Part shown: piece by piece, positions 1-59,049 of the stretch | Layout: the number at the start of each line of letters is the position of its first letter | Position numbering within the stretch: the stretch's first letter is position 1 | IMG/VR virus record: IMGVR_UViG_3300020048_000003 | Source of the DNA: a virus | Length of the DNA stretch: 59,049 nt | Strand: one strand, 5' to 3' | Notes under the pieces: generated by a model | What the model was told of the DNA's origin: nothing | Database searches by the model: none | What the model saw: the letters and a program-made list of their open reading frames with translations, nothing else | Program-made: the position numbers and the translations under genes

Positions 1-1
1 A

Positions 2-82
2 GAATTTGCAAATAATTTTGAACTATCACCTGAAAATAATATTTTACAAAGAAAAGATAAATTAAAAAAATTAAATGGATAG
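2..82 (+). CDS. 3' end of small protein with lysine-rich C-terminal tail (...NNILQRKDKLKKLNG); 5' partial at window edge
   Basis: Open frame from window start to TAG at 80-82; C-terminal R-K-D-K-L-K-K-L tail matches the tail family of downstream + strand genes; overlaps next ATG at 75. Confidence 0.4.
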   Translation, partial: EFANNFELSPENNILQRKDKLKKLNG

Positions 83-320
83 TATTGGACATAGAATAAT
101 AGAGAAAGTCGTAACTTTAGCTGAACAATATTCCTTAGAAGATAAAGTTATAATTTATGAATTGTTAAGACCATATTTTTTAAAACCTGATGATATGGAT
201 TTAAGAACCATATGTAAATTAGAAGCTTTTCTAAATACTGAACTTTTAATTATTCCAACCAAACAACAATGGAGAAAAATTAAATTAGAAAAATTAAACA
301 ATATTATAGATGGAAGTTAA
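75..320 (+). CDS. hypothetical small protein (81 aa), C-terminal WRKIKLEKL tail
   Basis: ORF track; ATG start; C-terminal tail-family motif; 11-nt overlap with next gene. Confidence 0.55.
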   Translation: MDSIGHRIIEKVVTLAEQYSLEDKVIIYELLRPYFLKPDDMDLRTICKLEAFLNTELLIIPTKQQWRKIKLEKLNNIIDGS

Positions 321-579
321 GAAGGATGATATTTTTGTTTGTAAGAAAAATTATGGTGTTTTTCATGCAAATAAATTTTATAAAATAAAAAATGTATATA
401 AAGATGCATTAGAAATTGATAATACAACATTTTATTTTGAGAAAGAGAAATATGATAAATGGTTATGTTTTATATGTCCAGCGAAAAAAACATGTTATAC
501 AAAACCTGTTTTTAAAGATTTCTTTTTTACCATAAAAGAAATAAGAAAAGAAAAATTAAAAAAGATAAAAAAGGTATGA
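310..579 (+). CDS. hypothetical small protein (89 aa), C-terminal IRKEKLKKIKKV tail
   Basis: ORF track; conserved lysine-rich C-terminal tail. Confidence 0.55.
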   Translation: MEVKKDDIFVCKKNYGVFHANKFYKIKNVYKDALEIDNTTFYFEKEKYDKWLCFICPAKKTCYTKPVFKDFFFTIKEIRKEKLKKIKKV

Positions 580-604
580 AAAATAAACTTAATAAACTTA
601 ATAT

Positions 605-805
605 ATGAAAATAAAACTTTTTAAGGCAAATCCATATTACCTTACTGCGGCAGAAGATACGATTAATGAATGGCTTTCAAAAAATAATGTATCTATCAGC
701 AGCACTAATATGGCTGAAGATGAAAATGGTATAGTAATTTCTATTTTTTATAGAACATTACCAGAAGAAAGAAAAGAGAAACTTGATAATATAAATAACG
801 TATGA
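605..805 (+). CDS. hypothetical small protein (66 aa), C-terminal ERKEKLDNINNV tail
   Basis: ORF track; tail motif; stop overlaps next ATG (ATGA). Confidence 0.5.
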   Translation: MKIKLFKANPYYLTAAEDTINEWLSKNNVSISSTNMAEDENGIVISIFYRTLPEERKEKLDNINNV

Positions 806-1116
806 AATTATACCAAGTAGGCGATACTGTCATAATAAAATCAGAAAAATGGTATTATTTGAATTGTGATCAAGTTGGATATGTTAGATATAAAGAAGTG
901 ACATCTAATTTTAATGATAAAATGTCGGCATTTTGTGGTATGAAAGCTATAATAACTTCAATTGATAACGACGCTTGGTCAAAGAATAAATATTGTTATA
1001 AAATTGATATAGATAAAGGAATGTGGCATTGGAATAATTTTATGTTTGAAGATATTAAAAAAATAAGAAGAAAAAAACTAAAAAAAATCAATGAAAAAAA
1101 GAATATGTTGTTGTAA
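802..1116 (+). CDS. hypothetical small protein (104 aa), C-terminal IRRKKLKKINEKK tail
   Basis: ORF track; tail motif; overlaps following gene. Confidence 0.55.
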   Translation: MKLYQVGDTVIIKSEKWYYLNCDQVGYVRYKEVTSNFNDKMSAFCGMKAIITSIDNDAWSKNKYCYKIDIDKGMWHWNNFMFEDIKKIRRKKLKKINEKKNMLL

Positions 1117-1378
1117 AAAATCTTATCTTTTACATGAAGAAGAATCAGAAGAAATTTTTTCATCTGGTAAATATTATAAATTCTATTCAGAAGATGATAG
1201 TCTTTTCTTCTGGGTCATTTATAATAAACATGGAGAATCTGGACACCAAGGTTGTAGATTTCACAATAACAAAAAAGATTATACAAAAAAAGGAAATGTT
1301 AATGCTTTTTATGAATTTTTTGATGAGGGAAGATTAATGAAATTAAAAAAATTAAAATCAATAGAAAATGGAAGATAA
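1091..1378 (+). CDS. hypothetical Cys/His-containing small protein (95 aa), C-terminal LMKLKKLKSIENGR tail
   Basis: ORF track; preferred over alternative frame 1134..1337 because it ends with the family tail and abuts the next start. Confidence 0.45.
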   Translation: MKKRICCCKKSYLLHEEESEEIFSSGKYYKFYSEDDSLFFWVIYNKHGESGHQGCRFHNNKKDYTKKGNVNAFYEFFDEGRLMKLKKLKSIENGR

Positions 1379-1826
1379 AATACAAAATGTAGATAAAGAA
1401 ACTTTATATAAATTTCTTGATAAAATTGCGAATAAACTTAATAACGAAGATATAGGAACGAACTCCACCTTTTCTTTACATAGACAAGGTACTTATAATG
1501 GTATGAAAATTAAGATTTTAACAAAACAAAAAATTGTTATTATTGATTCAGATATAAGAAACAATGTAATAAATTTACATATAACACAAGATGGATTAGA
1601 TAATTATAATTTCGCAACTTTATATAAAGATAATTCTGTTTCTTGTAAAAATTTCTTAAAACAAATAGAAATAGAAGATAAAAAAATTGCAACTTTGTTA
1701 AATGATATGTTGAAAGAACTGAAATCAATTGATAAACCTGTAAAAGTAGAAAATATTGAAAAGCCAAAAGTAAAAACAAGGTTCAATAAAATGCTTGATT
1801 CATTGAGAAATTGGTATTATAACTAA
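1368..1826 (+). CDS. hypothetical protein (152 aa)
   Basis: ORF track; ATG overlaps preceding stop region; coding-like composition. Confidence 0.6.
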   Translation: MEDKIQNVDKETLYKFLDKIANKLNNEDIGTNSTFSLHRQGTYNGMKIKILTKQKIVIIDSDIRNNVINLHITQDGLDNYNFATLYKDNSVSCKNFLKQIEIEDKKIATLLNDMLKELKSIDKPVKVENIEKPKVKTRFNKMLDSLRNWYYN

Positions 1827-1839
1827 ATTATCATAAAAT

Positions 1840-2037
1840 ATGAAAAAGTGTCCAAGATGTAAAGGTGATGGTGGTGATCCATTTTATAATTCAAAATGTA
1901 CAAGATGTTATGGTTCAGGACAAGTTCCTAATCAGGATCCAAAAAAATGTCCTAGGTGTGGTGGTGATGGAAGTGATCCATTTTATTATTCCAAATGTAC
2001 AAAATGTGGTGGCTCTGGTAGAATTTATGATATATGA
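1840..2037 (+). CDS. DnaJ-type zinc-finger mini-protein (4 x CxxCxGxG)
   Basis: CPRCKGDGG / CTRCYGSGQ / CPRCGGDGS / CTKCGGSGR arranged as two ~32-aa internal repeats; matches DnaJ cysteine-rich domain signature CxxCxGxG. Confidence 0.65.
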   Translation: MKKCPRCKGDGGDPFYNSKCTRCYGSGQVPNQDPKKCPRCGGDGSDPFYYSKCTKCGGSGRIYDI

Positions 2038-2190
2038 AAACTTGTCAATATTGTGAACATTATAAAAGTAAACAATGTTTACTTGTCCGAATTCAAAAAA
2101 ATGCTTTTGAGTCTTGTGATAAATTTATGAGAAAAAAGAAAAAAGTAAAAAATATTTGGGAAATATAATCTTTAATTTTTTTATTAAAAA

Positions 2191-2216
2191 AGATTTTGTA
2201 ATTTTGTGCAAAATCT
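2191..2216. promoter_or_regulatory. hairpin AGATTTTG-N10-CAAAATCT 9 nt upstream of the 2225 start codon; possible operator or translation-control structure
   Basis: 8-bp perfect inverted repeat read directly; contains TAATTTTG (TAnnTTTG-like). Confidence 0.25.
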
Positions 2217-2224
2217 AAATCATT

Positions 2225-2884
2225 ATGCAAACAAAATATTATAGTAATTTATATGTAATTGAGGATCCTAAAAGGGTTGAAAAACTACTTGATCTTTTTG
2301 TATTATCAGTAAAAAATGATTTGAGTAAATGGAAACAAGTTCTATCTACAAGGACGAACAAGAATTCTAATGATATTGATTTAATTCAATACATAAGTCC
2401 TAAATATAATAATGATTCTTTTATTGTGGAATATGCTTCCACAAATAATTACACAGTATATGGTGTTGTATATTTAGACGAAAAAACACCACAGATAACT
2501 GGTACTGGTTTGCAGATATTTGCAGATTGGGATAGATATGGTATGCCACCTAAAAAGATTCGTGCCGAATTAGATAAACTTAGGGATAATATTTTTGAGC
2601 AGGGTATTATAAATCTAGAAAATGCAATTGGTGGAAAAAGTGCAAAAAGTGAAAGAAAAGACAAATTGATGCAGTTAAATATTGAAACTTATAAAGGTAT
2701 GCTTGATGATTCTTTTAATGATTTTATTAAAGAACCAACACAAATGCTCGCAAAAATGATAGCAAGGACCGCATATGCTTTTAATTTGAATCATCATTTA
2801 CCTTATTCAGAATGGGTTGAAAAATTCAAAGATTATTCAATGGTTATAAAAGAAATTGAAAAATTAGATAACTATGAAACATAA
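2225..2884 (+). CDS. hypothetical protein (219 aa)
   Basis: ORF track; long ORF preceded by 125-nt AT-rich non-coding region. Confidence 0.7.
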   Translation: MQTKYYSNLYVIEDPKRVEKLLDLFVLSVKNDLSKWKQVLSTRTNKNSNDIDLIQYISPKYNNDSFIVEYASTNNYTVYGVVYLDEKTPQITGTGLQIFADWDRYGMPPKKIRAELDKLRDNIFEQGIINLENAIGGKSAKSERKDKLMQLNIETYKGMLDDSFNDFIKEPTQMLAKMIARTAYAFNLNHHLPYSEWVEKFKDYSMVIKEIEKLDNYET

Positions 2885-2967
2885 TTTTTATATTCTAATT
2901 TTTTTATTTAGAAAAAAGTTATATATTTGTATTCCAAAATAAATATAAACTTAAAACAAAAACAATT

Positions 2968-3540
2968 ATGAACTGGTATTCAATCTTTTATGCGTTAACG
3001 GTGTCTGACGGAGTTAAATCATTTTTTGACACGACATCAAATATTTTCACATGGTTTGCTGTTCTTTCTTTTATTTGCCTTGTCTGTCTTTCTATTGCAA
3101 AAGCAGTGATGGCTGGTGAAAATAACTGTAAAACTGATGAAGAAGAAAAAGTGGACCCTGAGGTACGAGCAATTACAAAAGCAAGGGTTTATACAAGAAA
3201 TTTCTTCTATACGATGCTTGGACTTTCTTTGTTAACTTGGGCTGGTTATGTTATGACTCCAACTAAGAAAGATTGTGTGATGATTATTGCCGGTGGTACT
3301 ATTGGTAATTTTTTACAATCAGATACAAATGCTCGCAAAATTCCTGGTGAGGCAATGAAACTTGGTGTTGTTGCACTTCAAGCTTGGCAATTAGAAATTA
3401 AAGATTTCTCACCAGAGGAAAAGAAAGCACTTGGTATTCAAACTCCAGAAGAAAAGAAAAAGGAGGATTTGAAGAGTAAATTAATTGGAATGACAAAGGA
3501 GGAAATCATAGCATTTGTTGATAGTACACTATTAAAATAA
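2968..3540 (+). CDS. predicted membrane protein (190 aa, about 3 hydrophobic helices)
   Basis: Hydrophobic segments FTWFAVLSFICLVCLSIAKAVMAG, FFYTMLGLSLLTWAGYVMTP, VMIIAGGTIGNF; K/E-rich C-terminus. Confidence 0.7.
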   Translation: MNWYSIFYALTVSDGVKSFFDTTSNIFTWFAVLSFICLVCLSIAKAVMAGENNCKTDEEEKVDPEVRAITKARVYTRNFFYTMLGLSLLTWAGYVMTPTKKDCVMIIAGGTIGNFLQSDTNARKIPGEAMKLGVVALQAWQLEIKDFSPEEKKALGIQTPEEKKKEDLKSKLIGMTKEEIIAFVDSTLLK

Positions 3541-3755
3541 TGATTACTGATCCAAAAGAATTAGCAAAACTGGATTTTTCACTATTGATTGAATATATGC
3601 GATATATAGTCAAAAAATATGATGATAATGCTCTACTTCAAGAACAATTTCAATTTCTAAATAATGACAATAATATAAATAATAGATATTGGACTTATGG
3701 TATAATTACTGGTTTACAAATGAAATACAAAGAACCTCTTGAAGTTTTCCTATGA
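3540..3755 (+). CDS. hypothetical small protein (71 aa)
   Basis: ORF track; TAATG overlap with upstream stop. Confidence 0.5.
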   Translation: MITDPKELAKLDFSLLIEYMRYIVKKYDDNALLQEQFQFLNNDNNINNRYWTYGIITGLQMKYKEPLEVFL

Positions 3756-3774
3756 AAAAAGAAATTAATACAAA

Positions 3775-3806
3775 TAAAAAAAGCCTCAAATTGAGGCTTT
3801 TTTTAT
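3775..3806. terminator. bidirectional intrinsic terminator between convergent genes
   Basis: A-run, GCCTCAAATTGAGGC hairpin (3783-3797), then T7-run. Confidence 0.7.
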
Positions 3807-4135
3807 TTCAGAAAATTAAAATTGTCGTTTAATATTTTATCAATTAATTTTCTTGCTGCGGGATCTCCACTCTGAGCATTCCATTTAGGTAAAGGTAGAT
3901 TTTTTCTTTTACAATATTTTAATAACCAATTAGCGCAATCAATTCCATCTTCATCTGATTGTAAATCAAAATCAAAACATATAGCATCTGGAAGTCCATG
4001 CTCCATAATATATGCTTTGAATTGTTGAGGAGTTTTTGCCCATATGGTATCAAATGGTTTAGGTATTGGACTAAATACCAACCAATCATCCTTTAAAGGA
4101 TTTCTATAATCGTCTAACCAAAGTAGTGTTTTCAT
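3803..4135 (-). CDS. hypothetical protein (110 aa)
   Basis: ORF track; stop immediately followed by terminator. Confidence 0.65.
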   Translation of the reverse strand: MKTLLWLDDYRNPLKDDWLVFSPIPKPFDTIWAKTPQQFKAYIMEHGLPDAICFDFDLQSDEDGIDCANWLLKYCKRKNLPLPKWNAQSGDPAARKLIDKILNDNFNFLK

Positions 4136-4136
4136 T

Positions 4137-4676
4137 TTATTTTTGTTTTTGTTGTTGTAATTTCTGGTGTTGTGATTTCAAATATTTTATTTCTTTCATC
4201 ATTATATTCATTGATTTTTCCAATCTTAAAAGAATTTCATCTTCGTTATCATCATCATCATCTTCATTTATTTCTTCAACATCTTTTTGAATTTCTTCAA
4301 CATCTTTTTGAATATCTTCCATATCCTCTTGAATATCTTCCATGTTTTCTTGGATTTCTTCAACATTTTCTTGGATTTCTTCAACATTTTCTTGGATTTC
4401 TTCAACATCTTCTTGGATATCTTCCTGAAGTTGAGCCATTGTATTAATTTTTTTTGCTTGAATATTCAAACTCATTTGAATAAAAATTGAAAAATAGATT
4501 GCTTCAAGTGAAACTATTGTAGTAAGAGTTAGTAATATTACATCAAATTTAATTCCCATAAAATATAGAATGAATGCGGCTATAAACAATATTGTATGTA
4601 ATATAACCGATTCAATTGAACCCATCCATTTTATAAATTTTAACGCGATTGCCTCTATTCTTTCGTTATTTATCAT
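4137..4676 (-). CDS. membrane protein with two N-terminal TM helices and C-terminal acidic tandem heptad repeat (VEEIQEN)n
   Basis: Hydrophobic N-terminal half; 21-nt DNA tandem repeat encodes EDVEEIQENVEEIQENVEEIQEN... then a D-rich stretch. Confidence 0.7.
   Translation of the reverse strand: MINNERIEAIALKFIKWMGSIESVILHTILFIAAFILYFMGIKFDVILLTLTTIVSLEAIYFSIFIQMSLNIQAKKINTMAQLQEDIQEDVEEIQENVEEIQENVEEIQENMEDIQEDMEDIQKDVEEIQKDVEEINEDDDDDNEDEILLRLEKSMNIMMKEIKYLKSQHQKLQQQKQK
4272..4427. repeat. 21-nt tandem repeat (about 7 copies, ttcttcaacatctttttgaat-like) inside CDS 4137..4676
   Basis: Direct reading of + strand; in-frame heptad coding repeat. Confidence 0.7.
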
Positions 4677-4864
4677 GCTATTGTACCATATTCAATTTTA
4701 CCTAATTCATCGTATAGTTCTTGTAGTCTATTTTCTTCCCAGAGTTTAATTGGTTTACAATTAAAAATTTTAGAAAACGTGTTCATCCATTCGGCAAATT
4801 TATCAATTGTACCAAAGACATGAACACCTTTTTCTAAAACAATTCTTCTATTCATAAATTTCAT
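4673..4864 (-). CDS. hypothetical small protein (63 aa)
   Basis: ORF track; ATGA overlap with upstream gene. Confidence 0.5.
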   Translation of the reverse strand: MKFMNRRIVLEKGVHVFGTIDKFAEWMNTFSKIFNCKPIKLWEENRLQELYDELGKIEYGTIA

Positions 4865-5174
4865 TTTGAATTTTCTCTAACTTTTGTTTTCTTATTATTT
4901 TTATACCAACATCACCTTTAAATTCATAACCTTTTCCAAGATACTCATGCAAAATATCACCATAATCATCTTCTGGTGTTCTTATTGACCAACACCCATT
5001 TCCTGTACCATCAAAAGAAACATAGAGATAATTAAAATCATAATATATCAAATCTTTGTCTCTAAAATGATCACCACCGATTTCATTTAATGAAGTCCTA
5101 TAACTTCCATTAATTCTATGAATTCTCCAGACCCATTTTATCATCCTATTGCAGATTTTATTTGTCTTTCCCAC
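4848..5174 (-). CDS. hypothetical protein (108 aa) with C-terminal IIRKQKLEKIQ tail
   Basis: ORF track; tail-family motif at C-terminus. Confidence 0.55.
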   Translation of the reverse strand: MGKTNKICNRMIKWVWRIHRINGSYRTSLNEIGGDHFRDKDLIYYDFNYLYVSFDGTGNGCWSIRTPEDDYGDILHEYLGKGYEFKGDVGIKIIRKQKLEKIQNEIYE

Positions 5175-5383
5175 TTTCTCAATCTCAATTCAAATTCATC
5201 GGTATCTGGAAAGTCAAATCCTTGAACAAAAAATTCAGATTCAAAAAATCCTTTTTCTTCTCTAACAGAAACCGTTGCATTCGGATACTCATATTTTAAT
5301 GTATCAACACTTCTCTGTAGTGAGTTTCTTATTTCCGACCTATAAATGGCACCTGCTTCTATACTGAATCTAAACTTTGCCAT
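5141..5383 (-). CDS. hypothetical small protein (80 aa)
   Basis: ORF track; packed with neighbours. Confidence 0.5.
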   Translation of the reverse strand: MAKFRFSIEAGAIYRSEIRNSLQRSVDTLKYEYPNATVSVREEKGFFESEFFVQGFDFPDTDEFELRLRKWERQIKSAIG

Positions 5384-5564
5384 TTTCTTCTATGAGTTTA
5401 TTTGTGAGTTTAAAAAATTCAATGTGACCTTTGCAAGTGATTTTTTGTCTCTCTTTTAATATTGCAAAAGAATCATCATTTGTATTGATAACCGTGAAAC
5501 CTGCGTCTTTTAACTTTTTAGTGGCTTCATTAATCCTGATAGATAAAGGAATATATTCTGTCAT
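5370..5564 (-). CDS. hypothetical small protein (64 aa)
   Basis: ORF track; ATGA overlap with upstream gene. Confidence 0.5.
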   Translation of the reverse strand: MTEYIPLSIRINEATKKLKDAGFTVINTNDDSFAILKERQKITCKGHIEFFKLTNKLIEENGKV

Positions 5565-5875
5565 AGTTTATTTATTTTTTGTAATTTATCTTTTCTTAAT
5601 TTATTAAATTCTAACTTTTTTTGTTTTTCTATTTCTTTTTTTCTTTCATCTGCTTTATTTAAAAGTTTTGTTTTCATTTGTGAATAAGATATGTCACCAT
5701 TCATATATTCAGTAAATACTTTATCTAAAAAAGCATCTAATTCAGATTTAGGAGTAGGTGAAGAAATATTATTTTTTATTATAGAAATAATATTTAGTCC
5801 AGATATTATAGAATATAAGGCTCCTGCTAATGCAAAAATTGCGACGAATATTAATATACCTTGAAGAATTGCCAT
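5561..5875 (-). CDS. small membrane-anchored protein (104 aa) with C-terminal KLRKDKLQKINKL tail
   Basis: N-terminal TM segment MAILQGILIFVAIFALAGALYSII; tail-family motif. Confidence 0.6.
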   Translation of the reverse strand: MAILQGILIFVAIFALAGALYSIISGLNIISIIKNNISSPTPKSELDAFLDKVFTEYMNGDISYSQMKTKLLNKADERKKEIEKQKKLEFNKLRKDKLQKINKL

Positions 5876-5912
5876 TATTTTATTTTATTAAGTCTTCTTA
5901 GTTTTTGTTTTC

Positions 5913-6023
5913 TTATTTTAAGTTTTTCATTTTTTTATATTCTATTAGATATTTAATAGGTAATCCAAAAATTCCTATTAAAGCTAATATCATTAAAATT
6001 AAAATTATACTATCTATGGTCAT
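5913..6023 (-). CDS. hydrophobic 36-aa peptide (MTIDSIILILMILALIGIFGLPIKYLIEYKKMKNLK), below ORF-track size cut-off
   Basis: Manual translation of minus strand; single predicted TM helix; located in otherwise empty 200-nt gap. Confidence 0.3.
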   Translation of the reverse strand: MTIDSIILILMILALIGIFGLPIKYLIEYKKMKNLK

Positions 6024-6082
6024 TCTATATTGATTTAGATTTAGACCACAAAGATAGTATAAATTTTTTAGATAAAAAATTT

Positions 6083-6358
6083 TTACAGATTATAATTCTT
6101 TGAAATGTAATATGTGTTTACAAAATCATCAAGATCAAAACACTTTGTTCCTGCTGAAAGTTCTTCCCAAATTTTTTTTAAAATAAAATCACGACTTTCC
6201 TCATTGTAAAACTTCATAGCGAAGTGACTATCCTCCTTCTGTAAGTAAATACAATTATTTTCATTTTTGCCTGTAATGGAATTTTTATCCCCACTACCTT
6301 TTTCAATAGAGTAAAATTTACCTACTTTATGAATGTTGTCTAAATATTTGATATACAT
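6083..6358 (-). CDS. hypothetical protein (91 aa)
   Basis: ORF track. Confidence 0.55.
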   Translation of the reverse strand: MYIKYLDNIHKVGKFYSIEKGSGDKNSITGKNENNCIYLQKEDSHFAMKFYNEESRDFILKKIWEELSAGTKCFDLDDFVNTYYISKNYNL

Positions 6359-6443
6359 AGCTTTTTAAATTTGATTGTTCATATTATATCCTGATACAAA
6401 GATATGAATAAAAAAGATATAAAAAAAATTACGAACAAAATTT

Positions 6444-6480
6444 AAAAAAAAAGATTTTGCTTTCACAAAATCTTAAATTC
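6444..6480. terminator. intrinsic terminator for minus-strand gene 6493..6747
   Basis: AAGATTTTG-CTTTCA-CAAAATCTT hairpin (6451-6474) followed on the minus strand by T9-run. Confidence 0.5.
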
Positions 6481-6492
6481 ATTTTAATGAGA

Positions 6493-6747
6493 TTAGAGAG
6501 TGGTAGTATCTGTTGGAGGAGGATTTGTTGGAGGTTGAATTGGAGTTTCATTAGGCTTCTTAAAACACATTATAATCAAAGCAATAATAGCTAGAACATC
6601 TACAAAAATAACACCAGCGTTTATGGTTCCTCCGCTCATACCAATAAGTAGTCCAATACAAAATGCTGCTCCGATAGGAATTAATGAAAGCCAGCGCCAG
6701 CCTTTCTGCCAGGCAATTACGGTTAAAATAATTTCAATTATTAACAT
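6493..6747 (-). CDS. small membrane protein (84 aa) with Pro/Thr-rich C-terminus
   Basis: Two hydrophobic helices; C-terminal PIQPPTNPPPTDTTTL. Confidence 0.6.
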   Translation of the reverse strand: MLIIEIILTVIAWQKGWRWLSLIPIGAAFCIGLLIGMSGGTINAGVIFVDVLAIIALIIMCFKKPNETPIQPPTNPPPTDTTTL

Positions 6748-6795
6748 AATATATTTTTTATTTTGGTATAGTTATTATGTTAATATAAGTTTTTA

Positions 6796-6954
6796 TTATT
6801 TAGGTGGTTCTTTCTTTTTTTCTTCTATTTTTATATCTCCTTTTCCTTTACAAGTTGGACAAGTATATGAGTGTCCTTCATCATTTCTTCTATAACCTCG
6901 CCCATCACAATCATGACAAATGAGGTATTTTTTCTCTGAAATATCTTCATTCAT
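6796..6954 (-). CDS. 52-aa zinc-ribbon mini-protein (CHDC...CPTC), below ORF-track cut-off
   Basis: Manual translation MNEDISEKKYLICHDCDGRGYRRNDEGHSYTCPTCKGKGDIKIEEKKKEPPK; start overlaps stop of 6954..7301 by 1 nt (TAATG). Confidence 0.45.
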   Translation of the reverse strand: MNEDISEKKYLICHDCDGRGYRRNDEGHSYTCPTCKGKGDIKIEEKKKEPPK

Positions 6955-7301
6955 TATAAATTATATTTTTTTGAATCTCTTGCTAATTTTAAATCATTTG
7001 ATTTAAAATCTTTTCTTAATCTTGTTGGTACAATTGTTATTTTATAATCATATGCGTTTTCAATTAACCAAACTTGTGCTTTTGAATAATCTGTAATCAT
7101 ATCGGCTATTGTAAATTCTTTTTGTTTTCTCATAAATTGTGTTTCTAATTGCTCATTTACCATTGTAATAAGACAATCCCTTGCACTTTCTTCATTATCA
7201 AAAACTTCAATTTGAACATCAGCATCAGTGAACCATTCAGCTACGACGACCCATAAATCATATGGTGTGATTCTATTTTCAAATATTTTTAAGTGTTTCA
7301 T
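6954..7301 (-). CDS. array cassette protein (first member at this end)
   Basis: N MKHLKIFEN / C DSKKYNL; ATGA overlap with upstream gene. Confidence 0.8.
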   Translation of the reverse strand: MKHLKIFENRITPYDLWVVVAEWFTDADVQIEVFDNEESARDCLITMVNEQLETQFMRKQKEFTIADMITDYSKAQVWLIENAYDYKITIVPTRLRKDFKSNDLKLARDSKKYNL

Positions 7302-7645
7302 AAATTATAATTTTTTGCTGTCATATCTAAAAATGCCTGTTCCATATCATCAAATGAAAAACTAATATAAAAAGTGCTGATCAATTCGCCATTATTGTCA
7401 TTAAATACTTCTAAGGTGAAAACAAATTCATTTTGATCTTTACCACATCTAGTAATAATTAAATCATCTTCTGGTATCAGATAAGGCTTATCTCCATAAT
7501 CTGGATAATAGTGTTTATCTTTTGCTAATGCAGTATATTCTTCTATAACAAAAGGTCTTATTGATTTAGTAAAATCCTCATATTCTTTTAGAATCTTTGT
7601 TGCTGATTCTATTGTGTAATTTTCGTATATTCTTTTTACTTTCAT
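7298..7645 (-). CDS. array cassette protein
   Basis: N MKVKRIYEN / C TAKNYNL; ATGA overlaps both sides. Confidence 0.8.
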   Translation of the reverse strand: MKVKRIYENYTIESATKILKEYEDFTKSIRPFVIEEYTALAKDKHYYPDYGDKPYLIPEDDLIITRCGKDQNEFVFTLEVFNDNNGELISTFYISFSFDDMEQAFLDMTAKNYNL

Positions 7646-7896
7646 AAATTATATTTTTTTGCATCTCTGTAGGCAGAACTTCTAATAAAATTTAATTCTT
7701 TTAACACTTCATCAAAATCTTCATCATGAAAAAAATAAACATCATAATCTGAATTTTGATCTTTTTGTATTAAATTACTTCCTAATAAATATCTAATTTC
7801 TGTTTCTCTACATTCAAAACTTTCATCTCCTGAATCGGAATATAAATAATAATCTTCCTCATCTTCCTCTTCTTCAAATAGTTTAATATATTTCAT
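7642..7896 (-). CDS. array cassette protein, acidic
   Basis: N MKYIKLFEEEE / C DAKKYNL. Confidence 0.8.
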   Translation of the reverse strand: MKYIKLFEEEEDEEDYYLYSDSGDESFECRETEIRYLLGSNLIQKDQNSDYDVYFFHDEDFDEVLKELNFIRSSAYRDAKKYNL

Positions 7897-8225
7897 AAGT
7901 TATATTTATTTGCTTGTATTATTATTTCTAAATCTTCTCTATTTTTAGAATAATATAAAATTTCATGTTTTTCAAATATTCTAAGAGATACATTTTTATC
8001 GTGTTTTCTAAAATAGTGTTCAAGTCTTTTTGGTATTTCTGAACTAGGATAGACAACGTAAACATTATCATTTTGTAAATCTGCTCCTATGAATGTAATC
8101 TGACCAACATTATTACATAAAAAATTATTGATATCTTCACCATAAGATGATTTCATAATAACATAATCATATATTTCTGGTTCTTCAATATTTTCGTTAT
8201 TAAATTTTTCAAATACTTTTATCAT
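7893..8225 (-). CDS. array cassette protein (MIKVFEKF N-variant; EILYYSKNRE subfamily)
   Basis: N MIKVFEKFNNEN / C IIQANKYNL. Confidence 0.8.
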   Translation of the reverse strand: MIKVFEKFNNENIEEPEIYDYVIMKSSYGEDINNFLCNNVGQITFIGADLQNDNVYVVYPSSEIPKRLEHYFRKHDKNVSLRIFEKHEILYYSKNREDLEIIIQANKYNL

Positions 8226-8623
8226 AAATTATATTTATTTGCTGCAAAAAATAAATCAATATCATCTGGTATTTCATGCTGTAATATTTCTTCATATGTT
8301 TTTCTTGTTTCACGAACTATTAATTTAAATATATAATTACCATTTTTTGTGGAACCTTCTGAGGGCCAAGGTACTGCAATATCTGGTATATGCTTATTAA
8401 TAAAAAATACTATAGATTCAGCAGGACCTTTATTAGCGTTAGGAAAATAGCATTGTATATAATCTAGTTTTATATATTTTGCACCAGTCCAATATTTATT
8501 TAAAAAAGATTTTAGATTTTTTGCTTTATTTATCATCTCTTCAGTATCCATACCACAATCAACCTTATAAATAGCAACATACCATTTATATTCATTAGTA
8601 AATTTTTCAAATATTTTTATCAT
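8222..8623 (-). CDS. array cassette protein (MIKIFEKF N-variant)
   Basis: N MIKIFEKFTNE / C AANKYNL. Confidence 0.8.
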   Translation of the reverse strand: MIKIFEKFTNEYKWYVAIYKVDCGMDTEEMINKAKNLKSFLNKYWTGAKYIKLDYIQCYFPNANKGPAESIVFFINKHIPDIAVPWPSEGSTKNGNYIFKLIVRETRKTYEEILQHEIPDDIDLFFAANKYNL

Positions 8624-9243
8624 ATATTATAATTTATTGCTACTTCTAAGTAATCATATTTTTTCTTCAAATCATCTGGTAAAAATTTTTTACATAATTT
8701 ATAATTTTCAGGATGATTTTCTAATAACCAATCTATAAAGGGTTCAACACCAGGTATTAATATTTTTTTAGGATTATGATCAGGATTTGGATATATAGTT
8801 TCAGTTAAATATAACTCAATTAAGTTATAGTTTGAATCAAAATTATATCCATATTTTACCATATTCTTTAGCATTTCTACCATCTTAGGTGTTATTACAC
8901 GTTTACTACCATCATATTTTTTTTCACCTATTATATCAGGTAAACTAATACTATTAATTGAACTATCATCTCCCCAACCATTTGCGTAATCTGATTGTAA
9001 TAAATATTCAATCATTTTAAATTGATCATTTTCCAATGCAGTGGCAAAGAGATTAGAAATTATATCTCCTGCGTTTGCTATATCGTATCCATTATCCAAT
9101 AAATAATTTAAGCCATCAAAATCTCCTTCTCTTACAATATCAACAATAAACTTATTACCAAGTTTTTGAATTAATCTTTTCTCTTTCTTTTTCTTGGCTT
9201 TTAAGTAGTCTGCTTCAGTAAATTTTTCAAATACTTTTATCAT
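8620..9243 (-). CDS. array cassette protein (207 aa, MIKVFEKF N-variant)
   Basis: N MIKVFEKFTEAD / C AINYNI. Confidence 0.8.
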   Translation of the reverse strand: MIKVFEKFTEADYLKAKKKKEKRLIQKLGNKFIVDIVREGDFDGLNYLLDNGYDIANAGDIISNLFATALENDQFKMIEYLLQSDYANGWGDDSSINSISLPDIIGEKKYDGSKRVITPKMVEMLKNMVKYGYNFDSNYNLIELYLTETIYPNPDHNPKKILIPGVEPFIDWLLENHPENYKLCKKFLPDDLKKKYDYLEVAINYNI

Positions 9244-10481
9244 AAATTATATTTTTTTACTAATAACTCCATAATTTCGGGAATATGATCATATTCATTT
9301 ATAATTTTTGGATGTAATTTATGTACTATATATTTTGCATTATTTTCATCTATATCCAATATCATTTTTTGAAATTCATATGATTTTGTTATTTTATCAT
9401 CCATTCCAATTAATTTACCAATTATACTTGGATTTTGTTTCATTTTATTAATCCAATATTTTTCATTGTTATGTGTTATTCGTCTTGTTATATATGGATT
9501 TTCTTTACCATTATAATTTGATATTATATCATATGCTAAATCTAACTCTGGTTGTGCTAAATATTTATCAAATCTTTCATCTTTTGGATGGTCAAATCCC
9601 AAAAAATCCGATTTTCTTTTTAACGCGTCTAATGCGTTATATTGATCTTGATGACTCTGTGCATCTAATATCATTTTCAAATATTTCATATCAACTCCTC
9701 TATCACTTAATAAATCTATCAATTTAAAAAAGTTTATTTCATATTTATCAATATCATGTGTTGCATAACCTGAATATGAATAATCTCTTGCTTTAATTTT
9801 TGAATTTAATAAAATTGGTAATGCCTCATAATTATCTTTACATACAACATTATAAATGTGTCTGCAGGTGACTGGTATATTTAATTCTTCTACAAGATAT
9901 TTTATTAAATCTGGTGTTGTATTATATTTAGTTGCTTCATCTAAACAATTTTCTTCTGCGTGAGTCCAAGTTGCTTGTATTTTTTTTGTAGGGTCTAAGC
10001 CTTTATTTTTTACAAAGTATTTAACTAAATCTACTTGACCATGAAAAGCAGCAATTCTTAATAACTTTGAATCTAACTTAAATCCTAATTTTTCTAAAAA
10101 ATCAAAAGTTTTATTTCTATCATCAGTTTTAGCGTGATGTATTACATATTCTAAAAAATTATTACGATTTGTTAAAAATTCTTTATATAAATCATTTTTT
10201 AACATTACGGTTTTGAATGTTTCAAAATCAAGAAATGTTATACTTCTTTCTAATCTTATCAATTCTCTTAAAGGAAGTATATCAAGTAAAGCAATTACCA
10301 TTTCTGGAAATTGTTTAGTACAACTCCAGTGAAACAAATCACTTACACTTCCTTCTATTGTATGGTTTTTTATTTTATCTAAATAATAATCAACGTCACG
10401 AATTTTATCATTAAAAAACTCGTCATATAAGGATTTTTTAGGCATCTTTTTTTTAGCCTCAAATAATTTTATATATTTCAT
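9240..10481 (-). CDS. array cassette protein, large (413 aa) with ankyrin-like repeats
   Basis: N MKYIKLFEAKKK / C VKKYNL; LLRIAAFHGQVDLVKYFVKNKGLDP ankyrin-like segments. Confidence 0.8.
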   Translation of the reverse strand: MKYIKLFEAKKKMPKKSLYDEFFNDKIRDVDYYLDKIKNHTIEGSVSDLFHWSCTKQFPEMVIALLDILPLRELIRLERSITFLDFETFKTVMLKNDLYKEFLTNRNNFLEYVIHHAKTDDRNKTFDFLEKLGFKLDSKLLRIAAFHGQVDLVKYFVKNKGLDPTKKIQATWTHAEENCLDEATKYNTTPDLIKYLVEELNIPVTCRHIYNVVCKDNYEALPILLNSKIKARDYSYSGYATHDIDKYEINFFKLIDLLSDRGVDMKYLKMILDAQSHQDQYNALDALKRKSDFLGFDHPKDERFDKYLAQPELDLAYDIISNYNGKENPYITRRITHNNEKYWINKMKQNPSIIGKLIGMDDKITKSYEFQKMILDIDENNAKYIVHKLHPKIINEYDHIPEIMELLVKKYNL

Positions 10482-10768
10482 AAGTTATATTTTTGTGCTG
10501 ATTTTTCTAATTCAAATTTTTCAATTTCTTCTGGTGTCATTTTTCTTTCTATATCATCATCACAAATTATAACTTTTCCTATTCCAGAATCTTCATCTAA
10601 AATAGCTTCTGCTTCGTAATCATCCATATTTGCCTCATCATTCCACCAATGATCTAATATTTTTACAAACGGCTTTACCATCCAATCACTTTCGGATAAG
10701 ATAACATAATCTCCAATTTTATATTTTACCTCAGATTGAGAATCTTCAAATGTTTTTATATATTTCAT
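10478..10768 (-). CDS. array cassette protein, G-D-Y-V mini-domain type
   Basis: N MKYIKTFEDSQ...KIGDYVIL / C TPEEIEKFELEKSAQKYNL. Confidence 0.8.
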   Translation of the reverse strand: MKYIKTFEDSQSEVKYKIGDYVILSESDWMVKPFVKILDHWWNDEANMDDYEAEAILDEDSGIGKVIICDDDIERKMTPEEIEKFELEKSAQKYNL

Positions 10769-11067
10769 AGATTATATTTTTTTGCATCATGCTCTAATTC
10801 AAGTTGTTCAGATTCTTCTTTTGTTAGTTTTCTATCAACTTCATATCCATAAAATTGAGCACCAAGTCCTTCATCTTCACCTGTTAAAAATACACCTTGA
10901 TAAAAAATATATCTTGGATCATTCTTATTAAAATCGGTATCTTTGGTGATTCCAATTATTTTCATGTATTCTGCTACAATATCTGCCATTCTTGAAGTCA
11001 CGATAACAATATCATTGATTTTATAAACTGGATAAAAACTTTCCTCAAACAATTTTAAATGTTTCAT
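10765..11067 (-). CDS. array cassette protein, mini-domain type
   Basis: N MKHLKLFEESF / C ELEHDAKKYNL. Confidence 0.8.
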   Translation of the reverse strand: MKHLKLFEESFYPVYKINDIVIVTSRMADIVAEYMKIIGITKDTDFNKNDPRYIFYQGVFLTGEDEGLGAQFYGYEVDRKLTKEESEQLELEHDAKKYNL

Positions 11068-11591
11068 TTTTCTCCTTTGAATCCTATTTTTGTATCTTTA
11101 TATGCGTTTGTATTTTTATACATATTTGAACCATACATTTGTTTTTCTATTTCTTTTCTTTTTACATAAGAAGTTATATCTTTTAAATTAGCAAATAATT
11201 CTTCTGGTTTTGTTTCAGATGTTATTCCAGTTCTCATTGATACTCTATTAATTATAATTTCATGAGTATCAAAATAATTTTTAAATTCACTAATAATAGA
11301 CATTGCTTCATATTGATTAATAGCAGTAAAGAGTAAAAATATATTACAATATTTTTGTTTATCTTTAAATGGATTAAATGAAGATGGTGCTTTTTCTATA
11401 ATAACTTGAAATTGAGAAAATCCCAATCCAGCAATATATTGTATAAAATCTTCTTTTATATTTTTGAATTTTTTTATACCTGATTCGGTGGTATTAATAA
11501 CAAATCCAAAACCTTCTTCTTGAAAATGTTTATATCCTGCGGCTTTATACGGTCCTGTATAAAACTCAAATAAGTTGTAATTTGTTATCAT
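11064..11591 (-). CDS. array-embedded protein (175 aa) lacking the KYNL C-terminus
   Basis: N MITNYNLFEF (degenerate tag); ends KIGFKGEK; downstream junction absent. Confidence 0.65.
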   Translation of the reverse strand: MITNYNLFEFYTGPYKAAGYKHFQEEGFGFVINTTESGIKKFKNIKEDFIQYIAGLGFSQFQVIIEKAPSSFNPFKDKQKYCNIFLLFTAINQYEAMSIISEFKNYFDTHEIIINRVSMRTGITSETKPEELFANLKDITSYVKRKEIEKQMYGSNMYKNTNAYKDTKIGFKGEK

Positions 11592-11594
11592 ATC

Positions 11595-11978
11595 TTATAG
11601 ATTATATTTTTTTGCCATTATTTTTAATTCTAATTCTTCTTTATTCTTTGAGAAATATTTAATTTGGTCTGTGTAAGTTTTATCATTATAAACCAATAAA
11701 TATTTTTTCTTTTTATCATTACTTTTATAATCATCTTCAAAACAGCTTCTAAATCCGTATGGTATATCATCTTCAAAATAAACTTTATAACCTAAGAAAT
11801 TTTCTCCACTATGTTTTTGCATTTTTTCTATTCTAACTATTTGACATATTGTTGTTGCTATAAATTTTTTAAATCCTTGAAACCTATCATTCCAAGGAAA
11901 TTTGGTTGGATTTAATAATACATAATCACCAACTTCAGGTAATTGTTTTTGTGCTTCAAACAATTTCAAATATTTCAT
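11595..11978 (-). CDS. array cassette protein
   Basis: N MKYLKLFEAQ / C LKIMAKKYNL. Confidence 0.8.
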   Translation of the reverse strand: MKYLKLFEAQKQLPEVGDYVLLNPTKFPWNDRFQGFKKFIATTICQIVRIEKMQKHSGENFLGYKVYFEDDIPYGFRSCFEDDYKSNDKKKKYLLVYNDKTYTDQIKYFSKNKEELELKIMAKKYNL

Positions 11979-12484
11979 AAATTATATTTTTCTATATTTT
12001 TATAGAATTCAATTGGTTCTAATTGTTCTTCAATTTCTTTACATATAACTTCAAATTCTTTTATTATATCATCAAATATATTATTCTTTTTAAGAACGTC
12101 TTGTATTTTTGGGTAATATTCTTTTGTAAAATTCATGTATAAATCAATTGGTAAAAATTCATTATACTCAGTACCCCAGAAATGTGATAGATTACTAGTT
12201 CTATAGTGAGATATATTATTTAATGTTGTTGTAAAATAATATAAATCAAATGTGTTCAATCCTTCTTGTATATCACGAGTTCTCAATTTTATTTCTCTTA
12301 ATTTCGGATCATTTAATTTATTTGATTTCTTACGAATTAAATCTAATATTCCAACAATTCCATTAAATTGGCTTTGTCCTATGGACATACAAAAATAATC
12401 ATTTGTATTGTATTCAAGTACAAATTCATCACAAGAATATACTATTTTTTGGTATCTATTTTCAAATAATTTTAAATATTTCAT
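11975..12484 (-). CDS. array cassette protein (169 aa)
   Basis: N MKYLKLFENRY / C KNIEKYNL. Confidence 0.8.
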   Translation of the reverse strand: MKYLKLFENRYQKIVYSCDEFVLEYNTNDYFCMSIGQSQFNGIVGILDLIRKKSNKLNDPKLREIKLRTRDIQEGLNTFDLYYFTTTLNNISHYRTSNLSHFWGTEYNEFLPIDLYMNFTKEYYPKIQDVLKKNNIFDDIIKEFEVICKEIEEQLEPIEFYKNIEKYNL

Positions 12485-12876
12485 AAGTTATATTTTTCTG
12501 CGTCTTCAAATCTATCAATAATATCTTTGTATTTTGGATCATATTTTAATCTACTATCAAATCCTACGGTATCATATATAATTTGTTCTTTACCTAAATT
12601 TATTATTGATTTTTGTAAATCTAAATCATTTTGTAATCTTCTTTTAAAATCCCAACTATCTTCAAATTCTTCTAAATTTATACCTTTTTCAACTAAATGT
12701 GCAAACATTACAAAAGGATCATAACATGCTTGAACTAAAGCTTCTTCATTATTTATATCATAACCTTTATTAAGAAAGAAATCAACTATCTTAATTTCTC
12801 CAGTTTGAACAGATTTTTTAAATAGCAAATCTTTCATTTCCTTAATATTATTATATTTTTCAAATAATTTAATCAT
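12481..12876 (-). CDS. array cassette protein
   Basis: N MIKLFEKYNN / C EDAEKYNL; preceded by divergent intergenic region. Confidence 0.8.
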   Translation of the reverse strand: MIKLFEKYNNIKEMKDLLFKKSVQTGEIKIVDFFLNKGYDINNEEALVQACYDPFVMFAHLVEKGINLEEFEDSWDFKRRLQNDLDLQKSIINLGKEQIIYDTVGFDSRLKYDPKYKDIIDRFEDAEKYNL

Positions 12877-12916
12877 AATATTTTATATATATAAAAAAAT
12901 AAATATTTATTTTTAG
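12877..12916. promoter_or_regulatory. 40-nt AT-rich divergent intergenic region (candidate promoters for 12876<- and ->12917)
   Basis: Only non-coding spacer between divergently oriented genes; TATATATAAAAAAATAAATATTTATTTTTAG. Confidence 0.3.
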
Positions 12917-13819
12917 ATGATAGATTTAGTATTAACAATGATAGCCGCGTATGATGATTATGAAACCGAACTTGGTTTTACAAAAGATGATATAAATAAT
13001 ATCATCAAAAAATATAAAGCACTTGATGATTTAAAAGAAAGTAATGAAATAGGATGGATCATTTTGTGGAAAAACAAGTATATTTCAAATGAAATATTTG
13101 CAAAATTAATGGATGTTGAATACGAAGATAAGGATTTTTGGATTGTGTGTGATAATTTTGATGATGTTTTATCTAAGGAATATGAAACAGAAATTGAAAT
13201 TTTAGATGGTAATTTAGATTGGGAACCAGGTGAAACTTATGATGTTGAATTATATTATCATTGGAACTCATTTACAGAAGAAACATTAAAAGACATAGTA
13301 AAATTTTGTATTGATAAAGGATTTGAAATTGATGATGAATTAATGACAGAAGAAAATACAATCTTTAAAGATGGTGATATATATTTTATTGGTTCTGATG
13401 ATGAAAAAAGAATCTATGATCTATTAAATGATGATGAATTGGAAGATTTAAAAAGTTCATTAAATATCGCAATATGTGAAGCACAAGAAAGTGCTGATCA
13501 GAGTGAAATGTATAGAGCTGTAAAAAAGGCTTTTATAAATTCAGTTGGCGAATATAAATATAAAACTATCAATGTAGATGGAAAAGACGAAGAGAAATTA
13601 TATATTAGAATGGATATAGATTGGGTTGATATTGAATCTAGATTAAAAGATGAATATGGTGATTTTGACTTTGATACAGAAAATTATGGAAGTCTTCTTT
13701 ATATATTAAAAGAATATGAATATTTTGATTTTAGAGTACCCGATTATGATCGTTTATCTGGTAGTATTGATGATGATATAATGAATGAATATATTCAAAA
13801 TCGTTTAGAGTGGGATTAA
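12917..13819 (+). CDS. acidic hypothetical protein (300 aa) on opposite strand, interrupting the array
   Basis: ORF track; D/E-rich; convergent 4-nt overlap with 13816..14685. Confidence 0.7.
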   Translation: MIDLVLTMIAAYDDYETELGFTKDDINNIIKKYKALDDLKESNEIGWIILWKNKYISNEIFAKLMDVEYEDKDFWIVCDNFDDVLSKEYETEIEILDGNLDWEPGETYDVELYYHWNSFTEETLKDIVKFCIDKGFEIDDELMTEENTIFKDGDIYFIGSDDEKRIYDLLNDDELEDLKSSLNIAICEAQESADQSEMYRAVKKAFINSVGEYKYKTINVDGKDEEKLYIRMDIDWVDIESRLKDEYGDFDFDTENYGSLLYILKEYEYFDFRVPDYDRLSGSIDDDIMNEYIQNRLEWD

Positions 13820-14685
13820 AGATTATATTTTCCAGCGTCTCTTTTCATTATTTTATTTTTAATAAATTTCATTGCTTTCTTTTCATCTCCCACATTTTGT
13901 AAAATTTCATATTTATCACCAACTAAAAAATCTTTTGTTTTACCAAAAATTAATATCATATTTTCTGTAGGTTCAAGATATTCAATATCAAAACTATTTA
14001 TGTCTTTTTCAAATGCTTTTTTTACATCTAATATTGTTTTATTATCATCAATAAAAAACTCTATCATTTTATAAAAAAAGTTTGTATTTAAAAAAACAAC
14101 AGAATATGTATCATACTTTTTAGTTTCTGAGCATATAGATTGAATTTTTTTTGCTTCTTTTGGTGGTATAGTTGTAATACTTCTGAAACTTGAACGAATA
14201 CTATCACCAGTGCTCAAATCGTAAATGAAATTTTTAGCAACATCATAATAGAAATCTTCCATATCTGGATAACTTTGTAATATAAATTTTTCACCTAAGT
14301 CGTATTTATAATAGCCATAATAATATTTTATAAGTTTTTCATCTGGTTCACCATCATCTAAAGTATTACCACCTAATGGATAATCTTTATCAAAATGATA
14401 TAAAACATAATCCATAAAGAAACCGTGCATTGTAAAATTAAAATCTTTAAGAATTTTTTCTCTATATTCTCTATAGAAATTTTCAAAATTAAAACCTTCT
14501 TCTAAAAGTTCATCTAATAATTTATTCAAATATTGATCAAGTTCATTTGTATCAGTTTTAAAATGACGTGTAAAATTTCCAGTTAAATCAGTATAGTCTT
14601 CATTTACTTCAATAAAATTAATAATAAATTGATAGATTTGTTTGGATAATTCCGCATATGCATATTCTTTATAATTTGTTTCCAT
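13816..14685 (-). CDS. array cassette protein (289 aa), atypical N-terminus
   Basis: N METNYKEYAY / C RDAGKYNL. Confidence 0.75.
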   Translation of the reverse strand: METNYKEYAYAELSKQIYQFIINFIEVNEDYTDLTGNFTRHFKTDTNELDQYLNKLLDELLEEGFNFENFYREYREKILKDFNFTMHGFFMDYVLYHFDKDYPLGGNTLDDGEPDEKLIKYYYGYYKYDLGEKFILQSYPDMEDFYYDVAKNFIYDLSTGDSIRSSFRSITTIPPKEAKKIQSICSETKKYDTYSVVFLNTNFFYKMIEFFIDDNKTILDVKKAFEKDINSFDIEYLEPTENMILIFGKTKDFLVGDKYEILQNVGDEKKAMKFIKNKIMKRDAGKYNL

Positions 14686-14690
14686 AATGT

Positions 14691-14918
14691 TTATATATTA
14701 TATTTTTCAGCATCAATTTCATATTCAGGCACGTGTTCTATATGATTTTCATCTATCCAACCACATTTATTTCCCCAAGCATCTAATAGATAAACCCTAT
14801 TATAATTAACATTTTCAACTTTAAATTTAGTTCTCTTATGTGGTTCATCAAGTATGAAAACTATATCACCAGTTTTAAATTTTGGCTTTTGTTCTTCAAA
14901 TATTTTAATATGTTTCAT
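14691..14918 (-). CDS. array cassette protein, 75-aa G-D-I-V mini-domain
   Basis: N MKHIKIFEEQ...KTGDIVFIL / C VPEYEIDAEKYNI. Confidence 0.8.
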   Translation of the reverse strand: MKHIKIFEEQKPKFKTGDIVFILDEPHKRTKFKVENVNYNRVYLLDAWGNKCGWIDENHIEHVPEYEIDAEKYNI

Positions 14919-15355
14919 AAATTATATTTATTTGCATTTTTTCTCATCTCTCTTTCTTCAAAGAAGTCAGGATGATATTTTAAAAATACTTGTTTAATTT
15001 TTGGTCTATCTCTAAGTTGTGTTGTTTTATTTGCCCAATCAAAAACATCAAAATCATCATCTACTTGATGATATACATCAGCACCATTTTCTATTAATTC
15101 ATCTACCATCTTCCAATTTGACCAATTTATAGCAGTCATTAAAAGAGTATATATAGTATGGTATGGTGATTGACTTATTTCTTCTTCCGAATAATTGTCT
15201 TGATTAGGATTTCCACCTTTTTTAATAGCATCTAAAAACTTCCAATAATCTTGATCCTTAACACTATCATATAAATTTTTATCAATTTCTTTTTGTGTTT
15301 CAGTTAATTCTGGCTCAGGTGATTTCTTAAAATAATCTTTGAATTTTGTAAACAT
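14915..15355 (-). CDS. array cassette protein with ankyrin-like repeat
   Basis: N MFTKFKDYFKK / C NANKYNL; LLMTAINWSNWKMVDELIENGADV. Confidence 0.75.
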   Translation of the reverse strand: MFTKFKDYFKKSPEPELTETQKEIDKNLYDSVKDQDYWKFLDAIKKGGNPNQDNYSEEEISQSPYHTIYTLLMTAINWSNWKMVDELIENGADVYHQVDDDFDVFDWANKTTQLRDRPKIKQVFLKYHPDFFEEREMRKNANKYNL

Positions 15356-15861
15356 TATAAATTATATTTTTTTGTAGCACCAAATAATGGATATTTTTCA
15401 TCAATATATTTTTTTACTTTTATTGTTGCAACATCATAAAAATCTTTACCTTCATTATTTCTAATTGTCATATCAGGATCAAATTCTAAAATCAATTTTA
15501 CATTTTTAATATCATCTTTTGAATTTTTAGTAATAGTAATTAATGGTGTATTACCTTCTTCATCTTTACTATCAACATCAGCACCACTCTCTAAAAAATC
15601 AACAACAGCAATCATATCTAAGTTTTCTGCTGCTAATCCAAGACATACATCAGGATCCGTAGGAACACCAAAATGATTTTCAATTCTTTCTTTTGCCTCT
15701 TTTTCTGATATGTGAAATTTTGAGGTGACTTGATTTATTATTCCCCATAAATCATCACTTGTAAAATAATCCGAACTATCATAATCTCTAAAATCCGATT
15801 TGAACCAATCTTCAAGATTCCATGGATCTCTTTTTTTTTCAAATGTTTTAATATATTTCAT
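15355..15861 (-). CDS. array cassette protein, ankyrin-repeat
   Basis: N MKYIKTFEKK / C ATKKYNL; DFLESGADVDSKDEEGNTPLITITKNS. Confidence 0.8.
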   Translation of the reverse strand: MKYIKTFEKKRDPWNLEDWFKSDFRDYDSSDYFTSDDLWGIINQVTSKFHISEKEAKERIENHFGVPTDPDVCLGLAAENLDMIAVVDFLESGADVDSKDEEGNTPLITITKNSKDDIKNVKLILEFDPDMTIRNNEGKDFYDVATIKVKKYIDEKYPLFGATKKYNL

Positions 15862-15863
15862 TT

Positions 15864-16214
15864 TTATAAATTATATTTTTTTATATTTATCATAACATCT
15901 AAATTTGAAATAAACTCAAATATCTCTTTATAATTTTTTATTTCAAATTCTTTATCTTTCCAAGCACCACGTTTTGATCCATCTGGATCAACACTTGCAA
16001 TTTTATTCATATAATCAACAATCACTATATCTTCATCATTCCCTTGAAAAAGTATGTATGGTCGTTCATCTGTGTGTCCATGTATAGATTCATAATCAGA
16101 ATAAGTATTATATACATATTTAACATTTAATCCCTTATCTTCTAGATATTTAAGTAATTTTGTTAATTTTGTTTTACCTTTTCTTTTAGTTTCAAATAGT
16201 TTAATATATTTCAT
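15864..16214 (-). CDS. array cassette protein
   Basis: N MKYIKLFETK / C INIKKYNL. Confidence 0.8.
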   Translation of the reverse strand: MKYIKLFETKRKGKTKLTKLLKYLEDKGLNVKYVYNTYSDYESIHGHTDERPYILFQGNDEDIVIVDYMNKIASVDPDGSKRGAWKDKEFEIKNYKEIFEFISNLDVMINIKKYNL

Positions 16215-16516
16215 AAATTATATTTTTCTGCTTGTTTATTTAATACGATTCCATCATAAAATTCAACATCATTTGGATCCATATTACTTTTAATTTTAAA
16301 TCTATCACAATCCCACCAATATTCTAATCCTTTTAATTTAGCTTGTTTCGCCCACGCACCTCTAACATCTTCAACCACATATGTTTGACCATATTCTAAT
16401 TCATCGTCTCCGGCGTGATACACACATATAACAACATCACCAATTTCTAAATCTCTATTTTCTTTTTCAAACCAAGGAATTTTATTTCCTTCTTCAAATG
16501 TTTTTATATATTTCAT
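16211..16516 (-). CDS. array cassette protein, mini-domain type
   Basis: N MKYIKTFEEG...EIGDVVICV / C KQAEKYNL. Confidence 0.8.
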   Translation of the reverse strand: MKYIKTFEEGNKIPWFEKENRDLEIGDVVICVYHAGDDELEYGQTYVVEDVRGAWAKQAKLKGLEYWWDCDRFKIKSNMDPNDVEFYDGIVLNKQAEKYNL

Positions 16517-16518
16517 AA

Positions 16519-16779
16519 CTACATATTATATTTAATTGCATCTACTTCATAATCAGGAACTTTTTCTAATCTTTTTTCCTCTACCCAACCATAATCATTT
16601 TTATCTAATCTCTTTATAAAATATTTATAATTGATTAAATCATTATTAAAATCCCATTTCTCTACAATATAAATATAACCTTTTCCTCCTTGTGTCCAAT
16701 AATTATCCAATCTTACAAAATCACCAACAAAAAACTTTCTTTTAAAATTTTCAGCTTCAAATGTTTTTATATATTTCAT
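16519..16779 (-). CDS. array cassette protein, mini-domain type
   Basis: N MKYIKTFEAE...FVGDFVRL / C VPDYEVDAIKYNM. Confidence 0.8.
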   Translation of the reverse strand: MKYIKTFEAENFKRKFFVGDFVRLDNYWTQGGKGYIYIVEKWDFNNDLINYKYFIKRLDKNDYGWVEEKRLEKVPDYEVDAIKYNM

Positions 16780-17084
16780 AAATTATATTTTTTTGCGTTT
16801 GAATATAGTTCAATCATTTCCTTAAATCCTTTATCTGAATCTTTTATAATATCAAACCTATTTAAAGGATAAGAATATGCCTCGCCAATTATATGTATAT
16901 TTTGACCGTTTGAATTAGGATAAGTATTATGTCCAGATATCATACAAGGAATAAAATCATCGTTATTAAAATAATGATTTATACTATGCCAACCTTCCTT
17001 TGGTCTCGCCAACACAAATACATAACCACCATATTCATAATCATAATCACCAGAATGATAACCTTCAAATTTTTTTATTTTCAT
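16776..17084 (-). CDS. array cassette protein (start corrected to internal MKIKKFEGY)
   Basis: Track ORF 16776..17123 extends upstream into previous gene; family N-tag begins at 17084; C NAKKYNL. Confidence 0.7.
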   Translation of the reverse strand: MKIKKFEGYHSGDYDYEYGGYVFVLARPKEGWHSINHYFNNDDFIPCMISGHNTYPNSNGQNIHIIGEAYSYPLNRFDIIKDSDKGFKEMIELYSNAKKYNL

Positions 17085-17085
17085 T

Positions 17086-17559
17086 TTATAAATTATATTT
17101 TTCTGCTGATGCATAGTGTTCAAATTCTGGTATAGTTTCTAATACTCTTTTGTAATTTTTAACGAGTTTTGGGTACCAACCCCCATCACCTTCAGTAAAA
17201 TTAAAGTTATCAAAATCGTGTTTAACTCTTTCATATAAATTTGTACATAATTCAGGATAGTTATTATAGAATTCTATTGGTGTCATAAAATCTATTTTAT
17301 TAAGTTCTTCTTGTGTTAATTTTTCATGATTTCCATATGCTTCTCTATCTATTACATTATTTTCATTAAATTCAAAACAATCAAATTCAATATGAACGAT
17401 TTTTTCATATAGATGTTTCTTATTATCTGGTATAGATAACTCATTTGTAAAATATGCACGAATCAATAATGCAATAGCATTATTACCTTTATCTACAAGT
17501 ATTTTATCAATATATTCGTATAATTTTTTATTCTCAAATATTTTAAAATTTGTTATCAT
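17086..17559 (-). CDS. array cassette protein (start corrected to internal MITNFKIFENK)
   Basis: Track ORF 17086..17583 overlaps upstream gene by 23 nt; family tag ATG at 17557-17559 sits 1 nt after upstream stop; C SAEKYNL. Confidence 0.7.
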   Translation of the reverse strand: MITNFKIFENKKLYEYIDKILVDKGNNAIALLIRAYFTNELSIPDNKKHLYEKIVHIEFDCFEFNENNVIDREAYGNHEKLTQEELNKIDFMTPIEFYNNYPELCTNLYERVKHDFDNFNFTEGDGGWYPKLVKNYKRVLETIPEFEHYASAEKYNL

Positions 17560-17560
17560 A

Positions 17561-17932
17561 TTATAAATTATATTTTTCTGCATCTACTTCTGCTTCAGCT
17601 TTTATATTCCAGTTAGGTGCAAATTGTACTGCGTTTCCAGGTAGAGTGCACCAATTAACAACCAAATCAAAATAAAGTTTTTCTTCACCAATAGAATCAT
17701 TATAAAATAAAAATAATCTCCTATCTTTTGTTATATCTTTCAATCTTTCTTCTTTATATTCTTTCCATGAAAGTGGACGAAATTCATTTCCTGTTCTTTT
17801 TAATATTTGCATTATATTATCTGCCACCACTTCATGTTCGTGATGTTTAAAAACGCAATTCATAGGTGATATTTTTGCAAAATCAGATGGTTTTAATTCT
17901 ACCAAATTTTCAAAATATTTTATATATTTCAT
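17561..17932 (-). CDS. array cassette protein
   Basis: N MKYIKYFENL / C VDAEKYNL. Confidence 0.8.
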   Translation of the reverse strand: MKYIKYFENLVELKPSDFAKISPMNCVFKHHEHEVVADNIMQILKRTGNEFRPLSWKEYKEERLKDITKDRRLFLFYNDSIGEEKLYFDLVVNWCTLPGNAVQFAPNWNIKAEAEVDAEKYNL

Positions 17933-18198
17933 AGGTTATATTTTATTGTATCTATTTCTAATTCAGTTAGTGATCTCAAATCTTCTTTATCAAACCACAT
18001 AGTCCATTCAGATTTTATAAATTGACCTGTAAATTGATCATTTTTATCTATTAAGATATATTGTTCTTTATATTTATCATAAGATCTACCAATTTCAGAC
18101 ACGGTATATATCTTATACAAATTCTTCTCATCACCGATTATTTTTACATAATCACCTTTTTTAAATTTATTATTTTCAAATAGTTTTATATATTTCAT
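17929..18198 (-). CDS. array cassette protein, mini-domain type
   Basis: N MKYIKLFENNKFKKGDYVKII / C EIDTIKYNL. Confidence 0.8.
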   Translation of the reverse strand: MKYIKLFENNKFKKGDYVKIIGDEKNLYKIYTVSEIGRSYDKYKEQYILIDKNDQFTGQFIKSEWTMWFDKEDLRSLTELEIDTIKYNL

Positions 18199-18512
18199 TA
18201 TAAGTTATATTTTATTGCATCTCTTTCTTCGTCTGATATTTTTTCTAATGCACCTTGTAATACCCATCCACTATTTTCTTCTTTTGTATCTATATTAAAT
18301 ATCCAATATCTATATTGTTCAGCGTTTTCATCAAAATAATTATCAGTTATTTCATAGATAGCTGTTAAATCTTTTTTTGTTCCTGATCTCATTAGATTAT
18401 TAAATCTCACCCAATCACCTAATTGAAATTTCATAGAACTTTTAAAAGGAGCGTGAGGTGTTATCCAGGTCTCTTCTTTATGATAGGTCTCATATTTTTT
18501 TAAATATTTCAT
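18198..18512 (-). CDS. array cassette protein, mini-domain type
   Basis: N MKYLKKYETY / C ERDAIKYNL. Confidence 0.8.
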   Translation of the reverse strand: MKYLKKYETYHKEETWITPHAPFKSSMKFQLGDWVRFNNLMRSGTKKDLTAIYEITDNYFDENAEQYRYWIFNIDTKEENSGWVLQGALEKISDEERDAIKYNL

Positions 18513-18805
18513 AAGTTATATATATTTGTTGTTGGACTTAATTTATGTATTGTTATATCCACATGCTCAGGATCTTTTGAAAATCTACGTGAACTCCATC
18601 TTGATTCTAATTCTGCTATTGTAATAATTGTATAATCTTTTATTCTATTATCAACATTACTAACCGTATAGGGCACACCAACTTCTATGTCTCTTTCATA
18701 ACCTCTATTATCAGTACAATAAACAATATCTCCTACTTCAAAGTGTTCAGATTCTTCAGGGAACCACTCATCTTCAAGTCTTTCAAATTTTTTAATATAT
18801 TTCAT
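18509..18805 (-). CDS. array cassette protein, mini-domain type
   Basis: N MKYIKKFERL...EVGDIVYC / C TTNIYNL. Confidence 0.8.
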   Translation of the reverse strand: MKYIKKFERLEDEWFPEESEHFEVGDIVYCTDNRGYERDIEVGVPYTVSNVDNRIKDYTIITIAELESRWSSRRFSKDPEHVDITIHKLSPTTNIYNL

Positions 18806-19245
18806 AAATTATAAATTTCTGCAATTTTTTTTGATTCAAGTTCTTGGATTGTTGGACCTTCTTCATATTCATAAATTCTAGTTTTTCTTTTAAAAGGTAA
18901 TAAACACCATTTATCATCATTTTTAAGTTTTACAAAAACACTATCACTTTTCCACTCTCCATCTAAAATTTTAATATTTTCGCAAACACCCAATTGTGGA
19001 CCTCCTTCAATATCATCAATATCCTCCATACGAGTATCCATAAAATAATAAGATTGAAAGGATATTTTTTTATTAAGTAGCATCTCATTACACAATTTTT
19101 CAAAATCAACATCATAATTTTTACAATCTATACTAAGGTCAGTAAATTGAAAAGATTTAAAAGGTAAATTAATCTCTGATATTTTTTTACCAATATCAGA
19201 TTTAAATGGTGGTCTATATCCTTCAAATGTTTTTATATATTTCAT
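18802..19245 (-). CDS. array cassette protein
   Basis: N MKYIKTFEGY / C KIAEIYNL. Confidence 0.8.
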   Translation of the reverse strand: MKYIKTFEGYRPPFKSDIGKKISEINLPFKSFQFTDLSIDCKNYDVDFEKLCNEMLLNKKISFQSYYFMDTRMEDIDDIEGGPQLGVCENIKILDGEWKSDSVFVKLKNDDKWCLLPFKRKTRIYEYEEGPTIQELESKKIAEIYNL

Positions 19246-19571
19246 AAATTATAATTATTTGCAGTAATCAAAAGATTTACTCTTTCAATAGCATCCTTTA
19301 ATATATCTGTTTGATAAATAACATTAGTTAATAATATTCCTGCTCCACACACAAAAGAACTTCCCATACCTCTTTTAATAATTTCAGTTCTGTCTTCAAA
19401 TTTACCATCTACATAATGAGCAACATCTCTTATGAGATATTCTTTATCTCTATGTTTTTTTTCAACTTTTTTAATAACTTCCCAAACATAAAAATCATCA
19501 TCATGATCATGTTCTATCACAAACCTTTTTGGCTCTTCTTCTTTATATTCGTATAATTTAAGATATTTCAT
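19242..19571 (-). CDS. array cassette protein
   Basis: N MKYLKLYEYKEEE / C ITANNYNL. Confidence 0.8.
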   Translation of the reverse strand: MKYLKLYEYKEEEPKRFVIEHDHDDDFYVWEVIKKVEKKHRDKEYLIRDVAHYVDGKFEDRTEIIKRGMGSSFVCGAGILLTNVIYQTDILKDAIERVNLLITANNYNL

Positions 19572-19942
19572 AAATTATATTTTTTTGCATTTATCAATGT
19601 TTGAACCATTTCTTTTGCATCTTTTAGAGAATCTGTCTCATAATAAAGATGATTATAATTTGGATTAAATATCCAATAACTATCTGCAACTCTACTTACT
19701 TCATCAAATGCAAAATCTTTCTTTTTCATTTCTTTACCATCAGTATCAAAGCATGCTATTTGTTTTATATCTATATCATAAATTAATTTATTTTGTCTAT
19801 CAACATATGGTTTTGAGATTTTATATGGAGAAATACGATAAATACTATATTTATATACTCTATTAATTTCATTTGCTAATACATATTTTTTATGATTAAC
19901 TTTGACCTTTTTTTTATATTCGTATAATTTAATATATTTCAT
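19568..19942 (-). CDS. array cassette protein
   Basis: N MKYIKLYEYKKK / C INAKKYNL. Confidence 0.8.
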   Translation of the reverse strand: MKYIKLYEYKKKVKVNHKKYVLANEINRVYKYSIYRISPYKISKPYVDRQNKLIYDIDIKQIACFDTDGKEMKKKDFAFDEVSRVADSYWIFNPNYNHLYYETDSLKDAKEMVQTLINAKKYNL

Positions 19943-20583
19943 TACATATTATATTTTTCTGCTTCTTTCTCAACTACTCTCATTGGAAATTCAACTTTTA
20001 TACTTCTCAATAATTCTTCTGCTTCTTCTTTATTAAATCTAATGCTATTATAAGAATAAAACTCATCTTGTGTATTTCGTTTAAGTCCCATTTCTTTCAT
20101 TTTATCAGAATAGATTTGTAATCTAGAATAAGTACTTAGTTTTTGAAAAACTCCATCATAATATAAATATATGCTTGGAATAATAACTCTAAGAGGATCT
20201 TCTCCTTCTTCATACTTTACTTTAATATTATCATCTTTCACTATATTAAATTTTGGTATTTTACCATTAAGTAAAGTTTTATAATCAAAAAATTTATTAA
20301 GATTATAACTTAATCTTTTACCTAATTTTTTTTTATCTTTTTCTACTTCTTCTGCATTTTTTATTACATCATCAATTGTTTTGCCCCAACATTTAATATC
20401 TTTTAAAAATAATTTCATTGTAAGATTACCCAGTTGAACTTCAATCATTATTTCAGGTTCATAATCATGAACAAATCTTTTAACTACTGCTATTCTTCTA
20501 AAATAAGCGTATGTGTTTATCATTACATAATCGCCAATTTGTGGCATATCAGTCATTTCTTCAAATAATTTTATATATCTCAT
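19942..20583 (-). CDS. array cassette protein (213 aa)
   Basis: N MRYIKLFEEMT / C KEAEKYNM. Confidence 0.8.
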   Translation of the reverse strand: MRYIKLFEEMTDMPQIGDYVMINTYAYFRRIAVVKRFVHDYEPEIMIEVQLGNLTMKLFLKDIKCWGKTIDDVIKNAEEVEKDKKKLGKRLSYNLNKFFDYKTLLNGKIPKFNIVKDDNIKVKYEEGEDPLRVIIPSIYLYYDGVFQKLSTYSRLQIYSDKMKEMGLKRNTQDEFYSYNSIRFNKEEAEELLRSIKVEFPMRVVEKEAEKYNM

Positions 20584-20858
20584 ATGTTATATTTTTCTGC
20601 TTCTTTTCTTAATTCCATATCTTTTATAAAATCTAAATGATTATTAACTAAATCTATTAATATTTGGTCTTTCTGTTTTTTAGCAAATCTTAAAACTTTT
20701 ATCAATCCAGTTCTACTAAATCCATGACCATGTCTTCCTGTTATTTTTTTTTCATTTGGATATTTCTCAATAAGATAACTTTTTATAGGTGCCTCACTTT
20801 TAATTAATTCAACAACATCAGCATATGTATATTCTTCAAATAATTTAATATATCTCAT
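20580..20858 (-). CDS. array cassette protein
   Basis: N MRYIKLFEEYT / C KEAEKYNI; followed by 44-nt gap. Confidence 0.8.
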   Translation of the reverse strand: MRYIKLFEEYTYADVVELIKSEAPIKSYLIEKYPNEKKITGRHGHGFSRTGLIKVLRFAKKQKDQILIDLVNNHLDFIKDMELRKEAEKYNI

Positions 20859-20902
20859 AGAGATTATATATAAAATAAATAAAATAAAAACTTGAAAAGG
20901 AA

Positions 20903-21418
20903 TTAGAGATTGTATTTATGAGCCATTTTATTTAATTCAAATTGCTCAGGTGTTATATCTCTTGGCTTATAGAATTCTTCATAAGATTCTAAATCATCGT
21001 AGAATAGCTGATATCTTCCCCCACGTACTCTTGGTTTATCCATTGTGGATAAAATTGCAATATCATTTTCTAAGTCAGTTATATCAATACTGATAATACC
21101 ATCTGTAAATATTAATACAGGACCTTTTAATTTTTGATCTATAATATAATTTATTGCTTCTTGCATTCCATCTCCACCTCCGCCTCTAATGGTTTTTCCA
21201 TTGATAATTTCTTTAATCAATTTATCTAATGTCATTTTTTTATCAATAAAACTAATTTCATGATCACAGAAAATACAAGTAAATTTATCAGCAAGATAAA
21301 AATTTGTAATTGTTATACATCTTTTTAAATCATATATAAATGAACCTGATGTATCTACAATGAATATTTTGTTTTTAACATCTTCATTTGTTTCTTCAAA
21401 TAATTTTATATATCTCAT
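20903..21418 (-). CDS. array cassette protein with vWA-like domain (MIDAS DxSGS)
   Basis: N MRYIKLFEETN / C MAHKYNL; IFIVDTSGSF ... GGGGDGMQEAINY ... LIFTDG fit von Willebrand A MIDAS pattern. Confidence 0.75.
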   Translation of the reverse strand: MRYIKLFEETNEDVKNKIFIVDTSGSFIYDLKRCITITNFYLADKFTCIFCDHEISFIDKKMTLDKLIKEIINGKTIRGGGGDGMQEAINYIIDQKLKGPVLIFTDGIISIDITDLENDIAILSTMDKPRVRGGRYQLFYDDLESYEEFYKPRDITPEQFELNKMAHKYNL

Positions 21419-21789
21419 AAGTTATATTTTTTTACTGCAACAATTTCTGGATAATTATCATCAATCCATTTTATGGTTTTTTTATATCCACCTTCATATT
21501 TTTGTTTGGCTAAACATAAATCATAAAAATCTATCATTTCTTTAGTTCCGCTTATATGATGTAATGCTTTATAATGTGTATCAGCACCAGCATCTATTAA
21601 CATTTTCATAATTTCTGTATTCTGTAAATAAGCAGCCCACATTAACGCTGACCATTTGTAAGGATTATCAGTACAATTCGGATCATGACCATGATCTAAC
21701 ATTAATTTAACATATGATGGTTTTTCTGCTTTAACTGCTATAATTAAATCAGGTGAACCTATTTCTTCAAATAATTTTAAATGTTTCAT
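21415..21789 (-). CDS. array cassette protein, ankyrin-repeat
   Basis: N MKHLKLFEEIG / C AVKKYNL; SALMWAAYLQNTEIMKMLIDAGADTHYK. Confidence 0.8.
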   Translation of the reverse strand: MKHLKLFEEIGSPDLIIAVKAEKPSYVKLMLDHGHDPNCTDNPYKWSALMWAAYLQNTEIMKMLIDAGADTHYKALHHISGTKEMIDFYDLCLAKQKYEGGYKKTIKWIDDNYPEIVAVKKYNL

Positions 21790-22064
21790 AAATTATAATT
21801 TTTTACTTCCCACTCAAGTTCTGGTATAAAATAATTTGCATAAAACCATTTTTCTTTTCCATCAATACTTTTTATAATAATATTTTTTCTAAAATATGTA
21901 AGTTTAATTAAATATCCACTAGTACTTATTTCTTTAACTCTATATTTTCCACCAAATTTTATACCATCTATTTTAAGTGATTTTGTGTTATCTACACAAA
22001 TAACAACATCACCAACTTTAAAATCACCAATTTCAAATCTTTCAAATGTTTTTAAATTTTTCAT
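21786..22064 (-). CDS. array cassette protein, mini-domain type
   Basis: N MKNLKTFERFE...KVGDVVICV / C EVKNYNL. Confidence 0.8.
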   Translation of the reverse strand: MKNLKTFERFEIGDFKVGDVVICVDNTKSLKIDGIKFGGKYRVKEISTSGYLIKLTYFRKNIIIKSIDGKEKWFYANYFIPELEWEVKNYNL

Positions 22065-22309
22065 AAGTTATATTTTATTGCATCTATTTCGTGTTCAGGT
22101 ACTAATTTTAATTCTTTATCTAAGAAAAATCCCATATATCCTTTTTTTAAGTCTATTGGTTCTAACCAACAATGAGTATCACCTCTTGATGTAATCTTAT
22201 GAATATAGTGATTTTTCATAGGTCCCCTATTAATTCTCACATAATCACCAATACTAAATTTGAATCCGACTTTTCTTTTAAATTTTCTGCTTTCAATTAT
22301 ATATTTCAT
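22061..22309 (-). CDS. array cassette protein, mini-domain type (degenerate N-tag)
   Basis: N MKYIIESRKFK...SIGDYVRI / C VPEHEIDAIKYNL. Confidence 0.75.
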   Translation of the reverse strand: MKYIIESRKFKRKVGFKFSIGDYVRINRGPMKNHYIHKITSRGDTHCWLEPIDLKKGYMGFFLDKELKLVPEHEIDAIKYNL

Positions 22310-22311
22310 TT

Positions 22312-22713
22312 TTATAAATTATATTTCATTGCATCTATTTCGTGATCAGGTACTGGTGATAAATCTTTTTCTTTTATCCAATATGAATCTTGAGGATCAT
22401 TTATGTTTGTTATACTATAATGTCCAGAATAAGGACCACTTTTTATTCTGTTAGGAATTAAGAATGGTAAAGTTCTCAAATCAATACCATCTACAATAAA
22501 TATTGAATTATCTTCTTGCCGAGGATGATAAAAATAATCTACTGATGGTCTAACATAATCACCTATTTTAAATTTGAAATTTCTTAATAATTCTATTTCT
22601 CTTTTTGTTGGTTTAAAAGTTAATCCATTATCATTATCAATTTTAGATATGATTCTAAGATTTCTTAGTTTATTTGCTTCTTCTTGTGTTATAAATGCTT
22701 CGTATGTTTTCAT
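22312..22713 (-). CDS. array cassette protein (MKTYEAFI N-variant)
   Basis: N MKTYEAFITQEE / C VPDHEIDAMKYNL. Confidence 0.8.
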   Translation of the reverse strand: MKTYEAFITQEEANKLRNLRIISKIDNDNGLTFKPTKREIELLRNFKFKIGDYVRPSVDYFYHPRQEDNSIFIVDGIDLRTLPFLIPNRIKSGPYSGHYSITNINDPQDSYWIKEKDLSPVPDHEIDAMKYNL

Positions 22714-23102
22714 AAATTATACTTTTTTGCCATTACAAATTCTGGATATTCTTTTTCAATCCAATCTTTTACACCATTTATAAATTTAAATCTATTAACA
22801 GCAACATCATAAAAATCTTCACCTTTATCATTTTTATGTTGAATATTAGCATCTTGTTTTATTAATTCTTTTACCATTCTTAATCTGCCATTACTTGATG
22901 CAATCAACAATGCTGTATTACCTTCTCTATCAACATCTTCTATATTAAATGTGGGTAATAATCTTTTGAATGCTGAATATTCATTGTTAAAAATTGCTAC
23001 CATTAATTTATTATAATTATTTCTCAAAAATTTCAAATCTTCAGCAAACGCAGCCGACATACTTGCTCCACCAAACACTTCATATTTTTTTATATATTTC
23101 AT
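22710..23102 (-). CDS. array cassette protein, ankyrin-repeat
   Basis: N MKYIKKYEVF / C MAKKYNL; GNTALLIASSNGRLRMVKELIKQDANIQHKN. Confidence 0.8.
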   Translation of the reverse strand: MKYIKKYEVFGGASMSAAFAEDLKFLRNNYNKLMVAIFNNEYSAFKRLLPTFNIEDVDREGNTALLIASSNGRLRMVKELIKQDANIQHKNDKGEDFYDVAVNRFKFINGVKDWIEKEYPEFVMAKKYNL

Positions 23103-23491
23103 AAGTTATATTTATTTACATCTCCTATAAAAGTGTCAAGAACCAATTCACCATTTTCAAGTCTTATTTCACCTTTAAGTTTATAAGCGTTTGCTCTATT
23201 AATATCATTAATAAATCTAATTTTTTGTTTTTCATCTCTTATTATTGAATATGAGAATCCGCGAGCATAATATAAAATAATACCTAGATATAATGGATAA
23301 TTTTTAATTAAATGATAATCAGAAAACATTCTAAATTTAATTCTACTTAATTCATTTTTTAAATCTTCATCTCTCATTGATATTGACATATGCAATAACA
23401 CTTTAGTTATATCATCTAAACTACCATAAATCATCCATGCAGAACCGAATTCTACTGGTATATAACTTTCATATGTTTTTATATATTTCAT
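23099..23491 (-). CDS. array cassette protein
   Basis: N MKYIKTYESY / C DVNKYNL. Confidence 0.8.
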   Translation of the reverse strand: MKYIKTYESYIPVEFGSAWMIYGSLDDITKVLLHMSISMRDEDLKNELSRIKFRMFSDYHLIKNYPLYLGIILYYARGFSYSIIRDEKQKIRFINDINRANAYKLKGEIRLENGELVLDTFIGDVNKYNL

Positions 23492-23799
23492 ATATTATAT
23501 TTTTTTGCATCTCTTTCAATTTTCCATTTTTCAAATTCTTCAGGAGTTATAACACTAAAACCTACATCTGGTCTAAAAAACGTTTCTTTTCCTTTATCTC
23601 CGTTATCTCCTTGATCAAATATAAGTCCATTAACATTTCCATCATCATCTATTCTACCAATTCTTAAACAAAAAATTTCGTCTGGTTTTATTTCAAGAAC
23701 CTTAAATATATTAACATCATAATTATCATATTTAAGTAAGTCTCCTACTTTAAAATCTTTAAATGTTTTATATTTTCTTCTTGATATTATATTTTTCAT
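23488..23799 (-). CDS. array cassette protein, mini-domain type (decayed upstream junction)
   Basis: N MKNIISRRKY...KVGDLLKY / C RDAKKYNI; upstream junction reads AATCTCTGAAAGAAT-ATG. Confidence 0.75.
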   Translation of the reverse strand: MKNIISRRKYKTFKDFKVGDLLKYDNYDVNIFKVLEIKPDEIFCLRIGRIDDDGNVNGLIFDQGDNGDKGKETFFRPDVGFSVITPEEFEKWKIERDAKKYNI

Positions 23800-23805
23800 A
23801 TTCTT

Positions 23806-24150
23806 TCAGAGATTATATTTATTTGCTTGTATTTTCAATTCAAATTCCTCAATTTCTTCTGGTGTTAAATATTCAACTCTTGTTTTATTCTTTAAACCTG
23901 TTGCTTTAACTTGTCCATCTTCACATAAAATATAAAAAAAATATTCTATACCTTTTGTGGTTTCATAAAATTCTTTTTTTAATATTTTTCCTTCATCATA
24001 AGTAGACGTTATTTCTTTATCTCTAAAATACGTATTGCTGATTTTTTTAGACACAGAAGAAAAAGAAATATAATCACCTACTTTTAATTGTTGAAGTGAT
24101 ACTCCTTTATTTCCAAATAAATCATTAAAAAATCCTTCGTATGTTTTCAT
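23806..24150 (-). CDS. array cassette protein (MKTYEGFF N-variant)
   Basis: N MKTYEGFFNDLFG / C TPEEIEEFELKIQANKYNL. Confidence 0.8.
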   Translation of the reverse strand: MKTYEGFFNDLFGNKGVSLQQLKVGDYISFSSVSKKISNTYFRDKEITSTYDEGKILKKEFYETTKGIEYFFYILCEDGQVKATGLKNKTRVEYLTPEEIEEFELKIQANKYNL

Positions 24151-24458
24151 AAGTTATATTTATTTATATTTTTATAATATTCAGGATCTTTTAGAAATTT
24201 TATAATTCTATTATATTCATCAACATCAATATCTCTTGCATAAGATTGATCCGTATCATTTTCATTTAACTCAATTTCTAATGGGTATGTTTTACCATGA
24301 CTTGTAGGAGGATTTAATCTTAAATCTACAACGGTTATATCTCCTTGGTCATCTAAAATAAAAAACTCATGTAGTAAATCATACATTTTTTCTTTTTCTT
24401 TTAAGAATTCAATTAATGAATTAGATTCTAAATTTTCGTATATTTTCTTTATTTTCAT
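24147..24458 (-). CDS. array cassette protein
   Basis: N MKIKKIYENL / C NINKYNL. Confidence 0.8.
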   Translation of the reverse strand: MKIKKIYENLESNSLIEFLKEKEKMYDLLHEFFILDDQGDITVVDLRLNPPTSHGKTYPLEIELNENDTDQSYARDIDVDEYNRIIKFLKDPEYYKNINKYNL

Positions 24459-24937
24459 AAATTATATTTATTTGCATTTATATATAAATCAAAATTTTCA
24501 AGAGTTAATTCTTTTATAACATCATCAAGTTTATCCAACGGTAGTTTCAAAGAAGGTGTAGGTATAAAAGTTTGTTGTAGTGGTGATAAATTTTGTTGAG
24601 GTAAAAATGATAAAACCTGTTCTAAAAAAATTAATATTTTATCTAAATCTTCTGCTTTATTTTTAAATAGTACAATGTGAACTTTATCAGTATTAGTTCC
24701 ATATAATTGTATAAAATTTATAGTACTCCCTAAATCATAAGGGTAAGCAAAAAATGTTAAAATAGGTGGATTTTTTTTATCATTTGGATACCAAATATCA
24801 GTTGTAATTTGCCATTTTTCTTTTAGAATAGACTTAATAAAATTGGTTAAAACATCACCCAATTCAATAATTTTTGGATCTAATTTCCTTCTTCTCGTAT
24901 AAAGATTACTTATTATAAATTTTTCGTATGTTTTCAT
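24455..24937 (-). CDS. array cassette protein (MKTYEKFI N-variant)
   Basis: N MKTYEKFIISNL / C INANKYNL. Confidence 0.8.
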   Translation of the reverse strand: MKTYEKFIISNLYTRRRKLDPKIIELGDVLTNFIKSILKEKWQITTDIWYPNDKKNPPILTFFAYPYDLGSTINFIQLYGTNTDKVHIVLFKNKAEDLDKILIFLEQVLSFLPQQNLSPLQQTFIPTPSLKLPLDKLDDVIKELTLENFDLYINANKYNL

Positions 24938-25551
24938 AAATTGTATTTCTTCATATCATTTTTTAATTCCCAATCTTTTTTCATTTCAGGAAATTCATTA
25001 TCTAAAGTATCTAATATTAAATTTAACCATAAGATGTATTGATTTGTGTTTGTACTTTTAATTTTTTCTTTTTCTTGATAATCTTTAAGAATGCCATAAA
25101 AAGTTAAATGTTCATTATTTTCAATATATACATCTAATCCTTTTTCTAGAAATTTTCTTAACAATAATATCATTTCAAACGGACTCCAATGAGACCAATA
25201 TTTAATAAATTCCATTATTGCAGTATCACCTTCGTTATTTTGAATATTTACATCTATACCTGCGTCTAATAATTTATTTATTATACTTGGAGTAGAAGCC
25301 ATAAATAAAGCACTTCTTTTATTGAAATCTTGTAAATTAACATCAGCACCAGCTTTTATTAAAATATCAACCACCATTAAAAATTTGTATAGTGATGCGT
25401 ACATTAAAGCAGTTTTTTGTTCACCGTCTTGCATATTTATATCCACACCATTTTTGATAATTTCCCTTATTTTACTGCTACTACCCCTTTTAGCAGCTTG
25501 TATAAATGGATCAATAGTTTTCGCTCTTTCAAATGTTTTTATGTACTTCAT
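24934..25551 (-). CDS. array cassette protein, ankyrin-repeat (205 aa, at least 3 repeats)
   Basis: N MKYIKTFERA / C DMKKYNL; DGEQKTALMYASLYKFLMVVDILIKAGADVNLQDFNKRSALFMAS. Confidence 0.85.
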   Translation of the reverse strand: MKYIKTFERAKTIDPFIQAAKRGSSSKIREIIKNGVDINMQDGEQKTALMYASLYKFLMVVDILIKAGADVNLQDFNKRSALFMASTPSIINKLLDAGIDVNIQNNEGDTAIMEFIKYWSHWSPFEMILLLRKFLEKGLDVYIENNEHLTFYGILKDYQEKEKIKSTNTNQYILWLNLILDTLDNEFPEMKKDWELKNDMKKYNL

Positions 25552-25552
25552 T

Positions 25553-25813
25553 TTATAAATTATATTTTATTGCATCTAATTCCCAAGGTTCTAACTTACG
25601 AAGGTATTCAGTACCACACCACAATACATCATCATCATCAACTATCTTTATATATAATTGGTACATATTAGGTATATCTATAACATCTAAAACTTGTGCC
25701 AATTCAGGTTTATCAAATAATTGATCACCAAAAACTCTTTCTTTATTGATATACATCACATATTCACCAATTTTATACATATCTCTATTTTCAAATAATT
25801 TAATATACTTCAT
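25553..25813 (-). CDS. array cassette protein, mini-domain type
   Basis: N MKYIKLFENRD...KIGEYVMY / C ELDAIKYNL. Confidence 0.8.
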   Translation of the reverse strand: MKYIKLFENRDMYKIGEYVMYINKERVFGDQLFDKPELAQVLDVIDIPNMYQLYIKIVDDDDVLWCGTEYLRKLEPWELDAIKYNL

Positions 25814-26205
25814 TATAAATTATATTTTTCTGCACTTATCATCATTTCTAACTCACTCTTTGTCTTTGATATATGTTTAATATTTTCATTTGATATCCAT
25901 ACAAAGCATCCATCACTATAAGAATTTTTATTGTTTTGCCAACCATAAAAATTTCGTCTCAAATCTTCTGGTACATTTTTGAATGATATTCTTATATTAG
26001 GAGTATCTTGACCTAGTCCATCTTTTACAAAACCATATTCTATTCTAGTTATTTTACCTATATTATTTTTAAAAAAATCTTCCATACTTGGTGGTTGATA
26101 AGGCTCCATATGAGGTGAATTCATACTTCCTTTTTTTGTGGTACAAATAACAAAATCTCCTTCTGTTGGATTTAATTTACTTTCAAATTGTTTAATATAT
26201 TTCAT
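25813..26205 (-). CDS. array cassette protein
   Basis: N MKYIKQFESK / C MISAEKYNL. Confidence 0.8.
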   Translation of the reverse strand: MKYIKQFESKLNPTEGDFVICTTKKGSMNSPHMEPYQPPSMEDFFKNNIGKITRIEYGFVKDGLGQDTPNIRISFKNVPEDLRRNFYGWQNNKNSYSDGCFVWISNENIKHISKTKSELEMMISAEKYNL

Positions 26206-26516
26206 AAGTTATAACTTTTTATTGCTTTTTCATAATCATATTGATCTTTGTTAATTAATGTATATGAAGGTAATTGAAATCTATCATCACCATAATCAAT
26301 AATTGCAAAAAAATCATCTTTACAATATTTCATTTTACCAATACGACCTGTAAATTTTTTTATTCTTTCTGCTTTATCCGGTAAATCTTTTGTTGACCAA
26401 AAACTTTTAGTGATAAAATCAATAGAATCTACATACTCATCACGAATAACAACGTCTTTATCAGGATTAATTTTGTATAATTCTTTAAATGTTTCAAATT
26501 GTTTAATATATCTCAT
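26202..26516 (-). CDS. array cassette protein
   Basis: N MRYIKQFETF / C KAIKSYNL. Confidence 0.8.
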   Translation of the reverse strand: MRYIKQFETFKELYKINPDKDVVIRDEYVDSIDFITKSFWSTKDLPDKAERIKKFTGRIGKMKYCKDDFFAIIDYGDDRFQLPSYTLINKDQYDYEKAIKSYNL

Positions 26517-26517
26517 T

Positions 26518-26811
26518 TTATAAATTATATTTTATTGCATCCATTTCAAGTCTCTCATCACCATATAAATGTCTAATTTGCATAGAATGAACCCAACCAT
26601 AATTTTCCTTATCTTTTTCATAATATAAGAAATATCCATTTGTATCACTATATCGTTTATCTCCATGATATCTTCCTTTATCTATTTTTTTTATTTTAAA
26701 AATCATATCAGTAAAACGATATGGATCACCATTTGCCATTTTTATTTTTTTGACAAGATCTCCAATTCTATATTCTTCACCTTCAACTTCAAATAATTTT
26801 ATATATTTCAT
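26518..26811 (-). CDS. array cassette protein, mini-domain type
   Basis: N MKYIKLFEVEG...RIGDLVKK / C EMDAIKYNL. Confidence 0.8.
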   Translation of the reverse strand: MKYIKLFEVEGEEYRIGDLVKKIKMANGDPYRFTDMIFKIKKIDKGRYHGDKRYSDTNGYFLYYEKDKENYGWVHSMQIRHLYGDERLEMDAIKYNL

Positions 26812-27092
26812 AAATTATATTTATTTGCATCTACTTCAAAATCTTCAACTTTAACTTTTCCTTTATATGTATATTTATGTTCTTTATACCAATCCTGACT
26901 ATTTTTTGTAAAAGTTGCCCAACCAAATCCATCACCATCAAATTGAACATAGGCAAATTCTCTATCTTTTCTAATCCTCATAAAAGGAACCCATATTTTT
27001 ATTTTAAATTCTGGTACTCCTAATTTTTCTAATGATACAGAAAGATAAGGTTCATCTGTTCTAACTACCCAATATTTACCTTCTGTTTCCAT
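26808..27092 (-). CDS. array cassette protein (atypical N-terminus METEGKYW)
   Basis: C EVDANKYNL; ATGA overlap downstream. Confidence 0.75.
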   Translation of the reverse strand: METEGKYWVVRTDEPYLSVSLEKLGVPEFKIKIWVPFMRIRKDREFAYVQFDGDGFGWATFTKNSQDWYKEHKYTYKGKVKVEDFEVDANKYNL

Positions 27093-27529
27093 TATAGATT
27101 GTATTTATTTATATTTATTGAAAAATCAATTTTATCATGTATTTGTTTATCTGTATATTCGGGATGTTTTGACTTTACAAGAATATATAGAAATGATTCT
27201 AAATTATAATCCAAAACAATAGAATTTCTGGAAGTATCAAATCTAAATTTAATATTATTTTGTTTTAAATATTTTTTCATTTTTTTGTATGCTTTAGACA
27301 TCATTTCATTTTCAAAATAAAAATAATAACTACAATAAAATGCTTCTTTTGGATTATGATTGAAAACCCAATTAGATGTAAGCCATTGATCATAACCATC
27401 TTTTTTTTGTTCTAATCCAATTAAATTTTCAAGATAAGTTGCAACTTTTCGTACATCATCATGTCCTATTTCTAATATATTCATATTATTTATATCAATG
27501 CCCTCAAAAATTTTAAAATTGGTTATCAT
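27092..27529 (-). CDS. array cassette protein (MITNFKIFE N-variant)
   Basis: N MITNFKIFEGID / C NINKYNL. Confidence 0.8.
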   Translation of the reverse strand: MITNFKIFEGIDINNMNILEIGHDDVRKVATYLENLIGLEQKKDGYDQWLTSNWVFNHNPKEAFYCSYYFYFENEMMSKAYKKMKKYLKQNNIKFRFDTSRNSIVLDYNLESFLYILVKSKHPEYTDKQIHDKIDFSININKYNL

Positions 27530-27783
27530 AAATTATATTTTTTTGCATCATTTCTCATATTCCATTCTTCTTCTGTTATAAAAAGATATTTTGGAAAAAA
27601 TTGTGATATGATTAAGCCAGATGATAAATTTCTAATTTCAATTTTACCACTTGGTGATATATTATTGATTTTATATTTGCTATTTTTATAAACACAATTA
27701 TTTACTGAACAGAAAGTTTCTATACAGACAACAATATCTCCTTTCTTCCACATATTTTTGAAACTCTCAAACGTCTTTATCAT
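27526..27783 (-). CDS. array cassette protein, mini-domain type
   Basis: N MIKTFESFKN...KKGDIVVCI / C NDAKKYNL. Confidence 0.8.
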   Translation of the reverse strand: MIKTFESFKNMWKKGDIVVCIETFCSVNNCVYKNSKYKINNISPSGKIEIRNLSSGLIISQFFPKYLFITEEEWNMRNDAKKYNL

Positions 27784-27785
27784 AA

Positions 27786-28064
27786 TTATATATTATATTT
27801 CATTGCATCTATTTCAATATCAGATGCTTTTACCAAAAATTCCTCTAATCTAAAACCTTTTCTATCACCATCCAAGAAAAACAATTCATATTGTTTATCT
27901 ACGGTTGATATTGCATTTATTCTATAAATTGTTCCTTTAAATGTTAGACCTGACTCTCTTCTGTCTATTCTAACATAATCACCAATTTTAAATTTCAGAT
28001 TATCAGATTCTTCTATCTCACTATTATCCTGAATATATCTTTCAAATGTTTTTAAATTTTTCAT
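27786..28064 (-). CDS. array cassette protein, mini-domain type
   Basis: N MKNLKTFERY...KIGDYVRI / C IEIDAMKYNI. Confidence 0.8.
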   Translation of the reverse strand: MKNLKTFERYIQDNSEIEESDNLKFKIGDYVRIDRRESGLTFKGTIYRINAISTVDKQYELFFLDGDRKGFRLEEFLVKASDIEIDAMKYNI

Positions 28065-28069
28065 AAATT

Positions 28070-28411
28070 TTATTTATTTATACAATCATATTCTTCCATT
28101 AAAAATTGTGATAAATCAGTTTCGTCAGCATATGGATCAAAAGTTAAATTAAAATTATCTTTTAAATCCCTTAATATATTCTGTCTTACTGCACTTTCCG
28201 CTTCACCATTTCCATAATCTATATAATAGTCATACTCTGATTCATAGTCTTCATCTTCCATTTGTTCTCTATCAATCCAATCACCACCAAACACTTCTTC
28301 ATCAAACATTTCAATTACTCTATCTTCAGGATAATGTTCTGATATCCACTTACAAGCGTCTTCAAATGAGATGCTTGGTAAATTTAATTCTTCAAATAAT
28401 TTTATTTTCAT
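28070..28411 (-). CDS. array-embedded acidic protein without KYNL end
   Basis: N MKIKLFEELN; ends EEYDCINK; point-mutated junction (ATAAATAAATAAAAT). Confidence 0.7.
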   Translation of the reverse strand: MKIKLFEELNLPSISFEDACKWISEHYPEDRVIEMFDEEVFGGDWIDREQMEDEDYESEYDYYIDYGNGEAESAVRQNILRDLKDNFNLTFDPYADETDLSQFLMEEYDCINK

Positions 28412-28426
28412 TTTGTTTTATTATTT

Positions 28427-28954
28427 TTATAAATTATATTTTATTGCATCTTTTTGTAATTTCCAAATATCATATAATCTATCTTGTTCAATTAAAAAAT
28501 AATCTCTAAATTCTTTCATCTTATCAATCAATTCACCTAAATTTTTTGATTCTAATATCAGAGAATTTAATGAAAAGTCTTTTGATACAACATCTAATCT
28601 ATGACTTAATTCTGGTTCTTCATATCCAGCTTTTTTCAAAAAATGTCTCAATACAGCCATTTTTGTATTTTGCCTTACCGTAGTTTCTTTTTTTAATTCT
28701 ATTTCTCTGATTATTGTATTGTTTTCATATTTTTTACCTAAAATTAGAGCAACTCCTGCAACTGCTGTATATTTTCTTGGATGATCTTGTCCTATTCTAA
28801 ACTTAACCTTACCTTTATCAACATTACTTTCTATCCTAGTTATTGTTAATTTTTTATCTATTTCAAACCATGATTTTTTACTAGGTATTTCCCAATTTGT
28901 TAAATCATTTTTTTTTATAATTTCAATTTGTTCAAATAATCTTAAATATTTCAT
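28427..28954 (-). CDS. array cassette protein (175 aa)
   Basis: N MKYLRLFEQI / C KDAIKYNL. Confidence 0.8.
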   Translation of the reverse strand: MKYLRLFEQIEIIKKNDLTNWEIPSKKSWFEIDKKLTITRIESNVDKGKVKFRIGQDHPRKYTAVAGVALILGKKYENNTIIREIELKKETTVRQNTKMAVLRHFLKKAGYEEPELSHRLDVVSKDFSLNSLILESKNLGELIDKMKEFRDYFLIEQDRLYDIWKLQKDAIKYNL

Positions 28955-28983
28955 AAATTAATTTACTTTTGTAAATATCTCTT

Positions 28984-29355
28984 TCAGAGATTATATTTAT
29001 TTGCATCTAATATTGTTTCTAGATATTCTCTGTTTTTAGAAAAATGTAAAATTTCATCTCTATCAAATAATTGACGTGTTATAGTTGATTGTTTATATTG
29101 TTTAAAAAATTCTTTTTTATCAGGCGGAATATTATATTCTACTTTATAAGTTTTTGTTGCATTATATTGCCTACCCCTATATTCGACGGTGTTATCTTCT
29201 TCTACAACTATTATTTTACCTATTGTTGTTTGATAAAAATTATTTAATGTATCATTATTATAAACACCAATATAATAATCATTTTTTTGACAAATAACAT
29301 AATCACCTTCATTAGGTTCATTATGATGCTTTTCATATGTTTTTAAATATCTCAT
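28984..29355 (-). CDS. array cassette protein, EILHFSKNRE subfamily; tandem duplicate of next gene
   Basis: N MRYLKTYEKHHNEPNEGDYVIC / C YLETILDANKYNL; about 80% identical to 29352..29684. Confidence 0.8.
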   Translation of the reverse strand: MRYLKTYEKHHNEPNEGDYVICQKNDYYIGVYNNDTLNNFYQTTIGKIIVVEEDNTVEYRGRQYNATKTYKVEYNIPPDKKEFFKQYKQSTITRQLFDRDEILHFSKNREYLETILDANKYNL

Positions 29356-29684
29356 AAATTATATTTATTTGCGTCTAATATTGTTTCTAAATATTCTCTG
29401 TTTTTAGAGTAGTGTAGTATTTCTTCAATTTCAAATTCTTGTCTTGTGTTTTTTGTTTGATGATATTGTTTGAAATAAAGTTTCATATTTGGTGGAATCT
29501 CATATATCACATTATAATATTTTCTATTTGGTGATGAATCTTGTACAAATGCTATTTTGCCAATAGTTGTTTGATAAAAATTATTTAGAAAATCATTATT
29601 ATAATCTTCTTTCTTACAAATAACATAATCACCTTCATTAGGTTCATTATGATAATGTTTTTCATATGTTTTTAAATATCTCAT
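29352..29684 (-). CDS. array cassette protein, EILHYSKNRE subfamily; tandem duplicate
   Basis: N MRYLKTYEKHYHNEPNEGDYVIC / C YLETILDANKYNL. Confidence 0.8.
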   Translation of the reverse strand: MRYLKTYEKHYHNEPNEGDYVICKKEDYNNDFLNNFYQTTIGKIAFVQDSSPNRKYYNVIYEIPPNMKLYFKQYHQTKNTRQEFEIEEILHYSKNREYLETILDANKYNL

Positions 29685-30118
29685 AAATTGTATTTATTTG
29701 CATCTTTCATCATTATATATTCCTCAGCTATTTCTTGATATTTCTCTTCTGATTTTTTCAAAGAAGTTGATATAAATAATGTTTCAATTGTTTCGGCATT
29801 AAAATTTGTTAATTCACCTGGTTTAAATTTTATATCATTTATTTTTTCGGGACCAACAGAATCTATAATATTCACATGTACAAAAACTCCACTATCTTGA
29901 TTATAAGAATATCTGGTTGGTATAGTATGTTCTAATTTTAATATTCTGGCAAATACTATCATATATTCCCCTGTCCATATTCTATGATTAAAAATTATAA
30001 AACTTGATGGTATAAAATCTTTAAAACGTTCACTCATAGAAAGAGCCTTTTTTTGCTTTTCTCTAAACCCTCTATAAACAGGTTTGTTTTTACTTTCAAA
30101 TGTTTGTATATGTTTCAT
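29681..30118 (-). CDS. array cassette protein
   Basis: N MKHIQTFESK / C MKDANKYNL. Confidence 0.8.
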   Translation of the reverse strand: MKHIQTFESKNKPVYRGFREKQKKALSMSERFKDFIPSSFIIFNHRIWTGEYMIVFARILKLEHTIPTRYSYNQDSGVFVHVNIIDSVGPEKINDIKFKPGELTNFNAETIETLFISTSLKKSEEKYQEIAEEYIMMKDANKYNL

Positions 30119-30450
30119 AAGTTATATTTATCTGTATCTTTTCTTATTTCAAATTCTTCTATTTCTTCTGGAGTCAATTTTCTAATTAAATTCTTTTTTG
30201 ATGCCATCCAAATTTTACCTTTTGTATCTTGAATTCTATATGGATCTACTTGATTTGATGTTCCACCAGGAAAATATCTTATTTTATTCTTTAATGTTTC
30301 TTTTTTAATTTCAACAATTTTTACAAATTCTTCTTTATCTAAAAAAAGCCTATTTAACCAATCAAAATGCGTCCTTTGTGGTTTATATAATACATAATCA
30401 CCAACTTTATATTTAGTGAATATTCCTTCATATGTTTGTATATATCTCAT
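30115..30450 (-). CDS. array cassette protein, mini-domain type
   Basis: N MRYIQTYEGI...KVGDYVLY / C TPEEIEEFEIRKDTDKYNL. Confidence 0.8.
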   Translation of the reverse strand: MRYIQTYEGIFTKYKVGDYVLYKPQRTHFDWLNRLFLDKEEFVKIVEIKKETLKNKIRYFPGGTSNQVDPYRIQDTKGKIWMASKKNLIRKLTPEEIEEFEIRKDTDKYNL

Positions 30451-30746
30451 AAGTTATAATTATTTACATTATCAAAATAGTTATAAATTTCAATTTCTTC
30501 TGATGTCGCTTCACGTATATTTTTCCAACTTTGTGCATATATAAGAGAATCCTTTAGACCATTATGATTAAATTCATGATATTCTTTATCTATATAATAA
30601 CCAAAAAATTTAAAATAAGATTGTTTTTTATACGAAAAGTCTTTTTTTATCTTTCCAACTAAAGTACCGTATTGATTAACGTAAATAGCATTAGGATCAA
30701 AAGTTTTATTATTTATACCTTCAAATATTTTGAAATTTATTATCAT
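30447..30746 (-). CDS. array cassette protein (MIINFKIFE N-variant)
   Basis: N MIINFKIFEGIN / C NVNNYNL; paralogue of 35125..35508 C-half. Confidence 0.8.
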   Translation of the reverse strand: MIINFKIFEGINNKTFDPNAIYVNQYGTLVGKIKKDFSYKKQSYFKFFGYYIDKEYHEFNHNGLKDSLIYAQSWKNIREATSEEIEIYNYFDNVNNYNL

Positions 30747-30758
30747 ATTCTATATATT

Positions 30759-30792
30759 AAAAAAACCTTTGAAATTTTTCAAAGGCTGTTTC
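30759..30792 (-). terminator. intrinsic terminator inside array (CCTTTGAAATTTTTCAAAGG hairpin + T7)
   Basis: Perfect 8-bp stem 30766-30785 includes stop codon of 30779..31066; minus strand follows with TTTTTTT. Confidence 0.6.
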
Positions 30793-31066
30793 TACGTATT
30801 GTTAATAAATCTTTTATTTCTTCTGGTGGTATTTTTATTATTTCATCTGGAATTACCCATAATTCTTTAGTCATTGGACGATAAGAATAATCTATTTCAA
30901 AATTATCTGTTAATTTAACTATTTCATAATTTTCTTTATTTTTCTTACCTGGCTCAATATCAGCAATTTGATAAATCGCTGTGCTATTATGTTTTTTAAC
31001 ATAATCTCCTATTCTAAATTTAAAATCTCTAAATTTATTTTCTTCGTAATTACCAATATATTTCAT
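30779..31066 (-). CDS. array cassette protein with altered C-terminus (TIRRNSL), mini-domain type
   Basis: N MKYIGNYEEN...RIGDYVKK; no KYNL; terminator replaces junction. Confidence 0.7.
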   Translation of the reverse strand: MKYIGNYEENKFRDFKFRIGDYVKKHNSTAIYQIADIEPGKKNKENYEIVKLTDNFEIDYSYRPMTKELWVIPDEIIKIPPEEIKDLLTIRRNSL

Positions 31067-31485
31067 AAGTTATATTTTTTTATTGATGAAAAAAAATCTA
31101 ATTTTTCTTCTAATTCTGTTTTTGGTTCTGATATATTAATATTATTATTTTTTAAAGTATACCATTTTCCGTTTATCTTTAATTTATGTGACCATTTTGC
31201 CATAAATCCTCCTTGTGAATATCTTGTCCAAACATCTTCAATTTCACCATGTTTTATATTTTTATTTCCATTATTATCATATACTGGTAGTTCAATTTCC
31301 TTACCGATTAAAATTTTAGGTAAATCTAATCTAAAATAATAACACCTACTTTTAGTATCTCTCTTTCTTAATTTTACATCAGGATATAAATCATTAAAAT
31401 GTGTATCATATGAATTCCATAATTCATCCAAACTTAAAATATAATTCGGTGACATATTTTCAAATAATTTAAATTTTGTTATCAT
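31063..31485 (-). CDS. array cassette protein
   Basis: N MITKFKLFENMS / C SIKKYNL. Confidence 0.8.
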   Translation of the reverse strand: MITKFKLFENMSPNYILSLDELWNSYDTHFNDLYPDVKLRKRDTKSRCYYFRLDLPKILIGKEIELPVYDNNGNKNIKHGEIEDVWTRYSQGGFMAKWSHKLKINGKWYTLKNNNINISEPKTELEEKLDFFSSIKKYNL

Positions 31486-31868
31486 AAGTTATATTTATTT
31501 GCATCTTTTTTTAATAGATAACTTTGGTATTGTTTTGGATATAATTTAATATACATTTCTACCATTCTTTGTCCTAATTCTGTTTTAGGTCTCAAATAAT
31601 CAAAAAAATCTAATCCATCATCATCCTTTATTGACCAATCCGCATCATGTTCAATTAAATATTTTATAATACTATGATGTTCATAGTATGCTGCTATAAT
31701 AAGTGCCGTACTTCCATCTTCTGGATTTTGATAATCTATATCTGCACCATTTTCTAATGCAATACGAAGATCACTAATATCATCTGTTTGAGCAGCATCA
31801 AAAAGATTGATATTATAATATTCCTTTTCTTCATCACTTATATCTTCAAATAATTTGATATATTTCAT
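31482..31868 (-). CDS. array cassette protein, ankyrin-repeat
   Basis: N MKYIKLFEDIS / C DANKYNL; DGSTALIIAAYYEHHSIIKYLIEHDADWSIKD. Confidence 0.8.
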   Translation of the reverse strand: MKYIKLFEDISDEEKEYYNINLFDAAQTDDISDLRIALENGADIDYQNPEDGSTALIIAAYYEHHSIIKYLIEHDADWSIKDDDGLDFFDYLRPKTELGQRMVEMYIKLYPKQYQSYLLKKDANKYNL

Positions 31869-32221
31869 AAGTTATATTTATTTGCATTTATTTTTAATTC
31901 TACTTCTTCTATTGTTTTAGCAAAAGCCAATATTTGTGTAAACCTACAAGATTTAGTTCCATTATTAAATAGGCTTTCAAGTTCTTTTGGAATATTAAAA
32001 TATTGCAATTTTACACCTTCACATTTATCATAAGCATCAAATATATATCCTATAACTCTACCACAATTTTTACTCAAAAAATGTAAATACTCTTCACCTA
32101 CTGGTGTATAACTGCGATTATTTCTTTGTTGTTTATTTAGAGGAATAACTTGAACATAATCACCTATATTGGGTATTTTATTTAAAGCCTTAATATCAAA
32201 ATTTTCAAAAATAGTTATCAT
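31865..32221 (-). CDS. array cassette protein
   Basis: N MITIFENFDI / C INANKYNL. Confidence 0.8.
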   Translation of the reverse strand: MITIFENFDIKALNKIPNIGDYVQVIPLNKQQRNNRSYTPVGEEYLHFLSKNCGRVIGYIFDAYDKCEGVKLQYFNIPKELESLFNNGTKSCRFTQILAFAKTIEEVELKINANKYNL

Positions 32222-32505
32222 AGATTATATTTTTTTACGTCTCTTTTGAATATTTTCTTTTCTTGCTTTTTTACAAAATCTCTCATAAATTCTTCTACAT
32301 CACAATCATTTGGTACTACTACTTTTTTTGAATTATCTATTGTTAAAAGTCCACCATCTGTTTTATAAATAATATGTAATTCAATGGTAGGATCATATAG
32401 ATTATATAATTGAACATATATGCCATATTCTCCTTTTTTGATCCAACAGATTTTAATAAATTTATGTGTTCCTATCCAACTATTAATAGTTCTTGGTTTT
32501 TCCAT
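32218..32505 (-). CDS. array cassette C-terminal part (MEKPRTINSW...DVKKYNL); possibly 3' portion of a frameshifted gene
   Basis: Has KYNL end but no family N-tag; overlaps 32472..32663 by 34 nt. Confidence 0.5.
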   Translation of the reverse strand: MEKPRTINSWIGTHKFIKICWIKKGEYGIYVQLYNLYDPTIELHIIYKTDGGLLTIDNSKKVVVPNDCDVEEFMRDFVKKQEKKIFKRDVKKYNL

Positions 32506-32663
32506 CTTAGTGACTTTGTTTCAACTTCTTCTATAGGATGATATTTTTTTAATTCACTCATAACATCATTGTAAAATAGATTACCCCATTCGTTTTTTAA
32601 TCTTTTCTCCTCATCTCGTAATATATCTAATTTATCTATATATTCTCTATATCTATCAATCAT
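32472..32663 (-). CDS. short ORF (63 aa) directly after junction; possibly 5' portion of a frameshifted cassette gene
   Basis: ATG 0 nt after upstream TAA; N MIDRYREY; ends without KYNL inside next ORF. Confidence 0.4.
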   Translation of the reverse strand: MIDRYREYIDKLDILRDEEKRLKNEWGNLFYNDVMSELKKYHPIEEVETKSLRWKNQELLIVG

Positions 32664-32927
32664 TTATAAGTTATATTTTTTAGCATCAATATTCAATAGT
32701 TCAATGTCCCTGTCAATTTTTGATAAATAATCGTTTACATCTTCAAATCCTGTTGCTGGTACTTTTGTTTTCTTATTCATAACTCTTATATACTTACCTA
32801 AATATGATCTATCTATTACCCTATATGCTGTGTATAAATCATTCTTATGATATACAACTTCATTAAGTTCAAATCTATGTTGAATAGGACTCCATTCTCT
32901 AAGTTCAAATAATTTTAAATATTTCAT
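32664..32927 (-). CDS. array cassette protein, first gene after non-coding island
   Basis: N MKYLKLFELRE / C DAKKYNL. Confidence 0.8.
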   Translation of the reverse strand: MKYLKLFELREWSPIQHRFELNEVVYHKNDLYTAYRVIDRSYLGKYIRVMNKKTKVPATGFEDVNDYLSKIDRDIELLNIDAKKYNL

Positions 32928-32965
32928 CCATTATATATAAATTTTTAAAACTTTTTTATTTTTTT

Positions 32966-32984
32966 AACTATACTTAATATAGTT
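32966..32984. promoter_or_regulatory. small hairpin AACTATA-CTTAA-TATAGTT in non-coding island
   Basis: 7-bp inverted repeat read directly. Confidence 0.25.
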
Positions 32985-33020
32985 TTTACGGTTTCTATAA
33001 AAAATTCGTCCATTATAAGT

Positions 33021-33133
33021 TTGTTAGGTTAACAAACTTCCTTTATGAGGTTGTCAGGTGAACAACTTTCCTTTATAAGATTGTCAGGTAACAATTTTCG
33101 TTAGTGTTGTGTTAGTTAACAACTCCGTTTTAA
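33021..33133. repeat. four imperfect 30-bp direct repeats (TTGTyAGGTnAACAAnTTTCC core), iteron-like
   Basis: R1 33021-33050 TTGTTAGGTTAACAAACTTCCTTTATGAGG; R2 33051-33080 TTGTCAGGTGAACAACTTTCCTTTATAAGA; R3 33081-33107; R4 33108-33133; locally higher GC than surroundings. Confidence 0.7.
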
Positions 33134-33160
33134 CTCCGTAAAAGGTAAGTTTTCCGTTAA

Positions 33161-33192
33161 AAACAAAAAGCCACAGAAATGTGGCTTTTTAA
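33161..33192. terminator. intrinsic terminator (GCCACAGAAATGTGGC + T5) after gene 33209..33601
   Basis: 6-bp GC-rich stem 33170-33185 flanked by A-run and T-run; works on both strands. Confidence 0.7.
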
Positions 33193-33208
33193 TTTTAAAT
33201 AATTCAGT

Positions 33209-33601
33209 TTATAAATTGTATTTTGAAGCATCTATTTCATGTTGCTCAACATTAACTAAACCAACAAACATATAACCTCTTTCTTTTAATATTTTTTCAA
33301 ATGAATATGGATGGGGTGTAAAATATGGTCCTTTTATTACTTTATCTCTTAAACTATCATATGTAAATTCAAGACCAACTAAAACAAAATTATCTTTGAA
33401 TTCTTTATCTTCTCTTATATTTTTAGCAAGACCTAATGCTTGATCAATAGGTTCTACTGGATTCTGCCATTCAGTATATTGTTTATATAATCTCACCAAT
33501 CCATCTTCCAATTTATTATTTGTTGGTAATATCCAATATACTTTTCTTGATACAATATCATCTGTATCTCTAAATGCTTCTGTTGTTTTTATGTGTTTCA
33601 T
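33209..33601 (-). CDS. array cassette protein
   Basis: N MKHIKTTEAF / C EIDASKYNL; followed by terminator. Confidence 0.8.
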   Translation of the reverse strand: MKHIKTTEAFRDTDDIVSRKVYWILPTNNKLEDGLVRLYKQYTEWQNPVEPIDQALGLAKNIREDKEFKDNFVLVGLEFTYDSLRDKVIKGPYFTPHPYSFEKILKERGYMFVGLVNVEQHEIDASKYNL

Positions 33602-33894
33602 AAATTATATTTTTTTGTATCTTCAGCCATATCATAAAAATCAATTGCTTCTTTTAATGTATCAAATGTTCCAAGTATATTCATATATCTAATATCACGA
33701 GTTAAATGTCCTAATTTATAATTTGTCCATTTTCCTAACCGCATTACATAATCTAAGCCAACCACAGAAAAATTTTCAAAAACTTCTTTAACATGAGTAA
33801 TATGTAATTTTTTACTATCACCATAATAATAAACAAGATATTTATTTATGATATCACTATATTTTTTATTTTCGTATGTCTTTAAGTGTCTCAT
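33598..33894 (-). CDS. array cassette protein
   Basis: N MRHLKTYENKK / C DTKKYNL. Confidence 0.8.
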   Translation of the reverse strand: MRHLKTYENKKYSDIINKYLVYYYGDSKKLHITHVKEVFENFSVVGLDYVMRLGKWTNYKLGHLTRDIRYMNILGTFDTLKEAIDFYDMAEDTKKYNL

Positions 33895-33897
33895 AAA

Positions 33898-34227
33898 TTA
33901 TAAATTATATTTTAACGCTTCTACTTCCCAATTTTCTACTTTAGTTAAATTTTCTTCTTTTACCCATTCTACAAATTCTTTATCTCCACTTATCTCATAT
34001 AATCCATAAATTGTCTCTGTTTCCCAATCAGGAAGAACATCTATACTACCTATTATAAATATTTTATTAGTTATCCCCCGATAGTTAATCAAATAACTTG
34101 AACATCTAACATAATCATCAAAAAAGAATTTGTATTTTTTCAAATACTTTTTTTTAGTTTTAGATAATTTTTTAATAATCTCATTCTCTGAATGAATAAT
34201 ATCTTCAAATATTTTTATATGTCTCAT
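33898..34227 (-). CDS. array cassette protein
   Basis: N MRHIKIFEDI / C WEVEALKYNL. Confidence 0.8.
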   Translation of the reverse strand: MRHIKIFEDIIHSENEIIKKLSKTKKKYLKKYKFFFDDYVRCSSYLINYRGITNKIFIIGSIDVLPDWETETIYGLYEISGDKEFVEWVKEENLTKVENWEVEALKYNL

Positions 34228-34628
34228 AAGTTATATTTTAATGCGTTTACTTCATAGTCTTCTAGTTTTATTAAATCTGGTATTTTATACCAACCATGAG
34301 TTCTTCCATCTGGATATTTTATAAAAACTGCGCCTTGCCTATATGAATAAGACATAGACGTAACTATAAAATATATATTTTTATTTATATCTGATTTATC
34401 TTGTACAAAATCACCTATTTGAATAGGAGAATTTTTAACAAAATCATATTTATCCTGCGTTAAATATTCAAAATCAAAATCAAAACGAATTGTATTTTTA
34501 GGAACATCAAACACACCGATATACTCATCTCTTATTATATTAGTTATCAAATGTATATTTCCTTCATGAGATACAACAAAATCTCCAATTTCAAATTTAT
34601 TATTTTCAAATAATTTAATATATTTCAT
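34224..34628 (-). CDS. array cassette protein, double mini-domain (two G-D-F-V motifs)
   Basis: N MKYIKLFENNKFEIGDFVV...IQIGDFVQD / C YEVNALKYNL. Confidence 0.8.
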   Translation of the reverse strand: MKYIKLFENNKFEIGDFVVSHEGNIHLITNIIRDEYIGVFDVPKNTIRFDFDFEYLTQDKYDFVKNSPIQIGDFVQDKSDINKNIYFIVTSMSYSYRQGAVFIKYPDGRTHGWYKIPDLIKLEDYEVNALKYNL

Positions 34629-35128
34629 TATAAATTATATTTTCTTGCTACCACTCTTGCATCGTCAGGATAGTATTTATTCAATATTCTCCAATAATCT
34701 TTTTCTTCAACTGAAAATAAATATCCAAAATTTTCCATATATCCATCAGCTGCACCCATTTCTTGTACTAATTTAGGATTTTTTATACATTTTTTTACCC
34801 ATTCTCTTCCTTTACCTATAACAGAACTAATTAAATCTGTATAGCCATCATCGGATACATTACAATCTAATTCATCAAATCTACCATATAGTATGTAATA
34901 TATTTCATCATATTCCCAGTTAAAATTTCTAACTTGTTGAAATGAATATTCAATATATAATCTACTTTGTGCTTGTTCATACCAATTAACATAATCTACA
35001 TGATATGTTGGTGATTTTCTATATCCTTCTATTACAACACTCCAATCTACAATATCTACCATTTTCCAAAAATTGTCAGATACTGATTTGGTAATATCAA
35101 CGGTTTCAAATAATTTTATATATTTCAT
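34628..35128 (-). CDS. array cassette protein (166 aa)
   Basis: N MKYIKLFETVD / C VVARKYNL. Confidence 0.8.
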   Translation of the reverse strand: MKYIKLFETVDITKSVSDNFWKMVDIVDWSVVIEGYRKSPTYHVDYVNWYEQAQSRLYIEYSFQQVRNFNWEYDEIYYILYGRFDELDCNVSDDGYTDLISSVIGKGREWVKKCIKNPKLVQEMGAADGYMENFGYLFSVEEKDYWRILNKYYPDDARVVARKYNL

Positions 35129-35508
35129 AAGTTATATTTATTTGCTTCTTCATAAAAATTATAAAAATCAATTTCTTCTTGTGTTGCTTCTCTTATATTT
35201 CCATTCTTTTGATTATAATTCCAGACATTTTCTCCTATCCGTACTGGTATTTTTTTGGTTGTTTCTTGGTCTTTAAAAATTCCATAAAAATGAAGTCTTC
35301 TTTTTCCATCCCTATGATAAGTTTGTGATACAAATTTTAAAACTAAAAAATGATATGTATTTGTTCTAGCGGAAAAATGTTTACGAACCCAATACTTTTT
35401 ATTCAAAATATCAGGATATATTATATTTATCCAACGATTATCAACTGCTGGTACTGGCTTCTTTTTTTTGAACAAATCAGTTATAAAATTTTCGTATACT
35501 TTTATCAT
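35125..35508 (-). CDS. array cassette protein (MIKVYENFITDLFKKK N-variant)
   Basis: C NIREATQEEIDFYNFYEEANKYNL; paralogue of 39077..39478 N-region and 30447..30746 C-region. Confidence 0.8.
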   Translation of the reverse strand: MIKVYENFITDLFKKKKPVPAVDNRWINIIYPDILNKKYWVRKHFSARTNTYHFLVLKFVSQTYHRDGKRRLHFYGIFKDQETTKKIPVRIGENVWNYNQKNGNIREATQEEIDFYNFYEEANKYNL

Positions 35509-36392
35509 AAGTTATATTTATTTGCATCAATAAGATACGTATATTTACTATATTCTTTTCTTATTTCTGGATCCAATCCAAATTTTTTATGTAATTGCTC
35601 TACTTTTATTGGAAGTTCTTCTTCTATTTCTTCTTCGTCTGCTTCTTCATATTCTTTTGTATCTAAATAAAGTTTTTGATAATCATAATTATTACCTATA
35701 CTAATAGTTTCATCCATTACATCAAAAAGAGCAAAAACATTTTTTGGATTCATTTTAATTAATTTTTCTTGTAATTTCATATCATTATAAATATAGTCTT
35801 TGATATATTCAAATTTTGTATCATATTCAACATTTCTGAGACACGCCTCAACCAAATCATCATCATTTACATAATCTTTAATATAAGAATATACATTATC
35901 TCTAATTGTGTGTTTACCCCAAATTTGAGTAAGTATTTGTTCTGGATGTTCATCCTCCCATTTTTCTTCCCAATAATTTAATAAAAAATCATAGTCTGAA
36001 TTTGTATCAACAAGTATTTCAATTAAACCTTTTTTACTCATTTTAAATAAAACATCTTCATTATTTTCAAACTCTATTTTATATTTCTTTTTGAATTTTT
36101 CTATATAAGGTTTGGCTACTCCTAACAAATTATCTAGAATATACATAGCGAAATCTGTTTTCTTATATATCTTATCATCTAAATATGCACCATCAGCCGT
36201 CTCTTCAATTAAACCTCGCCTAACTTTATCAATATCTACATAAGCCCAAATATTAACATAATTAGACGCTTCTTCTGGACTAATTTCATAATTATCATCA
36301 TAATATTTCTCCACATATTTCTGAGAAAATTGTTCTGCTAATTCATCTTCATCTTGAGCAACATTCTCAAATAATTTAAATTTTATTATCAT
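35505..36392 (-). CDS. array cassette protein, ~300-aa acidic paralogue family (1 of 3)
   Basis: N MIIKFKLFENVAQ / C IDANKYNL; alignable with 37385..38323 and 40387..41247. Confidence 0.8.
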   Translation of the reverse strand: MIIKFKLFENVAQDEDELAEQFSQKYVEKYYDDNYEISPEEASNYVNIWAYVDIDKVRRGLIEETADGAYLDDKIYKKTDFAMYILDNLLGVAKPYIEKFKKKYKIEFENNEDVLFKMSKKGLIEILVDTNSDYDFLLNYWEEKWEDEHPEQILTQIWGKHTIRDNVYSYIKDYVNDDDLVEACLRNVEYDTKFEYIKDYIYNDMKLQEKLIKMNPKNVFALFDVMDETISIGNNYDYQKLYLDTKEYEEADEEEIEEELPIKVEQLHKKFGLDPEIRKEYSKYTYLIDANKYNL

Positions 36393-36682
36393 AAGTTATA
36401 TTCATTGGCTGTTTTTTTCATTAAAAATATTTCTATTTCTTTTTTATTTAATCTTCTTCTTATAAGATGAACATACGCCCATATCACTTCTTTGTTTGCC
36501 AACTCAAATTCATACATATCTGGTATATTTAAGTCTACATATTGTCTTGTTAAGATTTCTGCAAATAAATTAGTTTTATCAGTTTCATCAACTTTAATTT
36601 CAGTATAATCAGGTATCATTTTAAGTTTAACATAATCCCCCGCATTATAATTTTCAGATTCAAATAATTTTATATGTTTCAT
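36389..36682 (-). CDS. array cassette protein, mini-domain type
   Basis: N MKHIKLFESENYNAGDYVKL / C TANEYNL. Confidence 0.8.
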   Translation of the reverse strand: MKHIKLFESENYNAGDYVKLKMIPDYTEIKVDETDKTNLFAEILTRQYVDLNIPDMYEFELANKEVIWAYVHLIRRRLNKKEIEIFLMKKTANEYNL

Positions 36683-36963
36683 AAGTTATATTTTATTGCA
36701 TTTATTTCATGTTCAGGTACTAATTCTAAATTATCTTCTTGATCAAGAAAATCCATAATATCAGAATTTACTATATTATGTAATAGATATTTATAATCAC
36801 TATTATCTATCGCAGTATCAGATATGCTTATTATTTGAAAATAATTTGTACCTGGTTCCAATTTAAATTCAAATAAACCTGTATTATCTTTACATCTAAC
36901 ATAATCACCAACCTTAAACTTTGATTGTGAAAATAAATCTTCATACATTTTTAAGTGTTTCAT
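36679..36963 (-). CDS. array cassette protein, mini-domain type
   Basis: N MKHLKMYEDLF...KVGDYVRC / C VPEHEINAIKYNL. Confidence 0.8.
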   Translation of the reverse strand: MKHLKMYEDLFSQSKFKVGDYVRCKDNTGLFEFKLEPGTNYFQIISISDTAIDNSDYKYLLHNIVNSDIMDFLDQEDNLELVPEHEINAIKYNL

Positions 36964-37388
36964 AAGTTATATTTATTTGCAATTTCTCTCATTTCAAATT
37001 CAAATTGTGGATAAGTATTATCCACCCATTTTTTTAACTCAGGTTCTTTTATAGATCTATAAAAAGTCTTACCATTATTATCAGTAAGAAGTGGATCATC
37101 TCCATTATCTATAAGCATTTTTATCATCATTTTTTTATCATTAATATCACCTCTTCCTGTTGCAACACACATAAGAGTTGTTGTTCCTTCTTTATCTTGT
37201 TGATTTGGTTTATATTCTGAACTAAAATAAAATCTAAATCTTTTTAAATCACCATCACCAGCAGCATTCATAAGAAATGTCACACCAAACATATTTTCCA
37301 ATGTAGTAATCATAAATTGTTCATGTGGACTATATTCTTTTGATTTGAATATATCTTTCCAACCTTCGTATTTTTTTAAGTGTATCAT
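36960..37388 (-). CDS. array cassette protein, ankyrin-like
   Basis: N MIHLKKYEGW / C IANKYNL; GTTTLMCVATGRGDINDKKMMIKMLIDNGDDPLLTDNNGKT. Confidence 0.75.
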   Translation of the reverse strand: MIHLKKYEGWKDIFKSKEYSPHEQFMITTLENMFGVTFLMNAAGDGDLKRFRFYFSSEYKPNQQDKEGTTTLMCVATGRGDINDKKMMIKMLIDNGDDPLLTDNNGKTFYRSIKEPELKKWVDNTYPQFEFEMREIANKYNL

Positions 37389-38323
37389 AAGTTATATTTA
37401 TCTGCGTTTATTTTCCACATAAATCTATCATATTCTTCTTCTATTTCCGAATCTAATGTAAAACTATTAAATAATTCTTTTAATTTATCTGCTATCTCAC
37501 CATCTATATCATCCAGATTATCAGTTTCATACTCTTCTTTTAAATCCATAATGCATACTTCCATATACATTTTTTGAAATTCATATGTATCACCAATTGA
37601 ATTGGTGCTATTATCTATAACATCAAAAAGCAACAACACATTTTTTTGTGGATTTATTTCAAATAATTTTTCTTGTAATTCTATTGTATTATCTATATTA
37701 CGACTTATAAATTCTCTTTTATATTCATCACTTTCATTATCTTTATACGCTTGAATAATATCTGAATCACTCACATAATATTCCAAATATTTATAAGCAT
37801 TTTCTTTTGCATCTCTTTCACCATAAAGTTCTTCACAAATATCATATGCAGAATAATTTCTATACATCTCAGTATAATACTCTTCTATAAATTCACTTTC
37901 AAATCCAGAGTCAGAAATAAGTTGTATTAATCTACTTTTTTTAATATCAAGTTGATCAAATATATCTCTATATGAATCAGTTATGCTGAATCCATGTTTT
38001 TTTCTTTGCTTATCTAAATATTTTTTAACATTTGATGCTTTTTCTATGAGATTATATCTTATAAATTTTTCATATTCTTCTTTATCTAAATGATCCAATT
38101 CACTAATTTCTGTACTTTCAACATAACCATCAATATAATCTTGTACGAATTTTTCATCATCAACTAATTCCCAAATATCAACACCATAACCAGACGCTTC
38201 TTTTGCATCTATATCATAATTATCATCAAAATATTCATCAACAAAATCAGTAGGAAATTGGTCTGCTAATTCCAATGCTATATCTTCATTTTGTTGATAT
38301 CTTTCAAAAATTTTTATTTTCAT
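37385..38323 (-). CDS. array cassette protein, ~300-aa acidic paralogue family (2 of 3)
   Basis: N MKIKIFERYQQ / C INADKYNL. Confidence 0.8.
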   Translation of the reverse strand: MKIKIFERYQQNEDIALELADQFPTDFVDEYFDDNYDIDAKEASGYGVDIWELVDDEKFVQDYIDGYVESTEISELDHLDKEEYEKFIRYNLIEKASNVKKYLDKQRKKHGFSITDSYRDIFDQLDIKKSRLIQLISDSGFESEFIEEYYTEMYRNYSAYDICEELYGERDAKENAYKYLEYYVSDSDIIQAYKDNESDEYKREFISRNIDNTIELQEKLFEINPQKNVLLLFDVIDNSTNSIGDTYEFQKMYMEVCIMDLKEEYETDNLDDIDGEIADKLKELFNSFTLDSEIEEEYDRFMWKINADKYNL

Positions 38324-38340
38324 ATTTCTATATATTTAAT

Positions 38341-38637
38341 CTAAATGTTGTATTTAATTGCTTCAATTTCCCAATCTTCAACTTTTCTGAGAATTTGCTG
38401 TTCCTGAACTTGATATATTATAGAATTTCTTCCTTCTAAGGGTTTAAAATTTGAATCAATTTCTTGTACATAATAGGGGAAAAGATACCTCTTATTTATA
38501 TTTTTAATTTTATATAAAACATCAGATTTTAGTACTCCACCTGATATAGCAAATCCATGAATCATATAGACAATATCACCTACTTTATATACTAAATCAA
38601 ATGAATAATCTTTTTCAAATTTTTTAATATATTTCAT
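38341..38637 (-). CDS. array cassette protein, mini-domain type
   Basis: N MKYIKKFEKD...KVGDIVYM / C WEIEAIKYNI. Confidence 0.8.
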   Translation of the reverse strand: MKYIKKFEKDYSFDLVYKVGDIVYMIHGFAISGGVLKSDVLYKIKNINKRYLFPYYVQEIDSNFKPLEGRNSIIYQVQEQQILRKVEDWEIEAIKYNI

Positions 38638-39080
38638 AAGTTATATTTATTTATATCTTTTTTAAGAATATACTCATCATATTCTTTTTTATATAATTTC
38701 CTAATATCAAGTCCTGTAGCATTTTTCACAATACCTAAATAATAATCAGGATTGTAATATTTATTATCAGTTAAAGCATCAAAAATTAATTCTTTCTCAT
38801 CTTGTTTTAATTTTCTAAAAGATAAATAACCATCATAATTTGTTCTTATGTACGTTGCTTTTTTATCTTTAGTGTTAAATACAAGACTTGCAAATTTACT
38901 TCTATCTATTTCTCTATGTGAAATTGTACCTATAAAAAATACTTTTACTTGTATTGCATTTAATGGTATATCTTCTACCAATAAATATAAACCATCAGAA
39001 CCAGTTGCATATCTTGGTCTTAATACAATCTCACCTTTATGAAATTTTTCAACTGAATCTTTAAATTTTAAAACTCTCAT
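38634..39080 (-). CDS. array cassette protein (degenerate N-tag MRVLKFKD)
   Basis: C KDINKYNL; ATGA overlaps. Confidence 0.75.
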   Translation of the reverse strand: MRVLKFKDSVEKFHKGEIVLRPRYATGSDGLYLLVEDIPLNAIQVKVFFIGTISHREIDRSKFASLVFNTKDKKATYIRTNYDGYLSFRKLKQDEKELIFDALTDNKYYNPDYYLGIVKNATGLDIRKLYKKEYDEYILKKDINKYNL

Positions 39081-39478
39081 AAGTTATATTTTTTTGTAGC
39101 ATGATCAAATTCCCAATCACTGAAAGGTGCCTCATTTTTTAATTCTTCAAATCTTTGCATTGCCTCTTCAAGAGTGTCAGCAACAAAATAAATTGAAATG
39201 GAATTTTTATCAAAAATTAATTCTTTTTTATTAGGTCTGTAATCATCTATTGATAAACTATCAATACATTCTACGTGTATTGTATTTTGTCGTAGAGCAG
39301 GAACACCATCTATAATAACATTTGTTAAATATAAAGTATTATTATAATCCCAATGCATACCACTATCAAAATCCTCAGGTTGTTGTTCGTATGAAAACAC
39401 AATATATTTACCTTTTAAATTAGGTTTTTCTTCCTTTTTCTTAAATAAATCACTTATAAAATTTTCGTAAGTTTTCAT
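39077..39478 (-). CDS. array cassette protein (MKTYENFISDL N-variant)
   Basis: N MKTYENFISDLFKKKEEKP / C HATKKYNL. Confidence 0.8.
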   Translation of the reverse strand: MKTYENFISDLFKKKEEKPNLKGKYIVFSYEQQPEDFDSGMHWDYNNTLYLTNVIIDGVPALRQNTIHVECIDSLSIDDYRPNKKELIFDKNSISIYFVADTLEEAMQRFEELKNEAPFSDWEFDHATKKYNL

Positions 39479-39738
39479 AAATTATATTTTTTTGCATCTA
39501 ATGCCAATTTAACTTCATCAAAAGTATCTGGACAAGAACTACCAAAAAGTTCTTCAAATTTTTCGTCTCCAACATAAATACTTTCATGTTTAATTTTTAA
39601 TATTTCTAACATATCATAAGCTGTCATACTATGACCTTCAGATTTTAATTCACCATCAACATAAATTCCTGACCAATCGTCTGTGTTTAGGAATACTATT
39701 TTAATATCATCTTGAAAATTTTCATATTTTTTTAACAT
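39475..39738 (-). CDS. array cassette protein
   Basis: N MLKKYENFQD / C LDAKKYNL. Confidence 0.8.
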   Translation of the reverse strand: MLKKYENFQDDIKIVFLNTDDWSGIYVDGELKSEGHSMTAYDMLEILKIKHESIYVGDEKFEELFGSSCPDTFDEVKLALDAKKYNL

Positions 39739-40103
39739 TATAAATTATATTTTTTTGTACTTTTATATAAATCAGGATCCTCAATAAAAGAGTATAGTTT
39801 ATCTAAATCAGTTATTAAAAATGTATCATTTGTAATACCTGATTTCATTGGTTTTATTAACATTTCAACTAACATCATTTTAGGATTATTTTTTACATTA
39901 CTAACATTTCCTGATGAAGTATATAAAACCGAATCATTATTAGTAAGTCTAAAACTAATTACAGAATATATATCTTCACAATAATTAGGATATTCTTCTA
40001 TAATAAATTCTTTAATTAAATTACAAATTTCTTCTTTATCAAAAAGGAAGGAATCTAATTTACTTTTATTCCACTTTTTTTCATATAATTTTAAATATTT
40101 CAT
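39738..40103 (-). CDS. array cassette protein
   Basis: N MKYLKLYEKK / C STKKYNL. Confidence 0.8.
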   Translation of the reverse strand: MKYLKLYEKKWNKSKLDSFLFDKEEICNLIKEFIIEEYPNYCEDIYSVISFRLTNNDSVLYTSSGNVSNVKNNPKMMLVEMLIKPMKSGITNDTFLITDLDKLYSFIEDPDLYKSTKKYNL

Positions 40104-40387
40104 AAATTATATTTTTTTGCTGCTATCATCAAATCTATTTCAGATTGTGGTACTATTTCACTTGTTTTAATATTTTTTGTGATAAAAATATTAGTATAAT
40201 TAAATTTTTTATTATATTCATATAATCTTACACAAGTTTCTAAATCACCGCTACCTATTTCATCTGGAAACGAACTTAAGTCATTATTTGCCCATACGGT
40301 ATAATACTCCTCTTCTGTGGTGAAAAATTTTTCCCATTTTTTAGGATTTGTTTTGTTTGAAATTTCAAATACCTTCTTTATTTTCAT
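40100..40387 (-). CDS. array cassette protein
   Basis: N MKIKKVFEIS / C IAAKKYNL. Confidence 0.8.
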   Translation of the reverse strand: MKIKKVFEISNKTNPKKWEKFFTTEEEYYTVWANNDLSSFPDEIGSGDLETCVRLYEYNKKFNYTNIFITKNIKTSEIVPQSEIDLMIAAKKYNL

Positions 40388-41247
40388 TATAAGTTATATT
40401 TTTCTGTATCTATATAAAAAGTATAGTCTTTATATTTTGTCTTTATTGCTGGTGCTAAACCAAATTTATCATTTAACTTTTTTAACTTCTTTGCAATATA
40501 TAAACCATCTGCTTTTTCTTTTTTCATAATTGATTTCATATATTTGTTTTGATAATTGTATGTTGCACCTATTGAATTAGTAGCATCCATTATATCAAAT
40601 AGAGTTAGTGAATTGTCTGGATCTATCTTTAATAATTTTTTTTGTAATGATTTATCCCATTCTATTTGTTCTCCAGTATATTCCATTTTATAACTAAAAT
40701 CTTCTGTATCAAAAAAAGCGTCTATCAATTCTTGATCATCAACATAATCTTTAACATATTTATATCCATTTTCTCTTAAATCTGCTTCACCATAAAAATC
40801 AACCAATATATCAAATGCATCTCTATTACCGTATATACTCTCATAAAGGTCTCTTAAAAAATCCTCCTCAGCATCTTCAGATTCTATTATTTTTATTAAT
40901 TGATTTTTACTTAGTTCTTTCAAAACATCATCAACATCAACTTTTTTCTTTTTTGCTTTCTTTTTTAAATATTTTTTAACATCTTCTGTATCTAATTCAT
41001 TTTCAATATATCTAATATAATCATATTTATCAAAATCATTTATATCAGAACTACTAACATAATCATTAATGAAATCTCTTACATACCTATCATCATCAAC
41101 ATATTTCCATATATCAACCATTTGAGATATAGTATCAATATCACTACCATAATTTTCTCTAAAATATTTTTGAATAAACTCATCATCTAATTGTTGAACT
41201 AGAGTTCTACGATCTTTATAAGATTCAAATATTTTTAAATGTTTCAT
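40387..41247 (-). CDS. array cassette protein, ~300-aa acidic paralogue family (3 of 3)
   Basis: N MKHLKIFESYKD / C IDTEKYNL. Confidence 0.8.
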   Translation of the reverse strand: MKHLKIFESYKDRRTLVQQLDDEFIQKYFRENYGSDIDTISQMVDIWKYVDDDRYVRDFINDYVSSSDINDFDKYDYIRYIENELDTEDVKKYLKKKAKKKKVDVDDVLKELSKNQLIKIIESEDAEEDFLRDLYESIYGNRDAFDILVDFYGEADLRENGYKYVKDYVDDQELIDAFFDTEDFSYKMEYTGEQIEWDKSLQKKLLKIDPDNSLTLFDIMDATNSIGATYNYQNKYMKSIMKKEKADGLYIAKKLKKLNDKFGLAPAIKTKYKDYTFYIDTEKYNL

Positions 41248-41531
41248 AAATTATATTTTGCCATATATTTTTTTAATTCATATTCCTCAATAACACTTGG
41301 TTCTGCACTTGTTATCCCATTTAAATCATAGATTATATTCCTATCAAAAAAATCTTTACCTCCTCTATTCATAATATATTCCACTTTAAACCAGAAATGT
41401 TGTTTATCAACTATTTGAAGACAATTAAACACACCATTACCTAATTTATTTTTAGGTAATGTAATATAATCACCTACTTGAAACTCATCATAAGTGGTGG
41501 TTAAATCATCAAATGTTCTAATAATTTTCAT
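41244..41531 (-). CDS. array cassette protein, mini-domain type (degenerate N-tag)
   Basis: N MKIIRTFDDL...QVGDYITL / C KYMAKYNL. Confidence 0.75.
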   Translation of the reverse strand: MKIIRTFDDLTTTYDEFQVGDYITLPKNKLGNGVFNCLQIVDKQHFWFKVEYIMNRGGKDFFDRNIIYDLNGITSAEPSVIEEYELKKYMAKYNL

Positions 41532-41869
41532 AAATTATATTTCTTTGCATTTTTTGCTATTTCATAATTCTCAATATCTTCATCACTTAACTCATCAATC
41601 TTTCCCATAAATTCAAAATTTTGTTTTCTATAAGAATTGGATAAAATAGTATTAAATCCCCAATCATTCTCACTTCTTTTTCCAACTTGAATAAAATCAT
41701 CTTGTGGCACATGAAAATCAAATTTTCTTTTTAATCTCAGATAATATTTAATTATATCTTCAGATGCTCCTATTTTATGTAATCGCAGTTCAAAAAGATC
41801 ATCATCTTTTCTTACTAACCAATATTTTGGTCCACTTGTTTCTTCAAACAATTTAAAATTAATAATCAT
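41528..41869 (-). CDS. array cassette protein
   Basis: N MIINFKLFEETS / C KNAKKYNL; preceded by 59-nt AT-rich gap (41870-41928). Confidence 0.8.
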   Translation of the reverse strand: MIINFKLFEETSGPKYWLVRKDDDLFELRLHKIGASEDIIKYYLRLKRKFDFHVPQDDFIQVGKRSENDWGFNTILSNSYRKQNFEFMGKIDELSDEDIENYEIAKNAKKYNL

Positions 41870-41928
41870 ATCTATTATATATTAAATTAAAAAATTAATA
41901 TTATAGATATGACTAATTAATAAAGAAA

Positions 41929-42321
41929 TTAAAGATTATATTTTCGTGCGTCAAATTCTACTTGTAAGAATTTGATTCTATTAATTATTTGTTTCATTTG
42001 TTCTTCATTTACAGAATAACGAACATCATAAGGTTCGGATTTTGAAAATCCTAATTCAACCATAATTTCTGAGAAAAATTTTAATTTTTCCTCATAATTT
42101 TCTGGTTCATCAGATAAATATAATGAGCCTACATAAATATCAAAAAGCATCTCCGGACCATTATAATCATCATAATTACCATAACGATTACGAATACTTC
42201 TTACTTTGGACACTCCAACATTTTTACCAAAAAATTTAGTGAGATAATATCTTACAGTACTAATCAGTTTTTTATGCTCTGTTGTATATTTTACTTCTTC
42301 AAATAATTGAATATATTTCAT
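41929..42321 (-). CDS. array cassette protein
   Basis: N MKYIQLFEEV / C FDARKYNL. Confidence 0.8.
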   Translation of the reverse strand: MKYIQLFEEVKYTTEHKKLISTVRYYLTKFFGKNVGVSKVRSIRNRYGNYDDYNGPEMLFDIYVGSLYLSDEPENYEEKLKFFSEIMVELGFSKSEPYDVRYSVNEEQMKQIINRIKFLQVEFDARKYNL

Positions 42322-42323
42322 AT

Positions 42324-42680
42324 TTACAAATTATATTTATCTGCCATTATGTACATTTCTAAATCCTTTTTATTTGGTGAAAAATATTTTATATCTGTTT
42401 GATCAAGAGAAAAAGTATCGCTAAAATAAGAAGGCGGTGTTCTATTTATTTTTTTATAAAAATCAAAAAGCTTTGATATTACTTTTTTATTATATTTTAT
42501 ACGATATTTAACTTCCAAATCATCTTTTACAATATCTACAATTGTTCCTATTTGATTATTAATTGCGTTATTAATAGCCATTGGAAGTTTACTGTCTGCT
42601 TTTTTAATCTCTGCTACAGTATAATCACCAATCTTTGGTTTATCTATATCTACTTCTTCAAATGTTTTAATATATTTCAT
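42324..42680 (-). CDS. array cassette protein
   Basis: N MKYIKTFEEV...KIGDYTV / C EMYIMADKYNL. Confidence 0.8.
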   Translation of the reverse strand: MKYIKTFEEVDIDKPKIGDYTVAEIKKADSKLPMAINNAINNQIGTIVDIVKDDLEVKYRIKYNKKVISKLFDFYKKINRTPPSYFSDTFSLDQTDIKYFSPNKKDLEMYIMADKYNL

Positions 42681-42988
42681 AAATTGTATTTTTTTGCATC
42701 TAATATTGCTTCTAAATCTTCTCTATTTTTAGAGTAATGCAATATTTCATCAGTAGCAAATTCTCTACGATGTGGAAATTGTTTTGTTCCATTTTTATCA
42801 GGTGTATTCTCATATTCAACTCTATATAATCTTTTTGTCGGTGAGATTCTTATTGCAGATACTATTTTACCTATCGTTGTTTGGTAAAAATTATCCAAAA
42901 TACTATTAACAATATTTAATTTACAAATAACATAATCTCCTATATTAGGTTCATCATAAAGTTCTTCATATATTTTTAAGTGTTTCAT
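42677..42988 (-). CDS. array cassette protein, EILHYSKNRE subfamily
   Basis: N MKHLKIYEELYDEPNIGDYVIC / C LEAILDAKKYNL; related to 28984-29684 pair. Confidence 0.8.
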   Translation of the reverse strand: MKHLKIYEELYDEPNIGDYVICKLNIVNSILDNFYQTTIGKIVSAIRISPTKRLYRVEYENTPDKNGTKQFPHRREFATDEILHYSKNREDLEAILDAKKYNL

Positions 42989-43254
42989 AAATTATATTTA
43001 TTTACATTTCTTAATAAAGATATTTCATCTTCTGATAATTGTCTTTTAGTGTTTTCTACAATATATATATCAGAATAATAGTTATTTTCTTTAATATGTC
43101 CTTCAATTGAAACAATTGAAGGAATTAAATTTTCAAAATTTTCAGATGATGTAAATAAATCTATTTTATTATAACCACTTCTACGAATATAAATTTCATA
43201 TTCTCGTTTATTCAAACGTGGCTCTACTGATTCGTTAAATTTATATATTTTCAT
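42985..43254 (-). CDS. array cassette protein
   Basis: N MKIYKFNESV / C RNVNKYNL. Confidence 0.8.
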   Translation of the reverse strand: MKIYKFNESVEPRLNKREYEIYIRRSGYNKIDLFTSSENFENLIPSIVSIEGHIKENNYYSDIYIVENTKRQLSEDEISLLRNVNKYNL

Positions 43255-43271
43255 AAATTATTCGTTTTTAC

Positions 43272-43296
43272 GAAAATCTTTGATTCTCAAAGATTA
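43272..43296 (-). terminator. hairpin ATCTTTGA-TTC-TCAAAGAT plus T-run; terminator-like element replacing junction
   Basis: 7-bp stem 43276-43294 containing stop of 43287..44126; adjacent TTCGT-TTTT-ACGAA mini-hairpin. Confidence 0.4.
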
Positions 43297-44126
43297 TATT
43301 TTTTCATATCTTGTTCAAGTTCCCATTTTTTATACCATTCACTATAAAGGTCCTCACTCAATGCTCTTGATAATTTTTGTAATTGTTCTATAACTTGATA
43401 TTTTTCAATACCTACTTTTCTTAAATTATAAATGAAATCGTTTCTATCTCTAATAAATTCAGGTCTTTTTATACTATCTTGTTTTGATATATTACTCATA
43501 GGATCTGGTGGTGAAAAATATATTGCATAACTTATTTTACCAGTCTCAAGATTAAAATGTTGAGATATATCAATCATTTTCTTAAACCTTGGTTTGTCAT
43601 CATAATCATAATATGCATATTCTTTACGATTAAAACTTAATGTATCTATTGTAAAATCCCATCTTAATAGTGATCTCAATACAAGTGGTTTTTTTAGCAT
43701 TTCTGCAAATGCATTTTTATATGTTTTTCTGGCTTTATAACTATTTAAAAATTCTCTAATATTCTTATTTTTATTAATAAACATTAAAAAATCATCTAAT
43801 GCTGTATTCATTAATATATTATTTACTCTTTTAATTTCTGGTTCTGATTCTTTTAATATTTCTTGTTCTCTTTTTTCTTTCTCTTCTTTTGTATTTTCTT
43901 TTTTACGTCTTAACGCATCTTCTTTTTCTTTCTTTCTTTGTTCTTTCCAGTAATTAGGATCATATTCTTTATATCTATCTTTTGCAACTTCAAGACCTTT
44001 ATTGCCAACTAAGGTCACAAAATGACCATATTCATCAGGATTTTCCTCTTTAACTTTTCTTAAAAAAGTTTCAGTTTCCTTATCTTTCATTAAATCAAAC
44101 ACTTTAAATTCAAATAGTCTTTTCAT
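43287..44126 (-). CDS. array cassette protein, K/E-rich (279 aa)
   Basis: N MKRLFEFKVFDL / C QDMKKYNL; long charged KEKEDALRRKKENTKEEKEKREQE segment. Confidence 0.75.
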   Translation of the reverse strand: MKRLFEFKVFDLMKDKETETFLRKVKEENPDEYGHFVTLVGNKGLEVAKDRYKEYDPNYWKEQRKKEKEDALRRKKENTKEEKEKREQEILKESEPEIKRVNNILMNTALDDFLMFINKNKNIREFLNSYKARKTYKNAFAEMLKKPLVLRSLLRWDFTIDTLSFNRKEYAYYDYDDKPRFKKMIDISQHFNLETGKISYAIYFSPPDPMSNISKQDSIKRPEFIRDRNDFIYNLRKVGIEKYQVIEQLQKLSRALSEDLYSEWYKKWELEQDMKKYNL

Positions 44127-44435
44127 TTATAAATTATATTTTTGTACACTAAAAAATGGTTCTGCAAAATTTAAAACATCTTCTAAATCATCTGATTGAT
44201 AAATTATCCTTTTTGCAATATCTTCATTATATAACGCACTTGTAATTTCTGGATCTGTTCTTTCTATTCCACTCTCACGACAATTATATAGTCTTTTTGT
44301 ATAAATTTCTATTTCATCTTGCCAATTATATACCACTTTTATTAATTCTACAATTATTAAATTAGTCTTAAATTTGAAAACTAAATATTTACCTTTTGGA
44401 TAATCAATTTTTTCAAATAATTTTATATATTTCAT
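44127..44435 (-). CDS. array cassette protein
   Basis: N MKYIKLFEKID / C SVQKYNL. Confidence 0.8.
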   Translation of the reverse strand: MKYIKLFEKIDYPKGKYLVFKFKTNLIIVELIKVVYNWQDEIEIYTKRLYNCRESGIERTDPEITSALYNEDIAKRIIYQSDDLEDVLNFAEPFFSVQKYNL

Positions 44436-44803
44436 AGATTATATTTTTTTGCATTTAAAAAAACAAAAAATTTATCTATATCTTCTTTTGTTAATGTTAT
44501 ACTATCTGGTTCTTCTTCATATATATTATCTACATCTCTATAAAATATTTCAAGATAATCATCTTCTGCAAACTGTTTATTATTAAATACTATTCGCATA
44601 TCTTCTATCTTAAATCCAAGTTCTAATTCAATACCAAGTTCGTCTTGATTTTCTTCTAAAAAAAATTCAAGGTCTGGTTTAATTTTATCAAAATACTTAT
44701 CATACTTGAATCTTAATTGGACAATTTCTCTTCTAATTTTTTCCATTTCTTCAAAGTCATTAAAGGAAAAATTATTATTTTCATTAAATTTTACTATTTT
44801 CAT
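44432..44803 (-). CDS. array cassette protein
   Basis: N MKIVKFNENN / C LNAKKYNL. Confidence 0.8.
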   Translation of the reverse strand: MKIVKFNENNNFSFNDFEEMEKIRREIVQLRFKYDKYFDKIKPDLEFFLEENQDELGIELELGFKIEDMRIVFNNKQFAEDDYLEIFYRDVDNIYEEEPDSITLTKEDIDKFFVFLNAKKYNL

Positions 44804-45192
44804 AAATTATATTTATTTGCATTTATATACATATCAGGGTCTTTTAGAAATTCTAAAAAATCTTGATATTGAGTATGATTCATATTTCCGTAAAATTCAT
44901 CTATATCATCTTCTTCTGCGTAATATGAAAAATTTAATTTATAATACTTATTATCATTTACTAAACTATAACCTAATATTTGTGTTTCTTCGGGAATTAA
45001 TTTAATACCAGGATCATCTTGTAATTCTGGATGTAATAAAAAATATTTAGTTAGAATAGGATATAAACTTCTTTCAGCTTCTTTTATTTGCTTTTTTGTA
45101 GTATGAATTTTTTCCAATTTTTCATTAGTCCAAGGTTCATTAAGAAAAGGATTTTTACTCTCATTTATATTTTCAAATCTTTGTATTTTCAT
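44800..45192 (-). CDS. array cassette protein
   Basis: N MKIQRFENIN / C INANKYNL. Confidence 0.8.
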   Translation of the reverse strand: MKIQRFENINESKNPFLNEPWTNEKLEKIHTTKKQIKEAERSLYPILTKYFLLHPELQDDPGIKLIPEETQILGYSLVNDNKYYKLNFSYYAEEDDIDEFYGNMNHTQYQDFLEFLKDPDMYINANKYNL

Positions 45193-45193
45193 T

Positions 45194-45550
45194 CTATAAA
45201 TTGTATTTGTTTGCTGTTAATTCTAATAGTGCTTTTTCTATTTTCTTTTTTGATAAATAGACATAAAATTCTTCTGTGCTATGTTCTCCTCGCCATGTTA
45301 AAATTACCATGATTTTTTGACTCAGATATTGATCTCCTTCTAATACTAACTCACTTATATATAAATCATGATCACTAATATTTTTATCAGGTGTATCACC
45401 ATAATCAGGATGATAGTTTTTCTTATTTGCTAATTTATAATATTCTTTTAAAGCTATTGGTTTTAAAATAATCAGCATTTCGTTATACTCTGTGATAGAT
45501 TTAAAAATCTGATCAACTGATAATGTTTCGTATAATTTTTTAATTTTCAT
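45194..45550 (-). CDS. array cassette protein
   Basis: N MKIKKLYETL / C LTANKYNL. Confidence 0.8.
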   Translation of the reverse strand: MKIKKLYETLSVDQIFKSITEYNEMLIILKPIALKEYYKLANKKNYHPDYGDTPDKNISDHDLYISELVLEGDQYLSQKIMVILTWRGEHSTEEFYVYLSKKKIEKALLELTANKYNL

Positions 45551-45552
45551 AA

Positions 45553-45855
45553 TTATAAATTGTATTTATTTGCTTGTATTATATATTCTAATTTTTCTTT
45601 GTCTTTTGAGATATATAAAATTTCTTCTCTACCGAACCACATAGGTTGATCATAGGCATCTTCTATATGTTTTGGTACGTTTTCAAATTCAACAACATAT
45701 CTTCTCATAAGAGGTGTGTGTTGAAGTTCAATAACTTTTCCTATTGCACTTGCAAAATAAATATCTAAATCTTTATCAGGATCCTCTAAATTTTGACAAA
45801 TAACATAGTCACCTACTTTTGGATCTTTCTTTTCAAATAATTTTATATATTTCAC
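45553..45855 (-). CDS. array cassette protein, EILYISKDKE subfamily
   Basis: N MKYIKLFEKKDPKVGDYVIC / C YIIQANKYNL. Confidence 0.8.
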   Translation of the reverse strand: MKYIKLFEKKDPKVGDYVICQNLEDPDKDLDIYFASAIGKVIELQHTPLMRRYVVEFENVPKHIEDAYDQPMWFGREEILYISKDKEKLEYIIQANKYNL

Positions 45856-45857
45856 TT

Positions 45858-46217
45858 TTATAAATTGTATTTTTCTGCATCTGCTTCTGTTGGATCAATA
45901 ATTATCTTATCATCAACTATTTTTATTTCACCTTGAAATTCAAATCCATAACCTTTATAAGTTTCTTTTGCTGCAATATAATCTTCATCATCATCAAAAG
46001 GATAGTAATCAAAAGAATTTAGAGCATCAGCAGTTGGATCATAACCTAAACAAATTCCAATTACATCTTTTTCATCACGATACATTTTTCTAAATCCAGT
46101 AAATGATATATTCATTTTATTTAAAACAACATGAATCTCATCTATATTACCATAAATAACCCAGAATACACAAGTGCCAACTTTATATCTTCTTTCAAAT
46201 AATTTTATATATTTCAT
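45858..46217 (-). CDS. array cassette protein
   Basis: N MKYIKLFERRY / C EADAEKYNL. Confidence 0.8.
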   Translation of the reverse strand: MKYIKLFERRYKVGTCVFWVIYGNIDEIHVVLNKMNISFTGFRKMYRDEKDVIGICLGYDPTADALNSFDYYPFDDDEDYIAAKETYKGYGFEFQGEIKIVDDKIIIDPTEADAEKYNL

Positions 46218-46654
46218 AAATTATATTTATTCACATTTTTTAAAAATTCAATTTCTTTAACTTCTTTATCATATTCATCTTTTGAATCAAATTGAACTAT
46301 ATAATCATCACTATACCAACAACAAGGTCTTTTATTAGTCCATCCTGATAATTTAACACCATGTACATTAAAATCTTTAATTTCATCATATGTTGATTTT
46401 ATAGTATTTGATATATTTTTATATTTTATTTCTAATCTAAATAATTCTTCTTCACTTAATTTGTTTTTTAATTCAACCAAAACAACACTATTTTTTGAAC
46501 TATAATTTGATGTTCCAATGTCAATTATTTTACCATAAAAATTATTACAATTTAATTCTCCTGGTCTATCATAATCTATGCCCCGTATAACTACATAATC
46601 ACCAAACTTTATATCTTTTTTATGAGAAAATAATTCATTAAATTTAGTTATCAT
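46214..46654 (-). CDS. array cassette protein
   Basis: N MITKFNELFS...KFGDYVVI / C KNVNKYNL. Confidence 0.8.
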   Translation of the reverse strand: MITKFNELFSHKKDIKFGDYVVIRGIDYDRPGELNCNNFYGKIIDIGTSNYSSKNSVVLVELKNKLSEEELFRLEIKYKNISNTIKSTYDEIKDFNVHGVKLSGWTNKRPCCWYSDDYIVQFDSKDEYDKEVKEIEFLKNVNKYNL

Positions 46655-46908
46655 AAATTATATTTATTTGCTATTTTTTTTAAATACTCTTCTTCTGTTA
46701 TAAATAAAGTTTCTCTAAAAAGACCTGGAAAAACATAATTGCTATCTGTATATCCTATTTTATAATAAGTAGAATATGGAAAGTCCAAATCATATCCTTT
46801 AATTACATAAGGTTTACCATACTCTAAAGAATGACAAATTTCGGGATCATATAAATAAACAATATCACCCTTTTCAAAGATATTTTCGTATGTTTTTATA
46901 TATTTCAT
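46651..46908 (-). CDS. array cassette protein, mini-domain type
   Basis: N MKYIKTYENIFEKGDIVYL / C KIANKYNL. Confidence 0.8.
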   Translation of the reverse strand: MKYIKTYENIFEKGDIVYLYDPEICHSLEYGKPYVIKGYDLDFPYSTYYKIGYTDSNYVFPGLFRETLFITEEEYLKKIANKYNL

Positions 46909-47276
46909 AAATTGTATTTATTTACATTTATCACCATTTCCAATTCTTCACCTTCAATCATTTTAAAATAATTAAAGAAAATTGGAACTCTCTCACTATT
47001 AAATTGGTTATTATATCCTTTAACGGTTCTGTTATTTTTAAAAATTTCTTTTTCTTTTTTGTCATTTACTATAACCATACCAGAAATACAATCTAATGGT
47101 AAATAATCATTTATACCAAATTCTTCCATTGCTCTTTGTGGATCACCATAATATCCATCAATCTTATAATAAGAATCTTTTGTGATACTTTTACTTTTTA
47201 GACTTTTTATACACTTAACAAATGGACTAACTCGCTGCATATAATATTCTTCAAATTTTTCAAATGTTTTTATCAT
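46905..47276 (-). CDS. array cassette protein
   Basis: N MIKTFEKFEEY / C INVNKYNL. Confidence 0.8.
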   Translation of the reverse strand: MIKTFEKFEEYYMQRVSPFVKCIKSLKSKSITKDSYYKIDGYYGDPQRAMEEFGINDYLPLDCISGMVIVNDKKEKEIFKNNRTVKGYNNQFNSERVPIFFNYFKMIEGEELEMVINVNKYNL

Positions 47277-47653
47277 AAATTATATTTTGTTATTTCTTCA
47301 TAATCTTTTCCAATTTTAACTGCTTCAGCAGCAGGTATATCCACAATAAATCTTAACATATCTTCTTTACTTTTAAAATGCGTTCCTATTTCAGTATCAA
47401 GACATTCTAATTTTAATTTTTCAAATGTGTCAAACACATTTTGTGTTTGTTCATCATCAATATCTAAATCATAATAAAATTCATATCTGATAATTGGTGT
47501 ATCTTCATTTGTAAATTCCCAATCAAAATAGTCTTTTTGTGGTAATTGTGATTCAATATAATATCCACAATTCTCAATTATTTTTTCATAATATTCCCAC
47601 TTAGATTGGAATTTATCTAAATCTTGATTATAATCTTCAAATGTTTTTATCAT
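47273..47653 (-). CDS. array cassette protein
   Basis: N MIKTFEDYNQ / C EITKYNL. Confidence 0.8.
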   Translation of the reverse strand: MIKTFEDYNQDLDKFQSKWEYYEKIIENCGYYIESQLPQKDYFDWEFTNEDTPIIRYEFYYDLDIDDEQTQNVFDTFEKLKLECLDTEIGTHFKSKEDMLRFIVDIPAAEAVKIGKDYEEITKYNL

Positions 47654-47997
47654 ATATTATATTTATTTGCAATTTTATGTAATTCCCTTTTTTCATGAAA
47701 ATCTGGAAACAATTTTGTGAATAATTTCTTACCTTTTTTATCCGCATAATAGTACGCATCATGCCCATATTTATTTATTAGATATGGATCTGCACCATTT
47801 GTTAGTAAAAATTTTATCCCTGTATATCTACATTCTAAGCAAGCAGTTATCAATAATGTATAATCCGCATCAAAAAAAGAATTTATATTAATTTTATCAA
47901 GTTGCTGTATCATACGTTGAATATCATCATGTCGCATGTGATAAAGAAAAGTTTCTTCTTCACTCCAATTATTTTCGTATAATTTGATATATTTCAT
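47650..47997 (-). CDS. array cassette protein, ankyrin-like
   Basis: N MKYIKLYENNW / C IANKYNI; TLLITACLECRYTGIKFLLTNGADPYLINKYGHDAYYYA. Confidence 0.8.
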   Translation of the reverse strand: MKYIKLYENNWSEEETFLYHMRHDDIQRMIQQLDKININSFFDADYTLLITACLECRYTGIKFLLTNGADPYLINKYGHDAYYYADKKGKKLFTKLFPDFHEKRELHKIANKYNI

Positions 47998-48007
47998 CTA
48001 TCTATAT

Positions 48008-48040
48008 ATAAAAAAACCTTTGAATTTTTTTCAAAGGTTA
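48008..48040 (-). terminator. intrinsic terminator inside array (CCTTTGAATTTTTTTCAAAGG hairpin + T7); near-identical twin of 30766-30785
   Basis: 8-bp stem 48017-48037 overlapping stop of 48031..48387; T-run on minus strand. Confidence 0.6.
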
Positions 48041-48387
48041 TATTTATTTGCAGTTAATTCATACTCTTCTATATTCACCATCCCGGCAAATTTATATCCT
48101 TCTTCTTCATAATAAGAATCATATAATTTTCCATAATATGGATTCCACCCCCATTTACTTGAAGAATGTTTTACCCTAGATTTTCCATTATATCCGATAA
48201 ACATATATTTATTATCAAAATTTGGATCATCACTTTTTCTAGTATATTGGTGCACACTTTTTAATAGACCTTCACTATAACTTTTTGCACATTTTATCTT
48301 CTTTAAAGAATCCTCAAATCTATCATCAGTTGGTATTAGCCAATAAAGTTTTTCATTTCTATTTTCGTATAATTTAATATATTTCAT
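48031..48387 (-). CDS. array cassette protein
   Basis: N MKYIKLYENRN / C LTANKYNL (stop embedded in terminator stem). Confidence 0.8.
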   Translation of the reverse strand: MKYIKLYENRNEKLYWLIPTDDRFEDSLKKIKCAKSYSEGLLKSVHQYTRKSDDPNFDNKYMFIGYNGKSRVKHSSSKWGWNPYYGKLYDSYYEEEGYKFAGMVNIEEYELTANKYNL

Positions 48388-49097
48388 AAGTTGTATTTAT
48401 TACTAGAGAATAAATATCCATATTCTTCTCTTATTTTTTTGTGTATTTTATTATCATCAAATTTTGAAATTTCATCTGGATACATCTCACATAATAGTTT
48501 TTGAAAAGGATAATTTTTTCCCTTTGTCCATCCATTTAAATCATTTTTTCTATTCATATGTGGATTAAATGTAGTTTCTATAAAACAACCAGCTTTTAAA
48601 AGTATAATTGCATTTTCATACGCTTTATTAAAAGTAGCATGAAATATTGGTAAAACACCTGAATTATTTGGTGTATTAATATCTGCACCTTGTTCTATTA
48701 AATATTTTAATATCTTGCCAGATATAGAAGATTTTATACCTGCTGCAGAATATATTGCAGTTGAATTACAACTATTATGAGCCTCTAAATCAGCACCATT
48801 TTCTACTAAACATTTTATCAGATTGAAATCTTGTAAATCAACAGACATCATTAATAAAGACCCCCAATTATTTGCAGGATCATGAACATTTATATCAGCA
48901 CCTTTATCAATAAGTTTTTGAACTTTAGAAATTGATACTTTTTTGAAATTCTTAATATCAAAACTAAGATCTTTTCTGGTTCTATCTGTTCGTATTTTTT
49001 CCCATTCTGTGATTATTTGATCGTAAATCAGATGAAGAAGTTCATCTGTTGGAGATATTTTTATTTTTTTGGTATATGCCTCAAATAGTGTTATCAT
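48384..49097 (-). CDS. array cassette protein, ankyrin-repeat (237 aa, at least 4 repeats)
   Basis: N MITLFEAYTK / C SSNKYNL; NNWGSLLMMSVDLQDFNLIKCLVENGADLEAHNSCNSTAIYSAAG... Confidence 0.85.
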   Translation of the reverse strand: MITLFEAYTKKIKISPTDELLHLIYDQIITEWEKIRTDRTRKDLSFDIKNFKKVSISKVQKLIDKGADINVHDPANNWGSLLMMSVDLQDFNLIKCLVENGADLEAHNSCNSTAIYSAAGIKSSISGKILKYLIEQGADINTPNNSGVLPIFHATFNKAYENAIILLKAGCFIETTFNPHMNRKNDLNGWTKGKNYPFQKLLCEMYPDEISKFDDNKIHKKIREEYGYLFSSNKYNL

Positions 49098-49501
49098 AGA
49101 TTATATTTTTTTGTTGTTGGGTGATCATAATAACCTACAAGTTTTATTAATTCTTCTTCTAATTTTTTCATATTTTTAAACATAAAAATTGTTTCTAAAA
49201 ATAAAAGTTCTGGATTATTACCACCATCATCATCAAGTACAGAAAATTTATATTTACCATAAAAAGTCAACCAACTTAAATATTCATATATTTTCAAAAA
49301 AACTTCAGCGTTTAAATCCTTCACTAAAAATTCTATTGTTAAGGCTATACTATTTTCATCATTATCTAATATTTCAGTATTACCGTAATCAATTCCCTTA
49401 AAAAAATGTTTTAGTATAGATTCACCATACCATTCATATTCTTCAAAACCTTCTTCAACATTGCTTAATGTTGAATTCTCATATATTTTTTTAATTTTCA
49501 T
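49094..49501 (-). CDS. array cassette protein
   Basis: N MKIKKIYENS / C TTKKYNL. Confidence 0.8.
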   Translation of the reverse strand: MKIKKIYENSTLSNVEEGFEEYEWYGESILKHFFKGIDYGNTEILDNDENSIALTIEFLVKDLNAEVFLKIYEYLSWLTFYGKYKFSVLDDDGGNNPELLFLETIFMFKNMKKLEEELIKLVGYYDHPTTKKYNL

Positions 49502-49578
49502 AAGTTATATTTTTTTACATCAAAAAATAAATCCAAATCAATAGTTATTTTACTTTCAAACCGTTTTAAATATTTCAT
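49498..49578 (-). CDS. empty cassette: 26-aa mini-ORF MKYLKRFESKITIDLDLFFDVKKYNL made only of the N-tag and C-tag
   Basis: Manual translation; ATGA overlaps on both sides keep the translational-coupling chain intact; below ORF-track cut-off. Confidence 0.6.
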   Translation of the reverse strand: MKYLKRFESKITIDLDLFFDVKKYNL

Positions 49579-50102
49579 AAATTATATTTTCTCATATTTT
49601 GATACAATTCCAATTTATTATTATCAATTTTGCACTCTAAATCATTTCCATATGAAATCATTTCCATTCCACATTCTTCACATATACCTTTTTTTCCATG
49701 TTTTATATCATTTCTTATTGTATTACATAAAGGACAACGTATTTTATCTCCTTTACGATAATCACTATGGATTAAATGTTCTTTTGTATAAGTTTTTGTG
49801 TATTCAACCTCAGGATCTCTATGATATCCTCTAAAATCATTTTTATATAAATTAACATTAACCTGGTTTATTGTTAATCCATTTCCATATGTTTGCATTT
49901 CTGTTTTACAATTTTTACATCTTCTTATTTCTCCTGTACTCATATCATCCATCTCTGTTTTACAAACAGGACATTTCATATAAACTTTCGTGACAACTTT
50001 TCTTGTTGGATCAATTCTAGACATAGCAGTTTCTCTAAAAGTATAATCACTTTTAGAAAATTTATTTGGCATCTTTCCTTCAAATAATTTCAAATATTTC
50101 AT
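49575..50102 (-). CDS. array cassette protein with two zinc-ribbon modules (internal duplication)
   Basis: N MKYLKLFEGKM / C NMRKYNL; KCPVCKTEM...RRCKNCKTEM and RCPLCNTIR...GICEECGMEM. Confidence 0.8.
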   Translation of the reverse strand: MKYLKLFEGKMPNKFSKSDYTFRETAMSRIDPTRKVVTKVYMKCPVCKTEMDDMSTGEIRRCKNCKTEMQTYGNGLTINQVNVNLYKNDFRGYHRDPEVEYTKTYTKEHLIHSDYRKGDKIRCPLCNTIRNDIKHGKKGICEECGMEMISYGNDLECKIDNNKLELYQNMRKYNL

Positions 50103-50593
50103 AAATTATACTTTTTTGCCATTCTTCGCATTTCTGCATCTTTTCTATATTGATATACTTTTTCAAGTCTTTCCATTATATTATTTATAAATATATCTAT
50201 CGTTATACCACCACCAGAATATTCCCACATGAAATTTTTATCTGATGTTTTTCCAAATAACACACCTTTTAATTTTTTAACATAAATAATATCAACGACT
50301 ATATTTGTTGAATATTCAAATATAGGGTTAACGCGAATTCCAATTTCATCATTAAGTAAAAAACATCTATTATCTATATTAAATTTATTATAACGATCAA
50401 AATTATTTGAAGAAGTACCTCGTTTTAGTTTTTGTGAAAATTGTTCAATTAAATAATTATAAGCTTCAGTATTTAACTTTTTTTTAATTTCTTCTTGCTG
50501 AACATTCAATTCTCTTAATCTCTGACTATGAATTTTTTTCTCCGCATAAATTTTCTTTAACTCACTTGTATATTCTTTGTAATTCTGTATCAT
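50099..50593 (-). CDS. array cassette protein
   Basis: N MIQNYKEYTS / C RMAKKYNL. Confidence 0.8.
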   Translation of the reverse strand: MIQNYKEYTSELKKIYAEKKIHSQRLRELNVQQEEIKKKLNTEAYNYLIEQFSQKLKRGTSSNNFDRYNKFNIDNRCFLLNDEIGIRVNPIFEYSTNIVVDIIYVKKLKGVLFGKTSDKNFMWEYSGGGITIDIFINNIMERLEKVYQYRKDAEMRRMAKKYNL

Positions 50594-50913
50594 TATAAAT
50601 TATAATTTTTTGCGTTTTTATATAATTCTGGATCTTCCATAAATTTTAATAAATTATTATATTCTCTAAATGTAAAATGTACTTCTTGCTGGTATCCACT
50701 ATATTCACTTTTTTTGTAATATTGTACAACAAAAGTTTTATCATGTCTACTATCAAAATAAAATTCAAATGAATATTTATATCCTTTCAAATCATGATTC
50801 TTTTGAAAATCAGTATCATAATTTATAAAATCATCTATGGTTTTACAAATTGATTTTTTAAAATCTGATAATTTTTTTTCTTCTTGTTTATACTCTTCAA
50901 ATTTAGTTAACAT
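50593..50913 (-). CDS. array cassette protein
   Basis: N MLTKFEEYKQ / C KNAKNYNL. Confidence 0.8.
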   Translation of the reverse strand: MLTKFEEYKQEEKKLSDFKKSICKTIDDFINYDTDFQKNHDLKGYKYSFEFYFDSRHDKTFVVQYYKKSEYSGYQQEVHFTFREYNNLLKFMEDPELYKNAKNYNL

Positions 50914-50914
50914 T

Positions 50915-51271
50915 TTATAAATTATATTTTTCTGCTTCTATTTCGTGATCTCCAACTTCAACTTTACCCATAAAAACTGATGGTTTACGGTAACTAGGTT
51001 CTTTATAATTTAAATCTGCCCAAACCCAATCATATGATTCATCTTCATCACTCCATGTTTTAAAAACGAATACTTCATAATCTGGATTATCCTCATCCTC
51101 AAACATACCTATAAAATACTCGATCTCATCTTCAGGCATGTCAATTTTTTTCAAAGCAACACTAAAATATGGTTGTTTTGTATTTACTTGCCAATGAAAA
51201 GAATTACGAACATCATCATATTTTAACCTGTCTTCTAAAGTTGAAGTTTCATATGTTCTTATATATTTCAT
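50915..51271 (-). CDS. array cassette protein
   Basis: N MKYIRTYETS / C HEIEAEKYNL. Confidence 0.8.
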   Translation of the reverse strand: MKYIRTYETSTLEDRLKYDDVRNSFHWQVNTKQPYFSVALKKIDMPEDEIEYFIGMFEDEDNPDYEVFVFKTWSDEDESYDWVWADLNYKEPSYRKPSVFMGKVEVGDHEIEAEKYNL

Positions 51272-51627
51272 AAATTATATTTATTTGCGTCTTTTTCTAA
51301 TTGAAATTTTTCCATATACATATTTATAGTATAATCGTCTAAATGAAAAAGATAGTATATCCTTGAATAAGAAGAATCATCAACTATTTCAGTTTCAAAC
51401 ATCCATCCTGAATATCCCATAAAAATTTCAAATTTTTCTATACTTTCAACCGTTTCTTTAAATATAGAACTAAAACAAATTTTAAATTTAAATACATCAA
51501 CACTAACATCGTATTTTATGACAATATCATCAAATTCATCTAATCCAATAAAAAACTTTTGAATAACTAATTTTTTAAATTCTTTTGCTAAATCTTTATT
51601 GTTTTCGTATAATTTCTTTATCTTCAT
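51268..51627 (-). CDS. array cassette protein
   Basis: N MKIKKLYENNK / C KDANKYNL. Confidence 0.8.
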   Translation of the reverse strand: MKIKKLYENNKDLAKEFKKLVIQKFFIGLDEFDDIVIKYDVSVDVFKFKICFSSIFKETVESIEKFEIFMGYSGWMFETEIVDDSSYSRIYYLFHLDDYTINMYMEKFQLEKDANKYNL

Positions 51628-51629
51628 AA

Positions 51630-52040
51630 TTATAAATTATATTTATTTACTGCGTTTTGTAAATCATATTCTTTTAGATATTCTTTACATATTTTTGGAA
51701 CTCTTTCTCTTAAATATTCAATAATTTCTTTCTGATATTTATGTGCAAACAAGTGAACAAAATCTCTATTAAAGTTATCCCTTACATTTAAATCTGCGCC
51801 TTCTTTTATTAAAATTATCATCATTTCTTTTAAAACTAATTTTTTAATACTTTTAGTTAAATTAGGTAAACTGGATTCCCAAATATTTGCGATTGTCATT
51901 AATGGTGTTAACTCATATTCGTCTCTGATATTTACATCAATACCAGAGTTTATTTTTGATATAAAATAATCATAATCACATTTTTCTATTGCTTCAAATA
52001 TATCTAAACTTTTTGCTTCGTATAATTTCTTTATCTTCAT
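51630..52040 (-). CDS. array cassette protein, ankyrin-like
   Basis: N MKIKKLYEAKS / C AVNKYNL; ELTPLMTIANIW...LIKEGADLNVRDNFNRDFVHLFA. Confidence 0.75.
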   Translation of the reverse strand: MKIKKLYEAKSLDIFEAIEKCDYDYFISKINSGIDVNIRDEYELTPLMTIANIWESSLPNLTKSIKKLVLKEMMIILIKEGADLNVRDNFNRDFVHLFAHKYQKEIIEYLRERVPKICKEYLKEYDLQNAVNKYNL

Positions 52041-52042
52041 AA

Positions 52043-52336
52043 TTATAAATTATATTTATTTGCTGCTCTTATTAATTCTAATCTATCTTCAATTTCTTTT
52101 CTATCTCTCTTTAGATATTCACCTTTGATTATTAAATATGGAGGTTTATCGTTTAATTCCATCCATTCTTCACTTGTTATCATCATCATCTCACCTGTTG
52201 CTTTTCCATCACTATCAATTTCAAATATTACAGATTTTTTATCTTCCATCATATCATGAAATCTGCCCGAATTCATTGAACCTGAGGCATCAAGAAGAGT
52301 ATGACGAAAAAATTCATATGTTTTAATATTTTTCAT
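52043..52336 (-). CDS. array cassette protein
   Basis: N MKNIKTYEFF / C RAANKYNL. Confidence 0.8.
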   Translation of the reverse strand: MKNIKTYEFFRHTLLDASGSMNSGRFHDMMEDKKSVIFEIDSDGKATGEMMMITSEEWMELNDKPPYLIIKGEYLKRDRKEIEDRLELIRAANKYNL

Positions 52337-52338
52337 TT

Positions 52339-52719
52339 TTATAAATTATATTTAAATGCTTGTTCTTCCCAAGGTTTTAATTTTAAAGTAATCAAATCCT
52401 TTTCTTCTATTTTATACCATTTTAATGCATATTCTTTTGTACTAAATTCACCCTTATTATTATTTATAGTAAAAAAATTGTGATGTTTCTTTTTATACAT
52501 ATCAAATATTTGAATTATAAGACCATCAGGATATCTACTTTCATGTAATCTTTTAATATCATTTACTATATCTTCTGTCAATTTTGGTGTAATATTTTTT
52601 ATTCTTCTAATTAAAATTTCAGCTTCTCTAAAATGAGAATAGGGTATATAAAAAATTTTTTTTGGTAAATATCTCAGCATATTATCTACAGCATCCTCAT
52701 ACATTTTCAAATGTTTCAT
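52339..52719 (-). CDS. array cassette protein
   Basis: N MKHLKMYEDAV / C EQAFKYNL. Confidence 0.8.
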   Translation of the reverse strand: MKHLKMYEDAVDNMLRYLPKKIFYIPYSHFREAEILIRRIKNITPKLTEDIVNDIKRLHESRYPDGLIIQIFDMYKKKHHNFFTINNNKGEFSTKEYALKWYKIEEKDLITLKLKPWEEQAFKYNL

Positions 52720-53219
52720 AAGTTATATTTATCCATTGCTTTTTTTAATTCCCATTTATCAAAACTTTTCTTCTCATATTTTTTAACTTGTGTTTCAAAT
52801 TGTTTTAATCCATCTAATATATCTCCAATTGTATTAGAATTCATAACTATAACATCAAGAGTGTGTAAATACATAGTTAAAAATGGTAATCCATGGATTT
52901 TTTTTCTTGCAGTATCTATATCATAACCAACTCTAACTAAAAATGTTTCTATAACTACTTCTTTACTAGATAATTGAACTTTTTTTGAATTCGGTTCTAA
53001 TTCTATTTCTCTTATTCTTGGATCCTTTTCATAATCAGTATCTAAGATTTTTACACAGCCATATAACATTGAATGTGGATGAAAATTTTCATAAATGGAT
53101 TCTCTCATTCCAAATTGAATTTTACCTTTATTTGCAACTCCATTTTGTAGTTTGGTGATTTTCAAATATTTATCAATCTCCACTACATTTAGACCTTCAT
53201 ATAATTTTATAAATTTCAT
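52716..53219 (-). CDS. array cassette protein
   Basis: N MKFIKLYEGLN / C KAMDKYNL. Confidence 0.8.
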   Translation of the reverse strand: MKFIKLYEGLNVVEIDKYLKITKLQNGVANKGKIQFGMRESIYENFHPHSMLYGCVKILDTDYEKDPRIREIELEPNSKKVQLSSKEVVIETFLVRVGYDIDTARKKIHGLPFLTMYLHTLDVIVMNSNTIGDILDGLKQFETQVKKYEKKSFDKWELKKAMDKYNL

Positions 53220-53584
53220 AAGTTATATTTTTTTGAAATTTCAAGAATATCTAACATTTCTTCTGCATCTTTTTTATCGTTTGTTTGATATATAATATGT
53301 GGTTTTATATAAGACATTCTTTCTGTATTATAATTATACTTACCAAATAAGATTTCTAATTTACCATTTTTATAAAAACGAAGTTGTTCTATTTGAACAT
53401 CCTTATCATATACTATTCCATCAGGATCAACTTTACGAACTCTAAATAAAAGTATTGTTATTCCACCATTTCTAAAATTTGTAAAATTTTCTACAATAAT
53501 ATATTCTTTAAGTCCGGCACTTTCTCTATCCTTATCACGATAACCAATATCGTTAAAACTTTCATTAAATTTTAATATTTTCAT
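53216..53584 (-). CDS. array cassette protein
   Basis: N MKILKFNESF / C ISKKYNL. Confidence 0.8.
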   Translation of the reverse strand: MKILKFNESFNDIGYRDKDRESAGLKEYIIVENFTNFRNGGITILLFRVRKVDPDGIVYDKDVQIEQLRFYKNGKLEILFGKYNYNTERMSYIKPHIIYQTNDKKDAEEMLDILEISKKYNL

Positions 53585-54012
53585 AAGTTATATTTTATTG
53601 CTGCTTTTTCTGCTTCTTCCATATCAATCCAATCTTTTATTTCTTCATCCGATGCTTTTAATTCTCCCATATATTTAAAACTGGCATCATCTTCTTCTTG
53701 ATTATACCATTTATCTAACGCACTCCAAGTGAAATAACCATTTGGATAATCTTCTCTTGGCACTGAAGTTTGTAAAATTATATATTCAATAGAAGGATCA
53801 GGCATTCTTGATTTTTCATTTCTTGAAAATAATCCACTTCTATGTAAATTTTTCCATTGTTTAAATTGTTCATCTGGCATACCTGCTTTTTTTAAACAAA
53901 TATAAAAATCAGGTAATTTAATTGGTATTTTCCATTTTTTACCTTTTGGTTTTTCGTATGGTTCCCATCCTTTTACAAAATCTTCTATTCTATATTTCTT
54001 TATATGCTTCAT
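53581..54012 (-). CDS. array cassette protein
   Basis: N MKHIKKYRIED / C KAAIKYNL. Confidence 0.8.
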   Translation of the reverse strand: MKHIKKYRIEDFVKGWEPYEKPKGKKWKIPIKLPDFYICLKKAGMPDEQFKQWKNLHRSGLFSRNEKSRMPDPSIEYIILQTSVPREDYPNGYFTWSALDKWYNQEEDDASFKYMGELKASDEEIKDWIDMEEAEKAAIKYNL

Positions 54013-54015
54013 TTA

Positions 54016-54348
54016 CTAGAGATTATATTTATTTGTATCATTGAAAAAATCATACTCTTTAACTGCTTCAGCCATAGTATCAAAAAATTTAAGTATTTTA
54101 ATGTCTGTTATATGTTGAGCATCAGACTTAAATGTTTCCCAAGCTTGATAATGATCTTCCCATTCATAATACTCAATGTTAATAAAATATGTATTTAATA
54201 CGACTTTTATAAGTTTACCAATAAAAAGATTACCATCAAAACTTACATGTTCAAATATCATGAATCTACCTTCATTTTGTGCATATTCTTTAGATAACCT
54301 ATTAAGTTTATCCAATACTTCACCTTCAAATAATTTTAAATATTTCAT
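54016..54348 (-). CDS. array cassette protein
   Basis: N MKYLKLFEGEV / C NDTNKYNL. Confidence 0.8.
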   Translation of the reverse strand: MKYLKLFEGEVLDKLNRLSKEYAQNEGRFMIFEHVSFDGNLFIGKLIKVVLNTYFINIEYYEWEDHYQAWETFKSDAQHITDIKILKFFDTMAEAVKEYDFFNDTNKYNL

Positions 54349-54716
54349 AAGTTATATATTATTGCTGCAATTTCATAATCTTCAATTCTTAATTCACCAC
54401 CATATTTATAACCATCTCTTGTATATTCTTCATATCCACTTTTTACATCATTTCTTTCATTACAAATCCAATATTCATAATTAGCATTATCATTATATTT
54501 TGGTAAAATACCAATATAAATACCATTACAGTTTTCATTCTTCACACCAGATAAAACATATCCATCTGAAAAAATTTCATTTTTTACATCATCATCAATA
54601 TCCAAACGTGTGAGCACCAACTTAATCAATTCTACTGTATTATGTGGAATGAAGAAAAAAGTGTTAAAATTCTTTCTTCTGGTTCTTCTAATTTCAAATA
54701 ATTTCAAATATTTCAT
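54345..54716 (-). CDS. array cassette protein
   Basis: N MKYLKLFEIRR / C EIAAIIYNL. Confidence 0.8.
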   Translation of the reverse strand: MKYLKLFEIRRTRRKNFNTFFFIPHNTVELIKLVLTRLDIDDDVKNEIFSDGYVLSGVKNENCNGIYIGILPKYNDNANYEYWICNERNDVKSGYEEYTRDGYKYGGELRIEDYEIAAIIYNL

Positions 54717-54721
54717 AACTT

Positions 54722-55180
54722 TCAGAGATTATATTTATTTGATGTTAAATAAATATCTATATTGTCTAATTCTTTTGCTAATATACCATTTTCAAAATTC
54801 CAACCATATTCAGTTTTCTTTTTACAAACAGCATCAAATATATTATCTATTGATTTAATTTTATTTTTTAATTTAGTTTCACAACTACCACAATCATATT
54901 TAATCCAAAGACCATCCTTTTTATAATCAAACTGAAAAATGAAATAATTATTAAGAGTAGTAAACACTAATGACAATATTTTCCATTTTCCAATTCTTTC
55001 TTCTTTTTGGTTTGCCTCTAAATCTAAATAATTAACATATGTTTCATCTAATGTTTTTTTTATAATATTTCTTAAAAATTCTCTTATCTTGATAACTTCA
55101 GGTTCAACTTCAAAATATCTTATTTCTACTGGAGTTTCAGCCTTAATTCTAACTTGTTCAAATGTTTTAATATGTTTCAT
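54722..55180 (-). CDS. array cassette protein (start corrected to internal MKHIKTFEQV)
   Basis: Track ORF 54722..55219 runs into upstream gene; family N-tag at 55180; C LTSNKYNL. Confidence 0.7.
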   Translation of the reverse strand: MKHIKTFEQVRIKAETPVEIRYFEVEPEVIKIREFLRNIIKKTLDETYVNYLDLEANQKEERIGKWKILSLVFTTLNNYFIFQFDYKKDGLWIKYDCGSCETKLKNKIKSIDNIFDAVCKKKTEYGWNFENGILAKELDNIDIYLTSNKYNL

Positions 55181-55181
55181 T

Positions 55182-55466
55182 TCAGAGATTGTATTTTTTT
55201 GCGTTGTATTCCCATTCATATAAAAACATTTTTTCAGGAATTATATAACCTATTTTATTATCATCTTTATCATATACACGATAATAGTATCTAATACTTG
55301 ATGATATCACGTCATATATTTTATATTTTTCACCTATTTCACATCTATTTGAATCTGATTGATATGGATTTGTATATCGTCTACCAATAAAAATAACTTC
55401 TTCATCAATCTTAAATTTAGAATCTTCAATTGGTTTCTGACCTTCAAATGTTTTAATATATTTCAT
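55182..55466 (-). CDS. array cassette protein
   Basis: N MKYIKTFEGQ / C YNAKKYNL. Confidence 0.8.
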   Translation of the reverse strand: MKYIKTFEGQKPIEDSKFKIDEEVIFIGRRYTNPYQSDSNRCEIGEKYKIYDVISSSIRYYYRVYDKDDNKIGYIIPEKMFLYEWEYNAKKYNL

Positions 55467-55765
55467 AAGTTATATTTATTCAAATTTATATAAAATTCAA
55501 TTTCATCTTCAGTTAATTTTCTATTTATTCTATCTTCTATTATATAAATAAATTCTTCATCATTATATTTAGTCAATCTTTCAGATACATTAAAACCTTC
55601 ATATTGAATCCTTTGATATTTAGTATCTAAATGAAAATTAACTCCTTCAATATCGGTTATTCTCATTACTTTACTATTATCATATAACACAATATCATTG
55701 ATTTTATACTTTGCTATTTTTTTTAAATCAACATAACTAATTTCAAATGTTTTAATATATTTCAT
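55463..55765 (-). CDS. array cassette protein, mini-domain type
   Basis: N MKYIKTFEIS...KINDIVLY / C LTEDEIEFYINLNKYNL. Confidence 0.8.
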   Translation of the reverse strand: MKYIKTFEISYVDLKKIAKYKINDIVLYDNSKVMRITDIEGVNFHLDTKYQRIQYEGFNVSERLTKYNDEEFIYIIEDRINRKLTEDEIEFYINLNKYNL

Positions 55766-56037
55766 AAGTTATATGTTTCAGCACTATTTTTTAATTCAAA
55801 TTCCTCATAATCTTCTGATGTTGCTAATCTTAAAATTTGAAATTCATATGCACCATCTACTTTTTTATTATTTTTAGGATATTTATTTTCTATTTGGTAA
55901 CTTGTAGGTACAATATCAAAAATAGTTCCGATTCTCTCTTCTTCTTTTTCCATTGTATAATCATAATACGTATAAATAATAGTATCACCAACTCTATAAG
56001 GGCGATTCAATTCTTCATATGTTCTAATATATTTCAT
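55762..56037 (-). CDS. array cassette protein, mini-domain type
   Basis: N MKYIRTYEELNRPYRVGDTIIY / C KNSAETYNL. Confidence 0.8.
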   Translation of the reverse strand: MKYIRTYEELNRPYRVGDTIIYTYYDYTMEKEEERIGTIFDIVPTSYQIENKYPKNNKKVDGAYEFQILRLATSEDYEEFELKNSAETYNL

Positions 56038-56492
56038 AAATTATAATTATTTACAGCGTTATAAAATTCAAATTCTTCTTCAGATACCTTTTTTATAAGT
56101 TCAGGTATTTGTGTAAAGCCAGTTAATTTTGGTGTATTTTTCATTACATTATAAAAAAACAATACCCTATCAAGAAGAGCATCTGGAATTTTTGGTTTAG
56201 CGACAGTTTTTTCTAATTGCCAATCTTTTATGTTTATGTTTACTCTAAATTCAAACCACATATCTATATCTTCGTAGTAATGATCAATTTTATTTAACGT
56301 AAATAAATGATGTTTACCCTTTTTATTTTCACAATAAAAATTATATCCCATTGCATTTTCATGTGAATAAACGCGACAATCATTATTCATTGTTAAAAAA
56401 TCTATTAAATGTTTTACGAAATCTGGTAAGATATGACCATACCAACCAAGTGGTCTTTTTTCTAATATCTCAAATGTTCTAATATATCTCAT
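56034..56492 (-). CDS. array cassette protein
   Basis: N MRYIRTFEIL / C NAVNNYNL. Confidence 0.8.
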   Translation of the reverse strand: MRYIRTFEILEKRPLGWYGHILPDFVKHLIDFLTMNNDCRVYSHENAMGYNFYCENKKGKHHLFTLNKIDHYYEDIDMWFEFRVNINIKDWQLEKTVAKPKIPDALLDRVLFFYNVMKNTPKLTGFTQIPELIKKVSEEEFEFYNAVNNYNL

Positions 56493-56821
56493 AGATTATA
56501 TTTATTTACAGTACTTTTAAATTCTAAATCGTTTAGAAATTCCTCAACATCTTCTATTTCAGTTCCTAATTTTGTCATTTCTTGTACTCTCCATAAACTT
56601 ACCTCTCCCCATAGTTTGAATTTTTTTTGTTTTTCTGATTTAGTAGTAAAAACATAAAAACTACAATCTTTAGCAAATTCAACCATTCTAAAATCTTCTA
56701 TATCAGCACTTAAAATATGAGATATCAACTTTTCAAATTTTTCTTTATCATTATCTTTTGATAATGATTTACCATACCAATTCATTGTATTCTTATTTTC
56801 AAATAATTCTATGTATTTCAT
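56489..56821 (-). CDS. array cassette protein
   Basis: N MKYIELFENKN / C STVNKYNL. Confidence 0.8.
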   Translation of the reverse strand: MKYIELFENKNTMNWYGKSLSKDNDKEKFEKLISHILSADIEDFRMVEFAKDCSFYVFTTKSEKQKKFKLWGEVSLWRVQEMTKLGTEIEDVEEFLNDLEFKSTVNKYNL

Positions 56822-57114
56822 AAATTATAATTTCTTGTTGTTCTTTCAAATTCAAATTCTTCAATTTCCTCTGGGGTTAGTTTTCTTTCAACAGTATATT
56901 TATTATAAACTATTCTCTCATTATCTATTAGTTCTATTTCAACATTACCATATGGATAAACATTTACTACTTTACCCCTGTCAGGAATTTCAACAAAATC
57001 AACTCCATCAGTAAAACTCATATCATATAATTTAACATAATCTCCAACTTCACATTTAACCAAATCTGGTTCATCACGTTTTATAATAGTTTCAAATAAT
57101 TCTATGTATTTCAT
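56818..57114 (-). CDS. array cassette protein, mini-domain type; first (most upstream) gene of this array block
   Basis: N MKYIELFETII...EVGDYVKL / C TPEEIEEFEFERTTRNYNL. Confidence 0.8.
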   Translation of the reverse strand: MKYIELFETIIKRDEPDLVKCEVGDYVKLYDMSFTDGVDFVEIPDRGKVVNVYPYGNVEIELIDNERIVYNKYTVERKLTPEEIEEFEFERTTRNYNL

Positions 57115-57167
57115 TAAACAAACATCTATTTTATCTATATATTAAATATAAAAATTAATTTATAAAA
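57115..57167. promoter_or_regulatory. 53-nt AT-rich divergent intergenic region (candidate promoters for array block <-57114 and ->57168)
   Basis: Only spacer between divergent genes; no coding capacity. Confidence 0.3.
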
Positions 57168-57542
57168 ATGTCATATGAAAAAATATTTAATCCATCACAA
57201 CAAGATATTCAAGATATATCAAAAATATTCTCCATAGAACATATTGGAAATTCCAGAATAGATGGTTATCCTATGTTTAAAACAAAATATACCAATTATA
57301 CCGATTTAGATGAACTTAAAGAATTTTTTTCACTACAACTTATTCCTCTATTAGAAGATCATATAGCAGGATTTATGGCTACAGGATCCACAATAAATAT
57401 GATGCCTGGATTTCCTGCAGGTCAAAAAGATTTTATATTGTTAAAAATTAGCGGATTAAAAAAAGATTACAAACAATTTGTTCGTAGTGAAAAACTTAAA
57501 AAAATAGAAATACATTTTCAAGATGAAATATCAGGTAGTTGA
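57168..57542 (+). CDS. hypothetical protein (124 aa), + strand island
   Basis: ORF track; ATG start preceded by AT-rich spacer. Confidence 0.65.
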   Translation: MSYEKIFNPSQQDIQDISKIFSIEHIGNSRIDGYPMFKTKYTNYTDLDELKEFFSLQLIPLLEDHIAGFMATGSTINMMPGFPAGQKDFILLKISGLKKDYKQFVRSEKLKKIEIHFQDEISGS

Positions 57543-57720
57543 ACATATGTTTCCAGCATTAAAAAGTGTTATTGCTGTTAATTTAACTTTTAAAGAAGCA
57601 GAAGAATTATGCGAGAAATATTCTGATTGTGATGCTTATACTGATTTTGTTATTGAAGAAATGAAACAAACAATAAAAGAAAAAAGAAAAGAAAAATTAG
57701 AAAAAATTAGTTCTTTATAA
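57523..57720 (+). CDS. hypothetical small protein (65 aa) with C-terminal KEKRKEKLEKISSL tail
   Basis: ORF track; same lysine-rich C-tail motif as genes at 75-1378. Confidence 0.55.
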   Translation: MKYQVVEHMFPALKSVIAVNLTFKEAEELCEKYSDCDAYTDFVIEEMKQTIKEKRKEKLEKISSL

Positions 57721-58143
57721 ATTATATTTTTTAGCAGATTTTTTTAAAGCTCTATCAGCCAAATATTGATTAGTTTCAGGTACAACTCTTTCATACCATT
57801 CTTGATATTCAGGTGTTTTTTTCAACTTCTCAACATTATCTAATGTCATAATAACTGATACTTCTATTCCATATCCTGTTAATGAAAATTGTTCAATTGT
57901 ACCATATTTTTCCATATACTCATAAAATTTAGTAAAAATTGCAAAATCTACTGGCGTATATTTATTCCATGTTCCTTCTCTACCACCTTTTAAAAATTTT
58001 ATTTGAACACGCAAAAATTTAGGAGATTCTTTTTCTTGAACACCATTTATTTTATATCTGTCAAAAAATTTATCATAAAGAAAATCAGCAATTGGCTTCA
58101 CTCCTCTATAAATTTTTCTCTCATTGAATTTTTCTATTTTCAT
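57715..58143 (-). CDS. array cassette protein (degenerate N-tag MKIEKFNERK)
   Basis: C KSAKKYNL; ATGA overlap with upstream gene; convergent with + island. Confidence 0.75.
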   Translation of the reverse strand: MKIEKFNERKIYRGVKPIADFLYDKFFDRYKINGVQEKESPKFLRVQIKFLKGGREGTWNKYTPVDFAIFTKFYEYMEKYGTIEQFSLTGYGIEVSVIMTLDNVEKLKKTPEYQEWYERVVPETNQYLADRALKKSAKKYNL

Positions 58144-59049
58144 AATACTATCTTTCCATTTTTTACAAACCTATCAAAAAATACTTTTAATATTCCTGTT
58201 TTTGTATCATTAATCGGATCAAATCCTAAATATCCAACTCTTGGTTCCCATGAAAGATAAATTGCTGTTCCTTTATATTTATGCATTGTGAAATAACCTG
58301 TCATATCGTCAGGTACATTTTTATAAGCAACATCATCTTTTTCTGGAAATATCTGAACAATATATGATAATTTCTTATTCAATTTGTTATGTATTATTAT
58401 AAAATGATATCCTTTGTCTATATAACTTTGATAAATTCTTGGATATATTGTACACCATTGTGGATAATTTATGTAATTAGTTGCTTCAAAACTATCTGGC
58501 TTAAAAATTATCCAATCTTCATTTTCATAAAGAATCTGAACATCATCATCAAATCTTAATTTTTCTATGTTATCTTTACTTGATACTTTCTTAATATACC
58601 TGAACCATTCTTCTGGTTTTTTAAAAAGACTCATCATACCCCTAAGTTCATCCTTATTAATACTTCTAAAATTTAATTTTGCTATTTTATCTAAATAGTT
58701 CTGTTTCAATTCTTTCTTCAAAAAACCAGGAGCATACTCATCTACAAATTTGTTTACATCTGTAATATACAATTGTCTATCTACTTGATTATAAAATTGT
58801 TGTGGTGAGTTTACTAATGTATTCGTATCAATTTTTACATTTGATTTTAAAACTTTATCAAGATAATCTTTAATTTTTTCTAATTCAAGTTTTTGATTAT
58901 CAGATTTATACAAAATTAAAGTGAGAATATATAAAAGTCCAAGTTTACCTTTTTCTCTAACATATTCTTTTAGTTGATTATAATAAGTAGTATCTAAATT
59001 ATTTTTAACAACATAGTTATCAGCTTGTTGTAAATTTTCAAATAATTTA
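58140..59049 (-). CDS. array-family protein, 5' partial (continues past window end), about 300 aa
   Basis: Track ORF starts at a TTG, but the frame is open to the window edge; final + strand bases ttcaaataattta encode ...KLFE of the family N-tag; ends NGKIVL. Confidence 0.6.
   Translation of the reverse strand, partial: KLFENLQQADNYVVKNNLDTTYYNQLKEYVREKGKLGLLYILTLILYKSDNQKLELEKIKDYLDKVLKSNVKIDTNTLVNSPQQFYNQVDRQLYITDVNKFVDEYAPGFLKKELKQNYLDKIAKLNFRSINKDELRGMMSLFKKPEEWFRYIKKVSSKDNIEKLRFDDDVQILYENEDWIIFKPDSFEATNYINYPQWCTIYPRIYQSYIDKGYHFIIIHNKLNKKLSYIVQIFPEKDDVAYKNVPDDMTGYFTMHKYKGTAIYLSWEPRVGYLGFDPINDTKTGILKVFFDRFVKNGKIVL

Follow-up and report, generated by a model that had tools for sequence, protein, structure and literature searches.

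How a tandem array of small genes extending over some 52 kb is partitioned for expression is the question raised by two near-identical hairpins standing at two of its junctions, and it can be asked of them whether they end transcripts, move between junctions or serve some other role. We analyzed a 59,049-nt stretch of viral DNA (IMG/VR record IMGVR_UViG_3300020048_000003; hereafter "the window"; G+C 24%), the minus strand of which carries ~125 tandem small genes from ~6.1 to 58.1 kb. Nearly all of these genes start with M(K/R)(Y/H)(I/L)K(L/T)(F/Y)E or a near variant (MKYIKLFE type) and nearly all end in (A)xKYNL, and with these shared ends trimmed a paralog is detectable for only 33 of 125, so that the cores are mostly unrelated. 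Neighboring genes overlap by 4 nt (ATGA) at 77 of ~127 junctions, most of the others lying at gaps of -1 to +3 nt, and the ordinary junction has a consensus of ~40 nt (..GATGCAAAaAAATATAAtTTATGAAAtATATAAAA..ATtTGAA) and an unstructured RNA (MFE 0 to -1.1 kcal/mol). The same junction is found in 25 IMG/VR viral contigs (≤330 kb, G+C 21–29%), and in one relative (L217, array proteins 27–67% identical to those of the window) gene order is scrambled at nearly every junction, including ordinary ATGA junctions that have no hairpin. It is the array itself that is the remarkable object here: ~125 genes with unrelated cores and shared ends, shuffled between related metagenomic phages.

The window proteins were placed on a 286,618-bp contig, and the source is probably a metagenomic phage with a Bacteroidota host, given the TAHHTTTG boxes in non-array gaps (TATCTTTG, TATATTTG, TAATTTTG; this is the Bacteroidota consensus given in PMC6847099), the lack of any visible Shine-Dalgarno sequence, and one metagenomic contig, possibly an assembly chimera, in which the array is joined to Flavobacteria-like DNA. 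Among isolated phages in GenBank there was no DNA match for 7.9 kb of the array (distant mode) or for 14 kb (near mode), nor any protein match for ORF 2225-2884, and a literature search on the KYNL array found nothing relevant. Rfam and tRNA scans found nothing, and the domains that Pfam and PHROG recognized in flanking and non-array proteins were ankyrin repeats, one cREC_REC domain and one zinc finger of DnaJ type only; no recombinase, integrase or polymerase domain turned up among the 30 window proteins scanned of this 286,618-bp genome. Modeling one array protein (gene 48031-48387, hereafter gene 48031) with AlphaFold gave a confident core and conserved ends of low confidence (mean pLDDT 49 for residues 1–10 and 58 for the last 8), and the model, having no significant PDB fold match, adds nothing on function.

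Evaluating the junctions themselves, we found perfect palindromes, co-oriented with the array genes, at 3–4 of ~125 (Table 1). An earlier note, made from the sequence alone, had described twin hairpins at 30766-30785 and 48017-48037 and a weaker relative at 43276-43294 that take the place of the normal junction and carry the upstream stop codon in their stems, and all of this is borne out: the three sequences lie there, each stop codon is in the 5' arm, and the hairpins stand where the ATGA overlap is usual. The twins have the form CCTTTGAA-loop-TTCAAAGG (stem 8–10 bp, loop 4–5 nt), and in hairpin 3 a loop of 3 nt closes a stem of 8 bp. Read on the minus strand, junction 1 runs ..AGC CTT TGA AAAATTTCAAAGG TTTTTTT AATATATAGAAT ATG (gene 30779-31066 into gene 30447-30746), junction 2 runs ..AAC CTT TGA AAAAAATTCAAAGG TTTTTTT ATATATAGATAG ATG (gene 48031-48387 into gene 47650-47997) and junction 3 runs ..AAT CTT TGA GAATCAAAGAT TTTCGTAAAAACGAATAATTT ATG (gene 43287-44126 into gene 42985-43254), the stop-to-ATG distance being 32–33 nt at the two twin junctions. 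That a T-run and then directly the next start should follow each hairpin is only partly so, as T7 does follow both twins, but the start lies 12 nt past the T-run with a ATATATAG motif between, and the third hairpin is followed by T4 only. Two further array hairpins were absent from the earlier note, namely a stronger terminator at 33159-33190 and a fourth stop-codon hairpin at 28961-28991.

Table 1. Hairpins, T-runs and restart motifs of the minus-strand array, in window coordinates.
Feature	Coordinates	Strand	Description
Hairpin 1	30764..30787	-	AGCCTTTGAA-AAAT-TTCAAAGGTT; core 8-bp stem 30766-30785; TGA 30779-30781 in 5' arm
U7 tract after hairpin 1	30759..30765	-	doubles as T-rich part of downstream motif
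AATATATAGAAT motif (promoter-like/initiation)	30747..30758	-	ends at ATG of gene 30447-30746
Hairpin 2	48015..48039	-	AACCTTTGAA-AAAAA-TTCAAAGGTT; TGA of gene 48031-48387 (48031-48033) in 5' arm
U7 tract after hairpin 2	48010..48016	-	directly adjoins stem
ATATATAGATAG motif	47998..48009	-	ends at ATG of gene 47650-47997
Hairpin 3, weaker	43276..43294	-	ATCTTTGA-GAA-TCAAAGAT; stop of gene 43287-44126 (43287-43289) in stem; T4 only after
Second small hairpin	43261..43274	-	TTCGT-AAAA-ACGAA; between hairpin 3 and ATG of gene 42985-43254
Hairpin 4, same design	28961..28991	-	ATCTCT-GAA-AGAGAT on AAT CTC TGA, then ATTTAC-AAAA-GTAAAT; no U-tract
Strongest internal array terminator	33159..33190	-	AAAAAGCCACA-TTTC-TGTGGCTTTTTGTTTTT, -18.4 kcal/mol; GCCACA hairpin
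Hairpin + T9	6444..6474	-	downstream end of array
Hairpin-less junction	38324..38340	-	ATTAAATATATAGAAAT directly before ATG
Hairpin-less junction	41870..41894	-	TTTTTTAATTTAATATATAATAGAT then ATG
Hairpin-less junction	20859..20884	-	TTTTATTTATTTTATATATAATCTCT then ATG
Restart after 33159-33190 terminator	32928..32950	-	TTTTAAAAATTTATATATAATGG then ATG
Divergent region, 40 nt	12877..12903	-	TTTATTTTTTTATATATATAAAATATT then ATG; motif kept at homologous place in L217
Divergent region where array resumes	57126..57154	-	TTTTTATATTTAATATATAGATAAAATAG

The coding side of these stems carries its own signature. CTT-TGA ends only 3 array genes, and TCAAAG lies just downstream (3–5 nt away) in all three; the usual TTA-TGA is required for the ATGA overlap, so giving up the overlap frees the Leu codon. 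Both the variant codons before the stop and the altered C-terminus remarked on before are real, gene 48031 ending in AAC CTT instead of AAT TTA and gene 30779-31066 in RRNSL. For the latter gene only its own 90% cluster was found, with no deeper homologs, and in one variant of the phage (L220, 88.7% identical overall and ~93% locally) the codons before hairpin 1 differ synonymously (CGT to CGC, AAC to AAT), so that RRNSL is a genuine, conserved C-terminus.

Pairing in these stems exceeds what shuffled sequence provides. The pattern CTTTGA-N2-12-TCAAAG occurs 3 times in the window against 0.08 expected, a count that 0 of 100 shuffles reach, and RNA folds of 58–61-nt segments gave -13.0, -11.6 and -10.7 kcal/mol (z of -4.2, -4.1 and -3.1) for hairpins 1, 2 and 3, respectively. 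Reading the stem pairs by hand in codon register, we found two stem positions at which the four stop-codon hairpins vary without losing the pair: at position 3 of the Asn/Ser codon, two hairpins have C-G and two have U-A, and at position 3 of the Leu codon, three have U-A and one has C-G. The non-coding arm thus tracks the coding arm, which argues that pairing has been selected, not a particular sequence.

We interpret the twins as compact intrinsic (factor-independent) terminators or attenuators of the minus-strand array. In the RNA, the last codons Asn/Ser-Leu-stop (AAC/AGC CUU UGA) would form the stem with a complementary 3' arm in the 32–33-nt spacer, the U7 tract would come straight after it, and this U-run with the next 12 nt, (A)ATATATAGA, would make up a family-wide T-run + ATATATA(A/G) motif that most likely serves as a phage-specific promoter or initiation region restarting the next gene. 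Hairpins 3 (with U4) and 4 may then be weaker versions, acting as attenuators or stabilizing the RNA. Three things that one looks for in a terminator are found in both twins, namely a stem-loop (with at least 5–8 bp expected in the stem and 3–8 nt in the loop), an adjoining U-tract, and a position where a co-oriented gene ends and the next has not yet begun, and it is the U-tract that hairpin 3 (T4) and the 28961-28991 hairpin lack. Scanning for hairpins that abut a T-run of five or more returned only five intergenic coding-strand sites (48016, 33163, 30765, 6452 and 3782), of which the last belongs to the convergent-gene terminator of the window (3776-3804, core -7.6 kcal/mol). The twin core hairpin is of similar stability (-7.7 kcal/mol, compared with -14.2 for the core of 33159-33190), and with only 3 G-C pairs in an A+U-rich stem it may stop only part of the transcription. 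Motif gaps that have no hairpin contain the T-run too, so that it is not independent evidence of a terminator; some unit ends, where the array converges on plus-strand genes (~13816 and ~57715), have no hairpin.

Outside this phage the same stem is widespread. With a relaxed loop, CCTTTGAA-N3-6-TTCAAAGGTTTTT was found at 67 metagenome loci and at least 120 genome loci (GTDB), many of them in Tenacibaculum, Chryseobacterium and Aquimarina, and none of these at least 187 relaxed-hairpin loci in metagenomes and GTDB genomes carries a KYNL array. Among 211 stem instances, a co-oriented ORF ends no more than 80 nt upstream of 105, only 7 fall within an ORF, and 104 show the A-run that marks a bidirectional terminator; judged by this placement, the stem is a generic terminator word across hundreds of loci of Flavobacteriia, Clostridia and Bacilli. 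The twins resemble bacterial intrinsic terminators in being short perfect stem-loops followed by a U-tract, co-oriented with and abutting a gene end, and the identical stem (CCTTTGAA/TTCAAAGG) stands at gene ends in >180 unrelated loci. They differ in that the 5' arm consists of coding sequence (the stop and the conserved C-terminal codons before it), A and U prevail in the stem, and the U-tract is shared with the motif, such that a stop-restart signal fits within 32–33 nt; moreover, the bacterial copies are mostly bidirectional (an A-run upstream), whereas the phage hairpins are one-directional.

Relatives of the phage show the layout with other stems. One locus (L025) has AACTTGATT-GTAA-AATCAAGTT TTAATTTTTAATATATAATATC ATG, another (L020) has a 12-bp stem, then T7 and AATTTATATATAA, and the exact hairpin + motif module had 0 matches in IMG/VR. 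Among close variants, L219 (99.7%) has hairpins 2 and 3 unchanged and is uninformative, and L220 has hairpin 1 and its motif inside a 52-nt identical run, which is weakly significant at ~7% local divergence (there are other such runs, of 35–39 nt). Homologs of gene 48031 in five relatives (L217/L218, where it is a tandem duplicate, L221–L223, L224 and L225) end in an ATGA overlap or a 14-nt gap with no hairpin after them, which makes the element a young one that this junction can do without.

Turning to the sequence downstream of the twins, we found the ATATATAG octamer 6 times on the coding strand of the window, 4 of these lying 2–8 nt before an ATG in a gap (57142, 48009, 38335 and 30757). 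A T-run + ATATATA(A/G/T) also precedes an ATG without a hairpin at four sites of Table 1 (those beginning at 41870, 20859, 32928 and 12877), and the motif stands at both places where the array restarts past plus-strand genes (12877-12903 and 57126-57154). Because the T-run belongs to the motif even where there is no hairpin, each twin appears to be a hairpin set before a pre-existing T-rich, promoter-like element. Of the 92 motif sites in related loci, 43 occupy gaps and are followed within 80 nt by a co-oriented ORF, which starts 3–69 nt away, and so variable a distance from the ATG fits a promoter better than a ribosome-binding signal. The orientation bias in tandem gaps of these loci is modest (13 sense vs 7 antisense), for which reason we put the odds that the motif is a promoter at about even; it fits neither the sigma-70 consensus nor the Bacteroidota TAHHTTTG box. 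T-run + ATATATA is a candidate phage-specific promoter to which these junctions point. Within the module, a 19-nt stretch (TTTTTTTAATATATAGAAT) is the promoter candidate.

Taking hairpins and motif gaps together, the twins, the 33159-33190 terminator and the hairpin-less motif gaps would divide the 52-kb array among several transcription units. Judging by the terminators (48016, 33163 and 30765) and the motif gaps, putative units run from 57114 to 48031, from 47997 to 33209 (inside which weak hairpin 3 lies and 41869 and 38323 would be restart points), from 32927 to 30779, and from 30746 to the terminator at 6.4 kb (20858 and 12876 being the putative restart points here). We give a probability of about 0.63 to this whole reading, in which terminators or attenuators fused to a restart motif split the array into several units; that transcription stops at the hairpins (and how efficiently), that the motif works as a promoter and which RNA polymerase is involved are parts of it that we infer from the sequence. 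Reading of the array as several polycistronic units, as first suggested in the earlier note, fits the co-oriented intergenic hairpins that abut U7, the generic stem and the same layout in relatives. On their own the hairpins would be routine terminators, and their value is as landmarks in an unusual array, the hairpin + motif junctions indicating expression as several units rather than as one 52-kb operon.

Similar logic is known from the PeSLs of T4-like phages, cassettes of a terminator stem-loop plus a promoter that insulate neighbors in a hyperplastic, ORFan-rich region (Arbiol et al. 2010, PMC2839356; Comeau et al. 2014, PMC4122927) and that are numerous, ~100 bp long, equipped with sigma-70-like promoters and located at indel and recombination points (PMC2839356, PMC4122927). 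The likeness lies in a terminator-restart logic amid small genes, with the promoter part putative here. Unlike PeSLs, the window has two full and two partial copies in 59 kb with ~45 nt of similarity, shuffling occurs at ordinary in-frame ATGA junctions and not at the hairpins, and the putative promoter motif is neither sigma-70-like nor a TAHHTTTG box. No sense-strand sigma-70-type site was among those listed at either twin module, the only listed hit (30730-30758) being antisense, and such hits are no more frequent than in shuffled sequence.

A reading that joins both ideas is conceivable, though we think it unlikely. The 45-nt module would be the minimal "stop-and-restart" cassette of this lineage, spread from one in-frame cassette junction to another by gene conversion and acting as a PeSL-like insulator of independently timed sub-arrays within a >120-gene array; one U-run would serve both as terminator tail and as upstream element of a T-run + ATATATAG promoter, which would fire 2–5 nt before the ATG and yield leaderless or near-leaderless mRNAs in a Bacteroidota host. 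Most Bacteroidota host transcripts carry leaders.

Mobility as the main property of the module, whereby a PeSL-like mobile or recombinogenic cassette of 45 nt is copied between junctions by recombination and drives cassette shuffling, seems doubtful to us. Such a cassette would account for twins that are ~90% identical over ~45 nt between flanking genes that are unrelated and do not align, it shares the terminator-plus-promoter logic of PeSLs (PMC2839356, PMC4122927), and array order is indeed heavily shuffled among relatives. Each part of the similarity, however, is explained by constraint: the coding 5' arm (N/S-L-stop, AAC/AGC CTT TGA) dictates its complement and the motif is shared, so that the likeness of the twins, near-identical as they were said to be, is largely forced and represents mostly convergence, with no mobile copy needed. 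The 59 kb contain just two full copies and IMG/VR contains none; at 38324-38340 and 57126-57154 the motif is found free of any hairpin; the module is absent after the gene 48031 homologs; there are no target-site duplications and no terminal repeats beyond the stem; and the L217 breakpoints fall at ordinary ATGA junctions, which have their own ~40 nt of conserved sequence. An ordinary 40-nt junction is more likely than the hairpins to be the recombination substrate, and the suggestion that the hairpin itself is mobile or recombinogenic is one that we do not retain as the main explanation, in view of the constraint-explained similarity, the missing IMG/VR copy, the homologs without a hairpin and the scrambling at hairpin-less junctions.

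Two other ideas on the history of the junctions were considered and rejected. Segmental duplication as the origin of the twins fails in that the flanks do not align and the neighboring genes are not paralogs of each other, with the single exception of gene 48031, to which the gene ahead of the 33159-33190 terminator (gene 33209) is distantly paralogous. A synteny break at hairpin 2 is no evidence of recombination there, since breaks occur at almost every junction and this one is nothing special.

Also improbable, in our estimation, is a role confined to the RNA, with polymerase reading through and the hairpins shielding processed mRNA 3' ends from exonucleases or uncoupling translation. Such a role does not account for the fact that precisely the two strongest hairpins adjoin a long T-run and a restart motif, a perfect hairpin abutting U7 being the canonical terminator signal, and the same sequence stands at many bacterial gene ends. 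It would suit hairpins 3 and 4, which have no U-tract and yet are clearly selected (their 3' arms complement coding sequence), as well as the general contrast between the normal junction, unstructured and overlapping in a manner that favors coupling, and the structured hairpin junctions; at junction 3, moreover, a second helix in the fold of the 43248-43305 segment sequesters the next AUG.

That the palindromes are instead DNA operators, bound by a dimeric regulator of the ATATATAG promoter just downstream, strikes us as very improbable. Although the half-sites are perfect inverted repeats (CCTTTGAA/TTCAAAGG) centered ~25 nt upstream of the motif, their spacing varies (3, 4 and 5 nt), a variation unusual in operators and of no consequence to an RNA hairpin, coding sequence fixes half of each site, the two stem positions that vary but stay paired fit selection for pairing and not for a fixed sequence, and relatives place unrelated stems at the same position. 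Counted in favor of operators is the gap at 33009-33099, which holds three tandem, operator-like inverted-repeat units.

Promoters of the phage N4 type are a further candidate to which we attach very little credence. The N4 promoter hairpin has a 5–7-bp stem and a 3-nt loop and is read in its extruded DNA form by the virion RNA polymerase, and crAss-like phages of Bacteroidota carry N4-like polymerases; a probable Bacteroidota host and a copy number of just two or three, with a gene starting shortly after every copy, would be in keeping with such a system. Stems of 8–10 bp with 4–5-nt loops do not match this design, the U7 tract would have no explanation, no RNA polymerase gene was seen among the 30 window proteins scanned, and the same stem is a plain terminator word elsewhere.

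Functionless chance palindromes of A+T-rich sequence are scarcely credible: although the genome is 24% G+C and of low complexity, and a fixed-loop pattern allowing 3 mismatches has one site (48017-48037) and at least one match in 43 of 100 shuffles, the enrichment of CTTTGA-N2-12-TCAAAG that no shuffle reaches, fold z-scores of about -4, a hairpin at all three CTT-TGA gene ends and a module that is identical in the 88.7% variant stand against chance.

Long arrays of small genes also bring integrons to mind. Integron attC sites are imperfect palindromes with extrahelical bases that follow every cassette and are served by an integrase. Here too small unrelated genes form a long array in a single orientation, with a hairpin-forming sequence where a cassette ends (3'). 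The phage palindromes, in contrast, are perfect, occur at 3–4 of ~125 junctions and are followed by a U-tract, and the window has no integrase among the 30 proteins scanned; the hairpins are not attC-like.

The hairpin junctions bear on the shared gene ends of the array as well. At two of the three main hairpin junctions (genes 43287 and 48031), and at most gapped junctions, the KYNL end and the family-type start are kept despite the loss of the stop-start overlap, so the conserved termini are not a mere by-product of the overlap, and hairpin and gap junctions offer a natural control for them.

The genes of the array share an N-terminus (MKYIKLFE) and a C-terminus ((A)xKYNL), with an ATGA overlap at 77 junctions, while their cores are mostly unrelated such that, after trimming of the ends, only 33 of ~125 retained a paralog. 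The KYNL end and family-type start were kept at most gapped junctions, including hairpin junctions 43287 and 48031, and the AlphaFold model of gene 48031 combined a confident core with low scores at both conserved ends (pLDDT ~49-58). Compared with L217, a related phage locus possessing its own array, the window had a scrambled array gene order.

Distant paralogy (24% identity over 115 aa, E = 3e-8) links the genes directly ahead of two different terminators, 48031-48387 before hairpin 2 and 33209-33601 before the GCCACA hairpin, with tandem duplicates of this family present in relatives. Beyond the latter terminator (33159-33190) lies a 281-nt gap, closed on its other side by a TTTATATATAATGG-ATG restart, and in this gap sit three tandem repeats, each with an internal TTGTnA..TnACAA inverted repeat, which as a set resemble an array of operators or iterons. 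The array is also broken by opposite-strand genes, where the 300-aa protein had a homolog (43% identical) at the equivalent interruption in L217, and where both convergent ends lacked a terminator hairpin.

Features of the window and of matching loci (window positions unless a locus is named)
Feature	Location	Strand	Details
Array of ~125 tandem small genes	6083-58143	minus	
Opposite-strand genes breaking the array	12917-13819; 57168-57720	plus	
Three 30-nt repeats in tandem	33009-33099		TCCTTTATAAGATTGTCAGGTAACAAATT
Second set of small proteins	75-1378	plus	common C-terminal tail
Second set of small proteins	4848-5174; 5561-5875	minus	common C-terminal tail
110-aa protein, cREC_REC domain (cyclic-phosphate processing receiver)	3803-4135	minus	Pfam E = 3e-16, PHROG 1479
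Bacteroidota-type -7 boxes, non-array intergenic	2038-2224; 2885-2967; 5876-6082; 6359-6492		TAATTTTG, TATATTTG, TATCTTTG (twice)
Tenacibaculum contig ends with the stem	L103, L108, L133, L140, L147, L156, L215		CCTTTGAAGCTAGCTTCAAAGG

The -7 boxes, together with the absence of apparent Shine-Dalgarno sequences, suggest that the host belongs to the Bacteroidota (Flavobacteriia-like) and that promoters for the host polymerase differ from the T-run+ATATATA motif of the array, evidence that is only suggestive because TA..TTTG arises by chance about once per kb. The stem CCTTTGAAGCTAGCTTCAAAGG lies within a ~70-nt conserved stretch (TTTATAAAATATTAATTAAA..TTTTTTGTTGTGTATAAAGTTAGGT) that recurs at Tenacibaculum contig ends, so that it adjoins a multi-copy element of these genomes. 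In L002, a 2.6-kb ENA contig sharing array sequence with the window, positions 1-918 are joined to window position 31967, in the middle of array gene 31865-32221. The fused part is 34% G+C DNA in which reading by eye picks out the 3' end of a gene resembling glutamyl-tRNA synthetase, along with a terminator and a reverse-strand tRNA-like sequence; this junction may be an assembly chimera or else a hint to a co-occurring host.

cREC_REC was the only confident domain assignment apart from the ankyrin-repeat cassettes. The second small-protein set shares a basic (R)K(E/K)KL(K/D)KI(N/K)-type tail (e.g., ..RKEKLKKIKKV, ..RKEKLDNINNV, ..RRKKLKKINEKK, ..RKQKLEKIQNEIYE, ..RKDKLQKINKL).

Follow-up and report, generated by a model that had tools for sequence, protein, structure and literature searches.

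T4-type phages carry, in hyperplastic regions of their genomes, small cassettes called PeSLs (promoter-early stem-loop), which are ~50–60 bp long and present in many copies per genome (PMC2839356, PMC4122927). Mini-circles formed from PeSLs have also been reported in these phages (PMC2839356). Tandem short repeats are, in turn, a defining feature of the antitoxin RNA in type III toxin–antitoxin systems (PMC5086642), and phage TE uses a pseudo-ToxI RNA of this kind as a decoy (PMC3475682). Here, we compare with these and other systems a 281-nt non-coding island found inside a giant array of small phage genes. The feature is real and non-random, and the reading that suits it best is an orphan structured element specific to its lineage. 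Our leading explanation, which we hold tentatively and regard as possible rather than probable, is that it is a terminator–promoter boundary cassette housing the gene of a small, lineage-specific structured RNA, which would be read from the + strand and so lie antisense to the array.

The window, i.e., the whole 59,049-nt stretch of DNA analyzed here, has a mean G+C content of 24.5% and contains ~130 small minus-strand genes between 3.8 and 57.1 kb, most of them joined by 4-base start/stop overlaps. The proteins of the window are those of a metagenomic contig of 286,618 bp, whose P0003 and P0004 are among them, and near-identical fragments are present in ENA samples ERZ27262924 and ERZ27262927 and in Logan SRR7760390. 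All-against-all BLASTP sorted array genes into paralogue families, including one with 43 members, an ankyrin family of 11, and a family of eight that includes gene 33209–33601, next to the island. Nearly all array proteins start with MK(Y/H)(I/L)Kx(F/Y)E and end with KYNL, and, given these shared termini, the DNA junction AAATATAAYTTATGAAATATATAAAA is conserved throughout the array. Pfam matches in the 148 ORFs of the window are limited to ankyrin, cREC_REC, zinc ribbon, and low-complexity sequences. The window DNA found no similarity match among 50,697 phage records, and no tRNA or tmRNA genes were found in it. Arrays with the same termini exist in other large phage contigs of 21–27% G+C, namely L010 (90 kb), L014 (38 kb), and L021 (326 kb). 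Similarly, a profile of a 39-member family led to related arrays in other large phage contigs, and searching IMG/VR with the conserved junction between genes identified 29 loci with arrays of the same type; tRNA clusters occur among some of these large phage contigs. The gene junctions are too tight to leave space for a Shine–Dalgarno sequence, TATCTTTG (TAnnTTTG type) is found in three intergenic regions, and the cREC_REC protein at 3803–4135 has its best phage matches in Cellulophaga phages; from these three features, we infer a host in the phylum Bacteroidota. Overall, the surrounding array is more unusual than the island itself.

The earlier note described positions 32928–33208 as the only substantial non-coding stretch of the region. 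When gaps are called from minus-strand ORFs of at least 60 aa, this is indeed the only one longer than 100 nt between 13.8 and 57.1 kb, an apparent gap at 45551–45857 being occupied by a GTG-start ORF. All parts of the anatomy given in that note are also there (Table 1): a clean terminator beside gene 33209–33601, GTTAAC in two of the repeats (33028–33033 and 33115–33120), a hairpin with a 7-bp stem, and an AT-rich stretch that runs from this hairpin down to the start codon at 32927, where the array restarts. The repeats were said to exceed the local background in G+C, and their core does so at 33–35%, the 95th–98th percentile of the window; other intergenic DNA of the genome has 11–20% G+C. 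Three independent assemblies (the window, L004, and L012) share exactly the same island sequence. Four features had been overlooked: the inverted-repeat nature of each unit, a bracketing repeat, three CCGT motifs, and the bidirectional character of the terminator. The bracketing repeat is an 8-bp long-range inverted repeat that encloses the whole repeat array, and the middle CCGT, together with AAAA, makes up the 3′ half of this helix.

Table 1. Sequence features of the non-coding island, in window coordinates. Bit scores are those of the covariance model of the unit.
Feature	Position	Strand	Description
Promoter-like box TTTATATATAAT	32930–32943	minus	T-rich + TATATATA; 3 nt upstream of the ATG at 32927
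AT hairpin	32966–32984	both	AACTATA-CTTAA-TATAGTT; all-AT, 7 bp; followed by T5 (+) or an A-run (minus)
Bracketing inverted repeat, 8 bp	TTTTACGG 32984–32991 / CCGTAAAA 33136–33143	+	In the MFE folds of both strands
R4	33010–33039	+	Linker CCATTAT; perfect 9-bp stem AAGTTTGTT (33017–33025) / AACAAACTT (33031–33039); loop AGGTT; 37.5 bits
R3	33040–33069	+	Linker CCTTTAT; stem GAGGTTGT (33047–33054) / ACAACTTT (33062–33069), two G·T; loop CAGGTGA; 48.9 bits
R2	33070–33098	+	Linker CCTTTAT; stem AAGATTGT (33077–33084) / ACAATTTT (33091–33098), one G·T; loop CAGGTA; 33.5 bits
R1, degenerate	33099–33129	+	Stem GTTGT (33106–33110) / ACAAC (33119–33123); loop GTTAGTTA
Three CCGT motifs (AACTCCGT, AACTCCGT, TTTCCGT)	33125, 33136, 33154	+	Read from the sequence
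Bidirectional intrinsic terminator	~33165–33190	both	A5-GCCACA-GAAA-TGTGGC-T5; 11–12 pairs; 0.2 such sites expected in shuffles

The island terminator begins 17 nt past the stop codon of gene 33209–33601. It ends the upstream minus-strand transcription unit and might likewise stop a transcript made from the + strand of the island; its symmetric A5/T5 flanks resemble those of the terminator at a truly convergent gene junction (3772–3808). Only two other strong minus-strand terminators exist in the array, at 48015–48039 and 30764–30787. Both lack an upstream A-tract and are therefore unidirectional, and both are followed within ~20 nt by a box and an ATG. At the island, the combination of a strong terminator upstream and a TATATATA box ahead of the next ATG marks a unit boundary, in agreement with the suggestion of the earlier note that two transcription units part here, except that the boundary is one of three in the array. 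It is the only one of the three with ~200 nt between stem-loop and box. Together with the cassettes at 30.8 and 48.0 kb, the island provides the first map of how the 50-kb array is divided into transcription units.

The ends of the island, like the two cassettes at 30764–30787 and 48015–48039, share with PeSLs a compact module of terminator stem-loop and promoter, or promoter-like box, placed between small orphan genes of a same-strand array, and both the PeSL regions and this array have short conserved sequences at gene borders. By analogy, the ends of the island may work like a PeSL-type terminator–promoter cassette, in which the box would act as a promoter. The two differ in that there is no sequence similarity between them, the box is TATATATA here instead of a sigma-70 −35/−10 pair, and the island has ~200 nt of unique tandem hairpins between stem-loop and box.

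The candidate promoter belongs to a recurrent class. A T-rich run followed by (A)ATATATA(A/G) is found 3–7 nt ahead of the initial ATG that follows a gap or terminator, at 12877, 20859, 30747, 38323, 41870, and 47998, and the same motif precedes first genes in the related phages L010, L014, and L021. The divergent intergenic regions at 12877–12916 (40 nt) and 57115–57167 (53 nt) each contain a single box and nothing else. The spacing ahead of the ATG would fit a −10-like element that drives leaderless messages, making this box, located 4–7 nt before start codons, the likely promoter of the array; alternatively, TATATATA might serve as a signal for translation. Its core is palindromic and reads the same on the + strand (ATTATATATAAA). 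Sigma-70-like matches were not enriched over shuffles at any site scanned. A Bacteroidetes-type promoter (TTTG ... TAnnTTTG) within the units was considered and rejected: a perfect TAAGTTTG is present in R4 on the + strand, without a −33 element.

Between terminator and box lies the repeat array, the top-scoring non-coding repeat of the window in Tandem Repeats Finder (33009–33099; period 30, 3.1 copies, 80% matches, score 108). Four imperfect 30-bp repeats had been described; three are good units (33010–33098), and the fourth is degenerate and off-register, with a spacing of 26 nt and a loop of 8 nt, so the array is better described as three plus a relic. Each unit is an inverted repeat with an 8–9 bp stem and a 5–7 nt loop. 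Aligning R4, R3, and R2 leaves 24 of 32 columns invariant, at a unit-to-unit identity of only 77–87%: the loop AGGT and the linker CC(T/A)TTAT do not change, and the stems vary between units. A covariance model of the unit did not recover R1, and neither this model nor nhmmer found a further copy in the 59 kb, so that the unit is not a dispersed repeat there (REP/BIME, MITE-like); the next-best match of the model in the window scores 17.6 bits and lies within coding DNA. The 30-nt period leaves no room for the spacers of a CRISPR-like array, which was rejected as a reading, and mini-ORFs in the repeats (one of 19 codons on the + strand at 33045–33104 and others of three codons with a TTG start on the minus strand) were judged to be by-products of the same period.

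On the + strand, the stems of R4, R3, and R2 form standard pairs in 24 of 24 cells (eight pairs in three units); one pair is A–U, G–C, and U–A across the three units, and two others alternate among units, being G–C or A–U in some and G·U in others. Read on the minus strand, the same stems contain A·C mismatches and pair in 21 of 24 cells. Neutral simulations with 4–6 random stem substitutions kept full pairing in 0.07–0.5% of trials. A shuffle control for covariation was not significant (74/500), with three rows only and hence without power; the rows that we call covarying are three paralogous repeats of one genome. For single units, the + strand gives the more stable hairpin in R3, R2, and R1. 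Folds of the whole region do not separate the strands, at −48.8 (+) and −48.2 (minus) kcal/mol, with z-scores of −2.8 (+) and −3.9 (minus).

Further variation comes from L005, a 1,032-bp contig of another sample that is a circular permutation of 32621–33693 and contains the island. Over 629 nt, L005 differs from the window at two positions only, 33105 (T>G) and 33123 (C>T), which fall in opposite arms of the R1 hairpin. With these changes, the hairpin becomes stronger on the + strand (−4.6 to −5.6 kcal/mol) and weaker on the minus strand (−3.5 to −2.1 kcal/mol). There is thus moderate evidence that what is maintained is hairpin formation on the + strand. The parts of L005 are joined through an 11-nt microhomology, and both ends of the contig lie inside the repeats, exactly one unit apart. 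As possible evidence of recombination into small circular or duplicated segments, the contig recalls the mini-circles of PeSL regions in T4-type phages; it could also reflect a tandem duplication or an assembly effect.

The same substitutions bear on whether the array is a set of DNA sites. Operator arrays are a common regulatory design in phages, and the earlier note had considered a multi-site binding platform for a transcriptional regulator. In such an array, whether of operators or of upstream-activator sites, a regulator of the phage or the host would bind as a dimer to three or four dyad sites about three helical turns apart and control the promoter or promoters of the boundary. The tandem inverted repeats with 30-bp phasing, placed between a terminator and the next promoter-like box and hence at a transcription-unit boundary, are in line with this design. 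A symmetric operator, however, is expected to hold its arms and let its center drift, and the reverse is seen: the AGGT center is invariant yet asymmetric, and the arms change in a compensatory way or to G·T, which breaks the DNA dyad. The conservation pattern therefore argues against a symmetric DNA operator and favors folded single strands; an invariant loop and linker on varying stems is, as we read the alignment, the signature of RNA modules and not of symmetric operators. Moreover, the closest unit is ~70 bp away from the sole recognizable box, the 148 ORFs of the window contain no HTH or other DNA-binding domain, and there is no second site in 59 kb. We consider an operator array rather unlikely.

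If a strand folds, it might also be the minus strand. RNA-based antitermination is frequent in long phage operons that have internal terminators, and read-through or an unrecognized promoter could place the hairpins in the 5′ leader of the unit that starts at 32927, where they would act in antitermination, processing, or mRNA stability. This orientation matches that of the genes, and the fold z-score is lower on the minus strand (−3.9). On this strand, however, A·C mismatches affect R3 and R2 as well as R1 in its L005 version, and a strong terminator lies just upstream, with no promoter-like box between it and R1. A minus-strand leader is, in our judgment, distinctly unlikely.

For a + strand RNA, the anatomy, hairpin units, pairing-preserving substitutions, and bidirectional terminator are observed, and the transcription, strand, ends, and partner are inferred. 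Transcription would start just past the palindromic TATATATA box, at ~32945, or alternatively at ~32981 from a weak sigma-70-like site at 32945–32974. The transcript would then cross the AT hairpin and the bracketing helix (32984–32991 / 33136–33143), run through three to four tandem 30-nt hairpin modules, and stop at the bidirectional terminator (33190), yielding an RNA of ~210–245 nt. All modules would present AGGU as a single-stranded loop and CCUUUAU as a pyrimidine linker, on freely varying stems. Such a shared loop and linker on variable stems would suit a multivalent platform for several copies of a single partner, which could be a protein or a complementary RNA, in the manner of a sponge or decoy. 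In favor of a + strand RNA we count the pairing results, L005, the invariant loop and linker, the stabilities of the single hairpins, the bidirectional terminator, the palindromic TATATATA with its single boxes at divergent gene pairs, the high G+C, and the three identical assemblies; against it count the lack of relatives, covariation confined to paralogues, the equal whole-region folds, the non-enriched sigma-70 matches, and a possible role of TATATATA in translation. Antisense targets of the RNA within the window amount to AT-rich matches of 10–12 nt, at chance level. If real, the RNA would join a very small number of non-coding RNAs identified in uncultivated huge phages, and it would offer a compact, testable multivalent hairpin platform inside a giant array of host-takeover-type genes.

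The putative RNA can be compared with cellular RNAs. In general terms, CsrB/RsmZ sponge sRNAs consist of repeated hairpins with one conserved purine loop motif, short linkers, and an intrinsic terminator. The island shares the hairpins with a common loop motif, the short linkers, and the terminal intrinsic terminator, and it differs from CsrB/RsmZ in having AGGU in the loop, as compared with GGA at CsrA sites, and in having no Rfam match. Bacteroidota, the likely host phylum, are not known to use CsrA.

Along the same lines, type III antitoxin RNAs (ToxI, AntiQ, CptI) and the island both consist of tandem units of ~30–45 nt that are followed on the same strand by a Rho-independent terminator, which on the + strand of the island lies ~35 nt after R1. 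The island is also phage-borne, like the pseudo-ToxI of phage TE, making a decoy for several copies of one RNA-binding protein a workable, if speculative, model. Unlike those of ToxI and CptI, which are described as pseudoknots and, in type III loci, are expected to be released as monomers by toxin cleavage, its units are predicted to be plain hairpins; a 2–3 bp contact between loop (GG) and linker (CC) is possible. Downstream of the terminator, where a toxin gene would be expected, there is no + strand ORF of at least 40 aa until 33848, and the ten neighboring proteins have no PADLOC and no Pfam match. A type III toxin–antitoxin locus was accordingly rejected: the defining ToxN/AbiQ/CptN-type toxin gene is absent, and the units are plain, divergent hairpins. 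More specifically, and as a long shot, the island of this ~286-kb phage might encode an anti-defense decoy RNA, a multivalent hairpin array that, early in the infection of a Bacteroidota host, imitates the RNA to which an immune protein of the host naturally binds and sequesters this protein. Candidates for the imitated RNA are a type III-like antitoxin and a CRISPR repeat, and this speculative function would be analogous to that of pseudo-ToxI or of repeat-mimicking RNA anti-CRISPRs, which are unrelated in sequence and fold.

The element stands alone in every collection searched. Rfam 15 gave no match at gathering thresholds over the whole window, and at permissive thresholds the island gave only chance matches driven by the terminator (E > 0.3). 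The earlier note had proposed a search for other copies of the 30-bp unit; the window has none, and neither do ~330 kb of related phage loci. Scanning IMG/VR with a pattern of the repeat returned 0 matches, and neither the related large phage contigs nor the 29 IMG/VR junction loci contain the repeat or an analogous non-coding tandem array. Two phased units had three matches in JGI metagenomes and five in GTDB genomes, all unrelated by composition and context, with no similarity to host repeats. One of these unrelated pattern matches comes from a Methanorudis MAG, where the repeat is palindromic and 26 nt long. Orthologues of the flanking 87-aa and 130-aa proteins were limited to the same phage (L004, L005, L012, and L013), the remaining matches being weak and at the level of paralogues.

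Absence from related phages matters for the other proposal of the earlier note, that the repeats are iterons of a replication origin, at which an initiator would bind and open the adjoining AT-rich DNA. The origin of phage λ has four dyad-symmetric repeats beside an AT-rich region, and three or four tandem dyad-symmetric repeats by AT-rich DNA are indeed present here, though only this gross layout is shared. L005, which contains the island as a circular permutation in another sample, is compatible with local amplification but does not show it. Unlike the λ origin, the island is not in or beside an initiator gene, its arms covary around a conserved and asymmetric center instead of keeping a fixed recognition sequence, and its fourth copy is off-register. 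No initiator, helicase, primase, or other replication domain was found by Pfam in the 148 ORFs of the 59-kb window. At 33 kb, the cumulative GC skew continues monotonically, with no inflection and no change in gene orientation. The AT-rich flank is ordinary for the intergenic DNA of this genome and holds the promoter-like box, and further copies of the unit are missing from the window and from the related loci. Thus, an origin is very unlikely, and none of the tests run here supported the iteron claim.

The lack of the element in related phages is also what one would expect of a functionless by-product, i.e., a gene end or junction and the start of a neighboring gene that slipped, were tandemly duplicated, and are now decaying, tolerated in a hyperplastic array. 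The minus-strand 3′ part of R4 (AACTTATAATG) is identical over 11 nt to the canonical TAATG-type gene junction at 18198 and 40387, and the 20 nt after R4 match the start of the adjacent gene at 17 of 20 positions (TATAATGGACGAATTTTTTA versus TATAATGGATGAAATATTTA), a score reached in 9 of 500 shuffles. The units may thus derive from the duplication of a gene end or start, as would fit recombination-prone arrays, and the region does rearrange, L005 joining 32621 to 33693. Against decay count substitutions that preserve pairing, an invariant loop and linker, raised G+C, and a sequence that is identical in three samples, and we regard a by-product without function as unlikely. Even as a decayed duplication, the island would still document the rearrangement of the array.

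Along the minus strand of the window, between positions 6083 and 57114, some 125 consecutive small genes follow one another, and nearly all of them carry common start and end motifs. The N-terminus reads MK(Y/H)(I/L)Kx(F/Y)E in nearly all array genes, with MKTYExF or MIKxFE in some, while nearly all products end in (A/N)xKYNL. Because the genes share these motifs at both ends, the DNA junction between them, a 26–35-nt element (AAATATAAYTTATGAAATATATAAAA), is conserved over 50 kb. Other AT-rich phage contigs of large size hold arrays whose genes show these same termini. The N-termini resemble the capsid-targeting sequence of phage T4, MKTYQEFIAE; alternatively, SD-less translational re-initiation may constrain both ends of the array genes. 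A text search of a paper collection for MKYIK or KYNL returned nothing relevant.

Two compact terminator-plus-box cassettes lie within the array (see table). In both, a CCTTTGA...TCAAAGG stem-loop is followed by a run of seven T, the element ATATATAG, a spacer of 3–4 nt, and an ATG, a layout analogous to the promoter-early stem-loop (PeSL) terminator–promoter cassettes of T4-type phages. A further element, TATCTTTG, which matches the Bacteroidetes −7 promoter element TAnnTTTG, occurs in three intergenic regions, two belonging to this phage and the third to a relative. These sites hint at host-type promoters and a Bacteroidota host; a window-wide search with a −33 element was uninformative on Bacteroidetes-type promoters.

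Features located in the window and in related contigs
Feature	Location	Strand	Details
Stand-alone cyclic-phosphate-processing receiver domain protein (cREC_REC)	3803–4135	minus	E = 3e-16
Coding tandem repeat	4255–4424		21 nt × 8 (also scored 84 nt × 1.9); within gene 4137–4676
Compact cassette 1	30764–30787		box 30750–30757
Compact cassette 2	48015–48039		box 48002–48009
TATCTTTG site	5876–6082	minus	
TATCTTTG site	6359–6492	minus	
TATCTTTG site	L010 (related phage contig) 16088–16170		
L005 (near-identical contig of the same phage)	window 33034→32621 joined to 33693→33065		ENA ERZ27262927 k141_77155; 1,032 bp

Two further observations concern the non-coding island of the array and its surroundings. 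Directly downstream of its first gene, a 63-aa minus-strand ORF (32472–32663) has the atypical start MIDRY and lacks the KYNL end; it overlaps by 34 nt a 95-aa ORF on the same strand (32218–32505), which has the atypical start MEKPR and the KYNL end. Taken together, the pair looks like one array gene that a frameshift has divided. This split was called identically in three independent assemblies and is therefore not a single-assembly error. The second observation is contig L005, which corresponds, in circularly permuted form, to a window segment of 1,073 bp containing the island and both flanking genes. Its two parts meet at an 11-nt microhomology (ATTAGATATAT), and both of its ends fall within the 30-bp repeats, spaced by exactly one unit. 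L005 could represent a mini-circle, a tandem duplication, heterogeneity in repeat number, or an assembly effect.

Among deposited phages, the cREC_REC protein is most similar (37% identity) to proteins of phi17:2 and phi4:1, which are both Cellulophaga phages. The neighboring gene, 4137–4676, encodes a coiled-coil-like product and contains the top-scoring tandem repeat of the window.

Among related phages, contig L014 (2104–2617; also L015–L017) has a 118-aa ORF preceding its array, whose sole domain match is a Cas12f1-like TNB (TnpB C-terminal) domain; the 157-nt non-coding stretch that follows (34% G+C) may be a guide-RNA remnant. Two related IMG/VR contigs that share the gene-junction motif of the window array carry clusters of tRNA genes (19 in L039, 1717–8367; seven in L047, 1863–2899), and the 59-kb window has none. 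An unrelated AT-rich archaeal contig, L030 (JAITUQ010000039.1, from the MAG of Candidatus Methanorudis spinitermitis), was recovered only because TTGTTAGGTAA is common to it and the query pattern; its intergenic region 6300–6560 holds four or five tandem units of ~26 nt (TTATCTAACGATTGTTAGGTAAGTAG), each containing a palindrome.
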